From the IMG/VR virus record IMGVR_UViG_3300027834_000009, positions 1 to 50,014 of that record: a DNA stretch of 50,014 nucleotides. The stretch is one strand, 5' to 3'. Positions 1 to 50,014 of this stretch are shown here, one piece after another (positions within the stretch are counted from its first letter, which is position 1; every line of letters starts with the position of its first letter). This stretch comes from a virus (taxonomy: Duplodnaviria; Caudoviricetes). The position numbers and the translations under genes were made by a program. A model generated the notes under the pieces. That model was not told where the DNA came from. It saw nothing but the letters and a program-made list of their open reading frames with translations, and did not search any database.

Positions 1-63
1 TCTACCGTGGCGACAGTCCAGTCACCCGCGCATTGTGAACCGCCCCGAGAGGCGGTGTTGTGG

Positions 64-933
64 TTACTGTGGACCGTTTAGATAGTCTGGTGCTGGTGCT
101 ACTCCCGGCTGAGGATAGCCGCTTGGTGCCACTTGAGGTTGCACTGGCTGAGGATAGCCACCCGGTGCTACTTGAGGTGCTACTTGAGGTGCTACTTGAG
201 GTGCTACTTGAGGTGCTACTTGAGGTGCTGGTGCTACACCCGGTTGAGGATAGCCGCCAGGTGCTACTTGAGGTACTGGTGCTACACCCGGTTGAGGTGT
301 AGGTAATGGTAGTGGTGCAGCTGGTCCCACAGCTGGTGTAGGTAATGGTAATGGTGCACTTGTAGCTAATGGTGTAGCACTAACACCCGGTGGTAATGCT
401 ATAGGCTGGCTGAATACTTCCGCAGCATCTGGACCGCTGAGAATTTCCTCACCGTAACCTACCAGCAAGCCCATGCTTAAATTCACATAAATACTGGGAT
501 TGGCCAAATCGGTACCACACTTGATACTAATTTGCAGCTGGTAGTAGTAACCCTTTTTAGCCAAGTTAGGGTCTGAGATTACACTACGGGTTTGGTCATT
601 GTTGTGTACTGTAGGATTGAATCGAGCCTTAGTGTTAGCCTTAAGGATCATGTGGCCTGCGTAAGCTGCAAATTTACCCATGTGCTTTGGGTCATCGCAA
701 TCAATAAATTTCCATGCAAAGTCTGTGCGCTGGAATTCCCCATTAGGATATCCAGCTGCAGCGACTTGATACATTTGCGCATAAAGCTGGTCCCACTCAG
801 GACCCTTGGGGATTGCTAGTCCTGTGTATATTTCAGGCTCGGCTAGTGGTACATTTTGGTAGCCTTTGGTTTGATGTTCGAAAAAGCTACCTTGTACAAG
901 ACGGCCTACAGGTGTTAATAAAAATGTGCTCAT
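64..933 (-). CDS. Putative single-stranded DNA-binding protein (gp2.5/Enc34/DUF2815-like) with a Pro/Gln/Val-rich repetitive C-terminal tail
   Basis: The N-terminal TPVGRLVQGS...FAWKFIDCD...IYVNL...GYGEEI pattern resembles phage OB-fold SSBs. It lies downstream of a DUF2800-like nuclease, a typical arrangement. The C-terminal ~110 aa are low complexity. Confidence 0.6.
   Translation of the reverse strand: MSTFLLTPVGRLVQGSFFEHQTKGYQNVPLAEPEIYTGLAIPKGPEWDQLYAQMYQVAAAGYPNGEFQRTDFAWKFIDCDDPKHMGKFAAYAGHMILKANTKARFNPTVHNNDQTRSVISDPNLAKKGYYYQLQISIKCGTDLANPSIYVNLSMGLLVGYGEEILSGPDAAEVFSQPIALPPGVSATPLATSAPLPLPTPAVGPAAPLPLPTPQPGVAPVPQVAPGGYPQPGVAPAPQVAPQVAPQVAPQVAPQVAPGGYPQPVQPQVAPSGYPQPGVAPAPDYLNGPQ
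164..223. repeat. Perfect 12-bp tandem repeat (GGTGCTACTTGA x5) encoding QVAP units in the SSB tail
   Basis: Five consecutive identical units read directly. They are flanked by longer imperfect GGYPQPGVAP-coding duplications (about 90-300). Confidence 0.95.
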
Positions 934-2039
934 AATTTAAATACCTTTTGTGCTAGTTCTGAGGCATCGCCAGTTTTAAGTGATGATTTCCCCTGTGTTG
1001 ATGTGACGTATTGTTTTACTAAATCTTTTGGCATGCCTGCTAATTCGGCCTGATAAGGAGTAATTAGTTTTTCCTCTGATAATTTAATTCCTGTTAACAA
1101 CTCTAAAGTTTTCACCTCCTTTTCATCTGTCCAATCACGAGAGCCACGGCCAAAGCCTTTGTGATAACCTGGTACATGCTTTTGGTTCTCAATTCGCTCA
1201 AGTGCATCCTCTTTGAGCACTTCGAGCCTGTCATCAAGTAGCTTTTTGCTGCGCTCCATGATTGACAAGTAGATACCCAAGTCAGTTTCATTTAAGTCAG
1301 TTAATTGTGGCCTTTCAACAAAGTCAAGTATATGGTCAACTGCCTTCTGATTAGCTGGACAACGGACCATAACAGGACAATATCGGCAATGTTTACCAAC
1401 TCTTGTAACTGGGTTGGTAAATACTTCATTCGCACGAGCTTGCAACCTATGAAATGATTCAGAAAGGCCGCTAACATGCATTGTTTCCTCACGTATCGGA
1501 CCCAACCTATGCCACGCTCTAGGCTGTATAACACCTAAAGTCACACTTTTAACTGGCTTTCCTAGTTTTGTTACTAATTCATCCACTAACCCGTTGCCGT
1601 AGGTGTGCAGCTGGTCGTCAACTTCTCTAGCCAAAAACCCATGCTTATAGTCGAAAATATAAACATGCTGCATTGAGGGTATGTATAGAGCCCAATCTAG
1701 AGTACCCCAACATTCAATATGAATTCGAGTTTGAACCTTTCGCTCAATAAACTCTATCCCGTCTGGATGTCTAACCTTAAGCAGATTTATCCTATCGATG
1801 TAAACTCTAACCTTCGTGATCATTTCCTCGGTTACAATCACACCATTAGTCATAGGTGTTCCAGACGCTAATGGGGACCCTGTATTGATCCAATACTCTG
1901 CTAGTTCGTGCGCCGCTTCCCCAATTTTTGCGGCTTCCCCCTGTTTGTCAGGGAATAGTGCCGACAACGTTGGGTAGGCAGTACAACCGCCTTTTCCCCA
2001 AATTGATGCAGCACTTGGCGCTAGAATAGCATGAGACAT
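930..2039 (-). CDS. DUF2800 / Cas4-like PD-(D/E)XK nuclease
   Basis: HAILAPSAA N-terminus, GEAAHELAE, WGTLD...DYKHG catalytic core, QL..YG, and a C-terminal HCRYCP...CP cysteine cluster. Confidence 0.8.
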   Translation of the reverse strand: MSHAILAPSAASIWGKGGCTAYPTLSALFPDKQGEAAKIGEAAHELAEYWINTGSPLASGTPMTNGVIVTEEMITKVRVYIDRINLLKVRHPDGIEFIERKVQTRIHIECWGTLDWALYIPSMQHVYIFDYKHGFLAREVDDQLHTYGNGLVDELVTKLGKPVKSVTLGVIQPRAWHRLGPIREETMHVSGLSESFHRLQARANEVFTNPVTRVGKHCRYCPVMVRCPANQKAVDHILDFVERPQLTDLNETDLGIYLSIMERSKKLLDDRLEVLKEDALERIENQKHVPGYHKGFGRGSRDWTDEKEVKTLELLTGIKLSEEKLITPYQAELAGMPKDLVKQYVTSTQGKSSLKTGDASELAQKVFKL

Positions 2040-2944
2040 TATAGTAACCCTTGCGCTCTGAACGTTGCCCAGTTGAGAACAATAGTGTCTTTAACCTGTG
2101 GCTGCAATGTCAATAGTGCCTTGACCTTTTCCCACTGATTATAGAATGGCGCTACTAATTGCGGCTGAGAGTTCAACTCCATTGGGTTACCGACTCCTAA
2201 ATCATCACAAATATGCTGTGACACACCATTTGGTACAGTGCCTGAGGTGGTATCAGTTGCAATAGTTTTAAACAACTGTAAGTAAGTCATAGCTGCTGCG
2301 CTTTCTTGAGGTGTTGGTGTGGTGTTCACCTCGGGAATAGCTGCAGGTGTCACTTGGGGCACAGGAACTGTACTTTGTACTTCAGTTGGCTGAGGAATTG
2401 TAGGTGACATTGCTCTTGGGTCGTTACCAACTTCTTGAGGTCCGTAACCATTGGCGCGATCTTGAGCCTCAATTTGTTCAATCAATGCCTTATCAGTCTT
2501 TGGCTTGTACTTCCAACATCCCGCACGCTTACCGGTCGTACCCATTTTAGTTTTACCTTTGGTGTGAATTTCAAGGTGATGAGGATAGTTCTGGTCGTCA
2601 GTTTCCACGCCAGCAGCCACAGCCGTATTTGGTAAGGTACCATTCGTCGACTCGTCGATACTTGGGGCTGTTTCTACCACAGTTGGCGCAACGTTTCCCA
2701 CCGGTGGGAATGCTTCTTGCGCTAGTGCTTGTTTTTGCTGGTCGGTTAGCACTGGCGCAACGTCTTTGAATGCTTCTTGAGGGCTTGGCTTAGTTTCTAC
2801 AGATTGTACAATCGCGGTCTCGCCAGCCATCCCACCAATAGGTGTGACATCAGATAAGGTTGGCTGACCAGATACGGCGGATAGTACACGTTCTACGTCT
2901 ACTAACTCATCTATTAATGTGTCTAGTTCTATACTAATTTTCAT
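2039..2944 (-). CDS. Hypothetical Pro/Thr-rich protein of the replication module
   Basis: 301-aa ORF with a GAGGA RBS, coupled to the nuclease gene. No recognised domain. Confidence 0.7.
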   Translation of the reverse strand: MKISIELDTLIDELVDVERVLSAVSGQPTLSDVTPIGGMAGETAIVQSVETKPSPQEAFKDVAPVLTDQQKQALAQEAFPPVGNVAPTVVETAPSIDESTNGTLPNTAVAAGVETDDQNYPHHLEIHTKGKTKMGTTGKRAGCWKYKPKTDKALIEQIEAQDRANGYGPQEVGNDPRAMSPTIPQPTEVQSTVPVPQVTPAAIPEVNTTPTPQESAAAMTYLQLFKTIATDTTSGTVPNGVSQHICDDLGVGNPMELNSQPQLVAPFYNQWEKVKALLTLQPQVKDTIVLNWATFRAQGLL

Positions 2945-2978
2945 TTTTTACGTTTCCTCGTTTTGAATGAATTACTTG

Positions 2979-3019
2979 TTGACCCGATACACAATAATAG
3001 TTATTCTATTTCGCGTCAA
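2979..3019. promoter_or_regulatory. Overlapping divergent sigma70-type promoters
   Basis: Plus strand: TTGACC (2979-2984), 17 bp, TATTCT (3002-3007). Minus strand: TTGACG (3019-3014), 17 bp, TATTGT (2996-2991). Both lie between the divergent genes ending at 2944 (-) and starting at 3040 (+). Confidence 0.6.
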
Positions 3020-3039
3020 CAATAAATTCAAATTAATTC

Positions 3040-3249
3040 ATGCAAACAGTGCAGATAGACAAAGACTATTCAACTCGCGACGGGCGGACGGTGATAATAT
3101 CAAGAATCATTGATAATTCAACGTTTCCCTATCCTGTTGAAGGGTATATTTTACAAGGGGGTAAGCAAGTGGTCGAAGTGTGGAGCATTAAGGGTTTAAT
3201 TAATATCAATGGGTCTACTGATGATAGGGACCTTGTGGAATGTCTATAA
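3040..3249 (+). CDS. Hypothetical protein
   Basis: 69-aa ORF (YSTRDGRTV...YPVEG...DRDLVE) that overlaps the helicase start. Confidence 0.65.
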   Translation: MQTVQIDKDYSTRDGRTVIISRIIDNSTFPYPVEGYILQGGKQVVEVWSIKGLININGSTDDRDLVECL

Positions 3250-4904
3250 CGCTATACCCTCAGCAAAACAGACTTAGGGATGGTATCTATAACTCGTGGA
3301 ACTCGGGCAATCGCAATGCACTAGCCGTATTACCTACTGGTGGCGGAAAGACTGTATTACTCGCCCATATTATGCGTAATTGGAATGGGGCGAAATGTGC
3401 CATAGCTCACCGTCAAGAGTTAGTTGGTCAAATTTCTTTAGCTCTTGCACGAGAAGAAATTACACATCGCATCATTGCTGCTAAAAGTACTGTCAAAGAA
3501 ATAAGACGCCAACATCGTGTTGAGATTGGGCATTCACAATTTTATAATCCAAACGCACCCACAATGGTGGCGGGTGTCGACACTCTGATCCGCAAGAATG
3601 ATTTATTCGAGCAATTCAAACAAGTAACACTATGGATTCAAGACGAGGCACACCATGTATTGGCGAAAAATAAATGGGGAAAGGCCGCCGATTTATTTCC
3701 TAACGCTTTTGGACTAGGTGTGACAGCCACGCCAATAAGGGCCGACGGTGCGGGGCTTGGTCGCCATGCCGATGGCCTCTTTGATGATATGGTCGTCGGC
3801 GAGGATATGCGGTGGCATATTGATAACAACTACCTTACAGAATATACAATTTTTGTACCAGCAAGTAGCCAGATTGAAATTAATGAGAACGAGGTTGGCT
3901 ATGGGGTTAACGGTGACTTTAATCAAACTCGATTACGCAATGCATACGCGGAACAGCGTAGTCAAATTGTCGGTGACGTGGTAGGCGAGTATATTAGGCG
4001 AACGCCAGATAAACTTGGGGTTACTTTCACCACTGACGTGGAAACTGCCAAAGCGCTGGCCCAAGAGTATCGAGCTAAAGGTGTATCAGCTGAGGCATTA
4101 AGCGCTAAAACTTCAGATTCTATTCGTAACAACATGATCGCCAGATTTCGGCGTGGCGAGATTAAGCAGCTAGTCAATGTAGATCTGTTTGGTGAGGGCT
4201 TCGATTTGCCAGCACTGGAGGTAGTTTCTATGGCGAGACATACAGCAAGTTTCGCGGTTTATGCTCAGCAATTTGGGCGAGCTCTGAGAAAAATGGAAGG
4301 TAAAGACCGCGCTATCATCATTGACCATGTCAATAATGTTGCAAGGCACAACGGACCGCCTGATATTCCAAGGCTCTGGTCACTGGATAGGCGCGAGAAA
4401 CGAGGCAAGCGTGATGAGCCTGACGACGTTATTCCGTACACCTCGTGCGCTGAGTGTTCCCAACCATATCCACAAACTGAAAAAATTTGTCCGTGGTGTG
4501 GCCATTACAGCCCCCCTGCCGCACGTTCCGGTCCTGAGTATGTAGCGGGTGACTTGACCGAGTTATCAGCTGAGGCGCTTAAAAAGATGCGTCATGATGC
4601 GGCTATGTCCTTTATGGGAAGTGAACAGAAATATAACAACATGATTGGTGGCGGATATAGCGACCAGGTTGCTCAAGCTCAGGCAGCCATAGCCCGTGAC
4701 CGTAAAACCTCTCAGGAAAATCTACGAGATGCATTGTCATGGTATGGCGGCATGAGTCGGGCAGCTGGTATACCAGATAGTGAAAGTTACCGCCGTTTTT
4801 ATTTTAGATTCGGTATCGATATTCTAGGCGCCCAAGCACTCAAGAAGGGCGACGCTAAAAAATTAGAAGATAAAGTTAGAGGTTATTTACCATGTATAAA
4901 GTAA
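3240..4904 (+). CDS. Superfamily 2 (DEAH) DNA helicase with C-terminal zinc finger
   Basis: Motif I PTGGGKT, motif II DEAHH, motif III TAT, motif V LFGEGFD, motif VI QQFGRALR, and CAEC...CPWC. Confidence 0.92.
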   Translation: MSITLYPQQNRLRDGIYNSWNSGNRNALAVLPTGGGKTVLLAHIMRNWNGAKCAIAHRQELVGQISLALAREEITHRIIAAKSTVKEIRRQHRVEIGHSQFYNPNAPTMVAGVDTLIRKNDLFEQFKQVTLWIQDEAHHVLAKNKWGKAADLFPNAFGLGVTATPIRADGAGLGRHADGLFDDMVVGEDMRWHIDNNYLTEYTIFVPASSQIEINENEVGYGVNGDFNQTRLRNAYAEQRSQIVGDVVGEYIRRTPDKLGVTFTTDVETAKALAQEYRAKGVSAEALSAKTSDSIRNNMIARFRRGEIKQLVNVDLFGEGFDLPALEVVSMARHTASFAVYAQQFGRALRKMEGKDRAIIIDHVNNVARHNGPPDIPRLWSLDRREKRGKRDEPDDVIPYTSCAECSQPYPQTEKICPWCGHYSPPAARSGPEYVAGDLTELSAEALKKMRHDAAMSFMGSEQKYNNMIGGGYSDQVAQAQAAIARDRKTSQENLRDALSWYGGMSRAAGIPDSESYRRFYFRFGIDILGAQALKKGDAKKLEDKVRGYLPCIK

Positions 4905-5623
4905 TACAAGGGGATTGTCACAGATTACTGGCATCAATACCTGATAGTTCAATTGACATGGTGCTGACCGATCCGCCCTATGGTACCACCCAATGCGCTT
5001 GGGATAGTGTGTTGGATTTTGACATTATATGGCCTGAACTAATTAGAGTAACTAAACCCAATGCAGCAACACTGCTGATGGCACAGACGCCGTATGATAA
5101 AGTTTTAGGCTGTACTAATTTAAAAATGCTGCGGTACGAGTGGATCTGGGAGAAAACTGCAGCAACTGGATTTTTGAATGCTAAAAAAATGCCCCTTAAG
5201 GCGCATGAAAATATATTAGTTTTTTACAAATCGCTGCCAAGTTTCAATCCGGTAATGACTCGTAGTCACTCTAGGAAAACAGCAAGCAGAAAGACTGTCA
5301 CATCAGAATGCTACGGTAAAGCAATAGAATTGGTAAATTATGATTCTACATCCCGATACCCTCGTAGTGTTCAAATTTTTAATAAGGATAAACAACGTAG
5401 TACCTTACACCCCACTCAGAAGCCCGTAGCTCTTATGGAATATTTAATAAAAACTTACAGCAATGAAGGTGACACGGTGCTTGATTTCACCATGGGTAGC
5501 GGCTCAACTGGTGTGGCAGCCATTAAGAATAAGCGTAATTTTGCAGGCATTGAGCTTGATAAAAGCTACCATAATGCGGCCGAAAATCGAATATTAGAAA
5601 CTATTTGTGAGTATATATTATGA
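4892..5623 (+). CDS. Orphan DNA methyltransferase (N4-cytosine/N6-adenine, beta class)
   Basis: DPPY catalytic motif, then HPTQKP, then the SAM-binding LDFTMGSGSTG. No neighbouring restriction enzyme. Confidence 0.93.
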   Translation: MYKVIQGDCHRLLASIPDSSIDMVLTDPPYGTTQCAWDSVLDFDIIWPELIRVTKPNAATLLMAQTPYDKVLGCTNLKMLRYEWIWEKTAATGFLNAKKMPLKAHENILVFYKSLPSFNPVMTRSHSRKTASRKTVTSECYGKAIELVNYDSTSRYPRSVQIFNKDKQRSTLHPTQKPVALMEYLIKTYSNEGDTVLDFTMGSGSTGVAAIKNKRNFAGIELDKSYHNAAENRILETICEYIL

Positions 5624-6108
5624 CATTCCAACAATGGCAGATCAGGCATGGTGTCAGTGACCAAGCAATGTATGAGTTAGAGCAAATGCTACTCGAACCG
5701 TCAAAGACCACGGGTGACGTAGTGGGCAGTAGTGAGGCTGGTTCACAGCAAAGGATTAGAGCTGCTGCACCGCATCAATGCGGCATACTTTGGCGTAATA
5801 ATGTTGGGGCTTTTGCCGATGAGCGCGGTGTGTGGGTTCGGTATGGTATTTGTAATGATTCTAAGAAAGTCAATGATAAAATTAAGTCGTCAGATTTGAT
5901 AGGTAGCACTAAGATCAGTTATCATGGTCGGCACTTTGGAGTATTTACAGCAATTGAATGCAAAAAACCGGGTTGGAAATTTACCGGTTCTATCCGGGAG
6001 AATGCACAGTTAAAATTTCACAATATTGTCAGGTCTAATGGGGGGATCGCGGGTTTTGCTACCTCTGTAAATGACTACCAACAGATCATTCAGGAGTACA
6101 TAACGTGA
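5620..6108 (+). CDS. VRR-NUC family nuclease
   Basis: SE...Q, LWRNNVG, SSDLIG, AIECK, and Q..F......GG.AG motifs. Confidence 0.8.
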   Translation: MTFQQWQIRHGVSDQAMYELEQMLLEPSKTTGDVVGSSEAGSQQRIRAAAPHQCGILWRNNVGAFADERGVWVRYGICNDSKKVNDKIKSSDLIGSTKISYHGRHFGVFTAIECKKPGWKFTGSIRENAQLKFHNIVRSNGGIAGFATSVNDYQQIIQEYIT

Positions 6109-6404
6109 GATTAAAACCAGATGACCGACGGCAATTTATTTTAGAAGCTGCAACAGAAGAAGCAAAAATTGCAGGTTGGCAATTTATCGAACGTGAGGCC
6201 GTCGCTAATAGGGCTCAGTGCACACCTACTCTGATAAATCACTATTTCAAAAATATGAAAAGTCTCAAAAGCGATGTCATGCAATACTCTGTTGATATGG
6301 GTATTCCTGAAGTTATCGCACACGGTTTAGTTATGGGGGATGCTGTCGCACTGTCGGCAAGCAAGGAGTTAAAACAACGGGCGAAAGCCTTAATAATGGG
6401 TTGA
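6105..6404 (+). CDS. TetR-like helix-turn-helix protein
   Basis: RRQFILEAATEEAKIAGW...VANRAQCTPTLINHYFKNMKSL matches the TetR N-terminal HTH pattern. There is no full ligand-binding domain. Confidence 0.7.
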   Translation: MRLKPDDRRQFILEAATEEAKIAGWQFIEREAVANRAQCTPTLINHYFKNMKSLKSDVMQYSVDMGIPEVIAHGLVMGDAVALSASKELKQRAKALIMG

Positions 6405-8743
6405 AGTATATGTCATTGTCTGCAAGTTTAAAGGCTTTAGAGCCTTATAAACAATTTATACTATGGAAGAAAGTTCCTGCACAAAATGGAAAAGTCGATA
6501 AGTTACCAGTTAATGGTAGGGGTGAAGTAGCTAGCGCACAAGATCCCACAATATGGTTACACTATGGTGAGGCGTTATCATTATCTCAAGTATTTGGGCT
6601 AGAGGTTGGTTTTGTTTTTACACATCATGACCCTTTCTTTTTCATTGATGTTGATAATTGTGTAACACCTGATAGCCAGTGGACGCCTGAGGCTTGTGAT
6701 TTAATGACCAGGTTTAATGGTGCAGCTGTCGAAGTTAGTCAAAGTGGTCGCGGTCTCCATATTATTGGTACAGGTTCTGTATCTGAAGAAAGAAAGAAGA
6801 AAAGCGCTCACTTTGACCTGTACACCAGCGGTCGATTTATTGCGCTCACTGATAATGGTACTGTCGGGGATGCAGCCACACAGCATCAACCAGCCCTAGA
6901 AAAATTGGTTGTGGATTTTCTCGCCAAGTCTACAAGTGGTAAAACTGAGTGGTCCACAGAAAAACACCCCGATTGTACGGCGCCGGATAGTGACGAGGAA
7001 TTAATAACACTTATTCGTAACTCCAAATCAGCAAAAGACGCTTTCGATCCTGAGGGTAAAAACAAGTTCGATGCACTTTACAATGCGGATCATGACTACT
7101 TAGTAGAAAATTATCCACACGACCAAAAAGAAGGTGAGTTTGACCATAGCTCAGCCGACGCAGCTATGTGCTCAATTTTGGCATTTTGGACTGGGGGCGA
7201 TTGTAACCGAATAGACCGAATTTTTAGACAATCCGCTTTGTATCGAGATAAATGGGAAAATAGACCTGATTACAGATTCAATACAGTTGTCGGTTCGGTG
7301 GCCCAGTGTAAAAACTTTTATACCGGTGGCGCTAAGATTCACGCTGTTGTTAATAAAGTTTTAGCCCAGACTAGTGGTTATGAGGGTAGAGACTATTCCA
7401 ATCAATTCGTGAATTGTGACCAGCAAATGCAATTTTTCAAAGGCTGTACATACCTACCAATTTTAAACAGAGTACTTACTCCTCGCGGGATTTTACTGAA
7501 ACCCGATAGTTTCAAAGGTGAGTATGGCGGCCATATTTTTTATATTGACCCAGACGGTGAGAAAACAACGGTAAACGCGTTTGAAGCTTTCACACTGAAT
7601 CAAGGCTACAAACCACCAAAAGCTGATAAACTCTGCTTTAGGCCCAAGCTAGCACCAAATACAATCGTTGATGAGGGTGGTGAACGATTAATCAATTCTT
7701 ACTACCCAATAGATACACCGAAAACTAAAGGCGATATAGGGCCATTTTTAGACCTTGTAGCCCGAATGCTACCGGACGCTACCGACCAGCAAATATTGGT
7801 CTCTTATATGGCCTCTATGGTACAGAATATTGGAACAAAATTTCAATACGCTGTGTTGCTCCAGGGTACTGAGGGTAACGGTAAAAGTATGATGATTAGA
7901 ATGCTTGATAAATGTATCGGTCGTCGCTATTCATTCATGCCGAACGCTAAGCAACTCGATAAAAACTTTAACTCTTGGATGAGTGAAAAATTGTTCATTG
8001 GTGTTGAGGAAATAAAAGTAAGTCATAGCAGATTAGACATGTTGGAAGCTCTCAAACCTATGATCACCAATGAGAGTATTGAGGTTGAATCAAAAGGTGT
8101 AGACCAAGTAATGATGGATAACTACGCCAATTTCTTTATGTGTTCTAATTACAAAGACGCTATTCCTATTACTGTCGATACTCGCCGCTATTGCATTCTA
8201 TACTCTGGTCAACAGTGTAAGAACGACAAGATCAGAGATGGACTAACCAATCAGTACTTGAGCCAATTTTTTAAATGGCTTGAATTTGATAACGGATTTG
8301 CGATTGTACATGATTTTCTATTTAATTTTAAAATACCGGAAATTTACGATCCCTCCACAGGGATTGAAGCGCCAACTACTAGTAGTAGTACCGAGGCTGT
8401 GGCTATGAGTTTAGGGCCGATAGAGCAAGAAATATTCGCAGCAATTGAAGAAGGTAGACCCGGTTTCAAATACGGTTGGATATCATCAATAGCACTTAAA
8501 ACCCTAATCGATAATATGAGGGGCTATACTCCACCTCGTAACAAATGGGCGGAAATTGTTAGCCGTATTGGATACGTTCATCATCCTGCGCTTACTAAAG
8601 GTATCCCTAACCGGCCGGTCATCACTGCAACTGATGCGGGACGAAGACCATCATTATATTGTAATTCTGATATTGTGGATCGTACTAATGGTATGTCTCA
8701 AGAGGATATAACGAGTTACTACGAACAGTGTCAGATTAGCTAA
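6401..8743 (+). CDS. NrS-1-type primase-polymerase fused to an SF3 (DUF5906-like) helicase
   Basis: Prim-pol motifs FIDVD, EVSQSGRGLH and LYTSGRF. Helix-bundle segment DHSSAD.A.C..LAFWTGGD...RIFRQS.LYRDKW. Walker A GTEGNGKS, Walker B IGVEE, and sensor SNY...RRY. The start may be the ATG at 6410. Confidence 0.88.
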   Translation: MKYMSLSASLKALEPYKQFILWKKVPAQNGKVDKLPVNGRGEVASAQDPTIWLHYGEALSLSQVFGLEVGFVFTHHDPFFFIDVDNCVTPDSQWTPEACDLMTRFNGAAVEVSQSGRGLHIIGTGSVSEERKKKSAHFDLYTSGRFIALTDNGTVGDAATQHQPALEKLVVDFLAKSTSGKTEWSTEKHPDCTAPDSDEELITLIRNSKSAKDAFDPEGKNKFDALYNADHDYLVENYPHDQKEGEFDHSSADAAMCSILAFWTGGDCNRIDRIFRQSALYRDKWENRPDYRFNTVVGSVAQCKNFYTGGAKIHAVVNKVLAQTSGYEGRDYSNQFVNCDQQMQFFKGCTYLPILNRVLTPRGILLKPDSFKGEYGGHIFYIDPDGEKTTVNAFEAFTLNQGYKPPKADKLCFRPKLAPNTIVDEGGERLINSYYPIDTPKTKGDIGPFLDLVARMLPDATDQQILVSYMASMVQNIGTKFQYAVLLQGTEGNGKSMMIRMLDKCIGRRYSFMPNAKQLDKNFNSWMSEKLFIGVEEIKVSHSRLDMLEALKPMITNESIEVESKGVDQVMMDNYANFFMCSNYKDAIPITVDTRRYCILYSGQQCKNDKIRDGLTNQYLSQFFKWLEFDNGFAIVHDFLFNFKIPEIYDPSTGIEAPTTSSSTEAVAMSLGPIEQEIFAAIEEGRPGFKYGWISSIALKTLIDNMRGYTPPRNKWAEIVSRIGYVHHPALTKGIPNRPVITATDAGRRPSLYCNSDIVDRTNGMSQEDITSYYEQCQIS

Positions 8744-8772
8744 AAAAAAAGCCTCAATAAAGAGGCTCTTCT
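8742..8772. terminator. Intrinsic terminator between converging replication and accessory operons
   Basis: A9-GCCTC-AATAAA-GAGGC-TCTTCT. This gives a hairpin with a T9 tail on the minus strand and a weaker pyrimidine tail on the plus strand. Confidence 0.8.
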
Positions 8773-8848
8773 AACGTCACTGTCTTTGGGTATGGGGGAA
8801 ACCAAAACTAAAGAAGTTAACAACTTCATTGTATCAGCACTTACCCCC

Positions 8849-9019
8849 TTACACAATACCTAAGTCTTTCCTGATTAATTCAATCCTCATAGCATTGTAC
8901 TGCCATTTATCCAAACATTTAGGCGGGTTCTTATCATTCTTACCCCACTGAAAGCCACAACGATTGCAAGTGTGACTACCATCGCTCTCGGTTCTGGATT
9001 TACAGTTTTGAGTGGTCAC
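8849..9019 (-). CDS. Small Cys-containing hypothetical protein (56 aa, not in ORF track)
   Basis: GTG start after GAGGA. Manual translation: MTTQNCKSRTESDGSHTCNRCGFQWGKNDKNPPKCLDKWQYNAMRIELIRKDLGIV. Confidence 0.55.
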   Translation of the reverse strand: MTTQNCKSRTESDGSHTCNRCGFQWGKNDKNPPKCLDKWQYNAMRIELIRKDLGIV

Positions 9020-9455
9020 GGGCTAAGTCCTCTAGTTCCTTAAGCCATTCCGGTTCAATAAGTCTACCAGCATCAATGTAGCTTTGGATCTCGTCCAGTA
9101 GTGACATGCAACGTTTATGGACGTGCTGCTTGCGAGATGGTAATTGTGATGGAGTAGGTATAGGTGATGGTACTCCGGGTGGTGCGGGTGGTGGTCCTGG
9201 TAATATCACTGGGTGACTTGGTATATCGATCATTAAGATGTTCGGCGCGTGCTGCCATTTGTCTAAGTCCTTATTAAATATTACTTCTAGATTACATGTC
9301 TCACAATACTGTGGTGGCACTGGTGGTGTTGGTGCTACGGCAATATGGTCATATGTAAACGGGCCGTCGTTACTGTGGGTCCACATTTTAGCATCAGGCC
9401 CACGAGCGTAATCGTTTATTAGCTCGATTGGTTCGTTACATTGTTTACATCTCAT
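9000..9455 (-). CDS. Hypothetical protein with two CxxC...W-x-H units and Pro-rich linkers
   Basis: CKQC...WTH and CETC...WQH internal repeat, plus a PPPAPPG tract. Confidence 0.65.
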   Translation of the reverse strand: MRCKQCNEPIELINDYARGPDAKMWTHSNDGPFTYDHIAVAPTPPVPPQYCETCNLEVIFNKDLDKWQHAPNILMIDIPSHPVILPGPPPAPPGVPSPIPTPSQLPSRKQHVHKRCMSLLDEIQSYIDAGRLIEPEWLKELEDLARDHSKL

Positions 9456-9627
9456 CGCTTTGGTCCTCTAATATTTTAATAATGTTACACGTGAGAAGCG
9501 CGAAAACTAGCGCCCATATATCTATAAAATTTACTATTAGTTGCGTTTCGGTCATTTCTGGATTGCTAAACCTGAGGTAAAAGATGGCAATCACCATGAC
9601 TATCAATGACAAGATGTTAAGTTTCAT
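9445..9627 (-). CDS. Small membrane protein
   Basis: 60 aa with two hydrophobic segments, coupled to both neighbours. Confidence 0.6.
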   Translation of the reverse strand: MKLNILSLIVMVIAIFYLRFSNPEMTETQLIVNFIDIWALVFALLTCNIIKILEDQSDEM

Positions 9628-9966
9628 TTAATCTGAACCCCCAGTAAATGCAGCACCCCACGCCGCAGCGAGTGTAATTGCAATGGGTAGCTTGCTAAAC
9701 CCTGATGAATTACTTGTATTAGTTATTGATTCATACTTAGGCTTTGTAGTTGACTTAACGCTTTCATACTTACGAAATTTGGATTTGGCCATTTTGTTAC
9801 GCGGTTTACTCTTTGCCATCACAAATAATTTATTATTGATTATTTCATCATCAAGAGACTCTATGACTTCATATTCCTCAGCAGTCATTTGAAATTTAGA
9901 GCCGCTAAATGTGGTAATTATATAACTATTTATATGGGGATGTAGTCGACGGTTTGAACTAGACAT
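9628..9966 (-). CDS. Hypothetical protein (may extend to 9995 if a 1-bp deletion is present)
   Basis: ORF track. An upstream ATG at 9995 follows the promoter and a GAGCAAACAAA leader but is out of frame by one base. Confidence 0.55.
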   Translation of the reverse strand: MSSSNRRLHPHINSYIITTFSGSKFQMTAEEYEVIESLDDEIINNKLFVMAKSKPRNKMAKSKFRKYESVKSTTKPKYESITNTSNSSGFSKLPIAITLAAAWGAAFTGGSD

Positions 9967-10026
9967 GGTATACCCTCGTCATCACACTTGATCATTTTGT
10001 TTGCTCCATTAGGCTAAGTTATGGTC

Positions 10027-10055
10027 ATCATAGTGCAACAGTTGCGCAGTGTCAA
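10027..10055 (-). promoter_or_regulatory. Repeated promoter/operator element, copy 6
   Basis: TTGACA-CTGCGCAACTGTTGCAC(17)-TATGAT. Confidence 0.85.
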
Positions 10056-10630
10056 CGCTTAATTACTCCAAATTTTTCAAAGATTATTTCAAAGTCAAGC
10101 TCACGGTCGCCCATGTAGGTGATCATAGAGCCCTTGGGTGCTCCACGCTGTGGCATGCCGTCAGCTTGGATGTAGTGTGACCTTGGCGAGCAGAAGCAAG
10201 TCGGAAATGCTAGTAATTTTTGAGCCCATGCCTCACTGGTATTGGCGAACGTGATGCACATCAGCTGCTTGACGTTGAAATTAGCATATTGATTGATAGC
10301 ATAATCAATGTATTCCTCGTTACTTGGTTTGTCAGTGTCGATACAGTGGCCACGGTCTTTGCACTTCTTTTTTACACATTTAGGCTTGCAGGCAAGCTCG
10401 CCACGGCTGAATGGGTGATTCATCCACACGTTGCCGTACCATTGCTGCTTTAAGCCGTTATCCTCCTTGGTGAATATGTTAGTGGCCCCTACAAATAAAT
10501 TGGCCACAGGGTGCGAGAATGGGTCAAGATCAATAGACCCCATTAATTCACGAGCAGCACTAGTAAACTTTGGGTCGGTATAGTACTCGACATTACCGCT
10601 ATCTTGATTGATGAGTTGCGAGTTATTCAT
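10052..10630 (-). CDS. Phage Dam-like DNA N6-adenine methyltransferase
   Basis: EYYTDP, IDLDPFS and DNGLKQQW.GNVWMNHPF follow the phage N6A-MTase layout. Motif IV reads NHPF rather than NPPY/F. ATG at 10630 chosen as start. Confidence 0.75.
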   Translation of the reverse strand: MNNSQLINQDSGNVEYYTDPKFTSAARELMGSIDLDPFSHPVANLFVGATNIFTKEDNGLKQQWYGNVWMNHPFSRGELACKPKCVKKKCKDRGHCIDTDKPSNEEYIDYAINQYANFNVKQLMCITFANTSEAWAQKLLAFPTCFCSPRSHYIQADGMPQRGAPKGSMITYMGDRELDFEIIFEKFGVIKR

Positions 10631-10788
10631 TGGCCGCAAATCTTGAGACCATCCAATAGTTAGCCATACCTACCCCCTTAGTGCTTGACGTACTGCCAGT
10701 ACTGATGGTTTGACGGCATATTTAGCTCGTTCCGAGATTAATAGTGCTTGCTTTTCAGCTCGCTCGATTGCTTTTTTGTTACTCTTGC

Positions 10789-11010
10789 TCATGGTCTCAC
10801 CCTTGTTAATGCTAATTGATATAGTTCGTGGTCATAGTCAAAGCTGCCCAGTCTGATGACGTGCGAGAACTCCACCCCTCTGGTGTGCTCGTGCCTGTTA
10901 ATGTAGACAAACTGTTCTCGGTCATCAGGGTGGATATACATTGATTGCCACTGCCTAAAGGTGTACCGGTGATCAGCTAATACCGCTATTTTCATCGTCA
11001 TATTTTTCAC
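10789..11010 (-). CDS. Hypothetical protein
   Basis: ORF track; co-oriented with neighbours and overlapping them. Confidence 0.55.
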   Translation of the reverse strand: MKNMTMKIAVLADHRYTFRQWQSMYIHPDDREQFVYINRHEHTRGVEFSHVIRLGSFDYDHELYQLALTRVRP

Positions 11011-11287
11011 CTAGTTTATAAAGTTTTTGACCGAAAGTGGTTAGCGGATAGTTAGCCCTATTACCATTTTGGTAAAATTCAACGGCTAATGCTCGCAGTT
11101 CTTCCAGCTCAGAGGTGTCCACCTCGTCGCTATTCGCTATTGCCTGCTTAAAATCTGCTATATTCTCAAAGTCATTCTCACTAGAGCAATGTGGGCAATT
11201 TTCATTCCACCACTCAAGCCCAATGGTTGCAGTCTGTAGTGCAACTCGCAAATTAAAAACCATAGATTTTAGTACTGTCTCTCTCAT
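10973..11287 (-). CDS. Hypothetical protein
   Basis: ORF track; ATGA-type overlap with the upstream gene. Confidence 0.6.
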   Translation of the reverse strand: MRETVLKSMVFNLRVALQTATIGLEWWNENCPHCSSENDFENIADFKQAIANSDEVDTSELEELRALAVEFYQNGNRANYPLTTFGQKLYKLGEKYDDENSGIS

Positions 11288-11556
11288 CGCTGTCTACCTT
11301 TAAAGTTGTTTTGAAATTTAACCCAGCTTTTCTGCTTGAGCTTTTTCTCGTCAGTGGTTGCGGTCGCTACTTCTAAGCTCTCTAACTCATTAATACTGGC
11401 GAACTTTACGCGACCATTGATAGCAACGCTAAGTTGTTTCACAGCCCCCACAACTTCGATACCCGCCTCTCTTAATTTAACAATAGTTGCGTTTATCTCT
11501 GCTGCTCGAGACTTACCCACGCACCGAGGTGCCATCGTGATTTTAATTTTAGTCAT
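11284..11556 (-). CDS. Hypothetical protein
   Basis: ORF track; TAATG coupling and a GGGG RBS. Confidence 0.6.
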   Translation of the reverse strand: MTKIKITMAPRCVGKSRAAEINATIVKLREAGIEVVGAVKQLSVAINGRVKFASINELESLEVATATTDEKKLKQKSWVKFQNNFKGRQR

Positions 11557-11795
11557 TAGTGGCCCCTTGGGTGCAGGTCACCGATGATCACTGTGACATT
11601 ATCGAGGAAAATTTTAGTTTGTATTTCGTTACGTTCTTCAGTGAGCATGTGACAAGCGGTTCTAAGTGCAGTTGTAACAAGTGATTCTTGAGTGAGTAGC
11701 ATTCCACACAAAAATTCATATTGCAGGTCACTAAGTGGATCACCAGCATTACCCATTGTTGCCGCAAGTTTGGCTAGCATTTCATTAGCGTTCAT
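11556..11795 (-). CDS. Hypothetical protein
   Basis: ORF track; coupled to both neighbours. Confidence 0.6.
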   Translation of the reverse strand: MNANEMLAKLAATMGNAGDPLSDLQYEFLCGMLLTQESLVTTALRTACHMLTEERNEIQTKIFLDNVTVIIGDLHPRGH

Positions 11796-12042
11796 TAGCG
11801 TTAGCCTTACAAATTTCAGCGATAGTTTCTAGTCGGTCTTGCTTTCGACGTTCCTTAGATTTGTCTCTAGTTGCCTTTCGACGTTCCTGTATGCGTCGGT
11901 CTTCGCTCTGACTCATTACCCATTTCAGCTCTGCTGCGGCTGCTGTATCACCAAGTTTTGCGGCCTCCCTCAGTTCCTTAATTAGGTCTATATCAGCCAT
12001 TAAAGACTCACCAAAAATACTATTCATGTTAAAGTTTTCCAT
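11785..12042 (-). CDS. Hypothetical protein with a basic DRR/ERR-rich C-terminus
   Basis: The track start at 12090 is the TTG of a -35 box. The first ATG downstream of the promoter is at 12042. Confidence 0.6.
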   Translation of the reverse strand: MENFNMNSIFGESLMADIDLIKELREAAKLGDTAAAAELKWVMSQSEDRRIQERRKATRDKSKERRKQDRLETIAEICKANANER

Positions 12043-12061
12043 TTCTCGTTGATTTAACCCG

Positions 12062-12090
12062 ACTATAGTGCAATGGTTGCGTAGTGTCAA
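12062..12090 (-). promoter_or_regulatory. Repeated promoter/operator element, copy 5
   Basis: TTGACA-CTACGCAACCATTGCAC(17)-TATAGT. Confidence 0.85.
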
Positions 12091-12366
12091 CTAATAAAAC
12101 ACAGCTGGTTGTAAATAATCGTAAGCCAGGCTCGGGTCAATTTTTTTGACAAAAGGTCTCATATCATCAAGTAATTTCTTAGTGCATCGATACCGATGGT
12201 CACCGACGATACTTTTACCAATGGTTCGGTAGATAGTTCTAAGCTCATCATCATTATTAATGACTATTCGAGTGCGAAACCGCTGCAAGAGCTCGTCTAG
12301 TTGTGGCTCGCATAATGCAATATGGTCTAGATAGTCTGATGATGCTTTAATTTTAATAGGGTACAT
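12091..12366 (-). CDS. Hypothetical protein
   Basis: ORF track; the stop codon directly abuts the -35 box of promoter copy 5. Confidence 0.6.
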   Translation of the reverse strand: MYPIKIKASSDYLDHIALCEPQLDELLQRFRTRIVINNDDELRTIYRTIGKSIVGDHRYRCTKKLLDDMRPFVKKIDPSLAYDYLQPAVFY

Positions 12367-12393
12367 TTTAATTAATTCTTGTTATTTGAAGGA

Positions 12394-12416
12394 AAGGCCC
12401 CTAATTAGGAGGCCTT
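12394..12416. terminator. Intergenic hairpin, possible terminator
   Basis: AAGGCC-CCTAATTAGG-A-GGCCTT inverted repeat downstream of the 12435-12689 gene. The U-tail is weak. Confidence 0.45.
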
Positions 12417-12434
12417 CTTAAGTGTTATTAATAT

Positions 12435-12689
12435 TTACCTGTAAAAAGTCAGTGATGCAAAGTCACCAGACGGACGACAACCCCGATCGCCCTCACAAAT
12501 TTTGCAATTTTTACCGTCTTTATCACAAAATTTACCTTTCGGTTCTTTTGGTCTACCCTCATTGATAACATTAAATACGCCTGGAATGGTGCTAGATACG
12601 CTAATGCTAGTGTTCACACTTGCCTGAACGGGCATGATAAACACCATGAACAAAGCGATAATAATCAAAGTGGCTAATTTTCTAAACAT
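12435..12689 (-). CDS. Small exported protein with a signal peptide and a 4-Cys C-terminal motif
   Basis: MFRK, then a hydrophobic core, then a VQA cleavage-like site. The C-terminus carries FCDKDGKNCKICEGDRGC. Strong AGGAG RBS. Confidence 0.7.
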   Translation of the reverse strand: MFRKLATLIIIALFMVFIMPVQASVNTSISVSSTIPGVFNVINEGRPKEPKGKFCDKDGKNCKICEGDRGCRPSGDFASLTFYR

Positions 12690-12743
12690 AGTTTTCTCCT
12701 AATTTGCCGTCAGAATCCGGTGACGACTTCCGGTTGTTGTTTG

Positions 12744-13163
12744 TTAATATCTCGTACTCTGTAGAATCTTTGCAATAGCACAGAGTGTTTGATGTGCTGC
12801 CTCTTCCGTTTTAAAGAAATTTCCTTGATTGAAATGATTCATGTCTACAGGATCGTCATCGAAAGGCATATCCATTACATCATGGCTGCTAAATATCCAA
12901 TATTTATCACCAATTTTAGGTTTTTCGCTCATTGGCGCTATACACTCAATACCGTTGATAGTGTATGTTTTAGACTCTATTGAGTAGTTTTCTGCTGCAT
13001 CGTTAAATGTGAAATATTCAAAACTATTGTCCGAACTAGTTACCTTTTCACCCCTGCCGAATGCCTTCATAAATTCAATGCACTCAGGATTGAATCGTGG
13101 AAAGATTACTTTCACTTCATCACCATCAAGTACGCTTAGTACTCTTGCTTGTTCTCTGTTCAT
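12744..13163 (-). CDS. Hypothetical phage protein
   Basis: The C-terminal half (P...PKIGDKYW...GNFFKTEEAA) resembles 20080-20529. It starts 3 nt after junction repeat copy 1. Confidence 0.7.
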   Translation of the reverse strand: MNREQARVLSVLDGDEVKVIFPRFNPECIEFMKAFGRGEKVTSSDNSFEYFTFNDAAENYSIESKTYTINGIECIAPMSEKPKIGDKYWIFSSHDVMDMPFDDDPVDMNHFNQGNFFKTEEAAHQTLCAIAKILQSTRY

Positions 13164-13166
13164 TTT

Positions 13167-13502
13167 TTATTCTTTATGGTTGGTTAGTAGTTTTTCGAAA
13201 GAATTAACCACTTGTTTCATTAGCTCGAATTGTATTTTAGCCTCAAACCTTATTGAGTTGCACACCTCACTAGTAGTCGCTGTTTTATATTCGTCCCGAA
13301 CTGCTTTGAATTTATGAAAGAGTAAAAGCGCATCTTCCTTGGGTATCGACTCAGCTAGCTTAGCCTCGAGATACTCCTCCCTTTCCATCTGTACGCTGAT
13401 ATATATTATTTGCGCTAAAATGTCTTTTTTAGAGGCCCTTAGCTTTTTCTCTAGCTCGTTGATTCTGGCACTGTTGTCTGTAAATGTGTCATGTTCACTC
13501 AT
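13167..13502 (-). CDS. Coiled-coil hypothetical protein ending LTNHKE; partial paralogue of 15309-15734
   Basis: Shares RINEL, AKLAESIPK and EKLL(T/S)NHKE blocks with 15309-15734. Confidence 0.7.
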   Translation of the reverse strand: MSEHDTFTDNSARINELEKKLRASKKDILAQIIYISVQMEREEYLEAKLAESIPKEDALLLFHKFKAVRDEYKTATTSEVCNSIRFEAKIQFELMKQVVNSFEKLLTNHKE

Positions 13503-13657
13503 AATTTAAAATCCCTACAGTTGGTGCACTGACCTTTCCTGTTCAGTTCGTGGTCGTGATATTCATTTTCACAATTAACACAATGTTTTAGTTCGTAACG
13601 ACCTTTGAATGATGCACGTCTACGAGAGCGTAGGTAGTTTGGCTTAAGGTTACTCAC
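13499..13657 (-). CDS. Small putative zinc-finger protein (52 aa, not in ORF track)
   Basis: Manual translation from GTG: MSNLKPNYLRSRRRASFKGRYELKHCVNCENEYHDHELNRKGQCTNCRDFKL. ATGA overlap with the next gene. Confidence 0.55.
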   Translation of the reverse strand: MSNLKPNYLRSRRRASFKGRYELKHCVNCENEYHDHELNRKGQCTNCRDFKL

Positions 13658-13811
13658 TGGTCCAGCCCTCGACCTCCTCCCAGTTGATCATATTTAATAT
13701 CTGGTCATTAGCTGGTATGCTATCACCTACAATTACAAAGCTGTCATCAGCTTTGATTAGAACTAAATCATGAGGGTTAGAGTTGTTTGAATAAGTTACC
13801 ATTGTAGTCAT
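13650..13811 (-). CDS. Small hypothetical protein (53 aa, not in ORF track)
   Basis: First ATG after promoter copy 4. Manual translation: MTTMVTYSNNSNPHDLVLIKADDSFVIVGDSIPANDQILNMINWEEVEGWTSE. Confidence 0.55.
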   Translation of the reverse strand: MTTMVTYSNNSNPHDLVLIKADDSFVIVGDSIPANDQILNMINWEEVEGWTSE

Positions 13812-13843
13812 TTTTGTTTGCTCGTTGCGTTTAAGTTGAATCC

Positions 13844-13872
13844 ACTATAGTGCAACTGCTGCATACTGTCAA
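13844..13872 (-). promoter_or_regulatory. Repeated promoter/operator element, copy 4
   Basis: TTGACA-GTATGCAGCAGTTGCAC(17)-TATAGT. Confidence 0.85.
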
Positions 13873-14075
13873 CAACTAATTTCTAGCCTGTTCACATCAG
13901 ATTCTAACTCTTTAATTCTATCGTGCAGTTCCTCGATGACTTCTATTAGATCACTAGTTCCTATCGGTTCCAACTCACTACACACATGACATTTACAACA
14001 CGTATAGAATCCCTCAATCTTTTCATCTAGGCCGACGGGTTGCTCATTTTCACAATGTGCACATGTAGTTTTCAT
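13869..14075 (-). CDS. Small zinc-ribbon plus coiled-coil protein
   Basis: CAHC...CCKC followed by a heptad C-terminus. GGAG RBS. Its TGA stop lies within the TTGACA of promoter copy 4. Confidence 0.65.
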   Translation of the reverse strand: MKTTCAHCENEQPVGLDEKIEGFYTCCKCHVCSELEPIGTSDLIEVIEELHDRIKELESDVNRLEISC

Positions 14076-14227
14076 AGTGTTATTATCTCCAAGGTTTCAA
14101 GAGCTCCACGGTGGAACTCTGTGGCTATTCTCGCGTCATAGCATGACTGAATGTAGCCCATGATATTCACGAGGTTTAGTCGCTGCTCGACGCACCTGAT
14201 TGCCCATTCTTGCCCGTGTTCATACAT
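14072..14227 (-). CDS. Small hypothetical protein (51 aa, not in ORF track)
   Basis: GAGGT RBS. Manual translation: MYEHGQEWAIRCVEQRLNLVNIMGYIQSCYDARIATEFHRGALETLEIITL. ATGA overlap with the next gene. Confidence 0.45.
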   Translation of the reverse strand: MYEHGQEWAIRCVEQRLNLVNIMGYIQSCYDARIATEFHRGALETLEIITL

Positions 14228-14370
14228 CTTGATACTACCTCTAGTTTGTAAAGAATATTCACCAACAATATATTAACTAATACCTCATGATACTCAAGAT
14301 TGGGGCTTGTAATGGCGCTACCCAATGCTACCAGGTTAGCAATCAAATATAGTATTATGGTGTTTTTCAT
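14176..14370 (-). CDS. Small membrane protein following junction copy 2
   Basis: ATG 3 nt after the repeat; hydrophobic N-terminal half. Confidence 0.6.
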   Translation of the reverse strand: MKNTIILYLIANLVALGSAITSPNLEYHEVLVNILLVNILYKLEVVSRCMNTGKNGQSGASSSD

Positions 14371-14390
14371 GACCTATTCCTTATGGTTGG

Positions 14391-14559
14391 TTAGAGTTGT
14401 TTGTGTATCGACGTTCTGATAGTTTCAACACACTCAAACCAATGATTCCTTTCGCCCCCTAGCGGCAAGCTTTTAGCGTAAATCATTACTTTAGAACAGG
14501 CGTTATCAATAGAATCAAATGCTTCTTTTTTTTAAGTTTTCTAATTCTTTGTTACTCAT
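14391..14559 (-). pseudogene. Cassette gene frameshifted in an A8 tract (or a sequencing error)
   Basis: ATG 5 nt after repeat copy 3. Removing one base from the T8 run at 14526-14533 gives a 55-aa ORF (MSNKELENLKKEAFDSIDNACSK...IHKQL) ending exactly at the first TAA of repeat copy 2. Confidence 0.65.
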
Positions 14560-14598
14560 ATTATTTATTCCTTATGGTTAAACTAAAAGTATTGGTCG

Positions 14599-14847
14599 TT
14601 AATGATTGGAAACATAGCCAGGGTCTTTGCAGTCGCCGTACCAACGTAATAACCAACAGTCTTTGGTTTTACATTTCCACATTTTCCCGACATACACCCC
14701 TGACGGCATAGAGTTTGAATATTCATATAATTTAGAAAGAGACTGTATACTCATTAGTGCGTGGTTATCGTCTATTTCGATTTCGGAAAGTTTAGGTTGG
14801 TCCCAGTAAGCGCCTAACGGGTCTGTCATTTCAGGTACTGCTTTCAT
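14599..14847 (-). CDS. Hypothetical cassette protein
   Basis: ATG 3 nt after repeat copy 4. Trp-rich (YSNSMPSGVYVGKMWK...WLLRWYG). Confidence 0.7.
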   Translation of the reverse strand: MKAVPEMTDPLGAYWDQPKLSEIEIDDNHALMSIQSLSKLYEYSNSMPSGVYVGKMWKCKTKDCWLLRWYGDCKDPGYVSNH

Positions 14848-14867
14848 TATCTATTCTTTATGGTTGG

Positions 14868-15083
14868 CTAGCATCTCAATTTCACATCGTTATTAGGTGA
14901 GTGAGTTTGATTTAAAACGTTAGGCTTAGCAGTTGTTTGCTTTTCCCTCAATGGATCAATTTCATGTACAAAAACAAGATTAAGATGATTTTTTACAATC
15001 TCAACTTGCTCCTGTGTTAATTCTTTTTTACCACTTATTTCAAAATAACCCTGTAACCAAAAACAAAAATCTATAGTGTTCAT
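14868..15083 (-). CDS. Hypothetical cassette protein (FCFWLQGYFE type)
   Basis: ATG 3 nt after repeat copy 5; the stop is the first stop codon of copy 4. Confidence 0.75.
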   Translation of the reverse strand: MNTIDFCFWLQGYFEISGKKELTQEQVEIVKNHLNLVFVHEIDPLREKQTTAKPNVLNQTHSPNNDVKLRC

Positions 15084-15086
15084 AAT

Positions 15087-15305
15087 CTATTCCTTATGGT
15101 TGGTTAAAATATCCTGAGCAACTAACACAGGGCAATCTAACGAGTGTTTGAAATTTTCCTTTTTTTGGCTCCGAGGCTTCAATCCATCGTCACACCAATT
15201 ACAAATGTAACCATCATACGGGTACATTGCATCGTCCCACATAATACAATTATGAATCATGGCACCAGCAATCATGATAACGTCCTCTTTTTTGAAATCA
15301 CTCAT
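15087..15305 (-). CDS. Hypothetical cassette protein with a CxxC...HxxxC motif, ending LTNHKE
   Basis: Bounded by repeat copies 6 and 5. Confidence 0.75.
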   Translation of the reverse strand: MSDFKKEDVIMIAGAMIHNCIMWDDAMYPYDGYICNWCDDGLKPRSQKKENFKHSLDCPVLVAQDILTNHKE

Positions 15306-15308
15306 AAT

Positions 15309-15734
15309 CTATTCCTTATGGTTGGATAGTAGCTTTTCTAGGTCGCATAAAACACCTGTCAAAACCGCGTTATACCCCTCGTCAAGGCAATCTTTCATTA
15401 GCTCTGCGTAAACGTTTTGGAGTATCTCAATATCCTTCTTAGGTATTGACTCAGCTAGCTTGGCATTCCTTCCTCCTAAAGACTTTTCGCATGATTTAAG
15501 CAACGCTTGTTTATGATCTAAGTCAATTTCAAGAAGACCGTAGTCGAGCTTTAAACTCTCTAATTGCTTCTCTAGCTCACTAACCCTTTTCTCGAACTGG
15601 TTAGACGTGGCCTCCCATAAAGTGGCTGAACCTTTATACGCGAACAAATCCTTATCTAGCTCGTTGATTCTTTCTTTGTCAGTCATGCGTCTAGTTATCT
15701 CGCCACCGCCGTTTAAGCTTAAATTATCATTCAT
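15309..15734 (-). CDS. Coiled-coil cassette protein ending LSNHKE
   Basis: Bounded by repeat copies 7 and 6. Confidence 0.75.
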   Translation of the reverse strand: MNDNLSLNGGGEITRRMTDKERINELDKDLFAYKGSATLWEATSNQFEKRVSELEKQLESLKLDYGLLEIDLDHKQALLKSCEKSLGGRNAKLAESIPKKDIEILQNVYAELMKDCLDEGYNAVLTGVLCDLEKLLSNHKE

Positions 15735-15736
15735 AT

Positions 15737-15976
15737 CTATTCCTTATGGCTGGATAGACAAGCCTCTCGCCTATCATGTAAATTATTTAGTTTTTCAGTA
15801 CCCATCTTTAGCCGATACTCATAATCTCTTTTTAGGTCAGGATAGCAACAGCTAAAATCTAAAGTACATTCATCATTTCTATGCTCTGATTTTCCATTTA
15901 TCCATAATAGAGTTTGCTCTATGCAATTATCGATATAACCAAGTTGTTTATATGCTGGTGCTAACTTGTAACCCAT
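15737..15976 (-). CDS. Hypothetical cassette protein ending LSSHKE
   Basis: Bounded by repeat copies 8 and 7. Contains W..G.S.H..DEC..DFSCC.P.L. Confidence 0.75.
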   Translation of the reverse strand: MGYKLAPAYKQLGYIDNCIEQTLLWINGKSEHRNDECTLDFSCCYPDLKRDYEYRLKMGTEKLNNLHDRREACLSSHKE

Positions 15977-15997
15977 CTATCTATTCCTTATGGTTGG

Positions 15998-16263
15998 TTA
16001 ATCTAATCCTGTATCTGGCTCCGCATCCCTAACCGCTTTAGCCATTTTCTCAAACGTTTTAGCTAAGGACTCTCGACGGCTAGGTGATTTAGGTAGCCAA
16101 AAAGTAACGGCGCTTCTGTCGTCGTCTTCCGGCGGGTGATGCAACCTTTCAGACGAATGTAATACCACTTGTACCGCAGGGTAAATAATCCCCGTATTAC
16201 TTTTTTATTGAAACTTATAACCTCTTCCGTTATTTCTTGGCTGTATACATTGATTCTCATCAT
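15998..16263 (-). pseudogene. Cassette gene frameshifted in an A6 tract (or a sequencing error)
   Basis: Adding one base to the T6 run at 16201-16206 gives an 88-aa ORF (MMRINVYSQEITEEVISFNKKSNTGIIYPAVQVVLHSSERLHHPPEDDDRSAVTFWLPK...DTGLD) ending exactly at the first TAA of repeat copy 8. Confidence 0.7.
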
Positions 16264-16401
16264 TTATTCCTTATCGTTGGTTAAAACCGCGCCACAATCG
16301 GCACAGCACATTTTTTTAGTAAAGCCTTGTCGGTGCTTACCTTTGCATTCGTCAGCCCACGAGACAAGCTTAGGCTTTGTTTTTAGGTGTTTGCATTGCA
16401 T
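16264..16401 (-). CDS. Small Cys-rich protein ending LTNDKE
   Basis: ATG at 16401 after GAAGG. MQCKH...CCADCGAVLTNDKE terminates in repeat copy 9. Confidence 0.6.
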   Translation of the reverse strand: MQCKHLKTKPKLVSWADECKGKHRQGFTKKMCCADCGAVLTNDKE

Positions 16402-16522
16402 AGTAGTGTTTACCTTCGAACCAAGGAGCATTCCAGTCTCTGGCTTGAACAATTCTAAGCCTCGTCAGGATATCGATCTTTTGTACCATCTGCTCGAGTT
16501 GTTGTTTGTATGAGCTATTCAT
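16370..16522 (-). CDS. Small hypothetical protein (50 aa, not in ORF track)
   Basis: Manual translation: MNSSYKQQLEQMVQKIDILTRLRIVQARDWNAPWFEGKHYYAMQTPKNKA. Fills the gap between neighbours. Confidence 0.4.
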   Translation of the reverse strand: MNSSYKQQLEQMVQKIDILTRLRIVQARDWNAPWFEGKHYYAMQTPKNKA

Positions 16523-16799
16523 AAGCTACAGCCGTTAAGTTAATACCGGTGATACTACTAGAATCATCAAAAGTTGTGCCAAAGCAGCGACGACCAATGA
16601 TATGTAATCTACGCTCGCGACTCAGTTGCTGTAGCAAGTCAAACTTAATTTTGTTGTGAATACTAGTCACACCCTTGGTGCTGGTTCGGGTAAAGTATCG
16701 AACCTGATAGGAGCCATTTTTTTTAATGGCAGCCAATATGATACGACGATACTTAACATCCATGCTATTTTTCACAGGTCCCTCACCCATGTAATGCAA
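16515..16799 (-). CDS. Hypothetical protein
   Basis: ORF track; start uncertain. Confidence 0.55.
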   Translation of the reverse strand: MHYMGEGPVKNSMDVKYRRIILAAIKKNGSYQVRYFTRTSTKGVTSIHNKIKFDLLQQLSRERRLHIIGRRCFGTTFDDSSSITGINLTAVAYE

Positions 16800-17107
16800 T
16801 CAGAAGCCATAGCAGGACCTGACCCGTTAGTATTCCAGTAAAACATGTTGCGCTTGACGAAGTAGCTAGCGAGAGTGACTTTACCCTTGTAGATTACAAA
16901 GCATTCTTGCGATCCGATGGTCATTACACCTTTTACCCAGTATTCCATCTTAAGCCATCCGGTTTGGGATGCTAGGATCTGCATTTCTTTAAGCTGGTAT
17001 AATTGGTCGATAGTGCTTTGAAATACCTTAGCCTCTCGATGCTGCTCAGGCTTCAAATTTTCTATGATTTTTTCAAGTACAGTAATATTATCTTCTACTA
17101 ATCGCAT
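16772..17107 (-). CDS. Hypothetical protein
   Basis: First gene after promoter copy 3; AGGGG RBS. Confidence 0.7.
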   Translation of the reverse strand: MRLVEDNITVLEKIIENLKPEQHREAKVFQSTIDQLYQLKEMQILASQTGWLKMEYWVKGVMTIGSQECFVIYKGKVTLASYFVKRNMFYWNTNGSGPAMASDCITWVRDL

Positions 17108-17140
17108 TGTGGTTTCCCCTACTTCTTAAATGGTGTAGTC

Positions 17141-17169
17141 ATTATAGTGCAACTGTTGCATACTGTCAA
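17141..17169 (-). promoter_or_regulatory. Repeated promoter/operator element, copy 3 (perfect sigma70 consensus)
   Basis: TTGACA-GTATGCAACAGTTGCAC(17)-TATAAT. Confidence 0.92.
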
Positions 17170-17172
17170 TAA

Positions 17173-18138
17173 CTACTTTTTAAATACTGGTAATTCTTCT
17201 AGTTCTAAATATTTGTCTGTAAGTTTTTCGACTGTCGTGTAATTTCTATAGAGCGTTCGAGGCAGCTTTGAGTATTCACCGTTAATTTTATTGCCTCCTA
17301 CGTGTCCGTATTCCTTTTCAAGCATGTCTGGAAATTCAAAAATACCTGGGTCATTATCCATGATGGTAAGTAGCTTTTTCTCGCACTTTTTGAAGCACCA
17401 AGCGCAGTTACCTTGGTAATCTTCAATACCTAAATCGAACGTCATCGACTTCCAATAATCCCTGATCATTTGTTGTGTCATAGGCACATGGTCTGCCAAA
17501 GGATAGAATTTATTTTGCCAATTTTTATTACGATTGAGCCGCTTGGGTTCGTCACCACGGATACCGATAGCTGTGTGGTAGGTGCCTTTTTCCCACCCGA
17601 TGACCTTCTGTACGTAATGGTGAATAGGGTTCTCTTTAAGCTCTCGCGAGCAGTGTGGGTATGCTTTATTTGGCACCCCATATTTTTTGACCACATCAAG
17701 GTATGGGCCATCAAACCTACTACTCCTTGTAGCGCTCTCGTAATCAACCAGCTCTGATGTGGAAGCAATCCGACCAGCCCAGACACACGCCTCAACCCAT
17801 GCTGTATTGAGTTTGAAGTATTGGTCCACCTCGTCCATAAATTCTAAAGTCTCGTCCATCTCTTGCCCAGTATTAGCAAATACGAATCGAACGTCATAGA
17901 TTGCGGAGTCATAGTATTGCTTTGCCCAACCAGCCATGAAGCAAGAACTACGACCACCACTGACAGTGATGAGTATTTTTTCTCGCGGTAGTTCGTCGAC
18001 ACTAATACCAGTTATACTACAAGCTTGGGATGCAATCTCTAACGTTTCACTTATGGGCTTGTCACTACAGTCCTCGTAATGTCGAACCCTATAGACAAAA
18101 TTGCCCATACTCGTGATTTCGTAATTTCCGACTAGCAT
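17173..18138 (-). CDS. PAPS-reductase-like (adenine nucleotide alpha-hydrolase/PP-loop) protein
   Basis: VSGGRSS PP-loop, FANTGQE, CSRELK, IGIRGDE and GNCAWCFKK. Confidence 0.82.
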   Translation of the reverse strand: MLVGNYEITSMGNFVYRVRHYEDCSDKPISETLEIASQACSITGISVDELPREKILITVSGGRSSCFMAGWAKQYYDSAIYDVRFVFANTGQEMDETLEFMDEVDQYFKLNTAWVEACVWAGRIASTSELVDYESATRSSRFDGPYLDVVKKYGVPNKAYPHCSRELKENPIHHYVQKVIGWEKGTYHTAIGIRGDEPKRLNRNKNWQNKFYPLADHVPMTQQMIRDYWKSMTFDLGIEDYQGNCAWCFKKCEKKLLTIMDNDPGIFEFPDMLEKEYGHVGGNKINGEYSKLPRTLYRNYTTVEKLTDKYLELEELPVFKK

Positions 18139-18359
18139 TGCTTAGCCTCTCGATAAATTTGCTTGATGGCCTCTATGGTGTGGTCTCTCGCGTCGTAAGT
18201 TAGGTCAACCCAGTACTCGCCAGTGTCGTCGCCACCGTCACATATCATTAGTTCCTCAGTGGCCTGCATCTTGGCTGCTACTCTTTCAATCTTATCAGCT
18301 TCAGCGGTAGTTCCTTGGATGTTTGCTAAGCCCTTACTGATTACTAATTTCATTTTCAT
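18132..18359 (-). CDS. Hypothetical protein
   Basis: First gene after promoter copy 2. Confidence 0.65.
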   Translation of the reverse strand: MKMKLVISKGLANIQGTTAEADKIERVAAKMQATEELMICDGGDDTGEYWVDLTYDARDHTIEAIKQIYREAKQC

Positions 18360-18385
18360 TTGCTCTTTGCGTTTAAGTTGTACCT

Positions 18386-18414
18386 ATTGTAGTGCAATGG
18401 TTGCATACTGTCAA
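18386..18414 (-). promoter_or_regulatory. Repeated promoter/operator element, copy 2
   Basis: TTGACA-GTATGCAACCATTGCAC(17)-TACAAT. Confidence 0.88.
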
Positions 18415-18416
18415 GT

Positions 18417-18458
18417 AAAAAAAAGCCCTAAATTCATGGGGGCGAATTAGGGGCTTTT
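18417..18458 (-). terminator. Intrinsic terminator directly upstream of promoter copy 2
   Basis: Imperfect inverted repeat AAAAGCCCTAAATTC / GAATTAGGGGCTTTT, with a T8 tail on the minus strand. Confidence 0.75.
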
Positions 18459-18484
18459 CTGGGTTTGCATCATCTCTGCGGGTG

Positions 18485-19042
18485 TCATAATAAACCAAGG
18501 CTTTTACATTTGTCAATAAACAGCTGTTCATGCTGGTTTGGGTCATTAATAAAATAGAACTCCCGCAAGTTATCATCAATAGCAATGGGCGGAATATCAT
18601 CTAGTATTGGCCACGGTCTGCCAGGTGGCATGAAGTTATCACGCTCGTACTTTAGACAGCATAGGTCCGCATAAGTGATCCAATTCTTACCCGTCTTACG
18701 GGAGACCTTGAAGCGGTTGTAAATTTTACCATCGATATTGACAGTCATTTGCTCAAGGTCTCTAAGGTATGGCTTGATAGGGCTAGCGATATCACCGAGA
18801 TATGCCTCATGAGCATCATGAAGTATCGCCCATCGCTGCATATTCTCATCATAGCCCATCATTTGGATGAGCCCTAGAACCATCACAGAATGTAATGCAA
18901 CACTGCAATTAGCGCTTGCGTGGCCATTAAATCGACGAATGCGAGCAAGACTAAAGGCGATGTCCTCAATATACACATCCTCCCAATTAATGTTTTTAAA
19001 TGAGAACTCATGCCCATGATGAGTGAGTATCCAATGTGCCAT
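18485..19042 (-). CDS. HD-domain phosphohydrolase (YfdR/YfbR-like 5'-deoxynucleotidase)
   Basis: IEDIAFSLARIRRFNGH, SVALHS, LHDAHEAYLGDIASPIK and AD...L..E. ATG at 19042 chosen because it abuts the upstream stop. Confidence 0.85.
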   Translation of the reverse strand: MAHWILTHHGHEFSFKNINWEDVYIEDIAFSLARIRRFNGHASANCSVALHSVMVLGLIQMMGYDENMQRWAILHDAHEAYLGDIASPIKPYLRDLEQMTVNIDGKIYNRFKVSRKTGKNWITYADLCCLKYERDNFMPPGRPWPILDDIPPIAIDDNLREFYFINDPNQHEQLFIDKCKSLGLL

Positions 19043-19043
19043 T

Positions 19044-19352
19044 TCAAAAATGCTCTTCGTTGTCAAATTCTGCAATGGTGCTAAGAGCATCTGCAAGCTG
19101 CTTTTGAGTGTGTGCCAATTGTCGCTCGAGGTGTGCTGAATAGAAGCCGTGACGTTGGTCAAGCCTGTGCAAATATTCTGGGTTATCCCCCCTCATTGCA
19201 TTATTGTACAAGTCGGCTATCACATCCCAATCTTGATTACTATGCCCACCGGGATATCCTCGGTCTATTGAATGTTGCTTTATTGACTCGCCCGTTTGGA
19301 ACTCTCGGCGCATGCCGGTGACTTGTATTGATACTGATATGTTATTGCTCAT
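19044..19352 (-). CDS. Hypothetical protein
   Basis: ATG at 19352 after GAGG; coiled-coil C-terminus. Confidence 0.6.
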   Translation of the reverse strand: MSNNISVSIQVTGMRREFQTGESIKQHSIDRGYPGGHSNQDWDVIADLYNNAMRGDNPEYLHRLDQRHGFYSAHLERQLAHTQKQLADALSTIAEFDNEEHF

Positions 19353-19674
19353 CTTGTAGCCTCGCTTGATTTTTAAAAGTGTGTATATCCTTGCTGGCAA
19401 TAATTACCCGGCCATCGGGCATGAAGACCTCAAATTGTACATAGCGGTCCTGAGTACTGAGTACTTTATAATACTTGCATTGGTCACTCATATAAGGGTT
19501 TTTAGGACATTCCACCCATGTTTGACCAGCTAATGGTATTTGATGCTCGTCAATATATTCGTTTATTGCTACAGCAATCACACCAATACCAATTACTATC
19601 CACATAAGCTTGTCTAACAGTTTACCTACAGGGATTATGTGTATGCACTCAGTTGTAGGGGGTTCGTTACTCAT
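19342..19674 (-). CDS. Single-pass membrane protein
   Basis: LMWIVIGIGVIAVAI segment; GAGG RBS. Confidence 0.65.
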   Translation of the reverse strand: MSNEPPTTECIHIIPVGKLLDKLMWIVIGIGVIAVAINEYIDEHQIPLAGQTWVECPKNPYMSDQCKYYKVLSTQDRYVQFEVFMPDGRVIIASKDIHTFKNQARLQDEQ

Positions 19675-20086
19675 TATCCACCTCGTAGCTATAGGTTATG
19701 TCAGTGACTAGTCCCCTACCAGCGTGAAGCCATTTAGCATGATAGTTATCATCAGCCACGCAATACCGAATGATTTTAACCGAATTGTGCTTACAGGACT
19801 TAACCAGCGTATTGTGTAAACTAGTGGCTACCCCTACCATGCGATACTCGGGTTTGACATAAATTATAGTGACTACAGCCTCATCATGTACACAATTAGT
19901 GTCTATCATAAAACTGATTAAACCGATATGTTTACCACCATGTTTAGCAATGATGACGTGCTCATCAAAGTCAACTTCCAGGCTTTTTAGCTGTGCATGG
20001 TGACCAGCGTCTATCAGTTCGCGCCAAGCCTGTTTGTAAATAGAGGGTGTCTTCTTGGTTGAGTGGTAGGTGCACTTTATTAGCAT
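19667..20086 (-). CDS. GNAT-family acetyltransferase
   Basis: Motif A IYVKPEYRMVGVATSL and motif B V..DNYHA..L....G. Confidence 0.78.
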   Translation of the reverse strand: MLIKCTYHSTKKTPSIYKQAWRELIDAGHHAQLKSLEVDFDEHVIIAKHGGKHIGLISFMIDTNCVHDEAVVTIIYVKPEYRMVGVATSLHNTLVKSCKHNSVKIIRYCVADDNYHAKWLHAGRGLVTDITYSYEVDNE

Positions 20087-20529
20087 TTTAATATCTCCAT
20101 TAGGACACTTGCAGCCGCTAGAGCTTCTTTCTGCGTGGCAAATAATGAACCCCTATCAAGTTTCATTCCATTGGTGAAATTATAAGAATACTCAAAGCTA
20201 TAAACCCCGCCATCTTGAGAAAAATCAATACCCCAGACAGCCGTGCCAATTTTAATACTACCGCTAAGTGGTATAGGCATTTCTAAACCCTCATCAGGTG
20301 GGTTGATCAGTCTGGTTCTTATGATTATCGAATAGTTCATATTATCAGACCATTCAGGATTGGAAGTTAGAAAACGATCCCCTTGCGCGACCCAATAAGT
20401 TACTAAGTCATAAGTGCCGTTAGACCATTCAGTCGCGATATCACGATGCTTAATAAGTCCTTGTAAGTTAATTTTACGAAGTTCACAGTCTGATAGTTTT
20501 AATAAATGTTTAGTCGTTGATTTGTTCAT
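20080..20529 (-). CDS. Hypothetical phage protein; C-terminal half resembles 12744-13163
   Basis: P.PL....KIGTAVW...GSLFATQKEA. ATG at 20529 after GAGGA. Confidence 0.65.
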   Translation of the reverse strand: MNKSTTKHLLKLSDCELRKINLQGLIKHRDIATEWSNGTYDLVTYWVAQGDRFLTSNPEWSDNMNYSIIIRTRLINPPDEGLEMPIPLSGSIKIGTAVWGIDFSQDGGVYSFEYSYNFTNGMKLDRGSLFATQKEALAAASVLMEILKC

Positions 20530-21025
20530 TGTAATGGTCCTCATAGTTGCCAACAATTAAATAGGCTGCTTTGGTGACTAATTGTTGCCTATCTAGTTTT
20601 TTAATTTCACCGAGGCCGATTGAGATTTGTGTCTCTAGCTCGGCGTTGAACAGGTCTTTTCCGTCTTTGCAATGTACCCTGCCTTGCACTTTTTTTAGCC
20701 GAGTAACCTTATTTTTATTGATACCTGTATCGCGTTTGATATCACTAGCAATTCGGTCGAGTCCAGCCTCAATATGCTCAACCACGTTATTAATATTAAA
20801 GGAGGTAAGCTGCGCCACAGTGTTAATAAATAAGCGGCTAACCAATTGCTCGGCTTCTTTTTCGATGGGCGTATGTAGTGCTTCATACGCTTGTCTGATG
20901 GCAATGAATCGATTACTATCGCCGCCTGAGTCGGGATGATGTTTCTTAGCCAACTTGCGGTAAGCCCTTTTGATCTCAGCCTCATCAGCGTTGTGGTTAA
21001 CACCAAGTGTATCGTGCGGATTCAT
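20510..21025 (-). CDS. J-domain (DnaJ-like) protein
   Basis: NPHDTLGV...EIKRAYRKLAKKHHPD.GG....F..I..AYEAL, with an intact HPD motif. Confidence 0.9.
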   Translation of the reverse strand: MNPHDTLGVNHNADEAEIKRAYRKLAKKHHPDSGGDSNRFIAIRQAYEALHTPIEKEAEQLVSRLFINTVAQLTSFNINNVVEHIEAGLDRIASDIKRDTGINKNKVTRLKKVQGRVHCKDGKDLFNAELETQISIGLGEIKKLDRQQLVTKAAYLIVGNYEDHYNEQIND

Positions 21026-21414
21026 ATTTTAAACTCCATACCAGGGGGTACGTCACAGTGACGAAGGTTAGCAAATTTACTCATATCTCTGACAATGTCT
21101 ATCAGCTTATTGAACTCATCCCCAGGCACATCATGGCTGCGAATATAAGATTTACCATGATAGCGGCCAATGGTGATAATAGTATTAGATGCTTGAGGAT
21201 GTTGGTAATAGTCCACATCAATAGTAGTAGCCTTTTTAATATGCTCCTCGGCGGCCTTAGATAGTGATAAAGCTTTTCGAGCTACAGTGTTAGCGTGGTT
21301 GATATCACTTTGTAATTGAGATTCCATAGCCATTAGATTTTTAATCTGCATGTGGAGGTATCCGCCTAACGTTACGACGCTGAGAATAAGTAGTATAAGT
21401 ATTACCTCAATCAT
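21022..21414 (-). CDS. Membrane-anchored coiled-coil protein
   Basis: Hydrophobic N-terminus; coupled to both neighbours. Confidence 0.65.
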   Translation of the reverse strand: MIEVILILLILSVVTLGGYLHMQIKNLMAMESQLQSDINHANTVARKALSLSKAAEEHIKKATTIDVDYYQHPQASNTIITIGRYHGKSYIRSHDVPGDEFNKLIDIVRDMSKFANLRHCDVPPGMEFKI

Positions 21415-21695
21415 TATTTATCCCCATCGACTTTGATTCTATCGGTCAAGCAAAGAGCGTAGAATGTGGTGTACTTAGTCTGCAAGTCGATAAGCAAATT
21501 ATTGATAACGTTGTAGTGCGGAGTGTGGATGTCATGTTCATCACGAGCCGCCTTAACTTGGTTAATAATTTGAGCCGCGTTAATAGCTACACTATTTTGA
21601 TAAACATGCTCAGCTACTTTAATATCACGCGGTGACATCTTACCGATTGATGAATTCCTAACAATGCTAGTTAGTTCTTGGCTGAAGTTTTTCAT
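21414..21695 (-). CDS. Hypothetical protein
   Basis: ORF track; GAGGA RBS. Confidence 0.6.
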   Translation of the reverse strand: MKNFSQELTSIVRNSSIGKMSPRDIKVAEHVYQNSVAINAAQIINQVKAARDEHDIHTPHYNVINNLLIDLQTKYTTFYALCLTDRIKVDGDK

Positions 21696-22200
21696 TGAAT
21701 AAGTCCTCTAATTGTTTGTTTTTATGAATAGTTGCGGCATGAGAGAATGCCAAATGTGCAGAATGTGCACTACAAGGGGTAAAGCAACTCCTAATACACT
21801 CTACTGCACGAAATGCCTGTACCGGAATTGTGCAGTAATTTGACTTTTGTAAATATGTCAGGTGTATATAGTGTTCTCTCAGCTGGCTATATTTACAATC
21901 ACCATTAATATAATCTCGCAGGGCTTGTACGGCCTGCTCGGGTTCCTTACTTTCTGGCAATTCGTTATTAATAATGTCAAGTGGCACACATTCAATTAGT
22001 GCTAAAAGTAAAGGTGCATAATCCTTGTAGTCACATGTCCTAAGCGCCCATGCTGCATCGTTGATCCCGTTAGATTCCATGATGGTTAGTATGTGGATTG
22101 GATTATTAATTCCGTAGTCAGGACCTAAATACTCAGTGAGTATCCGATATCCTCTCTTACATGGTTTAAATGATGAAATTTCAGCTAGTGTCGTATACAT
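21667..22200 (-). CDS. Hypothetical phage protein
   Basis: First gene after promoter copy 1; AGGGG RBS. N-terminus TTL.EI....PC..GY..L...LG...SNGI.DA.WALR. Confidence 0.7.
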   Translation of the reverse strand: MYTTLAEISSFKPCKRGYRILTEYLGPDYGINNPIHILTIMESNGINDAAWALRTCDYKDYAPLLLALIECVPLDIINNELPESKEPEQAVQALRDYINGDCKYSQLREHYIHLTYLQKSNYCTIPVQAFRAVECIRSCFTPCSAHSAHLAFSHAATIHKNKQLEDLFNEKLQPRTN

Positions 22201-22229
22201 TTAGTTTCCCCTATTTAGTAGACAAATCG

Positions 22230-22258
22230 ATTGTAGTGCAACGATTGCACACTGTCAA
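22230..22258 (-). promoter_or_regulatory. Repeated promoter/operator element, copy 1
   Basis: TTGACA-GTGTGCAATCGTTGCAC(17)-TACAAT. Confidence 0.88.
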
Positions 22259-22704
22259 TGATTACTTCTCACAATTGCAGATTCAAATAATTGAGCGTCA
22301 CTTTCTCCATTTTGCCAGCGAATTTTTAATATCATTAGTAAGCCATTCATGGTGGTGGCGGTCACTTCTCGAAGGTGTGATTTATACCGATAAATTTTAC
22401 CGTTATGGGTAATAATTGGCATTTCTTTGTCCATTGTTTTCGTATTGACAACGACTAAATCAGCCAGTGAGAGGTAACAGGCGTGTGATATTGTGGTTAA
22501 TAACTCATCAGTCATGCCATTTTTGTTAGTGACGTACAGCTGCAGTGTGCATCCTATAGCATCGAGATAGCGGTACAGCGATGAGAGCGTGTAGTCTCGC
22601 TTGCTCTCCATGCGTCTGATAGTAGCGAGACAAAATCCAGCTCTTTTTACGAGTTGCGCCTGTGTGGTGTTGCTAGAGCGCCGTAGAGTGTGTAGTGGTA
22701 TCAT
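22255..22704 (-). CDS. XRE/Cro-family helix-turn-helix regulator
   Basis: LHTLRRSSNTTQAQLVKRAGFCLATIRRMES...TLSSLYRYLDAIG. Confidence 0.8.
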   Translation of the reverse strand: MIPLHTLRRSSNTTQAQLVKRAGFCLATIRRMESKRDYTLSSLYRYLDAIGCTLQLYVTNKNGMTDELLTTISHACYLSLADLVVVNTKTMDKEMPIITHNGKIYRYKSHLREVTATTMNGLLMILKIRWQNGESDAQLFESAIVRSNH

Positions 22705-22707
22705 TTC

Positions 22708-23088
22708 CAGTTACTCCCCAGTTACTTACAGCTATAGTAGCTGTTGCTGGATTAGTTGAATTTAAAGGGCTGTAGAGAATTAACAGTTACTACAGTTAGT
22801 TTGTATATATATAAAGAAGTAATACATACATAAAGTATAACATAATACAGGTGTTGTCAATGTAATACTTTACGTACCGATCACCTAGTAGTAAGTTTTG
22901 GAAAGTAACTGTTGGTAAAAAAAGGGTGTTTTCCCGTTTAAAATCAATAGCTTGGCGTAACAGCATGCAGTAATTGCGTAACTGGTAACTGTGGCTGTAG
23001 TGTCTCGCTGTAGTGTGTCGCTGTAGAGCGCTGTGGTGTGTAGCGTGTAGGGGCTGTAAGAAAAACACTACTGACATCCTACTGACAT
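22708..23088. repeat. Non-coding strand-switch region with inverted heptamer arrays, an AT-rich core and tandem repeats (possible replication origin)
   Basis: CAGTTAC at 22708, 22719, 22784 (CAGTTAG at 22793). Its reverse complement GTAACTG at 22905, 22978, 22985 (variants at 22957, 22970). AT-rich stretch 22800-22850. GCTGTAG at 22994, 23007, 23020. CTACTGACAT at 23068 and 23079. Confidence 0.7.
22832..22860 (-). promoter_or_regulatory. Sigma70-type promoter for the HTH gene, lacking the palindromic spacer
   Basis: TTGACA-17 bp-TACTTT on the minus strand. Confidence 0.55.
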
Positions 23089-23168
23089 TTATATGCTATG
23101 ATTTGATTTCCTGTACCAGTGTGCTAGTATCTTCACTCCAATTAACCATAATCTCATGAGGTGATATT

Positions 23169-23207
23169 ATGCCAGGTTCTAACAAGCCACCACGCCCACC
23201 AAAATAG
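23169..23207 (+). CDS. 12-aa Pro-rich micro-ORF (MPGSNKPPRPPK)
   Basis: Strong GAGGTGA RBS at 23158-23164. First ORF of the rightward late region. Confidence 0.45.
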   Translation: MPGSNKPPRPPK

Positions 23208-23221
23208 GCAACGGGGAAACC

Positions 23222-23704
23222 ATGCTAATACTTGACGTTACACTACTGCTCATTGTGGCAATTCTGCACCGCACATCACTAGCGCCTACAGCTAGTAAAA
23301 TCATCTATTTAGAATTCGCTGGAGGGATAACCTTTGGATATCTCAGCCCGATATTATTCGCCTATGACCTGCTCGCAGCTGAGTGGTTCTTTGTGGTTCG
23401 TGCTTACATCATGTTGGCAGCTATGGTATTATTGGTCGTAGAGAACGCCCCGTATAAAATCGGTATGGTTATTGTCTTAGGAATAATTTATAACTTGTTG
23501 ATGTTTTTTGAATACGCGCTAAGTCTGTACAGTTGGGTAGATACTTACTACACACCTTTCATGCTAGCTAACATGTTTCTTCAAGTGCTCTATGTATTTG
23601 GAATTAGTAAGGGTGCCATCACAGCCTATGAACGAATTATGGATAATATTAGGTCTGTTACTGATCGTATGTTCTGTGGTATTATCGTTAATACTTTTAC
23701 ATAG
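23222..23704 (+). CDS. Multi-pass membrane protein
   Basis: About five hydrophobic segments; GGGG RBS. Confidence 0.7.
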   Translation: MLILDVTLLLIVAILHRTSLAPTASKIIYLEFAGGITFGYLSPILFAYDLLAAEWFFVVRAYIMLAAMVLLVVENAPYKIGMVIVLGIIYNLLMFFEYALSLYSWVDTYYTPFMLANMFLQVLYVFGISKGAITAYERIMDNIRSVTDRMFCGIIVNTFT

Positions 23705-23715
23705 AATGGGGCCTA

Positions 23716-24090
23716 GTGGCCATGAGCGAAGCCGTAAAACTGTCAGACGTAAAGGACGAGATAAAAGAGCTGAGCGTAGACATGAGGGGTATGGTCAAGG
23801 CCGTCACCGCAGTCACTAAATCTGTCAATACGTTCATTACCCACATGACGCTCGCTGAAGAAAGACACGCCCTACAACGAGAAGAAAATAACCGCATCCA
23901 CGAACGGTGTGACAAAATCGAGGAGATATTAATTGATTTGCGTCGCACCCAGGACAAAGAACTCACCCTCAATACCCAAATTCGAAAGCGATATAACTGG
24001 TTCATCATGGCTGTAGCAGCTATGGCACTAACCAGCATAGGCTCGGGCATTTGGTTTGTAATCAAGCAAATGGCACAGGCAGCAATATGA
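23716..24090 (+). CDS. Coiled-coil protein with a C-terminal transmembrane helix (holin/antiholin-like)
   Basis: WFIMAVAAMALTSIGSGIWFVI segment; lies immediately upstream of the putative endolysin. Confidence 0.55.
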   Translation: MAMSEAVKLSDVKDEIKELSVDMRGMVKAVTAVTKSVNTFITHMTLAEERHALQREENNRIHERCDKIEEILIDLRRTQDKELTLNTQIRKRYNWFIMAVAAMALTSIGSGIWFVIKQMAQAAI

Positions 24091-24572
24091 ATCTCGCCTA
24101 CATCTACAGAACACCCCTACCAGATTGTAACTCGGGCATTCTCAAAGTTGACGACCACATATTTTTCACCGTAGAACGCCCCTGGATACCTCATAGGGAG
24201 TCGAAAGGTGGAACACCCTTTCAATCATGTATCCCTGATGGCCGATATACCTTAGAGCCGTTCTTACGCACCAATGGTGATACAGTTCCTTGTATGATTA
24301 ACGAGGATTTAGGTGTGTTCAAATATGCTGAAGACCGCAATACAGAATTTGAACGATACGCTTGCTTAATCCACATAGCTAACAAGGTTCAAAATGTTGT
24401 CGGTTGCATCGGTCCAGGACTAGGCGCGATGAATGATGAAAAAGGTTATCGTACAGTCTCTAGCGGTTTAGCTATGAATAAGTTACAATCACTCCTCATA
24501 TTAGTAACGCATCTTGAGATTATAACTAATGCTGTCACTACGTTATCAGGACCTAGTCTATCGGAGCTCTAA
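24087..24572 (+). CDS. DUF5675-like putative endolysin/peptidoglycan enzyme
   Basis: TVERPW, SCIPDGRY, LIH.AN......GCI.PG and S..AM..L pattern. ATGA overlap at 24087. Confidence 0.7.
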   Translation: MNLAYIYRTPLPDCNSGILKVDDHIFFTVERPWIPHRESKGGTPFQSCIPDGRYTLEPFLRTNGDTVPCMINEDLGVFKYAEDRNTEFERYACLIHIANKVQNVVGCIGPGLGAMNDEKGYRTVSSGLAMNKLQSLLILVTHLEIITNAVTTLSGPSLSEL

Positions 24573-24575
24573 CTA

Positions 24576-25493
24576 ATGGCACTGGTACCAGTAGTAACCA
24601 GCCTGCCGACGCCCCCTAATTTAATTTACAACGTCTATGACTCGCTTGACATTGTAGCCGATGCATCGTTTTTAGTAGAAAACTACACCATTGGCCCAGT
24701 TATTAATCTCGGTGCTTTCACTAACATATCAGGCGTTTACTACAATAAATTTACTCATCGCGTCGGGTTCATCCAGAACAACACCGGTTTAATTTACGAA
24801 TTTACCTATGCTGCACTTAAGGCTGCAACTATCGCCGTGCCTCCAGTACTATTACGCACTATCACACTAGCAGGGCTTGACGGTGATGACACCGAGGGAT
24901 GCAGCAACATAGTGCATAACTACCTCGAAGGCGGTTTTGAGAATTGGGTGTGTGACGAGAACGGCGGGGCTAATCGCGTGTACAATTTGCCTTGGACATT
25001 TGACGAAATGTTTAGCACTGCTGATGTCACCATCACTGCGAGACAGCGCCTAACTATGGCAGCTAATGCCAGTCCCAATGAGGGTACAGAGGGCGTCTCG
25101 ATGAATAAATGGACGCAAGATATCGACAGTGTCCAAGAGGGTGGTGTTAGTCCCCAAGTGTACCGTCGAGCTGTACGCCCTACGAACCGAGACACTAGTT
25201 ACACATTCACGGACCCTGAACTTGTGGTCACAAATCCATTTGATTCAAGCACATTAGCGGGTGATCAGTCTGACGTAACCATTCACCACGGTACAGGTCA
25301 CAGCTTGATATTGTCGGACACAGCGAATGCACTAAATCAAGTAACTACTGACGGACTAAACACTCTAGTCTCCACGCTAAACCTTGGCGCTACATTTGAT
25401 CAGCCTGAGGGTTTTTGCCAAACCATAGGGCTTGAAGGTATCATTGCGAGCGAAACCGATTCATTCGCATTCTTGACATACGTGACACCATAA
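24576..25493 (+). CDS. SdiA-regulated/YjiK-like beta-propeller protein
   Basis: Repeated blade motifs NISGVYYN, LLRTITL.G..DTEG, GTEGVS, DQSDV......HSLILSD and QPEG. Confidence 0.6.
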   Translation: MALVPVVTSLPTPPNLIYNVYDSLDIVADASFLVENYTIGPVINLGAFTNISGVYYNKFTHRVGFIQNNTGLIYEFTYAALKAATIAVPPVLLRTITLAGLDGDDTEGCSNIVHNYLEGGFENWVCDENGGANRVYNLPWTFDEMFSTADVTITARQRLTMAANASPNEGTEGVSMNKWTQDIDSVQEGGVSPQVYRRAVRPTNRDTSYTFTDPELVVTNPFDSSTLAGDQSDVTIHHGTGHSLILSDTANALNQVTTDGLNTLVSTLNLGATFDQPEGFCQTIGLEGIIASETDSFAFLTYVTP

Positions 25494-28018
25494 TGGCCCT
25501 AATCCTAACCCCTATCGCTGAAACTACTAACAACACTCTCGCGGTGGTTGATGGTGTGGGTAATCGGTACATCGGATACTCTATCCATCCTAATGAATCG
25601 AACGCTCAAAGAGACCTAACTGACGTTACACTGGGAGGGGTAAGTGCAGCGGCTGTGCTGGTCAATGAGCCAATCAGCGGCAATCAATTGTCAGTTTTTT
25701 ATGCATATTTTCTAGAAGCGCAGATTGCTGCTAGAGTTAGTGATGTATTTGTCCCGGTCTGGGCTGCGGCTCCTCCTAGCGTTAAAGTTTACGCCTTTCA
25801 GGTTGATGGTGAGGTAGACCAGTTAGCGCCCCATAACGGGGCTGCACAAGTTGTTAGTAATCCAGGCGGACCAATAGCGCCGGTAGACCTACCATCAGTA
25901 AGCGTACTCGATGGCGGCCTTGCTTTCGAATTCGCAGCCTCAGGTACTGGAGGCACAACATTTACTTGGGTTGATTTTACTCAACTAAGTACTAACGGTG
26001 CTGGAGGATTCACTACAGCTACCGCAATGCAAGCCGTACCAGCTGCGGCCAGTATTACAGCTGAATATTCAGCTACCGCTAATCGATCATCGTTAATGCT
26101 GTTATCAATCAGTGAAGCGGGAGATACAAACCCATCAGTATCTAATGTGGCCAGCGGTGCGGGAGACATATCACCGGGTGATGTATCAGTACCCATAGAT
26201 GGTACAAATTTTGAAGCGTTACAAGGGACGGGTATAGTCACGTTCAGCCCAACGGATGATATCACCGACGTACTTAGGGTGGAGGTATCGACCGTCACAG
26301 CCTGGGCAGCAACACAAGTTAGTGTGACTATCCCAGATCCGTTAAGTCTACTGTACGATAATATTTTCGTATTCGTTACAAATAATACGGGCGACTCAAA
26401 CGCTAACGGGTTCCAGATAGCTTTAACTCCTAAGGTTGGAGTAGCTTATACTCGCATCGCTTTTCAACACCCTGACGGAATACTAGCGGGTGTCGCGGGT
26501 GTCGAGCTTGGCGTTGACCAAATAGAATATTCTACAACCACACCAGGTGGCGGTACGGTGGTGTTAGGACCATCGGGTACTTATGAGGTTTTCGGGTATG
26601 TAGGGGCTCCAGTTAGTCAGGATACTTTCACTTATCGATTAGGTGACCAAACTGACCAGACATGGAGCGCCGAAACCACATTCACCATTGGTGCTGAAAC
26701 TGGCACCGGTACAGCTGATACCACCTCTAATTCTGATATCGTTGCGGCTGGTCAAAAGGATACAAGTAGTGACGCGAGTCATTCAAGCACGTCCACATTG
26801 GCCGTAGGTGCTCAAAAAGACACATCGGGGGCCGCGAATACTACCAGTAACTCAAATATCGCAGCAGTAGGCTCTAAGGCTGGCAGTGAGGCTGCAAACA
26901 CCACTAGTAATTCCGATATCGTTGCGGCTGGTACCAAGGCTGGCAATAGTGCCGTCGATACTACCTCTAATTCCGATATCGTTGCGGCTGGTACCAAGGC
27001 TGGCAATAGTGCTGTAAACCTTACTAGTAATTCAACAATTACGGCTATTGGCACATCATCAACCGCCGCCACCGGTACGGCTGACACTACCTCTAATTCT
27101 GATATCGTTGCGGCTGGTACCAAAGATACGAGCAGTGATGTCAGTCATTCAAGTACGTCCGATATCAATGCAGCTGCTGATAAAGACACGACCGGCGCGG
27201 CTGATACTCTTAGTAATTCTGATATCGTTGCTGATGGCACCAAAGATACGAGCAGTGACGCCGGTCATTCGAGTCTATCCGATATTACAGTGGTTAGTGA
27301 TAGAGCCAATGATGGTGTAGTCGATGCTACCTCTAATTCTGATATCAATGCTCAAGGAGATAAAGCGTCCAATAGTGACGCCGGTCATTCAAGCACGTCC
27401 GATATCATCGCTGATGGGCAAAAAGATACGAGCAGCATTGCCGACCACTCGTCGGTAAGCTCAATCACAGTAATAGGTGTAGCGTCTACTCCCGGCGGTG
27501 GTTCGGCAAACACTCTTAGTAATTCCGATATCGTTGCAGCTGGCACTAAGGACGTACCGGGCGCAGTTGATGCCTCGAGTCAATCTGATGTTGTGGCCAT
27601 AGGTGCGCGTAGTTCTAGTGGTGTTTCAGACACTTCTAGTTTGTCAAACATCACCGCCACCGGGCAAAAAGGGGCTAGTAGTGCCGCAGATTTAGCAAGC
27701 CAATCAGACCTACAAGCTACCGGTGAGGGTGTTCTACCAGATGAGGGAGTGGCTAACACTTCCAGCTTGAGTACAGTAACAGCCATAGGTCGTAAATCTT
27801 CTACCGGTGCGGCCAACCACTCGTCAGTAAGTTCAATCACAGCGATAGGCTTAAAGAACGCATCCAGTGCCGCAGACCTATCAAGTGTGTCAAATATCAC
27901 CATTCTGTCAGGATCTCAAGTACTTCCAGATATAGATCCTGATTTAATTATGTTAGAATCATTAACTATGCCGGTACAAATAGAATCTGTACCGTCAACA
28001 CAACTACTAAGAGGGTAG
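25493..28018 (+). CDS. Large putative fibre/structural protein with an IPT/TIG-like domain and a 20-aa repeat region
   Basis: PSVSNV.....SPGD.SVPIDGTNF...QGTG.VTF...VTAWAATQVSVTIP resembles IPT/TIG. The C-terminal ~400 aa are Ser/Thr/Ala repeats. Confidence 0.7.
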   Translation: MALILTPIAETTNNTLAVVDGVGNRYIGYSIHPNESNAQRDLTDVTLGGVSAAAVLVNEPISGNQLSVFYAYFLEAQIAARVSDVFVPVWAAAPPSVKVYAFQVDGEVDQLAPHNGAAQVVSNPGGPIAPVDLPSVSVLDGGLAFEFAASGTGGTTFTWVDFTQLSTNGAGGFTTATAMQAVPAAASITAEYSATANRSSLMLLSISEAGDTNPSVSNVASGAGDISPGDVSVPIDGTNFEALQGTGIVTFSPTDDITDVLRVEVSTVTAWAATQVSVTIPDPLSLLYDNIFVFVTNNTGDSNANGFQIALTPKVGVAYTRIAFQHPDGILAGVAGVELGVDQIEYSTTTPGGGTVVLGPSGTYEVFGYVGAPVSQDTFTYRLGDQTDQTWSAETTFTIGAETGTGTADTTSNSDIVAAGQKDTSSDASHSSTSTLAVGAQKDTSGAANTTSNSNIAAVGSKAGSEAANTTSNSDIVAAGTKAGNSAVDTTSNSDIVAAGTKAGNSAVNLTSNSTITAIGTSSTAATGTADTTSNSDIVAAGTKDTSSDVSHSSTSDINAAADKDTTGAADTLSNSDIVADGTKDTSSDAGHSSLSDITVVSDRANDGVVDATSNSDINAQGDKASNSDAGHSSTSDIIADGQKDTSSIADHSSVSSITVIGVASTPGGGSANTLSNSDIVAAGTKDVPGAVDASSQSDVVAIGARSSSGVSDTSSLSNITATGQKGASSAADLASQSDLQATGEGVLPDEGVANTSSLSTVTAIGRKSSTGAANHSSVSSITAIGLKNASSAADLSSVSNITILSGSQVLPDIDPDLIMLESLTMPVQIESVPSTQLLRG
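26717..27905 (+). repeat. About 20 imperfect 60-bp (20-aa) coding repeats, consensus like DTTSNSDIVAAGTKDTSSAA
   Basis: The 60-bp period is visible directly (lines 26881 and 26941 share TAATTCCGATATCGTTGCGGCTGGTACCAAGGC). Three units are 22 aa. Confidence 0.9.
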
Positions 28019-28024
28019 ATAATC

Positions 28025-28363
28025 ATGGCTTTAAACGCAGATGCGCACAACGTACTATTGGGCGCTTTGGATATCACACAAGTATCATTGCATACCGCAG
28101 CACCTGGTGTTGGTGGTCTAGCAAATGAGGTTACAGGCGGTACTTATGCGAGACAAAACATCACTTATGCGGCGGCTGCGGCTGAAGCACGAGCGGCAAG
28201 CAACCAACCCGTATTTGATGTACCCGCAGCTACCACCGTAGCATTTGTCGGATTTTGGGCTGTAGCGGCTTATCGGGGTGATGTTGATGTGGTCGACGAG
28301 GTATTTGGTGGTGCTGGTACTTACACTATCACTAGCTCGACGGTATCATTAGCGGCTGCATAA
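28025..28363 (+). CDS. Small Ala-rich virion fibre-associated protein
   Basis: VSLHTAAPG....NEVTGGTYARQ...FDVPA.TTV..VGFW pattern, as seen in small phage structural proteins. Confidence 0.6.
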   Translation: MALNADAHNVLLGALDITQVSLHTAAPGVGGLANEVTGGTYARQNITYAAAAAEARAASNQPVFDVPAATTVAFVGFWAVAAYRGDVDVVDEVFGGAGTYTITSSTVSLAAA

Positions 28364-28364
28364 A

Positions 28365-28736
28365 GTGAGCGGGGCCAATAGTGCGGCACGTGAAATAGTA
28401 TTTATTGGTACGTCCGACTTATTCAGGATACGACTAAATACATTTGATTCGGTTCAAGGGCGCTATGTCCCTTTTCCGTTTGAAAATGCTACTCGTATCA
28501 CTCTAGAATTTGCAGGGCTTACCATAGATGAAACTAGCTTTGGTGCAGGTAGTACAATCGATACCAGCGAGGGAGGCGGCGCTCTAGTTTTTAGACTTGG
28601 CGCTACTCCTAATCTGGTCCCAGTAACTCAGGCTAACGCGGTGCTGAGAGTGTTTGACCCTGTACACCCGAGCGGTCAAACACTAGCAAGTCCAGCACTA
28701 CCGCTAAGCGGCCTACAAATTACGGTAAGCAACTAA
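28365..28736 (+). CDS. Putative beta-rich virion adaptor protein
   Basis: 123-aa beta-rich ORF at the end of the fibre module. Confidence 0.55.
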   Translation: MSGANSAAREIVFIGTSDLFRIRLNTFDSVQGRYVPFPFENATRITLEFAGLTIDETSFGAGSTIDTSEGGGALVFRLGATPNLVPVTQANAVLRVFDPVHPSGQTLASPALPLSGLQITVSN

Positions 28737-28874
28737 ACTAGGAGAAACTAATGGCAGTTATACAATCAGTAATTAACGAGACCGCGGGCGAAGGTATTGA
28801 AGCTGGAGGTTTATGTGTTGAGGGTGGTGGCGCAGGTATTAGCAACTAAACTAGGAGAAACTAATGGAAGTTAT
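28728..28874 (+). repeat. 34-bp direct repeat (AGCAACTAAACTAGGAGAAACTAATGGMAGTTAT) at 28728-28761 and 28841-28874
   Basis: 33 of 34 bases identical. Each copy holds a stop codon, an RBS and an ATG. Confidence 0.95.
28751..28849 (+). CDS. 32-aa micro-ORF between the 34-bp direct repeats
   Basis: Manual translation: MAVIQSVINETAGEGIEAGGLCVEGGGAGISN, with an AGGAG RBS. Confidence 0.55.
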   Translation: MAVIQSVINETAGEGIEAGGLCVEGGGAGISN

Positions 28875-29106
28875 CAAACGTCTATATACTGACTCTGAGG
28901 GGAAACCATGTAGCGCAAAAATGCAGAATTCTGCGGTATTTTTCCTCATTTTTATCAAACTAGCAGTAAGTGGTGCCACATTATTCGGCCATGAGTTCAG
29001 CGCTGTGACACTCGAGAGCATGGGTCCATACCTCGCGCTTATGGGTGTCACGACAGGCGGATACTTAAAGCGAGCTAGTGATAAGGGTAAGGGGTCCGCA
29101 GCATGA
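28864..29106 (+). CDS. Putative holin (two TM segments, basic C-terminus)
   Basis: 80 aa, two hydrophobic stretches, directly upstream of the spanin-like pair. Confidence 0.55.
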   Translation: MEVIKRLYTDSEGKPCSAKMQNSAVFFLIFIKLAVSGATLFGHEFSAVTLESMGPYLALMGVTTGGYLKRASDKGKGSAA

Positions 29107-29348
29107 TTGAGCTATACTTACTCGGCGGCGCGGCTGGCTTCATCGCTTGGTTGTGGTTTTCTCGTAAAAAACTAAAGAATGAGAATAATGAGCTACGTGA
29201 AAATCTAACCATAGCGACTACTCAGGTTAACTATTACAAAACTCATTCCGCAGAGGTGCAAAAAATCCTTTCAGATGATGAGGGAAAAATAGAGGAGGCT
29301 GTACAAAATGCGAAAGATAATAATTTTGATGAGTTTTATAATACTTAG
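29103..29348 (+). CDS. Putative inner-membrane spanin (Rz-like)
   Basis: N-terminal TM helix plus a coiled coil; overlaps a lipoprotein gene. Confidence 0.6.
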   Translation: MIELYLLGGAAGFIAWLWFSRKKLKNENNELRENLTIATTQVNYYKTHSAEVQKILSDDEGKIEEAVQNAKDNNFDEFYNT

Positions 29349-29562
29349 TGGTTGTGCCTCAGTTCCGCCACCGATCCCTCATCCTGATGTTGAAATTTTA
29401 ACAATACCTAAACTACCAGCTACCACGCGAGCGGTGCTTGATTGTACTGACCATCTTAATATTGATATTTGTACATGGATTCAGCGACGAGAATCAATAC
29501 TCAAAGAGCAGTTACACAACCAGTTTGATATTAATCGTAGCCACAATGAGAAATTACACTAA
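29308..29562 (+). CDS. Putative outer-membrane spanin lipoprotein (Rz1-like)
   Basis: Signal peptide with an LSGC lipobox, followed by the Pro-rich segment PPPIPHP. Confidence 0.7.
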   Translation: MRKIIILMSFIILSGCASVPPPIPHPDVEILTIPKLPATTRAVLDCTDHLNIDICTWIQRRESILKEQLHNQFDINRSHNEKLH

Positions 29563-30365
29563 TGTCTACCTTACAAGGCCGTCAACACAATAACACTTAC
29601 CTCGATTTACTCCACATTGAAAATAGTAACGGTGGGTTTGATTCAGTCCTCAGGCGTATTGAGTCGGGCAATGGTGACGAATCCGCATTGTCCCTCAGTG
29701 AAACCGAGGCTAGGGTGGATGGTGCTTTAACTGTCACCGGTGTCACAGAATTCACTATTAGACCAACTGTCGGCGGTGTTGGTGTGGCTCTAACCAGTGA
29801 GCTTGGCGGAGCGGCTGTAAACCTTAATAACGTATTCATCCAGTGGCGTAATGTAGCTGATCTTGCTGATGTTGATGTGCTCAAACTAAACGCTAGCGAC
29901 CAGGTAGAACTAGGTGCTAGTAGTACGGTTCTACTCAGTTCTCCAGCAGGAGGAACAGCATTTCAAACCGTAGACAGAACCACTTTAACGAGGGTTTCTG
30001 GTGCTGAAGTGCTGGACGGTAACGGAACGTTTAGAAGTGTAGGTTTCAATGTTATGCCGATACTTGCGGTCGCTGGTAGTGTCACAGTGGGTAGGAGTCA
30101 GGCAGGTTACCAAATGCGGATTACAGGCGCCGGTGGTGTCACGATAACCATTGATGATGCGTCAATGCCTGAGGGTGCGACGTTCGTGGTTTTAAATAAT
30201 AGTGGAGCTGCATGTACTGTAGCTGGCGTTGTAACTTACGAATTTTATAATGGGTCTGCTGTAGCTTCACAAGGCACTATTACGGTGGCGGTAGGCGGTG
30301 TCCTCACAATATCCCGCACTGCAACATCAGCGGTTTACTCAGCATGGGGCGCGGGTTTAAGTTAA
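29562..30365 (+). CDS. Putative tail-fibre/receptor-binding structural protein
   Basis: Gly/Thr/Val-rich beta-structured ORF; TAATG coupling at both ends. Confidence 0.55.
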   Translation: MSTLQGRQHNNTYLDLLHIENSNGGFDSVLRRIESGNGDESALSLSETEARVDGALTVTGVTEFTIRPTVGGVGVALTSELGGAAVNLNNVFIQWRNVADLADVDVLKLNASDQVELGASSTVLLSSPAGGTAFQTVDRTTLTRVSGAEVLDGNGTFRSVGFNVMPILAVAGSVTVGRSQAGYQMRITGAGGVTITIDDASMPEGATFVVLNNSGAACTVAGVVTYEFYNGSAVASQGTITVAVGGVLTISRTATSAVYSAWGAGLS

Positions 30366-31423
30366 TGAGTATTTGTCACTTTGCAACCATGAATCAAGTA
30401 GAGTCTGGGCCTGTAGTTATTCAGGAAAATTGGGACCCTACATTAGAGTTAGGCAATAGTTCCAATGACCAATCTGTAACCTATACCGAAAGTAACCGAC
30501 TAGCAACAATGGCCGCATTCAATACAACTAGCTCAGTCTCCTTAGCTGGAGGACTCGCTAGGGACACTGAACGTCGATATATTGAATTCGAACTAGTCAC
30601 CGGTCAAGTAGCCGTTGTGACTACTCCTCTTAATGTAAGCCTGATTGAAGAGGGTAGAACACCTACTCTGAACAGTCCTGGTGATGTTGATGGAACGAGG
30701 ATTGCGGGTTTCAAAATGGAAAGCCTGAGTACTATTGGTGCAGATGGGGAATGGGTACGCTCATTCCTCAACGAACAACAATTCTCAAATGGGTTCAAAA
30801 CATCCTATTCAGTAAGCGGCGATGTTCTCGGTTTAGAAATAGATTTTGTTAGTCGCGATGTGAGCGTATACAACGATGGTGTATTGCAAGCCACTGTATC
30901 GGGCGCACTACCGGCAAACCTTTATGGGTCATTGAGACCACATATAGTATTGCCGCAAATTGGGGCTACGCTCTGGTCTGTGCGATTAAATCAGCGTGAG
31001 GGTGAGTTTGCCAACCTGATCCCACTTGGCGCGATAGCATGGGCTGGTGAGGACTTTATAGGGCAATTAGCAGCTATTGCCGCACCAAATGTCACCGATA
31101 TGTCAGTGGGGGTAACTTCCGCTGCAAATACTATGGCCGCTGGTGAATGGTCTGCTTGGACAATGGACACTACAATCACATCCGAGAACGGGCTACAAGG
31201 AAATATAGTTACATCTAGTAACGACCTATTCACAGATAGATATCTAGTCGAAATTTGGGGAGATGATGGAACTGGATTAGCTAGACATGTGCAGAGCAGC
31301 GCTCAAGCATTACCCACCGTGGCATTTAGTCCTGCATCACTAGGGCTGACAAGTGCGTTCTTCGTAATCAGGAATGATACAGTAGCTTCTCGCACGGTAA
31401 CTGTTACAGTCAATTTCAGTTAG
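30365..31423 (+). CDS. Putative fibre-tip protein with a SPRY/ConA-like domain
   Basis: RYIEFEL...GDVLGLEIDF..R.VSVYNDG..Q resembles SPRY. The ATG at 30365 overlaps the upstream TAA. Confidence 0.55.
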   Translation: MSICHFATMNQVESGPVVIQENWDPTLELGNSSNDQSVTYTESNRLATMAAFNTTSSVSLAGGLARDTERRYIEFELVTGQVAVVTTPLNVSLIEEGRTPTLNSPGDVDGTRIAGFKMESLSTIGADGEWVRSFLNEQQFSNGFKTSYSVSGDVLGLEIDFVSRDVSVYNDGVLQATVSGALPANLYGSLRPHIVLPQIGATLWSVRLNQREGEFANLIPLGAIAWAGEDFIGQLAAIAAPNVTDMSVGVTSAANTMAAGEWSAWTMDTTITSENGLQGNIVTSSNDLFTDRYLVEIWGDDGTGLARHVQSSAQALPTVAFSPASLGLTSAFFVIRNDTVASRTVTVTVNFS

Positions 31424-31463
31424 TGTTATAATTGCACTTTAAGGCAAATCACCGGGGGATACG

Positions 31464-31640
31464 ATGGATTATTTCGTGCTCAGAATGACAGAGCAAGACA
31501 AAACAAATTTAATTAATATTATGGATAAGGCCACAATCACAGGCTTGGCCAATTCAAAAGCAATCGTAGACCTAGCGCAACGAATTGTCGACGCACCCAT
31601 AGAAGGGGGTAGTTCGGGTACTCCCCTAGGCGACGAGTAA
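31464..31640 (+). CDS. Small hypothetical protein (58 aa, not in ORF track)
   Basis: GGGGG RBS. Manual translation MDYFVLRMTEQDKTNLINIMDKATITGLANSKAIVDLAQRIV... A TATAAT lies upstream at 31427. Confidence 0.6.
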   Translation: MDYFVLRMTEQDKTNLINIMDKATITGLANSKAIVDLAQRIVDAPIEGGSSGTPLGDE

Positions 31641-31645
31641 CGCTT

Positions 31646-32062
31646 ATGGCTTACGAGGTGATGTACGGCAAGGAACATAAGGACGCTGTCGTAGAGTTAA
31701 TTGAATCAGGAATGACTCAGGGACAAATATCAGCGGTTGGTGGAATGCCGTCGGCTAGCGTTGTGTATAAGTGGCGCAAAGACGATAAGAAATTTTTACA
31801 AAGATATGACGCTGCTATAGCGACCCGTACCCTTTTATATTTTGACAAGCTGCAGCAAGTCGCTAATGACCTGCTCGACGCTGACAAGCACCTCACGAAT
31901 CAGTACACTAATCGAGTCAAGGTGGCGGCTGATATACTTCTTAAAACCGCGGCATTAGTTGCACCGAGTGTGGCTACGCCCAAAGGGGTACTAGAATTAG
32001 CCGCGCCCAACAGTACCGATATGAATCTACAAGTGAGCTTTGTCAGTGCCAAATCTGATTGA
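31646..32062 (+). CDS. terS: Terminase small subunit
   Basis: HTH-like GMPSASVVYKW......F..RY..A (Sf6 gp1-like); lies directly upstream of TerL. Confidence 0.8.
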   Translation: MAYEVMYGKEHKDAVVELIESGMTQGQISAVGGMPSASVVYKWRKDDKKFLQRYDAAIATRTLLYFDKLQQVANDLLDADKHLTNQYTNRVKVAADILLKTAALVAPSVATPKGVLELAAPNSTDMNLQVSFVSAKSD

Positions 32063-33260
32063 GCTACCTGAGGATTTTCGAGACCTGTTCACGCCATCTA
32101 GGTACAAGGGTTTCTATGGTGGTCGGGGTAGTGGTAAGTCACGCTCGTTTTGTCGCGCAGCACTCATTAAAGGCACTCAAAAGCCTACGCGCATCCTCTG
32201 TTGCCGTGAGATCCAAAAGTCAATCAAGGACTCAGTCAAGCGCGTACTAGATGATGACATTGAACGCATGGGTCTGCAAAATTTCTATCGGTCTACTCGC
32301 GACAATATTTTTGGCCGCAATGGTACTGTATTTATCTTTGCTGGTCTGCGCTCCAATATTGAATCAATTAAATCAATGGAAGGTATCGACCTAGTACTAG
32401 TAGAAGAATCTAACACAATTAGTCAGTACAACCTTGACCAGCTCATACCTACTATTCGTGAGGATAACTCAGAGCTCTGGTTTTGCTGGAATCCAAGACA
32501 CAGTAGTGACCCAGTAGACGCCATGTTTCGAGATGATAAAGGTAACAACCTTGACATGCCCGGCGCTATCATTAAGCAGGTCAATCATGATGGTAATCCG
32601 TGGTTCCCTCAAGTACTCAATACCGAGATGGAATGGTGTAAATCCCGAGACATGGATAAGTACTTACATGTGTGGGAAGGCGGCTACCTACTTAACGGCG
32701 AATCTAGAGTATTCAAAAACTGGAAGGTCGAGCCATTCGACACGCCAACCGATGCAATATTCTACTTTGGCGCTGATTGGGGCTTTAGTATCGACCCGTC
32801 AGTATTAGTTAGAATGTTTATCAAACACAGCATAAACCCAGATACGGGGCTACCTCTGCGCCAATTATTCATTGATTATGAAGCGTGGGCAGTAGGTTGT
32901 GAAATTGACGACACGCCCGAACTATTCGATAATGTACCATTGTCACGCAAATATAGAATCAGAGCGGACAGCGCAAGACCTGAAACAATTAGCCACATGG
33001 TTAAAAAAGGTTTCAGAGTTGTTGCAGCGACAAAGGGTCCCGGTAGTGTCGTTGAAGGAGTAACGTTTATACAAAACTATGAGGTTGTCATTCATCCTCG
33101 GTGTAGACACGTGGCTGAAGAATTTCAACATTATAGCTACAAAACAGATCCGCTAACTGATGAGGTGATCCCCATCTTAGAGGATAAGAAGAATCACACA
33201 ATAGATGCGGTTCGCTACGCATTAGAGCAAGTGCGACTTAAGTCACACTTTGCAGTATAA
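32040..33260 (+). CDS. terL: Terminase large subunit, PBSX/SPP1-like
   Basis: YGGRGSGKS Walker A, REIQKSIKDSV, VLVEE Walker B, WNP, nuclease GADWGF..DP, ADSARPE and NHTIDAVRYA. Confidence 0.95.
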   Translation: MSVPNLIELPEDFRDLFTPSRYKGFYGGRGSGKSRSFCRAALIKGTQKPTRILCCREIQKSIKDSVKRVLDDDIERMGLQNFYRSTRDNIFGRNGTVFIFAGLRSNIESIKSMEGIDLVLVEESNTISQYNLDQLIPTIREDNSELWFCWNPRHSSDPVDAMFRDDKGNNLDMPGAIIKQVNHDGNPWFPQVLNTEMEWCKSRDMDKYLHVWEGGYLLNGESRVFKNWKVEPFDTPTDAIFYFGADWGFSIDPSVLVRMFIKHSINPDTGLPLRQLFIDYEAWAVGCEIDDTPELFDNVPLSRKYRIRADSARPETISHMVKKGFRVVAATKGPGSVVEGVTFIQNYEVVIHPRCRHVAEEFQHYSYKTDPLTDEVIPILEDKKNHTIDAVRYALEQVRLKSHFAV

Positions 33261-33272
33261 GAGGGTACCACC

Positions 33273-34607
33273 TTGTTTGAATCTATAACCAAGCATTTCA
33301 AGAAAAGTACAGAGACGAAAGCCTCAGGCTACTTCCAAGGTCTAGGTGATGTTTCAGGTAATTCACTAAACGAGCTAATAGTGGGCGGGGGTAATTACAA
33401 CGTTACCCCACACACAGCAGCCCAACTGTATAGGCAATCTTCAGCTATCGCTATAGCTGTGGATACCATCGCTGAAGAGATTGAGCAGATTAAGCCAGTT
33501 CTTAAAATTGGTGATGACTTTATTGATAATCATCCTGTACTCGATTTACTAGCGCAGCCTAACCCAGATGAGTACAACGATACATTTTTAGGGCAATTAG
33601 CTAGGGATTGGTTGTTAAACCATGATTTTTACTTTGGCATGACTGGCAACATTAGAAGTGAACCGATAAGCCTTTACTCAGTACCTCCACAATACATTAC
33701 TGTACGTGAGGGTGAGAACCTGTACCCTAATTATTACATCGTTTATCGTGGGCTATTCACAGGTACTTTTAATCGCGACCAGCGAGGTCGAGAACGTGCA
33801 AGATATAAAGAGGGCAACCTTAAGGAATTAGCCCACTGTAGAGGCTATTCTAGCCGTCGAACGTTCACTAGTGGTGACAGCCCCATCAATGCGATATTAC
33901 TTGAGGCTCGCCAGCACATTCAAGGCCGATATCACAACCTTAAGTTGTTAGACAATGGTGGCCGCTTGAGTCTCGTTGCGATTTTCAAAGACCGGCTCGA
34001 CAACGACGAAATTCAAGAACGTCGAGAAGGTCTCAACGAGCAATTAGGAGGAGCCCATAATGCAGGCAAGATAGCCACAATTAGTGCTGATGATATGGAA
34101 TTGATGGAGTTTGGCACAACGAATAAGGACATGGATTACGCAAACCTAGATAGTGTGGTGTTCAATACCACAATGCTACGGTATAAAGTACCCCTACCTT
34201 TGGTTACTAACGACGCGAGTACATTTAATAATTTCTCTGAGGCTGTGTTCCACCTTTATGATCGCGCTATCATTCCCAACTATAAATCGGTAATGAACGG
34301 TCTTAGTCGAGTACTTTTGCCTCGTTTCAATATTGATGTGCGTAACGCTGAGTTAACATTCAATCCTGAGACCATTGAACCGCTAAAAGCTCGTCGATTG
34401 GATGAACTGGCCAAGCGTAAAGAAGTTGGTATTGAGACTATTAACGAATTACGAACATTGCTACCAAACAGAGAACCAATTGGTGAGGAGGGTGACGTGG
34501 TGTATCAGCCAGCCACTTTAACCCCAGTAGGGCAAGATTTATTTACAGATGATAATTATAGCAGCGCCGAGGAACAACGACGCGCACAACGGGGGAATAA
34601 TGAGTAA
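33273..34607 (+). CDS. Portal protein (HK97 family)
   Basis: Follows TerL. HPVLDLL..PN, G..NAGK, KDMDY, Y.VP..L and TINELR. Confidence 0.9.
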   Translation: MFESITKHFKKSTETKASGYFQGLGDVSGNSLNELIVGGGNYNVTPHTAAQLYRQSSAIAIAVDTIAEEIEQIKPVLKIGDDFIDNHPVLDLLAQPNPDEYNDTFLGQLARDWLLNHDFYFGMTGNIRSEPISLYSVPPQYITVREGENLYPNYYIVYRGLFTGTFNRDQRGRERARYKEGNLKELAHCRGYSSRRTFTSGDSPINAILLEARQHIQGRYHNLKLLDNGGRLSLVAIFKDRLDNDEIQERREGLNEQLGGAHNAGKIATISADDMELMEFGTTNKDMDYANLDSVVFNTTMLRYKVPLPLVTNDASTFNNFSEAVFHLYDRAIIPNYKSVMNGLSRVLLPRFNIDVRNAELTFNPETIEPLKARRLDELAKRKEVGIETINELRTLLPNREPIGEEGDVVYQPATLTPVGQDLFTDDNYSSAEEQRRAQRGNNE

Positions 34608-34893
34608 TAAAGTAGGTCGTATAATATTTACTGGCGAGTTTCTGCGTGAGTCCACAGTTGATCAGCGCACCTCAATATTCAGTAAGTTTCATCCTTATGC
34701 CATTTACCCTGGGACGGATAGGGACACCTACGAATATTACGGTGTGTGTGAGGAATTCGACGAGGTAGAACCTGGCGAAGATACCCCGCTGTATCACATT
34801 GTAATTAAGGACGTTCACGGAGCCACGATAATATCATTTGACCGTATCGGTCCTCAGACTCTGCGGCAAGCATTCCCGTTGACGTTTAACTAA
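34600..34893 (+). CDS. Hypothetical protein between portal and minor head gene
   Basis: ATG at 34600 after GGGGG; TAATG coupling to the next gene. Confidence 0.6.
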   Translation: MSNKVGRIIFTGEFLRESTVDQRTSIFSKFHPYAIYPGTDRDTYEYYGVCEEFDEVEPGEDTPLYHIVIKDVHGATIISFDRIGPQTLRQAFPLTFN

Positions 34894-35768
34894 TGTGTAT
34901 AATACATCAAATAGATTTCAAGCAGATTAGCCCAGATGCTGAGAGACAGCTGCGGGCTAAGATGGAACTAGAGGAAATGGTTAAGCCAGCATTGCGTGGC
35001 TATTTTCGACGCATCATCAGAGATTTTCGTAAAATTTATGCTGCATCCGGTCGACCTATTAATATGGATGCTTATAAAAGCGAATTAGAAGTAATTCTCA
35101 CCAGACATTACGAGCGTGTACAAAGGCGATTCAAAGATAATATTCTCAATCGTAATGGTGGTAAAAATTTAATCGCGTTCTCTTGTAAGCAAACATCAGA
35201 AGAACGCCAAAGACTGGACGAGCTAATTATAATCTCACTGGCTGCATGGGCTGTAGAGAAGAGAGCTAGGGCATTAAGCTTTATAACCGCCACCAATGAC
35301 GAGCAAATGCTAAGAGCTATTGAAGCGGCACGAAGAGAACTAATTGACGCTGGTATGCCTATTGATAATCGAACACTCGCCGTCGCATCATCTAGTATAT
35401 TAAGTCGCGCATTCAATACTCGAGTTGATAGGATTGCTGTCACTGAAACTGAAGAATCAGCGGAAGCCACAAACCAAATAGTTGCATCTGCTACCGCTGG
35501 CGCTGTACCGTTTAGTGCTGTGGCTATCCAAGGTATACAACCCGCTGTACAAACTACAGAAGTGATAAAAACTTGGCGTGACATGAATGATAGCGTAGTG
35601 CGTCCCTCACATCGCCTTATTAACGGGACAAGTATCACAGAAAGTGGTATATTTATAGTAGGCGGTAGCCGGTTAAGGTTTCCCAGTGATACAAGCTTAG
35701 GAGCTTCAATCTCTGAAATTATCAACTGTAGATGTTTTGCAGATTATCAAATAGGATTTCCAACATGA
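34893..35768 (+). CDS. Minor head morphogenesis protein (Mu gpF/SPP1 gp7-like)
   Basis: RIAVTET, KTW....D..VR.SH and LRFP.D.......EIINCRC. Confidence 0.85.
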   Translation: MCIIHQIDFKQISPDAERQLRAKMELEEMVKPALRGYFRRIIRDFRKIYAASGRPINMDAYKSELEVILTRHYERVQRRFKDNILNRNGGKNLIAFSCKQTSEERQRLDELIIISLAAWAVEKRARALSFITATNDEQMLRAIEAARRELIDAGMPIDNRTLAVASSSILSRAFNTRVDRIAVTETEESAEATNQIVASATAGAVPFSAVAIQGIQPAVQTTEVIKTWRDMNDSVVRPSHRLINGTSITESGIFIVGGSRLRFPSDTSLGASISEIINCRCFADYQIGFPT

Positions 35769-36754
35769 CAACTAAGTATTTAACCGTACCTTTTGAAATT
35801 AAGCAGGTTGAAGAAGAGGACGAGTTTTTCCGAGTCAAAGGCTTAGGATCTACATTTGGTAACGTAGACCGAGGCGGTGACATTGTAATTCGTGGTGCTT
35901 TCAAGCAATCACTCACCATGCTCAAGCAGCAAGCTCGTGCCATTCCTGGCAAGCAGATGTACAACAAAATTATACCAATGCTTTACCAGCATGATCCAAA
36001 TCAACCTATTGGTTCATTTATTGTGGTAGACGAATCTGAGCGCGGTTTAGAAATGGAAGCAATATTACCAAAGGCTGACACTTTCGTCAGTGGTAGAATC
36101 ATTCCGCAAATGAAAGTCGGTAGTCTCGCTGATCTATCCATTGGATACATCACCCGTGAAAGAGAATTCGACGAGGAAGGCAACCGCAAGCTAATACAAG
36201 TCGACCTAGTCGAAACCAGCTTAGTTACAATTCCAATGAATGAAATGGCCAATGTGACAGGTATGAAAGCCTTCAAGTTCAAAAATTTACCATTAGCTAA
36301 CCGCAATCATGAATATAATTCTACCGAATCATCAGCCCGAATCGCAGAGCTCAAGGGTGATGAATACGAGTCTTTAGGGATAGAAGATGTCATTGACGGC
36401 AAGCTGCACGTAGTACCTCAGGCTCTATTTGCTAAAGCTGCTGAGTTGTGGAATTCAAAGAGCACAGACAGTGCAACTATTAGTCATTTAGAGTGCTACT
36501 ATGATAAACTAGACCTCGAAAGTCCTTTTGAGGGTAAAAATGCGTTCCGTATCGATGATATAGACACACTCTCTGAAAAGGACTTAGAACAACTTTTGAA
36601 TCATGGCGCTGCTATGAGTCGAAAATCTGCTAAAAGAATTGTAGCCGCCTTACGTGTTGAGCGAGACGCCAACAAAGGGACCGAGCGAGACGCCGGATTC
36701 ACAGATCTAGTGGCAGATTTGAAAAGTTTTAACCAATCAATCAAACAAGGGTAA
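35765..36754 (+). CDS. Prohead protease (HK97 family) with C-terminal extension
   Basis: STFGNVDRGGDIV..GAF, MLYQHD...PIG, LSIGY and E.SLVTIPMN. ATGA overlap at 35765. Confidence 0.9.
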   Translation: MTTKYLTVPFEIKQVEEEDEFFRVKGLGSTFGNVDRGGDIVIRGAFKQSLTMLKQQARAIPGKQMYNKIIPMLYQHDPNQPIGSFIVVDESERGLEMEAILPKADTFVSGRIIPQMKVGSLADLSIGYITREREFDEEGNRKLIQVDLVETSLVTIPMNEMANVTGMKAFKFKNLPLANRNHEYNSTESSARIAELKGDEYESLGIEDVIDGKLHVVPQALFAKAAELWNSKSTDSATISHLECYYDKLDLESPFEGKNAFRIDDIDTLSEKDLEQLLNHGAAMSRKSAKRIVAALRVERDANKGTERDAGFTDLVADLKSFNQSIKQG

Positions 36755-36761
36755 TTCAACT

Positions 36762-38021
36762 ATGAGTACTGAATTAAAAGCAGCACAAGACGCAGCCATT
36801 GAAGCGAAAAAAGCGCTTACTGAGTTGCGTGAAAGTGTCGACAAATATGGGCAAGAGTCTATAGATGTTAAATCGCGTCTCGACAAGATGGACGAAGTTT
36901 TCGAAAAGTCCGAGAAACATAACGAGCTGATGGTTAAAAATCATGCTGATGGAATTAAAGCTGCTGAAGAACTGAAAGACCGCATTAAGGATTTAGAGCA
37001 TGACCTAGCTACTAAGGCCGATAACAATCCTGACTATAAAGAGACTCCCGAGTATAAAGCTCTTGAGACTTTTGTATCTAAGGGTCTTGATGGTATTGAG
37101 CCTGAAATGAAGCAATTGTTAAGAACTGATGATGCAACGCAGGGCGGTTACTTAACTATGTCAGAAATGGATAATATGATTATCCGCTCAATCACTGAAA
37201 TTTCGCCAGTTCGTACAGTGGCACGTGTTAAGTCTGTAGGTAAGAAAACCCTTGAGATCCCAGTAAGGACGGGTATTCCTACCGCCACCTATGAAGGTGA
37301 AGCGGCGACAAGTCGTCGTGACACTTCAACATATGGTAACGAAACATTAACCGCGTACCGTCAGACGGTTACGGTTCCGTATACTATGGACCAGTTAATG
37401 GACTCTAATTTCAGCCTAGAATCTGAGATTAATCAAGATGTTAGCGAAGCTTTTGCACAAGGTGAAGGTCGAGCAATGGTACTTGGTACAGGTTCAAAGC
37501 AACCTGAGGGATTCTTATCCGCTGCCGCAGGCTTAATCGGTGACGCAAATCGTATCCGTAATGGTGGGTCTGGTGCAGCTGGTACCTTTAGTACTGCAGA
37601 TGCAGACGCAATCATTCGCTTAACAGGTGATTTAAAAGTAGGTTACAACCCTTACTATTCTTTCAATCGTCGTACTTTGGCCACTTTAAGAACTGTCAAG
37701 GATACATCGGGCGCTTATATATTTCAGCAAGGTATTCCTACTGTCGGTGAGGCCAGCCTAGCCGGTGCAGTACCTAATACTATCGCAGGTCAACCTTATA
37801 TATTATTTGAGGATATGCCAGATATTGCGGCTAATTCGGTACCTGTAGTTTACGCTGACTTTATGCGCGGATATTGTGTAATCGACCGCACAGGTATGTC
37901 AATGGTTCGTGATGAGCTAACGCGTAAGCGTGAAGCAATCATTGAAATTACTTTCAATCGATGGAACTATGGACAGGTTGTACTACCTGAAGCATTCCAC
38001 CTATTACAAATGGGCGTTTAA
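36762..38021 (+). CDS. Major capsid protein (HK97 fold with delta domain)
   Basis: Coiled-coil N-terminus, GGYL, E.....GTG..QPEG, L..VKD..G.YI, and ADF..GY...DR. Confidence 0.93.
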   Translation: MSTELKAAQDAAIEAKKALTELRESVDKYGQESIDVKSRLDKMDEVFEKSEKHNELMVKNHADGIKAAEELKDRIKDLEHDLATKADNNPDYKETPEYKALETFVSKGLDGIEPEMKQLLRTDDATQGGYLTMSEMDNMIIRSITEISPVRTVARVKSVGKKTLEIPVRTGIPTATYEGEAATSRRDTSTYGNETLTAYRQTVTVPYTMDQLMDSNFSLESEINQDVSEAFAQGEGRAMVLGTGSKQPEGFLSAAAGLIGDANRIRNGGSGAAGTFSTADADAIIRLTGDLKVGYNPYYSFNRRTLATLRTVKDTSGAYIFQQGIPTVGEASLAGAVPNTIAGQPYILFEDMPDIAANSVPVVYADFMRGYCVIDRTGMSMVRDELTRKREAIIEITFNRWNYGQVVLPEAFHLLQMGV

Positions 38022-38063
38022 TAGCGCTTGTTTTTGATTAACTAATTTAGGAGTTAAAAAATT

Positions 38064-38492
38064 ATGAAAGTATTTGATATGCATCATGATATTGCGCCAC
38101 GGCAAGCGTTGGCACAAGTAGCCATTACCACGGCTACTAATACTGATTGTACTCAAGTTGATACCGCAGGGTTTGAATCCTTACAATTTTTATTTTTGTT
38201 CGGGGTAATCGCAGCCGGTGGTGTGGCTACAATTGAGCTACATCATTCCGATACTGATGGTTTTACGCCTTCAGCTGAGACACTCGTCAGTACTGAGGAA
38301 ACATTAGGTAACACAACTATTGCTGACACCAATGATAACCTTGTAGGGAGAATTGGGTACATCGGAAAGAGTCGTTACGTAGTAGCTAGAATTGTGTCAA
38401 CCACAGTAAACAGCATTGCAGTAGCTGCGATCTCTGTATTGGGTACACCACATCATGCGCCTGTCGCTGATGGACCCTTAGCTGCACAGTAG
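38064..38492 (+). CDS. Putative capsid decoration/cement protein
   Basis: Follows the capsid gene and precedes a terminator. VDT.GFES...IGYIG..RYV pattern. Confidence 0.6.
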   Translation: MKVFDMHHDIAPRQALAQVAITTATNTDCTQVDTAGFESLQFLFLFGVIAAGGVATIELHHSDTDGFTPSAETLVSTEETLGNTTIADTNDNLVGRIGYIGKSRYVVARIVSTTVNSIAVAAISVLGTPHHAPVADGPLAAQ

Positions 38493-38497
38493 TTAAC

Positions 38498-38527
38498 AAT
38501 CCACCCCTAAGGGTGGATTTACTTTTC
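38498..38527 (+). terminator. Intrinsic terminator after the capsid genes
   Basis: AATCCACCC-CTAA-GGGTGGATT followed by TACTTTTC. Confidence 0.75.
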
Positions 38528-38549
38528 TCCTTAACATGGGGTACCTAAT

Positions 38550-38897
38550 ATGAACGACGAAGTTAAAAAAACAGGAATTGTAATTATTGAAGATTGTAGT
38601 TATGCGTTTGATTGCGTTAACATAATTCATTTCGATAAAGACCAAATTGTAAAAGATGAAAATCAAGCGGCCATTCTTTTGGGTTGCGGATACGCCGAAG
38701 AACGTGACATCAATGATGTTGATTTTGATAAGCTTGCAAAAGATCTTGAAGTTGCACAAGCTGCGTTAGTTGAGGCTACTGAAAAGCACGATAAATCTGA
38801 AGCCAAAGACAAAAGTAAGTTAGCCAAAGCTATCGAGGAAGCGACAGAACAGGTTAAAAATGCAGAGAAAGCAATGACGGAAGCATTAGAGGGCTAG
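38550..38897 (+). CDS. Hypothetical protein with a charged helical C-terminus
   Basis: ORF track; lies between head and neck genes. Confidence 0.65.
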   Translation: MNDEVKKTGIVIIEDCSYAFDCVNIIHFDKDQIVKDENQAAILLGCGYAEERDINDVDFDKLAKDLEVAQAALVEATEKHDKSEAKDKSKLAKAIEEATEQVKNAEKAMTEALEG

Positions 38898-38899
38898 TC

Positions 38900-39511
38900 G
38901 TGGGTAATAAAATCAAACCCAACTACTACGAGACCACCTTTACGGACCCGGTGCCAGTGGTGGTCTCTTTAGATTTAATAAAATGTCAAGGTCGCATTGA
39001 TTATAATGATGATGACGCATTGCTAGAAATTTATCGCGATACGGCAATTGAACGTATTGAAGATTTAACCAATCGATTATTAAGACCTGCTAGCGTAGTT
39101 TGTCACGCAGCATTTGAGGATCTAACAGAATTCGAGAGATATCCTTTTGTAGAGTTAGAACGCAATCCCTGTCAGTCGGTTACGTTGGTTGAATTCCACA
39201 ATGGTACAGACTTCGAGACTATCGATGTTGACAATTACCTAGTGGAACAAAAAGCGGGTTACTGGAGAGTCCAGTTATATCCTTATCAATTTTTCAGAAA
39301 TTATACATTCCCTGTCGATGTTCCTTATCCTATCCGTATCACTTTTGATGCTGGATATCCTGACGGTCAAATAACAGCAAAATTAAAGCTTGCTGTTATG
39401 CAGTATGCTGTATGGCTTTGGAATAATCGAGGCGATTGTAGCGAGGAAGATTTACCGCCTGCATTATGGGACCTTATCGGACAATGTCGAATAGTTAGAG
39501 TTTTTGGATAA
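38900..39511 (+). CDS. Head-tail connector (gp6-like adaptor)
   Basis: VSL..IK...RID...DD.LL..Y...A...IE, ITF.AGY and L..NRGD. Confidence 0.85.
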   Translation: MGNKIKPNYYETTFTDPVPVVVSLDLIKCQGRIDYNDDDALLEIYRDTAIERIEDLTNRLLRPASVVCHAAFEDLTEFERYPFVELERNPCQSVTLVEFHNGTDFETIDVDNYLVEQKAGYWRVQLYPYQFFRNYTFPVDVPYPIRITFDAGYPDGQITAKLKLAVMQYAVWLWNNRGDCSEEDLPPALWDLIGQCRIVRVFG

Positions 39512-39930
39512 TGGCCACTTGTAAAACTCGTCGATTCCCACGAGAAAAAGTATGTGCTGGTGATTTACGTCATCGTATCACCATAGAACAGCGTACTCAT
39601 GTAGAACCTCAGCCTGGTCTAAATACAGGTGTGGGGTCTATGCAGTATCAAATAATTAAACGTTGCTATGCTGGTATTAAGACACTTAGCGGCATGTTTA
39701 GTGGCACCGCTAGGTTTGACGGTACCAACATTGAAGATAGACCTACTCACACATTCACTATTCGACGAGACCCGAATTTTTCTTTGATTGAGGCTAGTAA
39801 TTATTTTATTCGTTACAATTCCAGACTATTTAGAATATTAAGAGCAGCTATCAAAGACGAAGATAATAATATAGTGGATATATCCGCCACCGAACGAGGA
39901 GTGGATACTCAAGAGGCTAATCAGGCATGA
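39511..39930 (+). CDS. Head closure/stopper protein (SPP1 gp16-like)
   Basis: AGDLRHRITI, THTFTIR and Y..R.F.I; gene order fits. Confidence 0.75.
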   Translation: MATCKTRRFPREKVCAGDLRHRITIEQRTHVEPQPGLNTGVGSMQYQIIKRCYAGIKTLSGMFSGTARFDGTNIEDRPTHTFTIRRDPNFSLIEASNYFIRYNSRLFRILRAAIKDEDNNIVDISATERGVDTQEANQA

Positions 39931-40370
39931 CGGTTAGGGTATCAGTTCATGCTCGTAGCAAGCGAGTATTAATAGCACTTAGGAATCATAACACCCAGTT
40001 TGATCAAGGGATACATGAGGCTCTTTATGATATTGGACGCATTACGCAAACTGAGATTAGGCGCTTGCTTGATACTGGTCCTAAGACTGGTAGAATATAC
40101 TCCAGACCCGGAGGGCGAAGACATAGAGCCTCGGCACCTGGAGAAGCCCCCGCGACCGATACCGGGGCATTAGCTAAATCAGTTGATTATGTTGTTCAAA
40201 GTGCTATAAGAATGGAAGTAGGCGACCGAGAACATTATGGTGAGTATTTAGAGGACGGCACCCGTAGGATGCGAGCTAGACCTCATGTTGTACGGGGTGC
40301 TAATAACACAGCTGGTAGAGCTGTGGTGCTATTAAGTGAGAGAGTCATCCCAAGGTTAGGCATACTATAA
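39927..40370 (+). CDS. HK97 gp10-like tail completion/neck protein
   Basis: H.ASAPGEAPA.DTG.L..S and Y..YLE.GT.RM.ARP. Confidence 0.82.
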   Translation: MTVRVSVHARSKRVLIALRNHNTQFDQGIHEALYDIGRITQTEIRRLLDTGPKTGRIYSRPGGRRHRASAPGEAPATDTGALAKSVDYVVQSAIRMEVGDREHYGEYLEDGTRRMRARPHVVRGANNTAGRAVVLLSERVIPRLGIL

Positions 40371-41482
40371 TGATTAGTCCTGAAGATATTGTATTTCATC
40401 TACAAACATTCATACCTAGATTTACTAATGACTTTAGTGAGCAAATCCAAGGCTCTGCTAGTGTGTTAGGAAATGTGGTCACAGTGCAAGCTAGTAATCA
40501 TGCATTACAAGACGGTAATAATATTATTGTCCGTGGGTCTAATTTTCAAAACCAATTATCTGACGTAACTATCAATGCAGATGGTTCAACCAGATTTATT
40601 ACAACTTTTGACCATGACCTAACAGAGCCTAGATTAGCGGAGGACCAAAGGACGTTAGTACTAGATGGAATTGCGGTTCCTTGGGAGGGTGCACACATCA
40701 TTGATAGTGTATCGAATAGACGAACCTTCGAAATACTCACGCCCATTGGTGAAACTATCGAGCCTGACATTACAAATGCGTTCCTCATTGAAAGTAGGTC
40801 TGCTGGTGTAGGTGGTTTACAGCAAGTGGATACTACTGATATAAGTTCATTCACGTTCAATTTATCCCCTGATTTCCCCACACTCCCTACTGGGGAAATT
40901 GGCGATATTGAAATTTTAAAATCAGTTAGGGTGTCGGGTGCTGCTGATCTTGCTAGGGCTGAGGAGTTGTACACCCAAAAAAGCGGCATAAACGCGACTA
41001 AGCCCTATTTATTTGTTATCATGTTAGATGCTGACGTATCGAAGGATAGGCATAGCTTGAATGATGGTGTGGGTACATTCACATCTCAGAATACAATGAA
41101 GCAAACTATATTACAAAATTTCGTAGTAGCCGCATTTATTCCTACTATTACGGATGTATCAGGATTCAAGGCTCAAGACTTAGCCTATAATGATTATTTT
41201 ACAGCGTTAGTCAACGTTATGTTTGGTTTTCAGTTTCCTGATCCTGAGACTCAACAAAACTATGTGACAGTTTCAAATGGTCACGGCCCTGCGGGTGATT
41301 ACAATTCGAGCTATTACATACACGTGTATAATTGGCAAACACCCAGTGTTATCACCTTTGATAATGGGTTTAATTTACAACCTGATGTAGCATTTAGAGA
41401 TATAACCGCTACATGGGATATTAACAGAGACGACATGTCACAAATGTCTAATAATATCAATCTCGATGATGAGGCGTTATAA
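40370..41482 (+). CDS. Putative tail terminator with inserted beta-rich domains
   Basis: Lies just before the sheath gene and ends with AFRDI, like Mu-type neck proteins. The N-terminal part has VTV....HAL..G..I.V.G-type units. Confidence 0.55.
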   Translation: MISPEDIVFHLQTFIPRFTNDFSEQIQGSASVLGNVVTVQASNHALQDGNNIIVRGSNFQNQLSDVTINADGSTRFITTFDHDLTEPRLAEDQRTLVLDGIAVPWEGAHIIDSVSNRRTFEILTPIGETIEPDITNAFLIESRSAGVGGLQQVDTTDISSFTFNLSPDFPTLPTGEIGDIEILKSVRVSGAADLARAEELYTQKSGINATKPYLFVIMLDADVSKDRHSLNDGVGTFTSQNTMKQTILQNFVVAAFIPTITDVSGFKAQDLAYNDYFTALVNVMFGFQFPDPETQQNYVTVSNGHGPAGDYNSSYYIHVYNWQTPSVITFDNGFNLQPDVAFRDITATWDINRDDMSQMSNNINLDDEAL

Positions 41483-41483
41483 T

Positions 41484-41714
41484 ATGCTTAGTTCTAATAA
41501 GTTAGAGAATAAATCCATTACATTGCGTAATGATTCACAGGTTGAACTTAACGGTGTAGAACCAGGTCAATCAGTTAGTGTGAAGGTGGATAAAAAAGGG
41601 GTACCGCTACAACGTTTTTGGCGTGACCGTTTACGAGACTCAAGCTATGACGGTTGTGTCACCAATTTAAACTCGGCTAGCAACAAGCAAGCCCAAGCAA
41701 AAAAAGGTAAATAA
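41484..41714 (+). CDS. Small pre-sheath protein (DUF2635/Mu gp38-like)
   Basis: VP...FWR.RLRD...G.V motif, directly before the sheath gene. Confidence 0.6.
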   Translation: MLSSNKLENKSITLRNDSQVELNGVEPGQSVSVKVDKKGVPLQRFWRDRLRDSSYDGCVTNLNSASNKQAQAKKGK

Positions 41715-41717
41715 ACT

Positions 41718-43262
41718 ATGGGTAGTCCACAAGCTAATCCAAAACTTGGAATTCAGCTTTTAGCAGCTGGAATCATAACCGCTTTCGCTGACCGCCGGGA
41801 TTTAATCGTTGGTCAGTTAGGCTCCGCAGGTAATGCCACAGCTGGTGCATTATCGGTTGATGCACAGTCGATGACTGAAGCTGAACTACGTACCGCTTTC
41901 GGGACTGGTGATTTGTATCATTCAATATTATCGTTCAGAGGAGGTAATGGTGGGTATTCACCTTTAGATATCCTACCTTTTGCCCCAGAAGGTGGCGAGG
42001 CCGCAGCAACATCAATCATTACAATTACTGGACCTGCTACCGCTGACGGAGTGTTGCAGATTCAGGTAGTTGATGGGAGTAGATTTTCGGTCAGTGTGGC
42101 AATTACCAACCTAGATACAGCCACTCAGATAGGTAACGCAATTGCTACCGCTTTGAATGGCCTTTCAAATGCACCATTTACAGCGATTAACGCGTTAGGT
42201 ACGGTCACCATAACAGCTAGTGATATAGGTGCTGTTGCCAATGATTACAGTATTGCTACCAGCGGTGGTGCAGCTGGCGTAACAGTAGCCTTAACCAATT
42301 GGACCGGTGGCGGTGCAAACCCCGCAATTACTAGTTTGCTAGATGCAATTAGTGGTAGACGTTACACTGGTGTTTTATGGCCAGAATATTTACAAGCTGA
42401 AATAAGTACCATTACCGACGAACTTGACGCTCGATTTAATTCGGGGTCTTTAATTCTAGATGGTGTAGCATTTCATGGGCGTAGCGAAACTTTCGCCAAT
42501 GCTCGCGCGGCTGTATCAACACTTAATAGTCAATCGTTAGTAGTTGGTGGTAGTAATGTTGTCGCAGGTAATGCAGCTATTTTACAACCTGCTAGTTGGG
42601 TTATGGCCTATTTCCAAGGAGTTAGGGCTAGACGGTTAACACCTAACGCGCCTATTTCTGATTTTATTGTGGCCACAAATGCACCTCTCGATGCTAGCGG
42701 AGGACCGTCACTCGCATCACTGCCCTATTTCAATACACCATTGGGTCAAGTTCCGGTCACATTACCCGCTAATCAGTTCACTAGCCAAGAACAAGGCACT
42801 CTTGAAGATGATGGTTATACTACCTATGGTGTTAACACTTCCGGTAATAACATGATTATGGGCGCTGTAACAACCACATGGACCACAGACGCAGCAGGTA
42901 ACGCTAATGATAGTTTTCATTATCTAAATTATGTAGATACAGGTTCTGCCTGTCGTGAAATTATTCAACGAACCTTATCAGCTACTTATGCTCAAAGTCG
43001 TCTAACTGAGGGTGATTTAGTTCCTGGACGCAGCATTGCTAATGCGGAATCTATCAAATCCGAATTGCTCAATATTTATCGCAATTTAGCAGAGCTTGCA
43101 CTGACTCAGTCAGGCAGACCAGCCGAGAGTGAATTCAGTAGTAATACTGTTGTGACTGTTAATTTAGCGGCACGTACAGCGACTATAACAGGACCTTTAC
43201 CAATCGTCACACAGCTAGGGCGGATCAACTATCCGTTAGAGCTTGCGTTTACAGTTGGTTAA
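41718..43262 (+). CDS. Contractile tail sheath protein (Mu gpL-like)
   Basis: 514 aa. LIVGQ, FG.G, V.I...DTAT.I..AI..A.N, L...GYT and T..AG..D..F..LN. Confidence 0.85.
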   Translation: MGSPQANPKLGIQLLAAGIITAFADRRDLIVGQLGSAGNATAGALSVDAQSMTEAELRTAFGTGDLYHSILSFRGGNGGYSPLDILPFAPEGGEAAATSIITITGPATADGVLQIQVVDGSRFSVSVAITNLDTATQIGNAIATALNGLSNAPFTAINALGTVTITASDIGAVANDYSIATSGGAAGVTVALTNWTGGGANPAITSLLDAISGRRYTGVLWPEYLQAEISTITDELDARFNSGSLILDGVAFHGRSETFANARAAVSTLNSQSLVVGGSNVVAGNAAILQPASWVMAYFQGVRARRLTPNAPISDFIVATNAPLDASGGPSLASLPYFNTPLGQVPVTLPANQFTSQEQGTLEDDGYTTYGVNTSGNNMIMGAVTTTWTTDAAGNANDSFHYLNYVDTGSACREIIQRTLSATYAQSRLTEGDLVPGRSIANAESIKSELLNIYRNLAELALTQSGRPAESEFSSNTVVTVNLAARTATITGPLPIVTQLGRINYPLELAFTVG

Positions 43263-43281
43263 TCATTAAGAGGATTATTAA

Positions 43282-43680
43282 ATGCGCGCTTTATCAGTAC
43301 CACAAGTAAATATCAATAACGAAAATATTCGTATTGTCCCTAATTCCCTCGAATACGACGGGGGCGAGGGTGAGGTTAACGTTCGTGCTGCTAGTTCGGG
43401 CGGTAACAGTACCGTTACTGTTCATACAGTTAATGCCGAAACTAAAATGTCTAAAGTAAAAATCGATGTATTTTTGACCACTGACATTGATAGACAGATA
43501 GCTATCTGGAAAGAAAGAGTAGGCGCTAACGCTATTACTTTTGCTGAAAGGTTTGCTAATGGCGAAGCAGTAACACGTGGATTTTCAAGAATGTCACTCA
43601 CGAACAATGTAGATCGTAGTGCATCGGCTGACGGTGTGGTATCTCTAGAATTCATGGGCGACCCAATGACACAACAATAA
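43282..43680 (+). CDS. Tail tube protein
   Basis: 132 aa directly after the sheath gene, ending DG.VSLEF.G. Confidence 0.75.
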   Translation: MRALSVPQVNINNENIRIVPNSLEYDGGEGEVNVRAASSGGNSTVTVHTVNAETKMSKVKIDVFLTTDIDRQIAIWKERVGANAITFAERFANGEAVTRGFSRMSLTNNVDRSASADGVVSLEFMGDPMTQQ

Positions 43681-43693
43681 GGAGTTAACTTAT

Positions 43694-44257
43694 ATGTCAC
43701 TAGAAGAAGGTAAAACCGTATACTTGCTATCAAAACAAGGTAAATGCAAGTATATGGCTAACGGGGAAACTAAAGAGGCTATCTCAATTGATCTGCTCGA
43801 ACCTGCCATGTCACACATGAGTCAGTACGCGAGAATCAAACAGACCGTCAACGGTTTAATTATGGACATGCAAAAACTTGCCGGTGAGCTTGATCCTGAT
43901 GCGGTGGTAGCAGGGACTGAAATTAAAAAAATGCATGAGGTGGACGAGTCTGAATTTGGTACTAAGTCGAATCAGCTAGCCGAAATGATTCTTTTTGGAT
44001 TTGGTAAAAGTGATAGTAGTTTAGCGCACTTTGTTGACGACTTTAGAAAAATGGCCGTTAACAAAGGAGGTAGATCAATTTGTGTCGTTGATGGTGTTCA
44101 GCCAATGACTGACGCAATCTGGAATACTTTACATCCTGACGACGCGATTGGTATGGCCGTGAGGTGGGCTGCTTTTTTTACTATGCCTTCGGACTTTCAA
44201 GAGAAGGCAGAATTAGGCGAGGGGTCCGACTCAGCTTTGCCAGTAACGGATCTTTAA
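43694..44257 (+). CDS. Tail assembly chaperone (G-like)
   Basis: Lies between the tube and tape measure genes and contains a slippery T7 run. Confidence 0.7.
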   Translation: MSLEEGKTVYLLSKQGKCKYMANGETKEAISIDLLEPAMSHMSQYARIKQTVNGLIMDMQKLAGELDPDAVVAGTEIKKMHEVDESEFGTKSNQLAEMILFGFGKSDSSLAHFVDDFRKMAVNKGGRSICVVDGVQPMTDAIWNTLHPDDAIGMAVRWAAFFTMPSDFQEKAELGEGSDSALPVTDL

Positions 44258-44349
44258 GTTACGTCGATGCAATCAACTTGCCGCTCTGGGAACAGTCCCT
44301 AATAAATGACGAGCTTGAGCGGCTTCAAAAAAAAGCTAGTGAGGGTTAA
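44173..44349 (+). other. Programmed -1 frameshift site and extension of the tail chaperone (GT-like)
   Basis: GCT TTT TTT ACT, with a T7 run at 44173-44179. The -1 frame is open to 44349, 2 nt before the tape measure ATG. Confidence 0.65.
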
Positions 44350-44351
44350 AG

Positions 44352-46361
44352 ATGGCGTTTAGTGTATCTTATGTGTATGAAATTCTAGATCGCTATTCTC
44401 AACCCCTACGGCGGATCAATAGAAATACTCAAAACTTTGGACGTACCATAGCACGAACTAAAGCTCGTCTAGTTGGTATGTCCAATAAGTTACGCTCCAC
44501 AGGTGAGAGAATGTCTAGCTTTAGCGGTGCCGTTGGTGCTGCGGGGGCCACTCTTGCGCTGAGGAACATGATTAACGTAAGTTCAGAATTTGAGGCTGCA
44601 CTTAATAAAGTCGAATCAGTCACCGGGGCTACGGCTAAAGGTATGTTCCTACTAGAACAGCAAGCCTTGAAGCTCGGGCGACAAACCCAATTTAGTGCGG
44701 TGCAATCAGCACAAGCTATGACATTTCTGGGAATGGCCGGATTAAACACACAAGAAATATTATCCACAATGCCAGGAATGCTAGACCTAGCAGCTGCGGG
44801 TGGCATGCAACTAGCAGATGCAGCAAATCATGCTACCAATATTTTGCAGGCATTTGGTTTACCATTGGAAAATATTGGCCATTTATCCGACGTACTCGCT
44901 AAAGCAGCGGCAAGTTCTAACACTAGTGTCATGCAGTTGGCCGGAGCAATGCGAAATGTTGCACCAACCGCGCACTTAGCTGGTGTGGGATTAGAAGAAA
45001 CAACTAGCATGCTAATGATTTTAGCAAACGCTGGTATTCAAGGAGAGGAAGCTGGTACCCAAGTTATGAATGCGTTTAGAGCGCTTGCTAGTATGACGCC
45101 TAAGGCCGCTAAAGCATTAGCTAAGCTTGGTATCAATCCTCGCGGTCTAATCGATACTGACGGTAAAATTAAGGACGTCATCGGCCTGATTGACACAATG
45201 GGTAAACGAGGGGCTACTCTTGGCGAGTTCTTCAAAATATTTGACATCCGTGGCGCAAAAGCTATGGCCGTACTCAGTGAGGCGGGAGCTACAAAATTAA
45301 CAGCGTTCACCAAAGACTTAGTCAATAGTGAAGGTGCCGCAAAGAAAATGGCACAAATATTAATGAAAGGTTTACCAGGTGCTGCAAAACGATTCGAATC
45401 AGTCCTTGAGGGATTGAAACTTAAAGCAGCCGAAACTATTAAGCCGATGTTCATAGATATTTTACAAAGTCTAACCGCCTTCATGATGCGTTTACAAGAG
45501 GGTAACCCCGAGCTACTAAAATGGGGAGTAATAGCAATTGTAGTGACTGGTGCATTAGCTGGTTTAACTGTTGTCGTAGGGTTACTAATGACTGCACTGA
45601 GTGGGCTAATAGCATTAATAGCTGCGATCACTTGGCCTATCACTTTAATAGTCGCGGGGGCTATAGCTTTGACAATGGCATTCCGTCAATGGGTTAAGAA
45701 TAATCACCCAGTCATCCAAGGGTTGAGGCGTCTATGGGATGCATTACAGCCCGTTCGTGATGTGTTTGGTTGGCTAATGCATGAAATTATGGGTACCACC
45801 AAGGAAACAGGTTTATTAACCGCGGCATTTACATTGATTGGTCATGCGCTAAATGTTGTGGTTACGATTATTTCTGCAGCATTGAGGGTTGTATTCTCAG
45901 GAATTAAGGCTTTCTTACAATTCATGAGCGGTGATTTCAAAGGGGCAAGCGATACGTTGCATGAGGGCCTTATGGGTATATTTGGTGATGTATCAGTACT
46001 AGGTGAGAGTTTCGAGGACTTGGGTAATATTGTAGCTAATATATTCCAAGGGATTTCAGATTGGGTATCGAAAGTATGGACCGACGTTAAAGGATTTATC
46101 AATGCTTTCGGGTCTGCGGTATCATCCTTTGGATCTCAAATTTGGGAAGGTGGCATTACGCCTAGTAATATTGCTGTAGCTGGTGCGATGGCCTCTTCAG
46201 AGTTCGGAAAAAGTGCCGCGGAAACCACTGCTAGCCAACAAGCCGCGGTCAGTGATATTAAAGCTAACGGTCAGATAACGGTTAAAGCCACACCCGGTGC
46301 CGAAGTGACAAGTAGTAATATCACCCTTAATGAGGGTAGCAATTTAGCTACAGCTTACTAA
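44352..46361 (+). CDS. Tail tape measure protein (TP901-family core)
   Basis: FE..L..V..VTGAT...A..LG..TQFSA...A.AM..L.MAG, LDLAAAG and GI.G..AGT, with a hydrophobic mid-region. Confidence 0.92.
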   Translation: MAFSVSYVYEILDRYSQPLRRINRNTQNFGRTIARTKARLVGMSNKLRSTGERMSSFSGAVGAAGATLALRNMINVSSEFEAALNKVESVTGATAKGMFLLEQQALKLGRQTQFSAVQSAQAMTFLGMAGLNTQEILSTMPGMLDLAAAGGMQLADAANHATNILQAFGLPLENIGHLSDVLAKAAASSNTSVMQLAGAMRNVAPTAHLAGVGLEETTSMLMILANAGIQGEEAGTQVMNAFRALASMTPKAAKALAKLGINPRGLIDTDGKIKDVIGLIDTMGKRGATLGEFFKIFDIRGAKAMAVLSEAGATKLTAFTKDLVNSEGAAKKMAQILMKGLPGAAKRFESVLEGLKLKAAETIKPMFIDILQSLTAFMMRLQEGNPELLKWGVIAIVVTGALAGLTVVVGLLMTALSGLIALIAAITWPITLIVAGAIALTMAFRQWVKNNHPVIQGLRRLWDALQPVRDVFGWLMHEIMGTTKETGLLTAAFTLIGHALNVVVTIISAALRVVFSGIKAFLQFMSGDFKGASDTLHEGLMGIFGDVSVLGESFEDLGNIVANIFQGISDWVSKVWTDVKGFINAFGSAVSSFGSQIWEGGITPSNIAVAGAMASSEFGKSAAETTASQQAAVSDIKANGQITVKATPGAEVTSSNITLNEGSNLATAY

Positions 46362-47707
46362 TGACAGATATCATAGCGAGACAACTAGTCGAGGCTAGTT
46401 TTAAAGGTGTAACGTTCAGAGTCAGAGATGAACTACAAACTGAAGGTGGGCGCCGGGTAATACTACATGAATATCCAAATTCTAATCAAAGATTTGTAGA
46501 GGACCTTGGAGAACTACCTCCTATATTTGTGGTACATGCTTTTGTGCATGGGAGTGGGTTTCTAGACTCAGCAAACGCACTTGAGCAAGTTTTAAATAGT
46601 GTGGGGTCAGGTAAACTAACTTTACCCACGTTCGGTACTGTCGAAGCTTATGCACTCCCTTGGAGCAAAAGGGCGTCACAAATTAGTGTCGGTGAAATTG
46701 AATATACTCTTGAGTTTGCATTGGGTAGACCAACACCTGGACCAGTCACTAGAGAGCGCCAGATTGAGGACTTGTACGAGCTTGGGGATACTGCTAGGGG
46801 TCATGTTCAATTAGCCCTTGATATACTGTATTCACCGCCGGGAACAGCATTGAACACGGCTATAATGCAGTACGATATTTTACAGACTGCACAAACGTTA
46901 TTTAATCAATATTCTACAGCTTTTACTACTAATCGACTGAATACTTTTACGGCATTGATTACAGACTCACAGCGTAACCGTGGTACTTTGGTTCGAGTTG
47001 CTGCAAATTTATCTGCTAATTTCATACAGGGTACACCGTCTGACTTAGGTTTGTGGCAACAAGTTAGCGAGGGCGTAACCGGGGGGTTAGATATAGCACT
47101 CCGAGGGATTAATTTCGGGCACGATCTGAGTATTCAGTCATCGGATATTATAGGTGCTGACGAAAATTCAATCACATTAGGTGACCTTAATATCAATCCG
47201 TTTACTAGTGATATTAGCCTTTGGCCTGAAACCACAGAAGAACGTATTTTAAGGAATTCTAATCGCCGGGTATTTGTACAATCCTATAGAGTATCATCGT
47301 TGATCATAGCTTATGAACAAGCAGCTGCTAGCGATTTCGCAACTGAACAACAAGTTATTGATACTAGAGAGCAATTAAACCAAGCGTATGATGTAGTCAT
47401 GCGAGGCGGCATTAATGGCGTTGAATCTATTCAGCTTAGACCTGACGTAAGGGATGCGGTTAATGACGTGAGATTCACAGCGTTAGGCATACTTGAGAGG
47501 AAAGCTCAATCCAGTCCGGGATTAACGACAATTCGAGTTAATGCTCCTATATCTCAATTAGCTCTGACTTATGCTTTGTATTCTGAAGAAATAACTACTA
47601 CATCGGATTTAGAAACTAGGGCCGAACAAATGCGAGTATTAAACCCATCAGTTTCGGGCCTATCTCTCAATGGTGAACTTACTATATTTGACCGTGAGGG
47701 TTTGTAG
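46361..47707 (+). CDS. Mu gpN-like DNA circularization/tail protein
   Basis: ASFKGV.F.V......GGRR..LHEYP.....VEDLG...G.G.L.LP.FG. Confidence 0.85.
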   Translation: MTDIIARQLVEASFKGVTFRVRDELQTEGGRRVILHEYPNSNQRFVEDLGELPPIFVVHAFVHGSGFLDSANALEQVLNSVGSGKLTLPTFGTVEAYALPWSKRASQISVGEIEYTLEFALGRPTPGPVTRERQIEDLYELGDTARGHVQLALDILYSPPGTALNTAIMQYDILQTAQTLFNQYSTAFTTNRLNTFTALITDSQRNRGTLVRVAANLSANFIQGTPSDLGLWQQVSEGVTGGLDIALRGINFGHDLSIQSSDIIGADENSITLGDLNINPFTSDISLWPETTEERILRNSNRRVFVQSYRVSSLIIAYEQAAASDFATEQQVIDTREQLNQAYDVVMRGGINGVESIQLRPDVRDAVNDVRFTALGILERKAQSSPGLTTIRVNAPISQLALTYALYSEEITTTSDLETRAEQMRVLNPSVSGLSLNGELTIFDREGL

Positions 47708-48837
47708 TGGCTTTTGAAATTAGAGTTAACAATGAGCCATACACCCTATGGCAAACCGCCGCAGTTCGTAGGTCTATTGATACTAACACCGGTATTTTTA
47801 GTTTTTCTAGTACCTCAGAATCTCCCCCATCCAACTACCCTGTTAGGGCTGGTGACTCGGTGCAGGTTCTAATTAATGGCGTACCAAAGGCTACAGGGTT
47901 TGTCGATCAAGTCAGTGCTTCCCAAAATAAGAGGCAACATACAATCACTGTGAGTGGTCGAGATAATACTCAGGACTTGATTGATAGCAGTGTTCCAGAT
48001 GCAGCCAAGGCAATTGTAGGCCCCGTATCAGGTGTGGCATTTTGTGAGAGAATTATTAGCGCATTAGGTGCTACTATTCCTGTTACCAATGATAGTGGTA
48101 TTACTATTGAATTCACAGATTTGGACTTTTTAAATGCTGATAGTGGTATGCCATGTATGGAATTTTTAACAAATTTCTTTAGAAAAAAACAAGTATATTT
48201 AATTGCAGATGGTAACGGTAAATTATCAATATTCAGACCATCAGGTGATCAAGCTGCTAGTTCACTAGAGCACAGTGGGAGTCCACAGGACAACGTCATT
48301 AATTACAATGCCTCATGGAGCCATCAAGATTTATATAATACGTATAGAGTTCGAAGTCAGGATAATTTCGGATTTAATTTACTGGCCGATTACGATGGTA
48401 ATGGTGTGGATCGAACCGGTGATGTGATAGACGACAGTATTCGTACTAGCCGATATTTAGAGGTTCAAGGTGAGGAAACATTATTTGCCGAAGAAACTAG
48501 CAACCGAGCGCAAGAAGAAGCCAACATTAGAAGGGCTAGAGCTATCAGTTATAGTGCCACTGTTCAAGGTACTCAACAACGAGATGGTAGTATCTGGGAT
48601 ATAGGGTTGATTGTTAAAATTAGAGATAGGTTTGCGGGGGTTAGTGGTAGTTTCCTAGCTAGGTCAATAGAATATAATCAAGACGTCACAGGTGGGACAA
48701 CCACAACAATGGATTTCGCTAGTCCCGATGCTTATACAGTACAAGGTGTGGCTACTGCTAAAGACAGTAGACGAGCAGATCGTGGTAGTCGTTTTGAAAA
48801 TACATCGCCAAGTAACGGGTCGAGGTTCGGTCGATGA
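47707..48837 (+). CDS. Baseplate hub protein (Mu gpP/gp44-like)
   Basis: W....V.RSID, TGFVD, ITVSGRD.T.DLIDSS and DG.G.L. Confidence 0.85.
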   Translation: MAFEIRVNNEPYTLWQTAAVRRSIDTNTGIFSFSSTSESPPSNYPVRAGDSVQVLINGVPKATGFVDQVSASQNKRQHTITVSGRDNTQDLIDSSVPDAAKAIVGPVSGVAFCERIISALGATIPVTNDSGITIEFTDLDFLNADSGMPCMEFLTNFFRKKQVYLIADGNGKLSIFRPSGDQAASSLEHSGSPQDNVINYNASWSHQDLYNTYRVRSQDNFGFNLLADYDGNGVDRTGDVIDDSIRTSRYLEVQGEETLFAEETSNRAQEEANIRRARAISYSATVQGTQQRDGSIWDIGLIVKIRDRFAGVSGSFLARSIEYNQDVTGGTTTTMDFASPDAYTVQGVATAKDSRRADRGSRFENTSPSNGSRFGR

Positions 48838-49403
48838 TTAAAAAATTAGTCACTATAATCAAGGGTATCGTTAAAGTTGCACGTATGGTATCTAGTGATG
48901 ATAGCGGTGATTTTCAACAAGGTCGATTTTTCTACATGGGGCGAGAGGTTACCGGTAACGTGTTAAAGCAGTATGGACTCCTCAGTAAAGCGCCTGATAA
49001 TAGTTTTGCCGTTCTTTTTTCTCAAAACGGACAAGGGTCTAATGTATTAGCTATGGTTGATGATCCTAAGCGTCGACCGTTTCGAAACTTGGCTGAGGGT
49101 GAGGTGGTGCTGTCTAATTACTTGGCTGAACAGTATTTACACCTCAAGGAAAATGGAGACGCTGAATTAAGCGCGACTCGTGTTATAATTCTTGTAGGTG
49201 GCACCACTGTGACTATTGAAGATGGTACAATGACTATCGATAGTGTTGACACTACATTGACAGGCAATTTACAGGTGGATGGTGATATAACCACTAATGG
49301 TGGAGTAACAGCCGACGCGGCCGGTGCTGGCGTCACATTAACAGGTCATCAGCACCCAACCGCAGCAACGGGACCACCTAGTTCACCAACACCGGGGACA
49401 TAA
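48834..49403 (+). CDS. Baseplate central spike (Mu gp45/P2 gpV-like)
   Basis: QYG..S..P, L.EGEV.L, beta-helix G.L.V.G.I, and a C-terminal HQH metal-binding motif. Confidence 0.88.
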   Translation: MIKKLVTIIKGIVKVARMVSSDDSGDFQQGRFFYMGREVTGNVLKQYGLLSKAPDNSFAVLFSQNGQGSNVLAMVDDPKRRPFRNLAEGEVVLSNYLAEQYLHLKENGDAELSATRVIILVGGTTVTIEDGTMTIDSVDTTLTGNLQVDGDITTNGGVTADAAGAGVTLTGHQHPTAATGPPSSPTPGT

Positions 49404-49407
49404 TAAA

Positions 49408-50010
49408 ATGGCATTAAATCATCCTAGTTTTGATGACTACGTGGAATTAATAAGCGCAGAAGTTAGACGCCAGTTACCAAGTGTAGATCCCACTGTATTC
49501 GGTTCGTGGGCTCGAGCATTTGCTGAAGGTAATGCAGCTCTAGCAACAGCATTAGGGCTTACTATTCGAGACCTTGAGCGTCAATTATTCCCGCAGACCG
49601 CAGAGGGTGTATTCCTCGAAAGGTGGGGAGGGTATGAAGGACTTGAACGTAATCCTGCCAGTTCAGCCGAGGGCAATATATCAATGCCTGGTACTGATGG
49701 CACCGTAATACCATCGGGTGCAGAATGGCGAATAGGCAATATTAACTATGAAACTATTGACCAAAGTACGGTAAGTATAGTTAGTCAGTCAATCACTAGT
49801 CTAACGAGTACTGGCACCACCGCAACGGCTCAAATGGCAACTGACCATAACCTTGCCACTGGTATGTCATTAACGATACTAGGGGCCACTGAGACCGCTT
49901 ATAATAGGACTGATGTTGTGATCTCAGTTACCGGTGCTGACGAGTTTCAATATGAGTTATTAAGTGCACCGGGGGTGCCTGCTACTGGTGCACTTAATAA
50001 CTCATATTGA
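49408..50010 (+). CDS. Baseplate J/gp47-like wedge protein, N-terminal part (appears truncated)
   Basis: QLFPQTAEG.FL.RWG...GL.R..A..A.G.....GT.GT.IP.G. Only 200 aa; the stop lies 4 nt from the window end. Confidence 0.75.
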   Translation: MALNHPSFDDYVELISAEVRRQLPSVDPTVFGSWARAFAEGNAALATALGLTIRDLERQLFPQTAEGVFLERWGGYEGLERNPASSAEGNISMPGTDGTVIPSGAEWRIGNINYETIDQSTVSIVSQSITSLTSTGTTATAQMATDHNLATGMSLTILGATETAYNRTDVVISVTGADEFQYELLSAPGVPATGALNNSY

Positions 50011-50014
50011 AACT

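Follow-up and report, generated by a model that had tools for sequence, protein, structure and literature searches.

The window analysed here, a 50,014-nt stretch of a Caudoviricetes virus record from a marine metagenome, carries on its minus strand an array of ten small cassette genes without assigned functions (14176..16522). These are K (16370-16522), A' (16264-16401), B (15998-16263; frameshifted, phrog_20753), C (15737-15976), D (15309-15734), E (15087-15305; Pfam DUF3222, E 1.6e-5), F (14868-15083; phrog_28500), G (14599-14847; phrog_24427), H (14391-14559; frameshifted), and I (14176-14370). Matching different PHROGs or none, the cassettes represent unrelated families. The adjoining minus-strand region 12744..13502 contains a second D-family gene (13167-13502), a paralogue of D, and a 139-aa gene (12744-13163; phrog_18768). 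A promoter-like site on the same strand (17141..17169), with a perfect TTGACA-17-TATAAT (scoring 12/12 at 17169) and a palindrome, TGCAAC.GTTGCA, within the spacer, is likely a transcript start upstream of the array. The next copy of this promoter-operator repeat (13844..13872, minus strand) likely starts the unit containing the second D-family gene; both sites belong to a repeat family, D4, with six copies. The window also encodes a gp2.5-like protein and an exonuclease.

A short linker between small early genes

Junctions between these genes share a short repeat, hereafter the linker. A 21-mer search of the window returned eight matches to YTAACCAACCATAAGGAATAR with zero to two mismatches, on the minus strand only (starts at 13167, 14374, 14851, 15087, 15309, 15737, 15981, and 16264), and no match was found in 100 dinucleotide shuffles of the window. 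A further copy, at 14565, fails the 21-mer even at up to three mismatches and is an exact match to its 3' 15 nt, AACCATAAGGAATAA. The repeat described in the earlier note is thus confirmed as eight full copies and one partial copy; of the nine copies claimed there, eight fit the 21-mer, but the one at 14565 does so only by its 3' end.

Linkers 1 to 9, all on the minus strand, lie at 16264..16284 (TTAACCAACGATAAGGAATAA), 15981..16001 (exact consensus), 15737..15757 (CTATCCAGCC...), 15309..15329, 15087..15107 (exact consensus), 14851..14871 (CTAGCC..AAAGAATAG), 14565..14585 (the partial copy, matching over 14565-14579 only), 14374..14394 (exact consensus), and 13167..13187 (..AAAGAATAA). The first eight would be carried by the transcript from 17141..17169, and linker 9, which serves the 139-aa gene, by the next unit. 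An ATG follows at 0, 4, 2, 3, 3, 3, 5, 3, and 3 nt, respectively, so that the proposed start codon 0-5 nt past the repeat is present at all nine copies. In order of increasing coordinate, successive copies start 1207, 191, 286, 236, 222, 428, 244, and 283 bp apart. The 1207-bp interval holds several genes and no linker, the junctions within 13187-14374 being motif-free; from 14374 to 16264, eight copies delimit seven intervals of 191-428 bp with one gene in each, and it is over these seven that the single-gene spacing described earlier holds.

All linker copies are situated in the leftward early region, at non-structural genes. A whole-window search for the linker core detected no plus-strand copy and no copy outside 13167-16284. 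This core, ATAAGGAATAR, contains TAAGGA, which is Shine-Dalgarno (SD)-like by comparison with the anti-SD sequence, and is preceded by an A/C-rich lead, AACC or AACCAACC. The core is invariant among related loci, but as these were all retrieved by motif, its invariance is partly built in. Across the 50 kb, TAAGGA followed by an ATG within 3-9 nt occurs ten times, eight of them (seven junctions) inside the array, and ribosome sites at other window genes differ (e.g. AGGAG).

No promoter-like or terminator-like site was identified at any of the nine linkers, and an Rfam search with the linker gave no match at E up to 1. Single folds of the nine copies were no better than those of shuffles (z-scores of -1.66 to +0.92), and RNAalifold, applied to 35 junctions, yielded no consensus pair and no hairpin. 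None of the 60 scanned ORFs matched an integrase family, in a record that ends in baseplate genes and from which a part may be absent. Both the missing integrase and the missing attC hairpin had been anticipated in the earlier note, and both statements agree with these results.

Stops, starts, and upstream reading frames

The consensus has stops at positions 2-4, 12-14, and 19-21, i.e. in three different frames. A stop in every frame, as first proposed, is therefore a property of the consensus but not of every copy, since the first stop is missing from the copies at 15329 and 15757 (CTATCC). At eight of the nine window junctions, the stop of the upstream gene falls inside the linker. Five ORFs read through most of the repeat and acquire the related tails described before, namely VLTNDKE upstream of linker 1 and CLSSHKE in gene C, both ending at the last stop, LLSNHKE in gene D, ILTNHKE in gene E, and LLTNHKE in the paralogue of D upstream of linker 9. 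Gene F ends at the first stop (TAG at 2-4, 14868), also as described. The TAA at 2-4 terminates gene B in linker 2 and the open frame of gene H in linker 8, the two genes for which 1-bp corrections had been suggested: the correction is supported for gene B, since phrog_20753, a profile of 87 positions, is matched by one piece at 1-25 and by the other at 32-87, but only plausible for gene H, in which a 14-codon ORF and a 46-codon open frame lie on either side of an A8 run. Linker 7 is the exception, gene G having its stop 25 nt before it.

A wider tally, over 35 junctions in nine phage records, placed 15 upstream ORF ends at positions 19-21, nine in the frame of 2-4, and seven in that of 12-14; at the remaining four junctions, three upstream ORFs end before the linker and one is unclassifiable. 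Because each of the three frames is used by upstream genes that stop in the linker, its conservation is not at the protein level, in line with the DNA- or RNA-level conservation put forward in the earlier note. The same tally contradicts a reading of the repeat as the coding sequence of a common C-terminal peptide (L-T/S-N-H-K-E), for example a targeting or degradation tag, that is conserved as protein. Such a tag would account for the -HKE tail on 15 of the 35 upstream ORFs and for the EKLL(T/S)xHKE that three D-family proteins have in common. However, 16 upstream ORFs use the other two frames and an earlier stop, three end before the linker, in record G005 a conserved SSB gene has a DDIPF terminus and a TAA stop that falls within the linker, and one linker in G001 is fully intergenic, which together make a protein-level explanation hardly credible.

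Around TAAGGA, AACC and AATAR are conserved across the 35 junctions. A bound factor fits this conserved A/C-rich lead and AATAR beyond the SD-like part equally well. It is possible, if unlikely, that the linker is above all an mRNA operator, at which a phage or host factor, for example a translational repressor or an endoribonuclease, binds or cuts and so turns these early genes on or off jointly, and that the mosaic of cassettes is a side effect. An operator would explain why a specific sequence is conserved well past the SD-like part and why it is confined to some of the early genes, with no copy elsewhere in the genome, and a like proposal has been made for the start-associated sequences (SAS) of cluster K mycobacteriophages (PMC3203893). 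No candidate factor was found, however: families described as RNA-binding were matched by none of the 60 scanned ORFs, and the D family, the one gene family that recurs near arrays, is missing from the complete records G001 and G005. Nor does the window contain a reverse-complement copy from which an antisense RNA could arise, and, as the structural genes of the carriers are unrelated, either a host protein or a travelling cassette would have to act as the factor. An operator would moreover be compatible with a linker role.

Linker arrays and cassette exchange in other phages

Other IMG/VR phage records, at least eight in number, also contain linker arrays. G001-G005, G007, and G008 each carry two to six copies, always on one strand, and G009 carries more; a reversed control pattern gave no hits in G001-G005, G007, and G008. 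The gap from linker to ATG across records is 0-7 nt at 34 of 35 junctions and 10 nt at the other one. Linker flavours follow lineage, with ATGATG in G004, G005, G007, and G008 and ATT/ATA-ATG in the window. Relatives also show two other kinds of recurrent junction.

The collections searched contained no phage closely related to that of the window. The best relatives were found through a PAPS-reductase-like protein (63% identity, in a motif-free record) and the primase (38%), and the capsid protein reached at most 31% identity, with no mycobacteriophage, among the 15 matches listed. Among five linker-bearing records tested, none contained a match to the window capsid protein and two matched the terminase, at 36-38% over part of its length; by these sequence comparisons, the five phages are not close relatives of the window phage. 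Homologues of the window genes E and K are nevertheless encoded in G008, at 53% and 58% amino-acid identity and in a different order. The last 48 nt of E and its G008 homologue differ at one position, and the middle of the gene is about half identical.

Five cassettes recur next to different neighbours. Four of them (c, f, i, and n) were aligned, and in each case 85-100% identity begins and ends inside the linker, with unrelated flanks. Cassette f is ~98% identical across G004, G005, and G007 with six of six flanks unrelated, cassette c is ~96% identical between G005 and G007, and cassette n ~85% between G004 and L154. In the comparison of G009 with G005, cassette i is 100% identical over ~296 columns and the adjacent cassette c ~92% identical, with the right-hand break just past CCATAAGGA. 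Single-cassette insertions, deletions, and replacements set the G004, G005, G007, and G009 arrays apart. Contigs of the only sequencing run found, the probable source of the window, contained no linker-to-linker joint, a result uninformative either way. The earlier note had proposed testing whether synteny breakpoints fall exactly at the linker and whether the same cassettes recur in different orders; the identity edges of c, f, i, and n, the single-cassette differences among the four arrays, and the reordering of E and K in G008 all come out in its favour, so that the cassette-array interpretation as a whole is supported, by phages other than the window phage.

The position of these edges also bears on whether the linker takes part in exchange at all. 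Illegitimate joining combined with selection could yield much the same picture: if joining occurred anywhere and only boundary joints survived, the linker would be merely a good translation start under selection and not a recombination substrate. Since the linker makes up the whole intergenic space in these arrays, any surviving gene-boundary joint must fall within it, and the homology it offers is short, 15-27 nt being little for efficient homologous recombination and hence a point against exchange by homology. Against a selected start alone, identity runs into the linker and ends there to the base, on both sides and in four cassettes; adjacent cassettes diverge unequally (100% vs. ~92%) with the switch at the linker; lineage-specific flavours fit homogenisation by exchange; and an intact linker would need to be recreated at each random joining. 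We consider this explanation decidedly unlikely.

Relation to known elements and proposed role

The linker has known counterparts in start-associated sequences and in PeSL-type shuffling, and it differs from both. Cluster K mycobacteriophages carry SAS with the consensus GGGATAGGAGCCC (PMC3203893), and an SAS-like 26-bp repeat has been reported for Citrobacter phage Mordin (PMC4611695). Compared with SAS as they appear in the available parts of these papers, the linker is likewise a short asymmetric repeat in many copies and one orientation (nine window copies, minus strand), placed a few nt ahead of start codons, mostly ATG, only at non-structural genes of unrelated families, and sometimes including the upstream stop; it also combines an SD-like core with conserved positions, which in SAS are unexplained by SD pairing. 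Unlike SAS, it has another sequence, other hosts, and other phages, is 15-21 nt rather than 13 nt long, carries three-frame stops, lacks associated inverted repeats (the ESAS of SAS), and is common to phages with unrelated structural genes. It also marks the edges of exchanged single genes, for which the available part of PMC3203893 contains no such report on SAS. The T4-type PeSLs (promoter-early stem-loops), as described in the available parts of PMC2839356 and PMC4122927, consist of a sigma-70-like promoter and a terminator hairpin, act at the transcription level, and can give rise to small circular DNAs when neighbouring copies exchange. Like the linker, they are short regulatory motifs in repeated copies, lie on either side of small, non-essential, function-unassigned genes in variable regions, and bound indels and replacements between phages (here, in the linker-bearing records); unlike them, the linker has no promoter or terminator hairpin, lies within operons, would act in translation, and is carried by phages that are not T4-type.

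Integron cassettes offer a further parallel, in that promoterless single genes stand behind one promoter with a repeated boundary site and variable content and order. Integrons have an IntI-type tyrosine recombinase beside the array. Here, however, no integrase was found in the 60 ORFs scanned and no attC-like inverted repeat or hairpin is present, and the repeat is the ribosome site itself. For lambdoid phages, the modular-evolution idea proposes that modules undergo homologous exchange at short conserved boundary or linker sequences where genes meet; by comparison, the present arrays repeat a single sequence, as many as nine times in succession, and use it as the translation start. With stop and start within a few nt and the SD-like site inside or beside the upstream ORF end, the layout also matches that of a translational coupling or termination-reinitiation junction.

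Taken together, the linker is probably a portable stop-SD-start junction that also supplies short homology for single-gene exchange. Its 15-27 nt pack three-frame stops and the SD-like TAAGGA, with the start codon 0-7 nt further. Eight copies behind one strong promoter-like site, without promoters or terminators of their own, point to linker-based translation of each gene: ribosomes would stop in the linker and restart on the next gene, or load afresh on an unstructured site, and the small early genes are probably translated in one of these ways. As the same sequence stands at every junction, short homology is on offer, and recombination within the linker would move, delete, or replace exactly one gene, leaving its neighbours unharmed. 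We infer that homologous recombination at the linker causes the cassette exchange. Annealing and exonuclease systems encoded by the phages themselves are the likely agents, such as the gp2.5-like protein and exonuclease of the window, on the assumption that these use the linker; in G005, an ERF-like ORF adjoining an SSB gene (judged by eye) is a candidate agent.

Because the linker is common to phages with unrelated structural genes, it probably acts as an adaptor that these phages share for small accessory genes drawn from one pool. More tentatively, several unrelated marine phage lineages might share a standard adaptor amounting to a recombinase-free counterpart of the integron: any small gene between two linkers would be expressed in any array, the phages' annealing proteins would carry it as a single unit from one co-infecting phage to another, the linker would be maintained as an interface across the community and not as a lineage trait, and the two further junction types would be other such interfaces.

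No part of phage genomes is more variable or less understood than the small early genes without assigned functions, many of which are believed to serve host takeover or anti-defence. Movement of single genes of this type between phages is mostly ascribed to rare illegitimate joining. In these arrays, exchanged genes are bounded, to the base, by one short sequence that doubles as their SD-like ribosome site. If the mechanism holds, it would provide a concrete, testable rule for single-gene exchange, motif searches would find accessory-gene arrays in metagenomes, and the linker would offer a compact natural junction for polycistronic constructs that tolerates any upstream frame.

A linker array among small early genes

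Across the window (50,014 bp, a complete IMG/VR virus record), a short repeat (hereafter the linker) with stops in three frames, a Shine-Dalgarno (SD)-like TAAGGA and a nearby ATG was found only among the small early genes. Allowing up to three mismatches, the 21-mer YTAACCAACCATAAGGAATAR matched eight of the nine copies listed in an earlier note on this sequence, each with 0-2 mismatches, all on the minus strand within 13167-16284, while the ninth (14565) retains only the 3' 15 nt, AACCATAAGGAATAA. A repeat finder returned the same nine copies (spacings 1207, 191, 286, 236, 222, 428, 244 and 283), no linker core was found elsewhere on either strand of the window, and the 21-mer matched in 0 of 100 dinucleotide-preserving shuffles. 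An ATG lies 0-5 nt 3' of the linker in all nine copies. TAAGGA followed by an ATG within 3-9 nt occurs ten times in the window, eight of them in the array (seven junctions), and the ribosome sites of other window genes differ from the linker's TAAGGA. As that note had described, exactly one small gene lies between successive linkers of the array (linkers 1-8, numbered from 16264 downward), and neither an integrase nor a hairpin was detected: no integrase family matched among the 60 window ORFs scanned, folds of the nine 91-nt linker segments had z-scores between -1.66 and +0.92, a consensus fold over 35 linker junctions predicted 0 pairs, and an Rfam search with the linker gave no match.

PHROG matches showed that the phage is tailed (tail sheath, HK97-type capsid, portal, terminase, tape measure and baseplate genes), and also included a primase, a helicase, a gp2.5-like single-strand binding/annealing protein, and an exonuclease. 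The window begins at an SSB-like gene (64-933) and ends inside baseplate genes (49408-50010); tail-fibre and lysis genes were not observed, so some of the genome may be missing despite a 99% completeness estimate. Genes between 9000 and 22704 are all leftward, and this region is partitioned by six minus-strand copies of a second, promoter-like repeat of 29 nt. The copy at 22230-22258 combines TTGACA, a spacer palindrome (TGCAAC.GTTGCA) and a TATAAT-like hexamer, and this TTGACA-17-TATAAT-like site recurs at 18386-18414, 17141-17169, 13844-13872, 12062-12090, and 10027-10055. In five of the six copies similarity reaches 65 nt, and sites matching 11-12 of 12 promoter positions in this early region numbered seven, all on the minus strand. 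From its sequence, the repeat looks like one promoter-operator reused ahead of about six early units, and the operator may work with the regulator-like gene at 22255-22704 (phrog_1373). Linkers 1-8 are flanked by the 17169 and 13872 copies and, because no promoter-like or terminator-like site was found at any of the nine linkers, are probably carried on one transcript.

The small genes of the array, or cassettes (A'-I and K; 14176-16522, minus strand), are mutually unrelated, except that gene D has a paralogue in the gene before linker 9. Four have family matches (B to phrog_20753, F to phrog_28500, G to phrog_24427 and E to Pfam DUF3222), none of known function. In gene B the reading frame shifts by 1 nt within an A-run at about 16195-16205; because the pieces on either side match separate halves of a single profile, the complete gene terminates at the first stop of linker 2. 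An A8 run (14526-14533) breaks gene H in a similar manner. Of the two 1-bp corrections made in the earlier note, that in gene B is therefore backed by the split profile match, while that in gene H is tentative; both frame changes could be assembly error or slippage.

The linker in other phages and its reading frames

An exact 18-mer scan of IMG/VR returned seven stretches, five of them with 2-3 copies, and a broader scan (15-mer plus ATG) returned at least 119, nearly all single-copy, and added two more multi-copy records; the single-copy stretches were left uncounted, as collection scans have no chance expectation. Scans of whole records found three linker copies each in G001, G002, G004 and G005, two in G003, five in G007, and six in G008, on one strand in every record, and a reversed control pattern gave 0 matches in the same records. 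Further copies occur in G009, and two in the short metagenome contig L154. Judged by virion genes, these phages and that of the window are not related: the window capsid protein matched none of five linker-bearing records, and its terminase matched two of the five, at 36-38% identity over part of its length.

The window phage had no close relative in searches with its PAPS-reductase-like, primase and capsid genes. The first gave one related locus (63% identity), without linker motif and without capsid match, and the primase one (38% identity). The linker-free record sharing the PAPS-reductase-like gene also encodes a 68-aa ORF (L136:14021-14227) that we take to resemble the RNA-binding regulator CsrA. 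Neither the array nor the late region, used as DNA queries, had a relative among GenBank phages, where a 30-nt query around linker 5 returned single short matches only, with no array. In 185,579 species-representative bacterial genomes, a 20-base pattern found no linker array; its ten single matches, in scattered taxa, are read as chance and give no host or prophage lead. The window itself comes from a marine metagenome; the contigs of the one sequencing run listed, probably its source, showed no linker-to-linker joint, a result that speaks neither for nor against exchange. Single linker-like junctions were seen outside arrays in Vibrio phage YC (MH375644.1; L130:3034-3061), before rIIB and after a terminator-like hairpin, and in IMG/VR record G006 (L026:12690-12712), where the ORF before it terminates in …NHKE and the next ATG is 2 nt away; the cultured Vibrio phage phi50-12 has a single exact 17-nt match to the linker query. 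Such junctions are a weak hint of Vibrio-like hosts.

We aligned 35 linker junctions from nine records, taking upstream gene ends from ORF lists. ATAA.GAATA is invariant across the alignment (consensus TTAACCAACCATAAGGAATAGATGATGA), an invariance that is partly a product of the search, which used the motif to find the loci. The upstream gene ends at the TAR of positions 19-21 in 15 junctions (one a 15-codon mini-ORF), in the frame of positions 2-4 in nine (eight at those positions, one at a TGA inside ATGATG) and in the frame of positions 12-14 in seven (five at those positions, two at the TAA of positions 6-8); three end upstream of the linker and one, at a contig end, is unclassifiable. Counts of independent junctions are slightly below this tally, because a few are the same cassette in two records. 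Since upstream stops are used in all three frames, protein-level conservation is ruled out, which agrees with the earlier suggestion of conservation at the DNA or RNA level and fits a junction obliged to accept any upstream frame. In the window, the five genes said to run through the linker do so and share an -HKE or -DKE tail, and of the other four, three stop at positions 2-4 and one 25 nt before the linker. Where the linker has the ATGATG flavour, the TGA within the double start is the third-frame stop, and TAA, TAG and TGA close one frame each, all within 14 nt.

Other junctions and ORFs were also noted in linker-bearing records. In a second junction flavour the linker TAG is replaced (…AAGGAAGGTAACGAGAAATGA), and the upstream ORF is 3-6 codons longer, its stop overlapping the next ATG (L131:3765-3800, L131:2405-2440, L132:3770-3805, L115:5955-5990 (minus), L046:775-810, and L133:2590-2625 (minus)); downstream genes differ in G005, G007, G008, and G009, and G004 has a degenerate copy. 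Because of a third recurrent junction, ATGAATAACCTAACACAAGAGCAAG, otherwise dissimilar proteins of G004, G005, G007, G008, and G009 share the N-terminus MNNLTQEQ (L131:3946-3990, L132:3935-3965, L133:2525-2560 (minus), L046:1000-1030 and 1218-1250, and L115:5735-5755 (minus)); this junction sequence is absent from the window and has a string match in G010 (L110). By eye, G001 has an HNH endonuclease-like ORF between two linkers (L134:2720-3127, L151:453-860), preceded by a 15-codon mini-ORF ending …LTNHKE. An ORF of G003 (L135:4427-5416) has a DCTASGLQ stretch that, on our assumption, recalls T7-type single-subunit RNA polymerases; if so, G003 would be a linker-bearing phage of yet another type.

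A family of small coiled-coil-like proteins that have the motif (A/V/T)(E/G)S(I/V)(P/A)K in common (the D family) recurs near arrays. Members lie at 15309-15734 and 13167-13502 in the window and at L131:4322-4690, L133:1992-2372, L115:4969-5289, and L135:2645-3097 elsewhere; besides the window, the family is present in G003, G004, G007, G008, then G009, and weakly G010, and it is absent from G001, G002, and G005. A D-family protein as shared trans factor was rejected, as the family is absent from three of five further records searched, two of them complete. Three members end EKLL(T/S)xHKE, so the 3' end of a D-family gene may have been the source of the linker.

Cassette edges in linker-bearing phages

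The earlier note had envisaged single genes moving by recombination between linkers, with breakpoints at the linker and the same cassettes in different orders, and both patterns appeared in linker-bearing phages other than that of the window. With cassettes of these arrays in lower-case letters, the order is a-b-c-d-e-f-g in G007, b-h-c-i-j in G009, SSB-k-c-i-f-l in G005, exonuclease-m-n-f-o in G004, and p-n-q in L154, cassettes b, c, f, i, and n recurring with changed neighbours. These neighbour pairs should be real even if a contig were chimeric over a longer range, because sequencing reads are typically longer than the linker, which is all that each adjacency spans.

We aligned four of the recurring cassettes (c, f, i, and n) as DNA (identities are approximate counts from printed alignments), and the edges of all four coincide with the linker. 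Cassette f is ~98% identical across three records, with similarity starting at CAACCATAAGG on the left and stopping at CCATAAGGAA on the right, and its flanks are unrelated in six of six cases. Edges are equally sharp for cassette c between G005 and G007 (~96% identity), and cassette n, where G004 and L154 agree at ~85%, has identical linker cores at both sides. G009 and G005 share 100% identity in cassette i (~296 columns), whereas in the adjoining cassette c identity is only ~92%; on the right side of i the two records diverge within the linker, just past CCATAAGGA. Neighbouring segments of different divergence that switch at the linker are the usual signature of recombination there. Cassette edges thus coincide with the linker in phages with unrelated virion genes. 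As the linker is the only intergenic space, such edges might instead be the product of illegitimate joining and selection, but this explanation is weakened by their base-exact position and by the intact linkers that flank every swapped cassette on both sides.

Among the window cassettes, only E (53% identity) and K (58% identity) have homologues in other arrays, both in G008, where K directly follows E, whereas the window has K four cassettes upstream of E. A search for relatives of E led to G008 only. Aligned as DNA, the two E cassettes have four differences in the 45 nt that start at the linker core and one in the last 48 nt, with a gapped middle only about half identical, a pattern explained either by exchange close to the two linkers or by constraint on the surrounding sequence. 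In G008, a single 138-aa ORF (L131:2638-3054; …ANNKEQMMST…) joins two cassettes because the linker TAG reads CAG, and in G004 an apparent 3' end of cassette k, identified by eye, lies behind cassette o. Both fit as relics consistent with cassette exchange.

Proposed role and relation to known repeats

We propose that ribosomes would either terminate and restart at the linker or load there, and that cassettes would be exchanged by homologous recombination within it, probably driven by the phages' own annealing systems. Candidates are the gp2.5-like protein and exonuclease of the window and, by eye from ORF lists, an ERF-like ORF beside the SSB of G005 and a YqaJ-like exonuclease in G004. The main rival explanation, that a regulator binds or cuts the linker, may be right instead of or together with this role.

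In the available parts of their descriptions, the start-associated sequences (SAS) of cluster K mycobacteriophages (PMC3203893) and the 26-bp repeat of phage Mordin (PMC4611695) have position, orientation, SD-like core and early-gene restriction in common with the linker; the SAS consensus and hosts differ from the linker's, which is therefore no SAS member. The promoter-early stem-loops (PeSLs) of T4-type phages, as far as those accounts extend (PMC2839356, PMC4122927), likewise bound shuffled small genes. Since the defining promoter and hairpin are both absent, the linker is not a PeSL; nor is its array an integron. The literature searched contained no paper with the linker motif in this context, a 12-nt motif string occurring only in two unrelated primers, and nothing relevant on conserved junction sequences in phages, a match to 'boundary sequences' concerning genome termini. 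What is new in the linker is a translation-level element with three-frame stops, common to unrelated phages and accompanied by comparative evidence of single-gene exchange.
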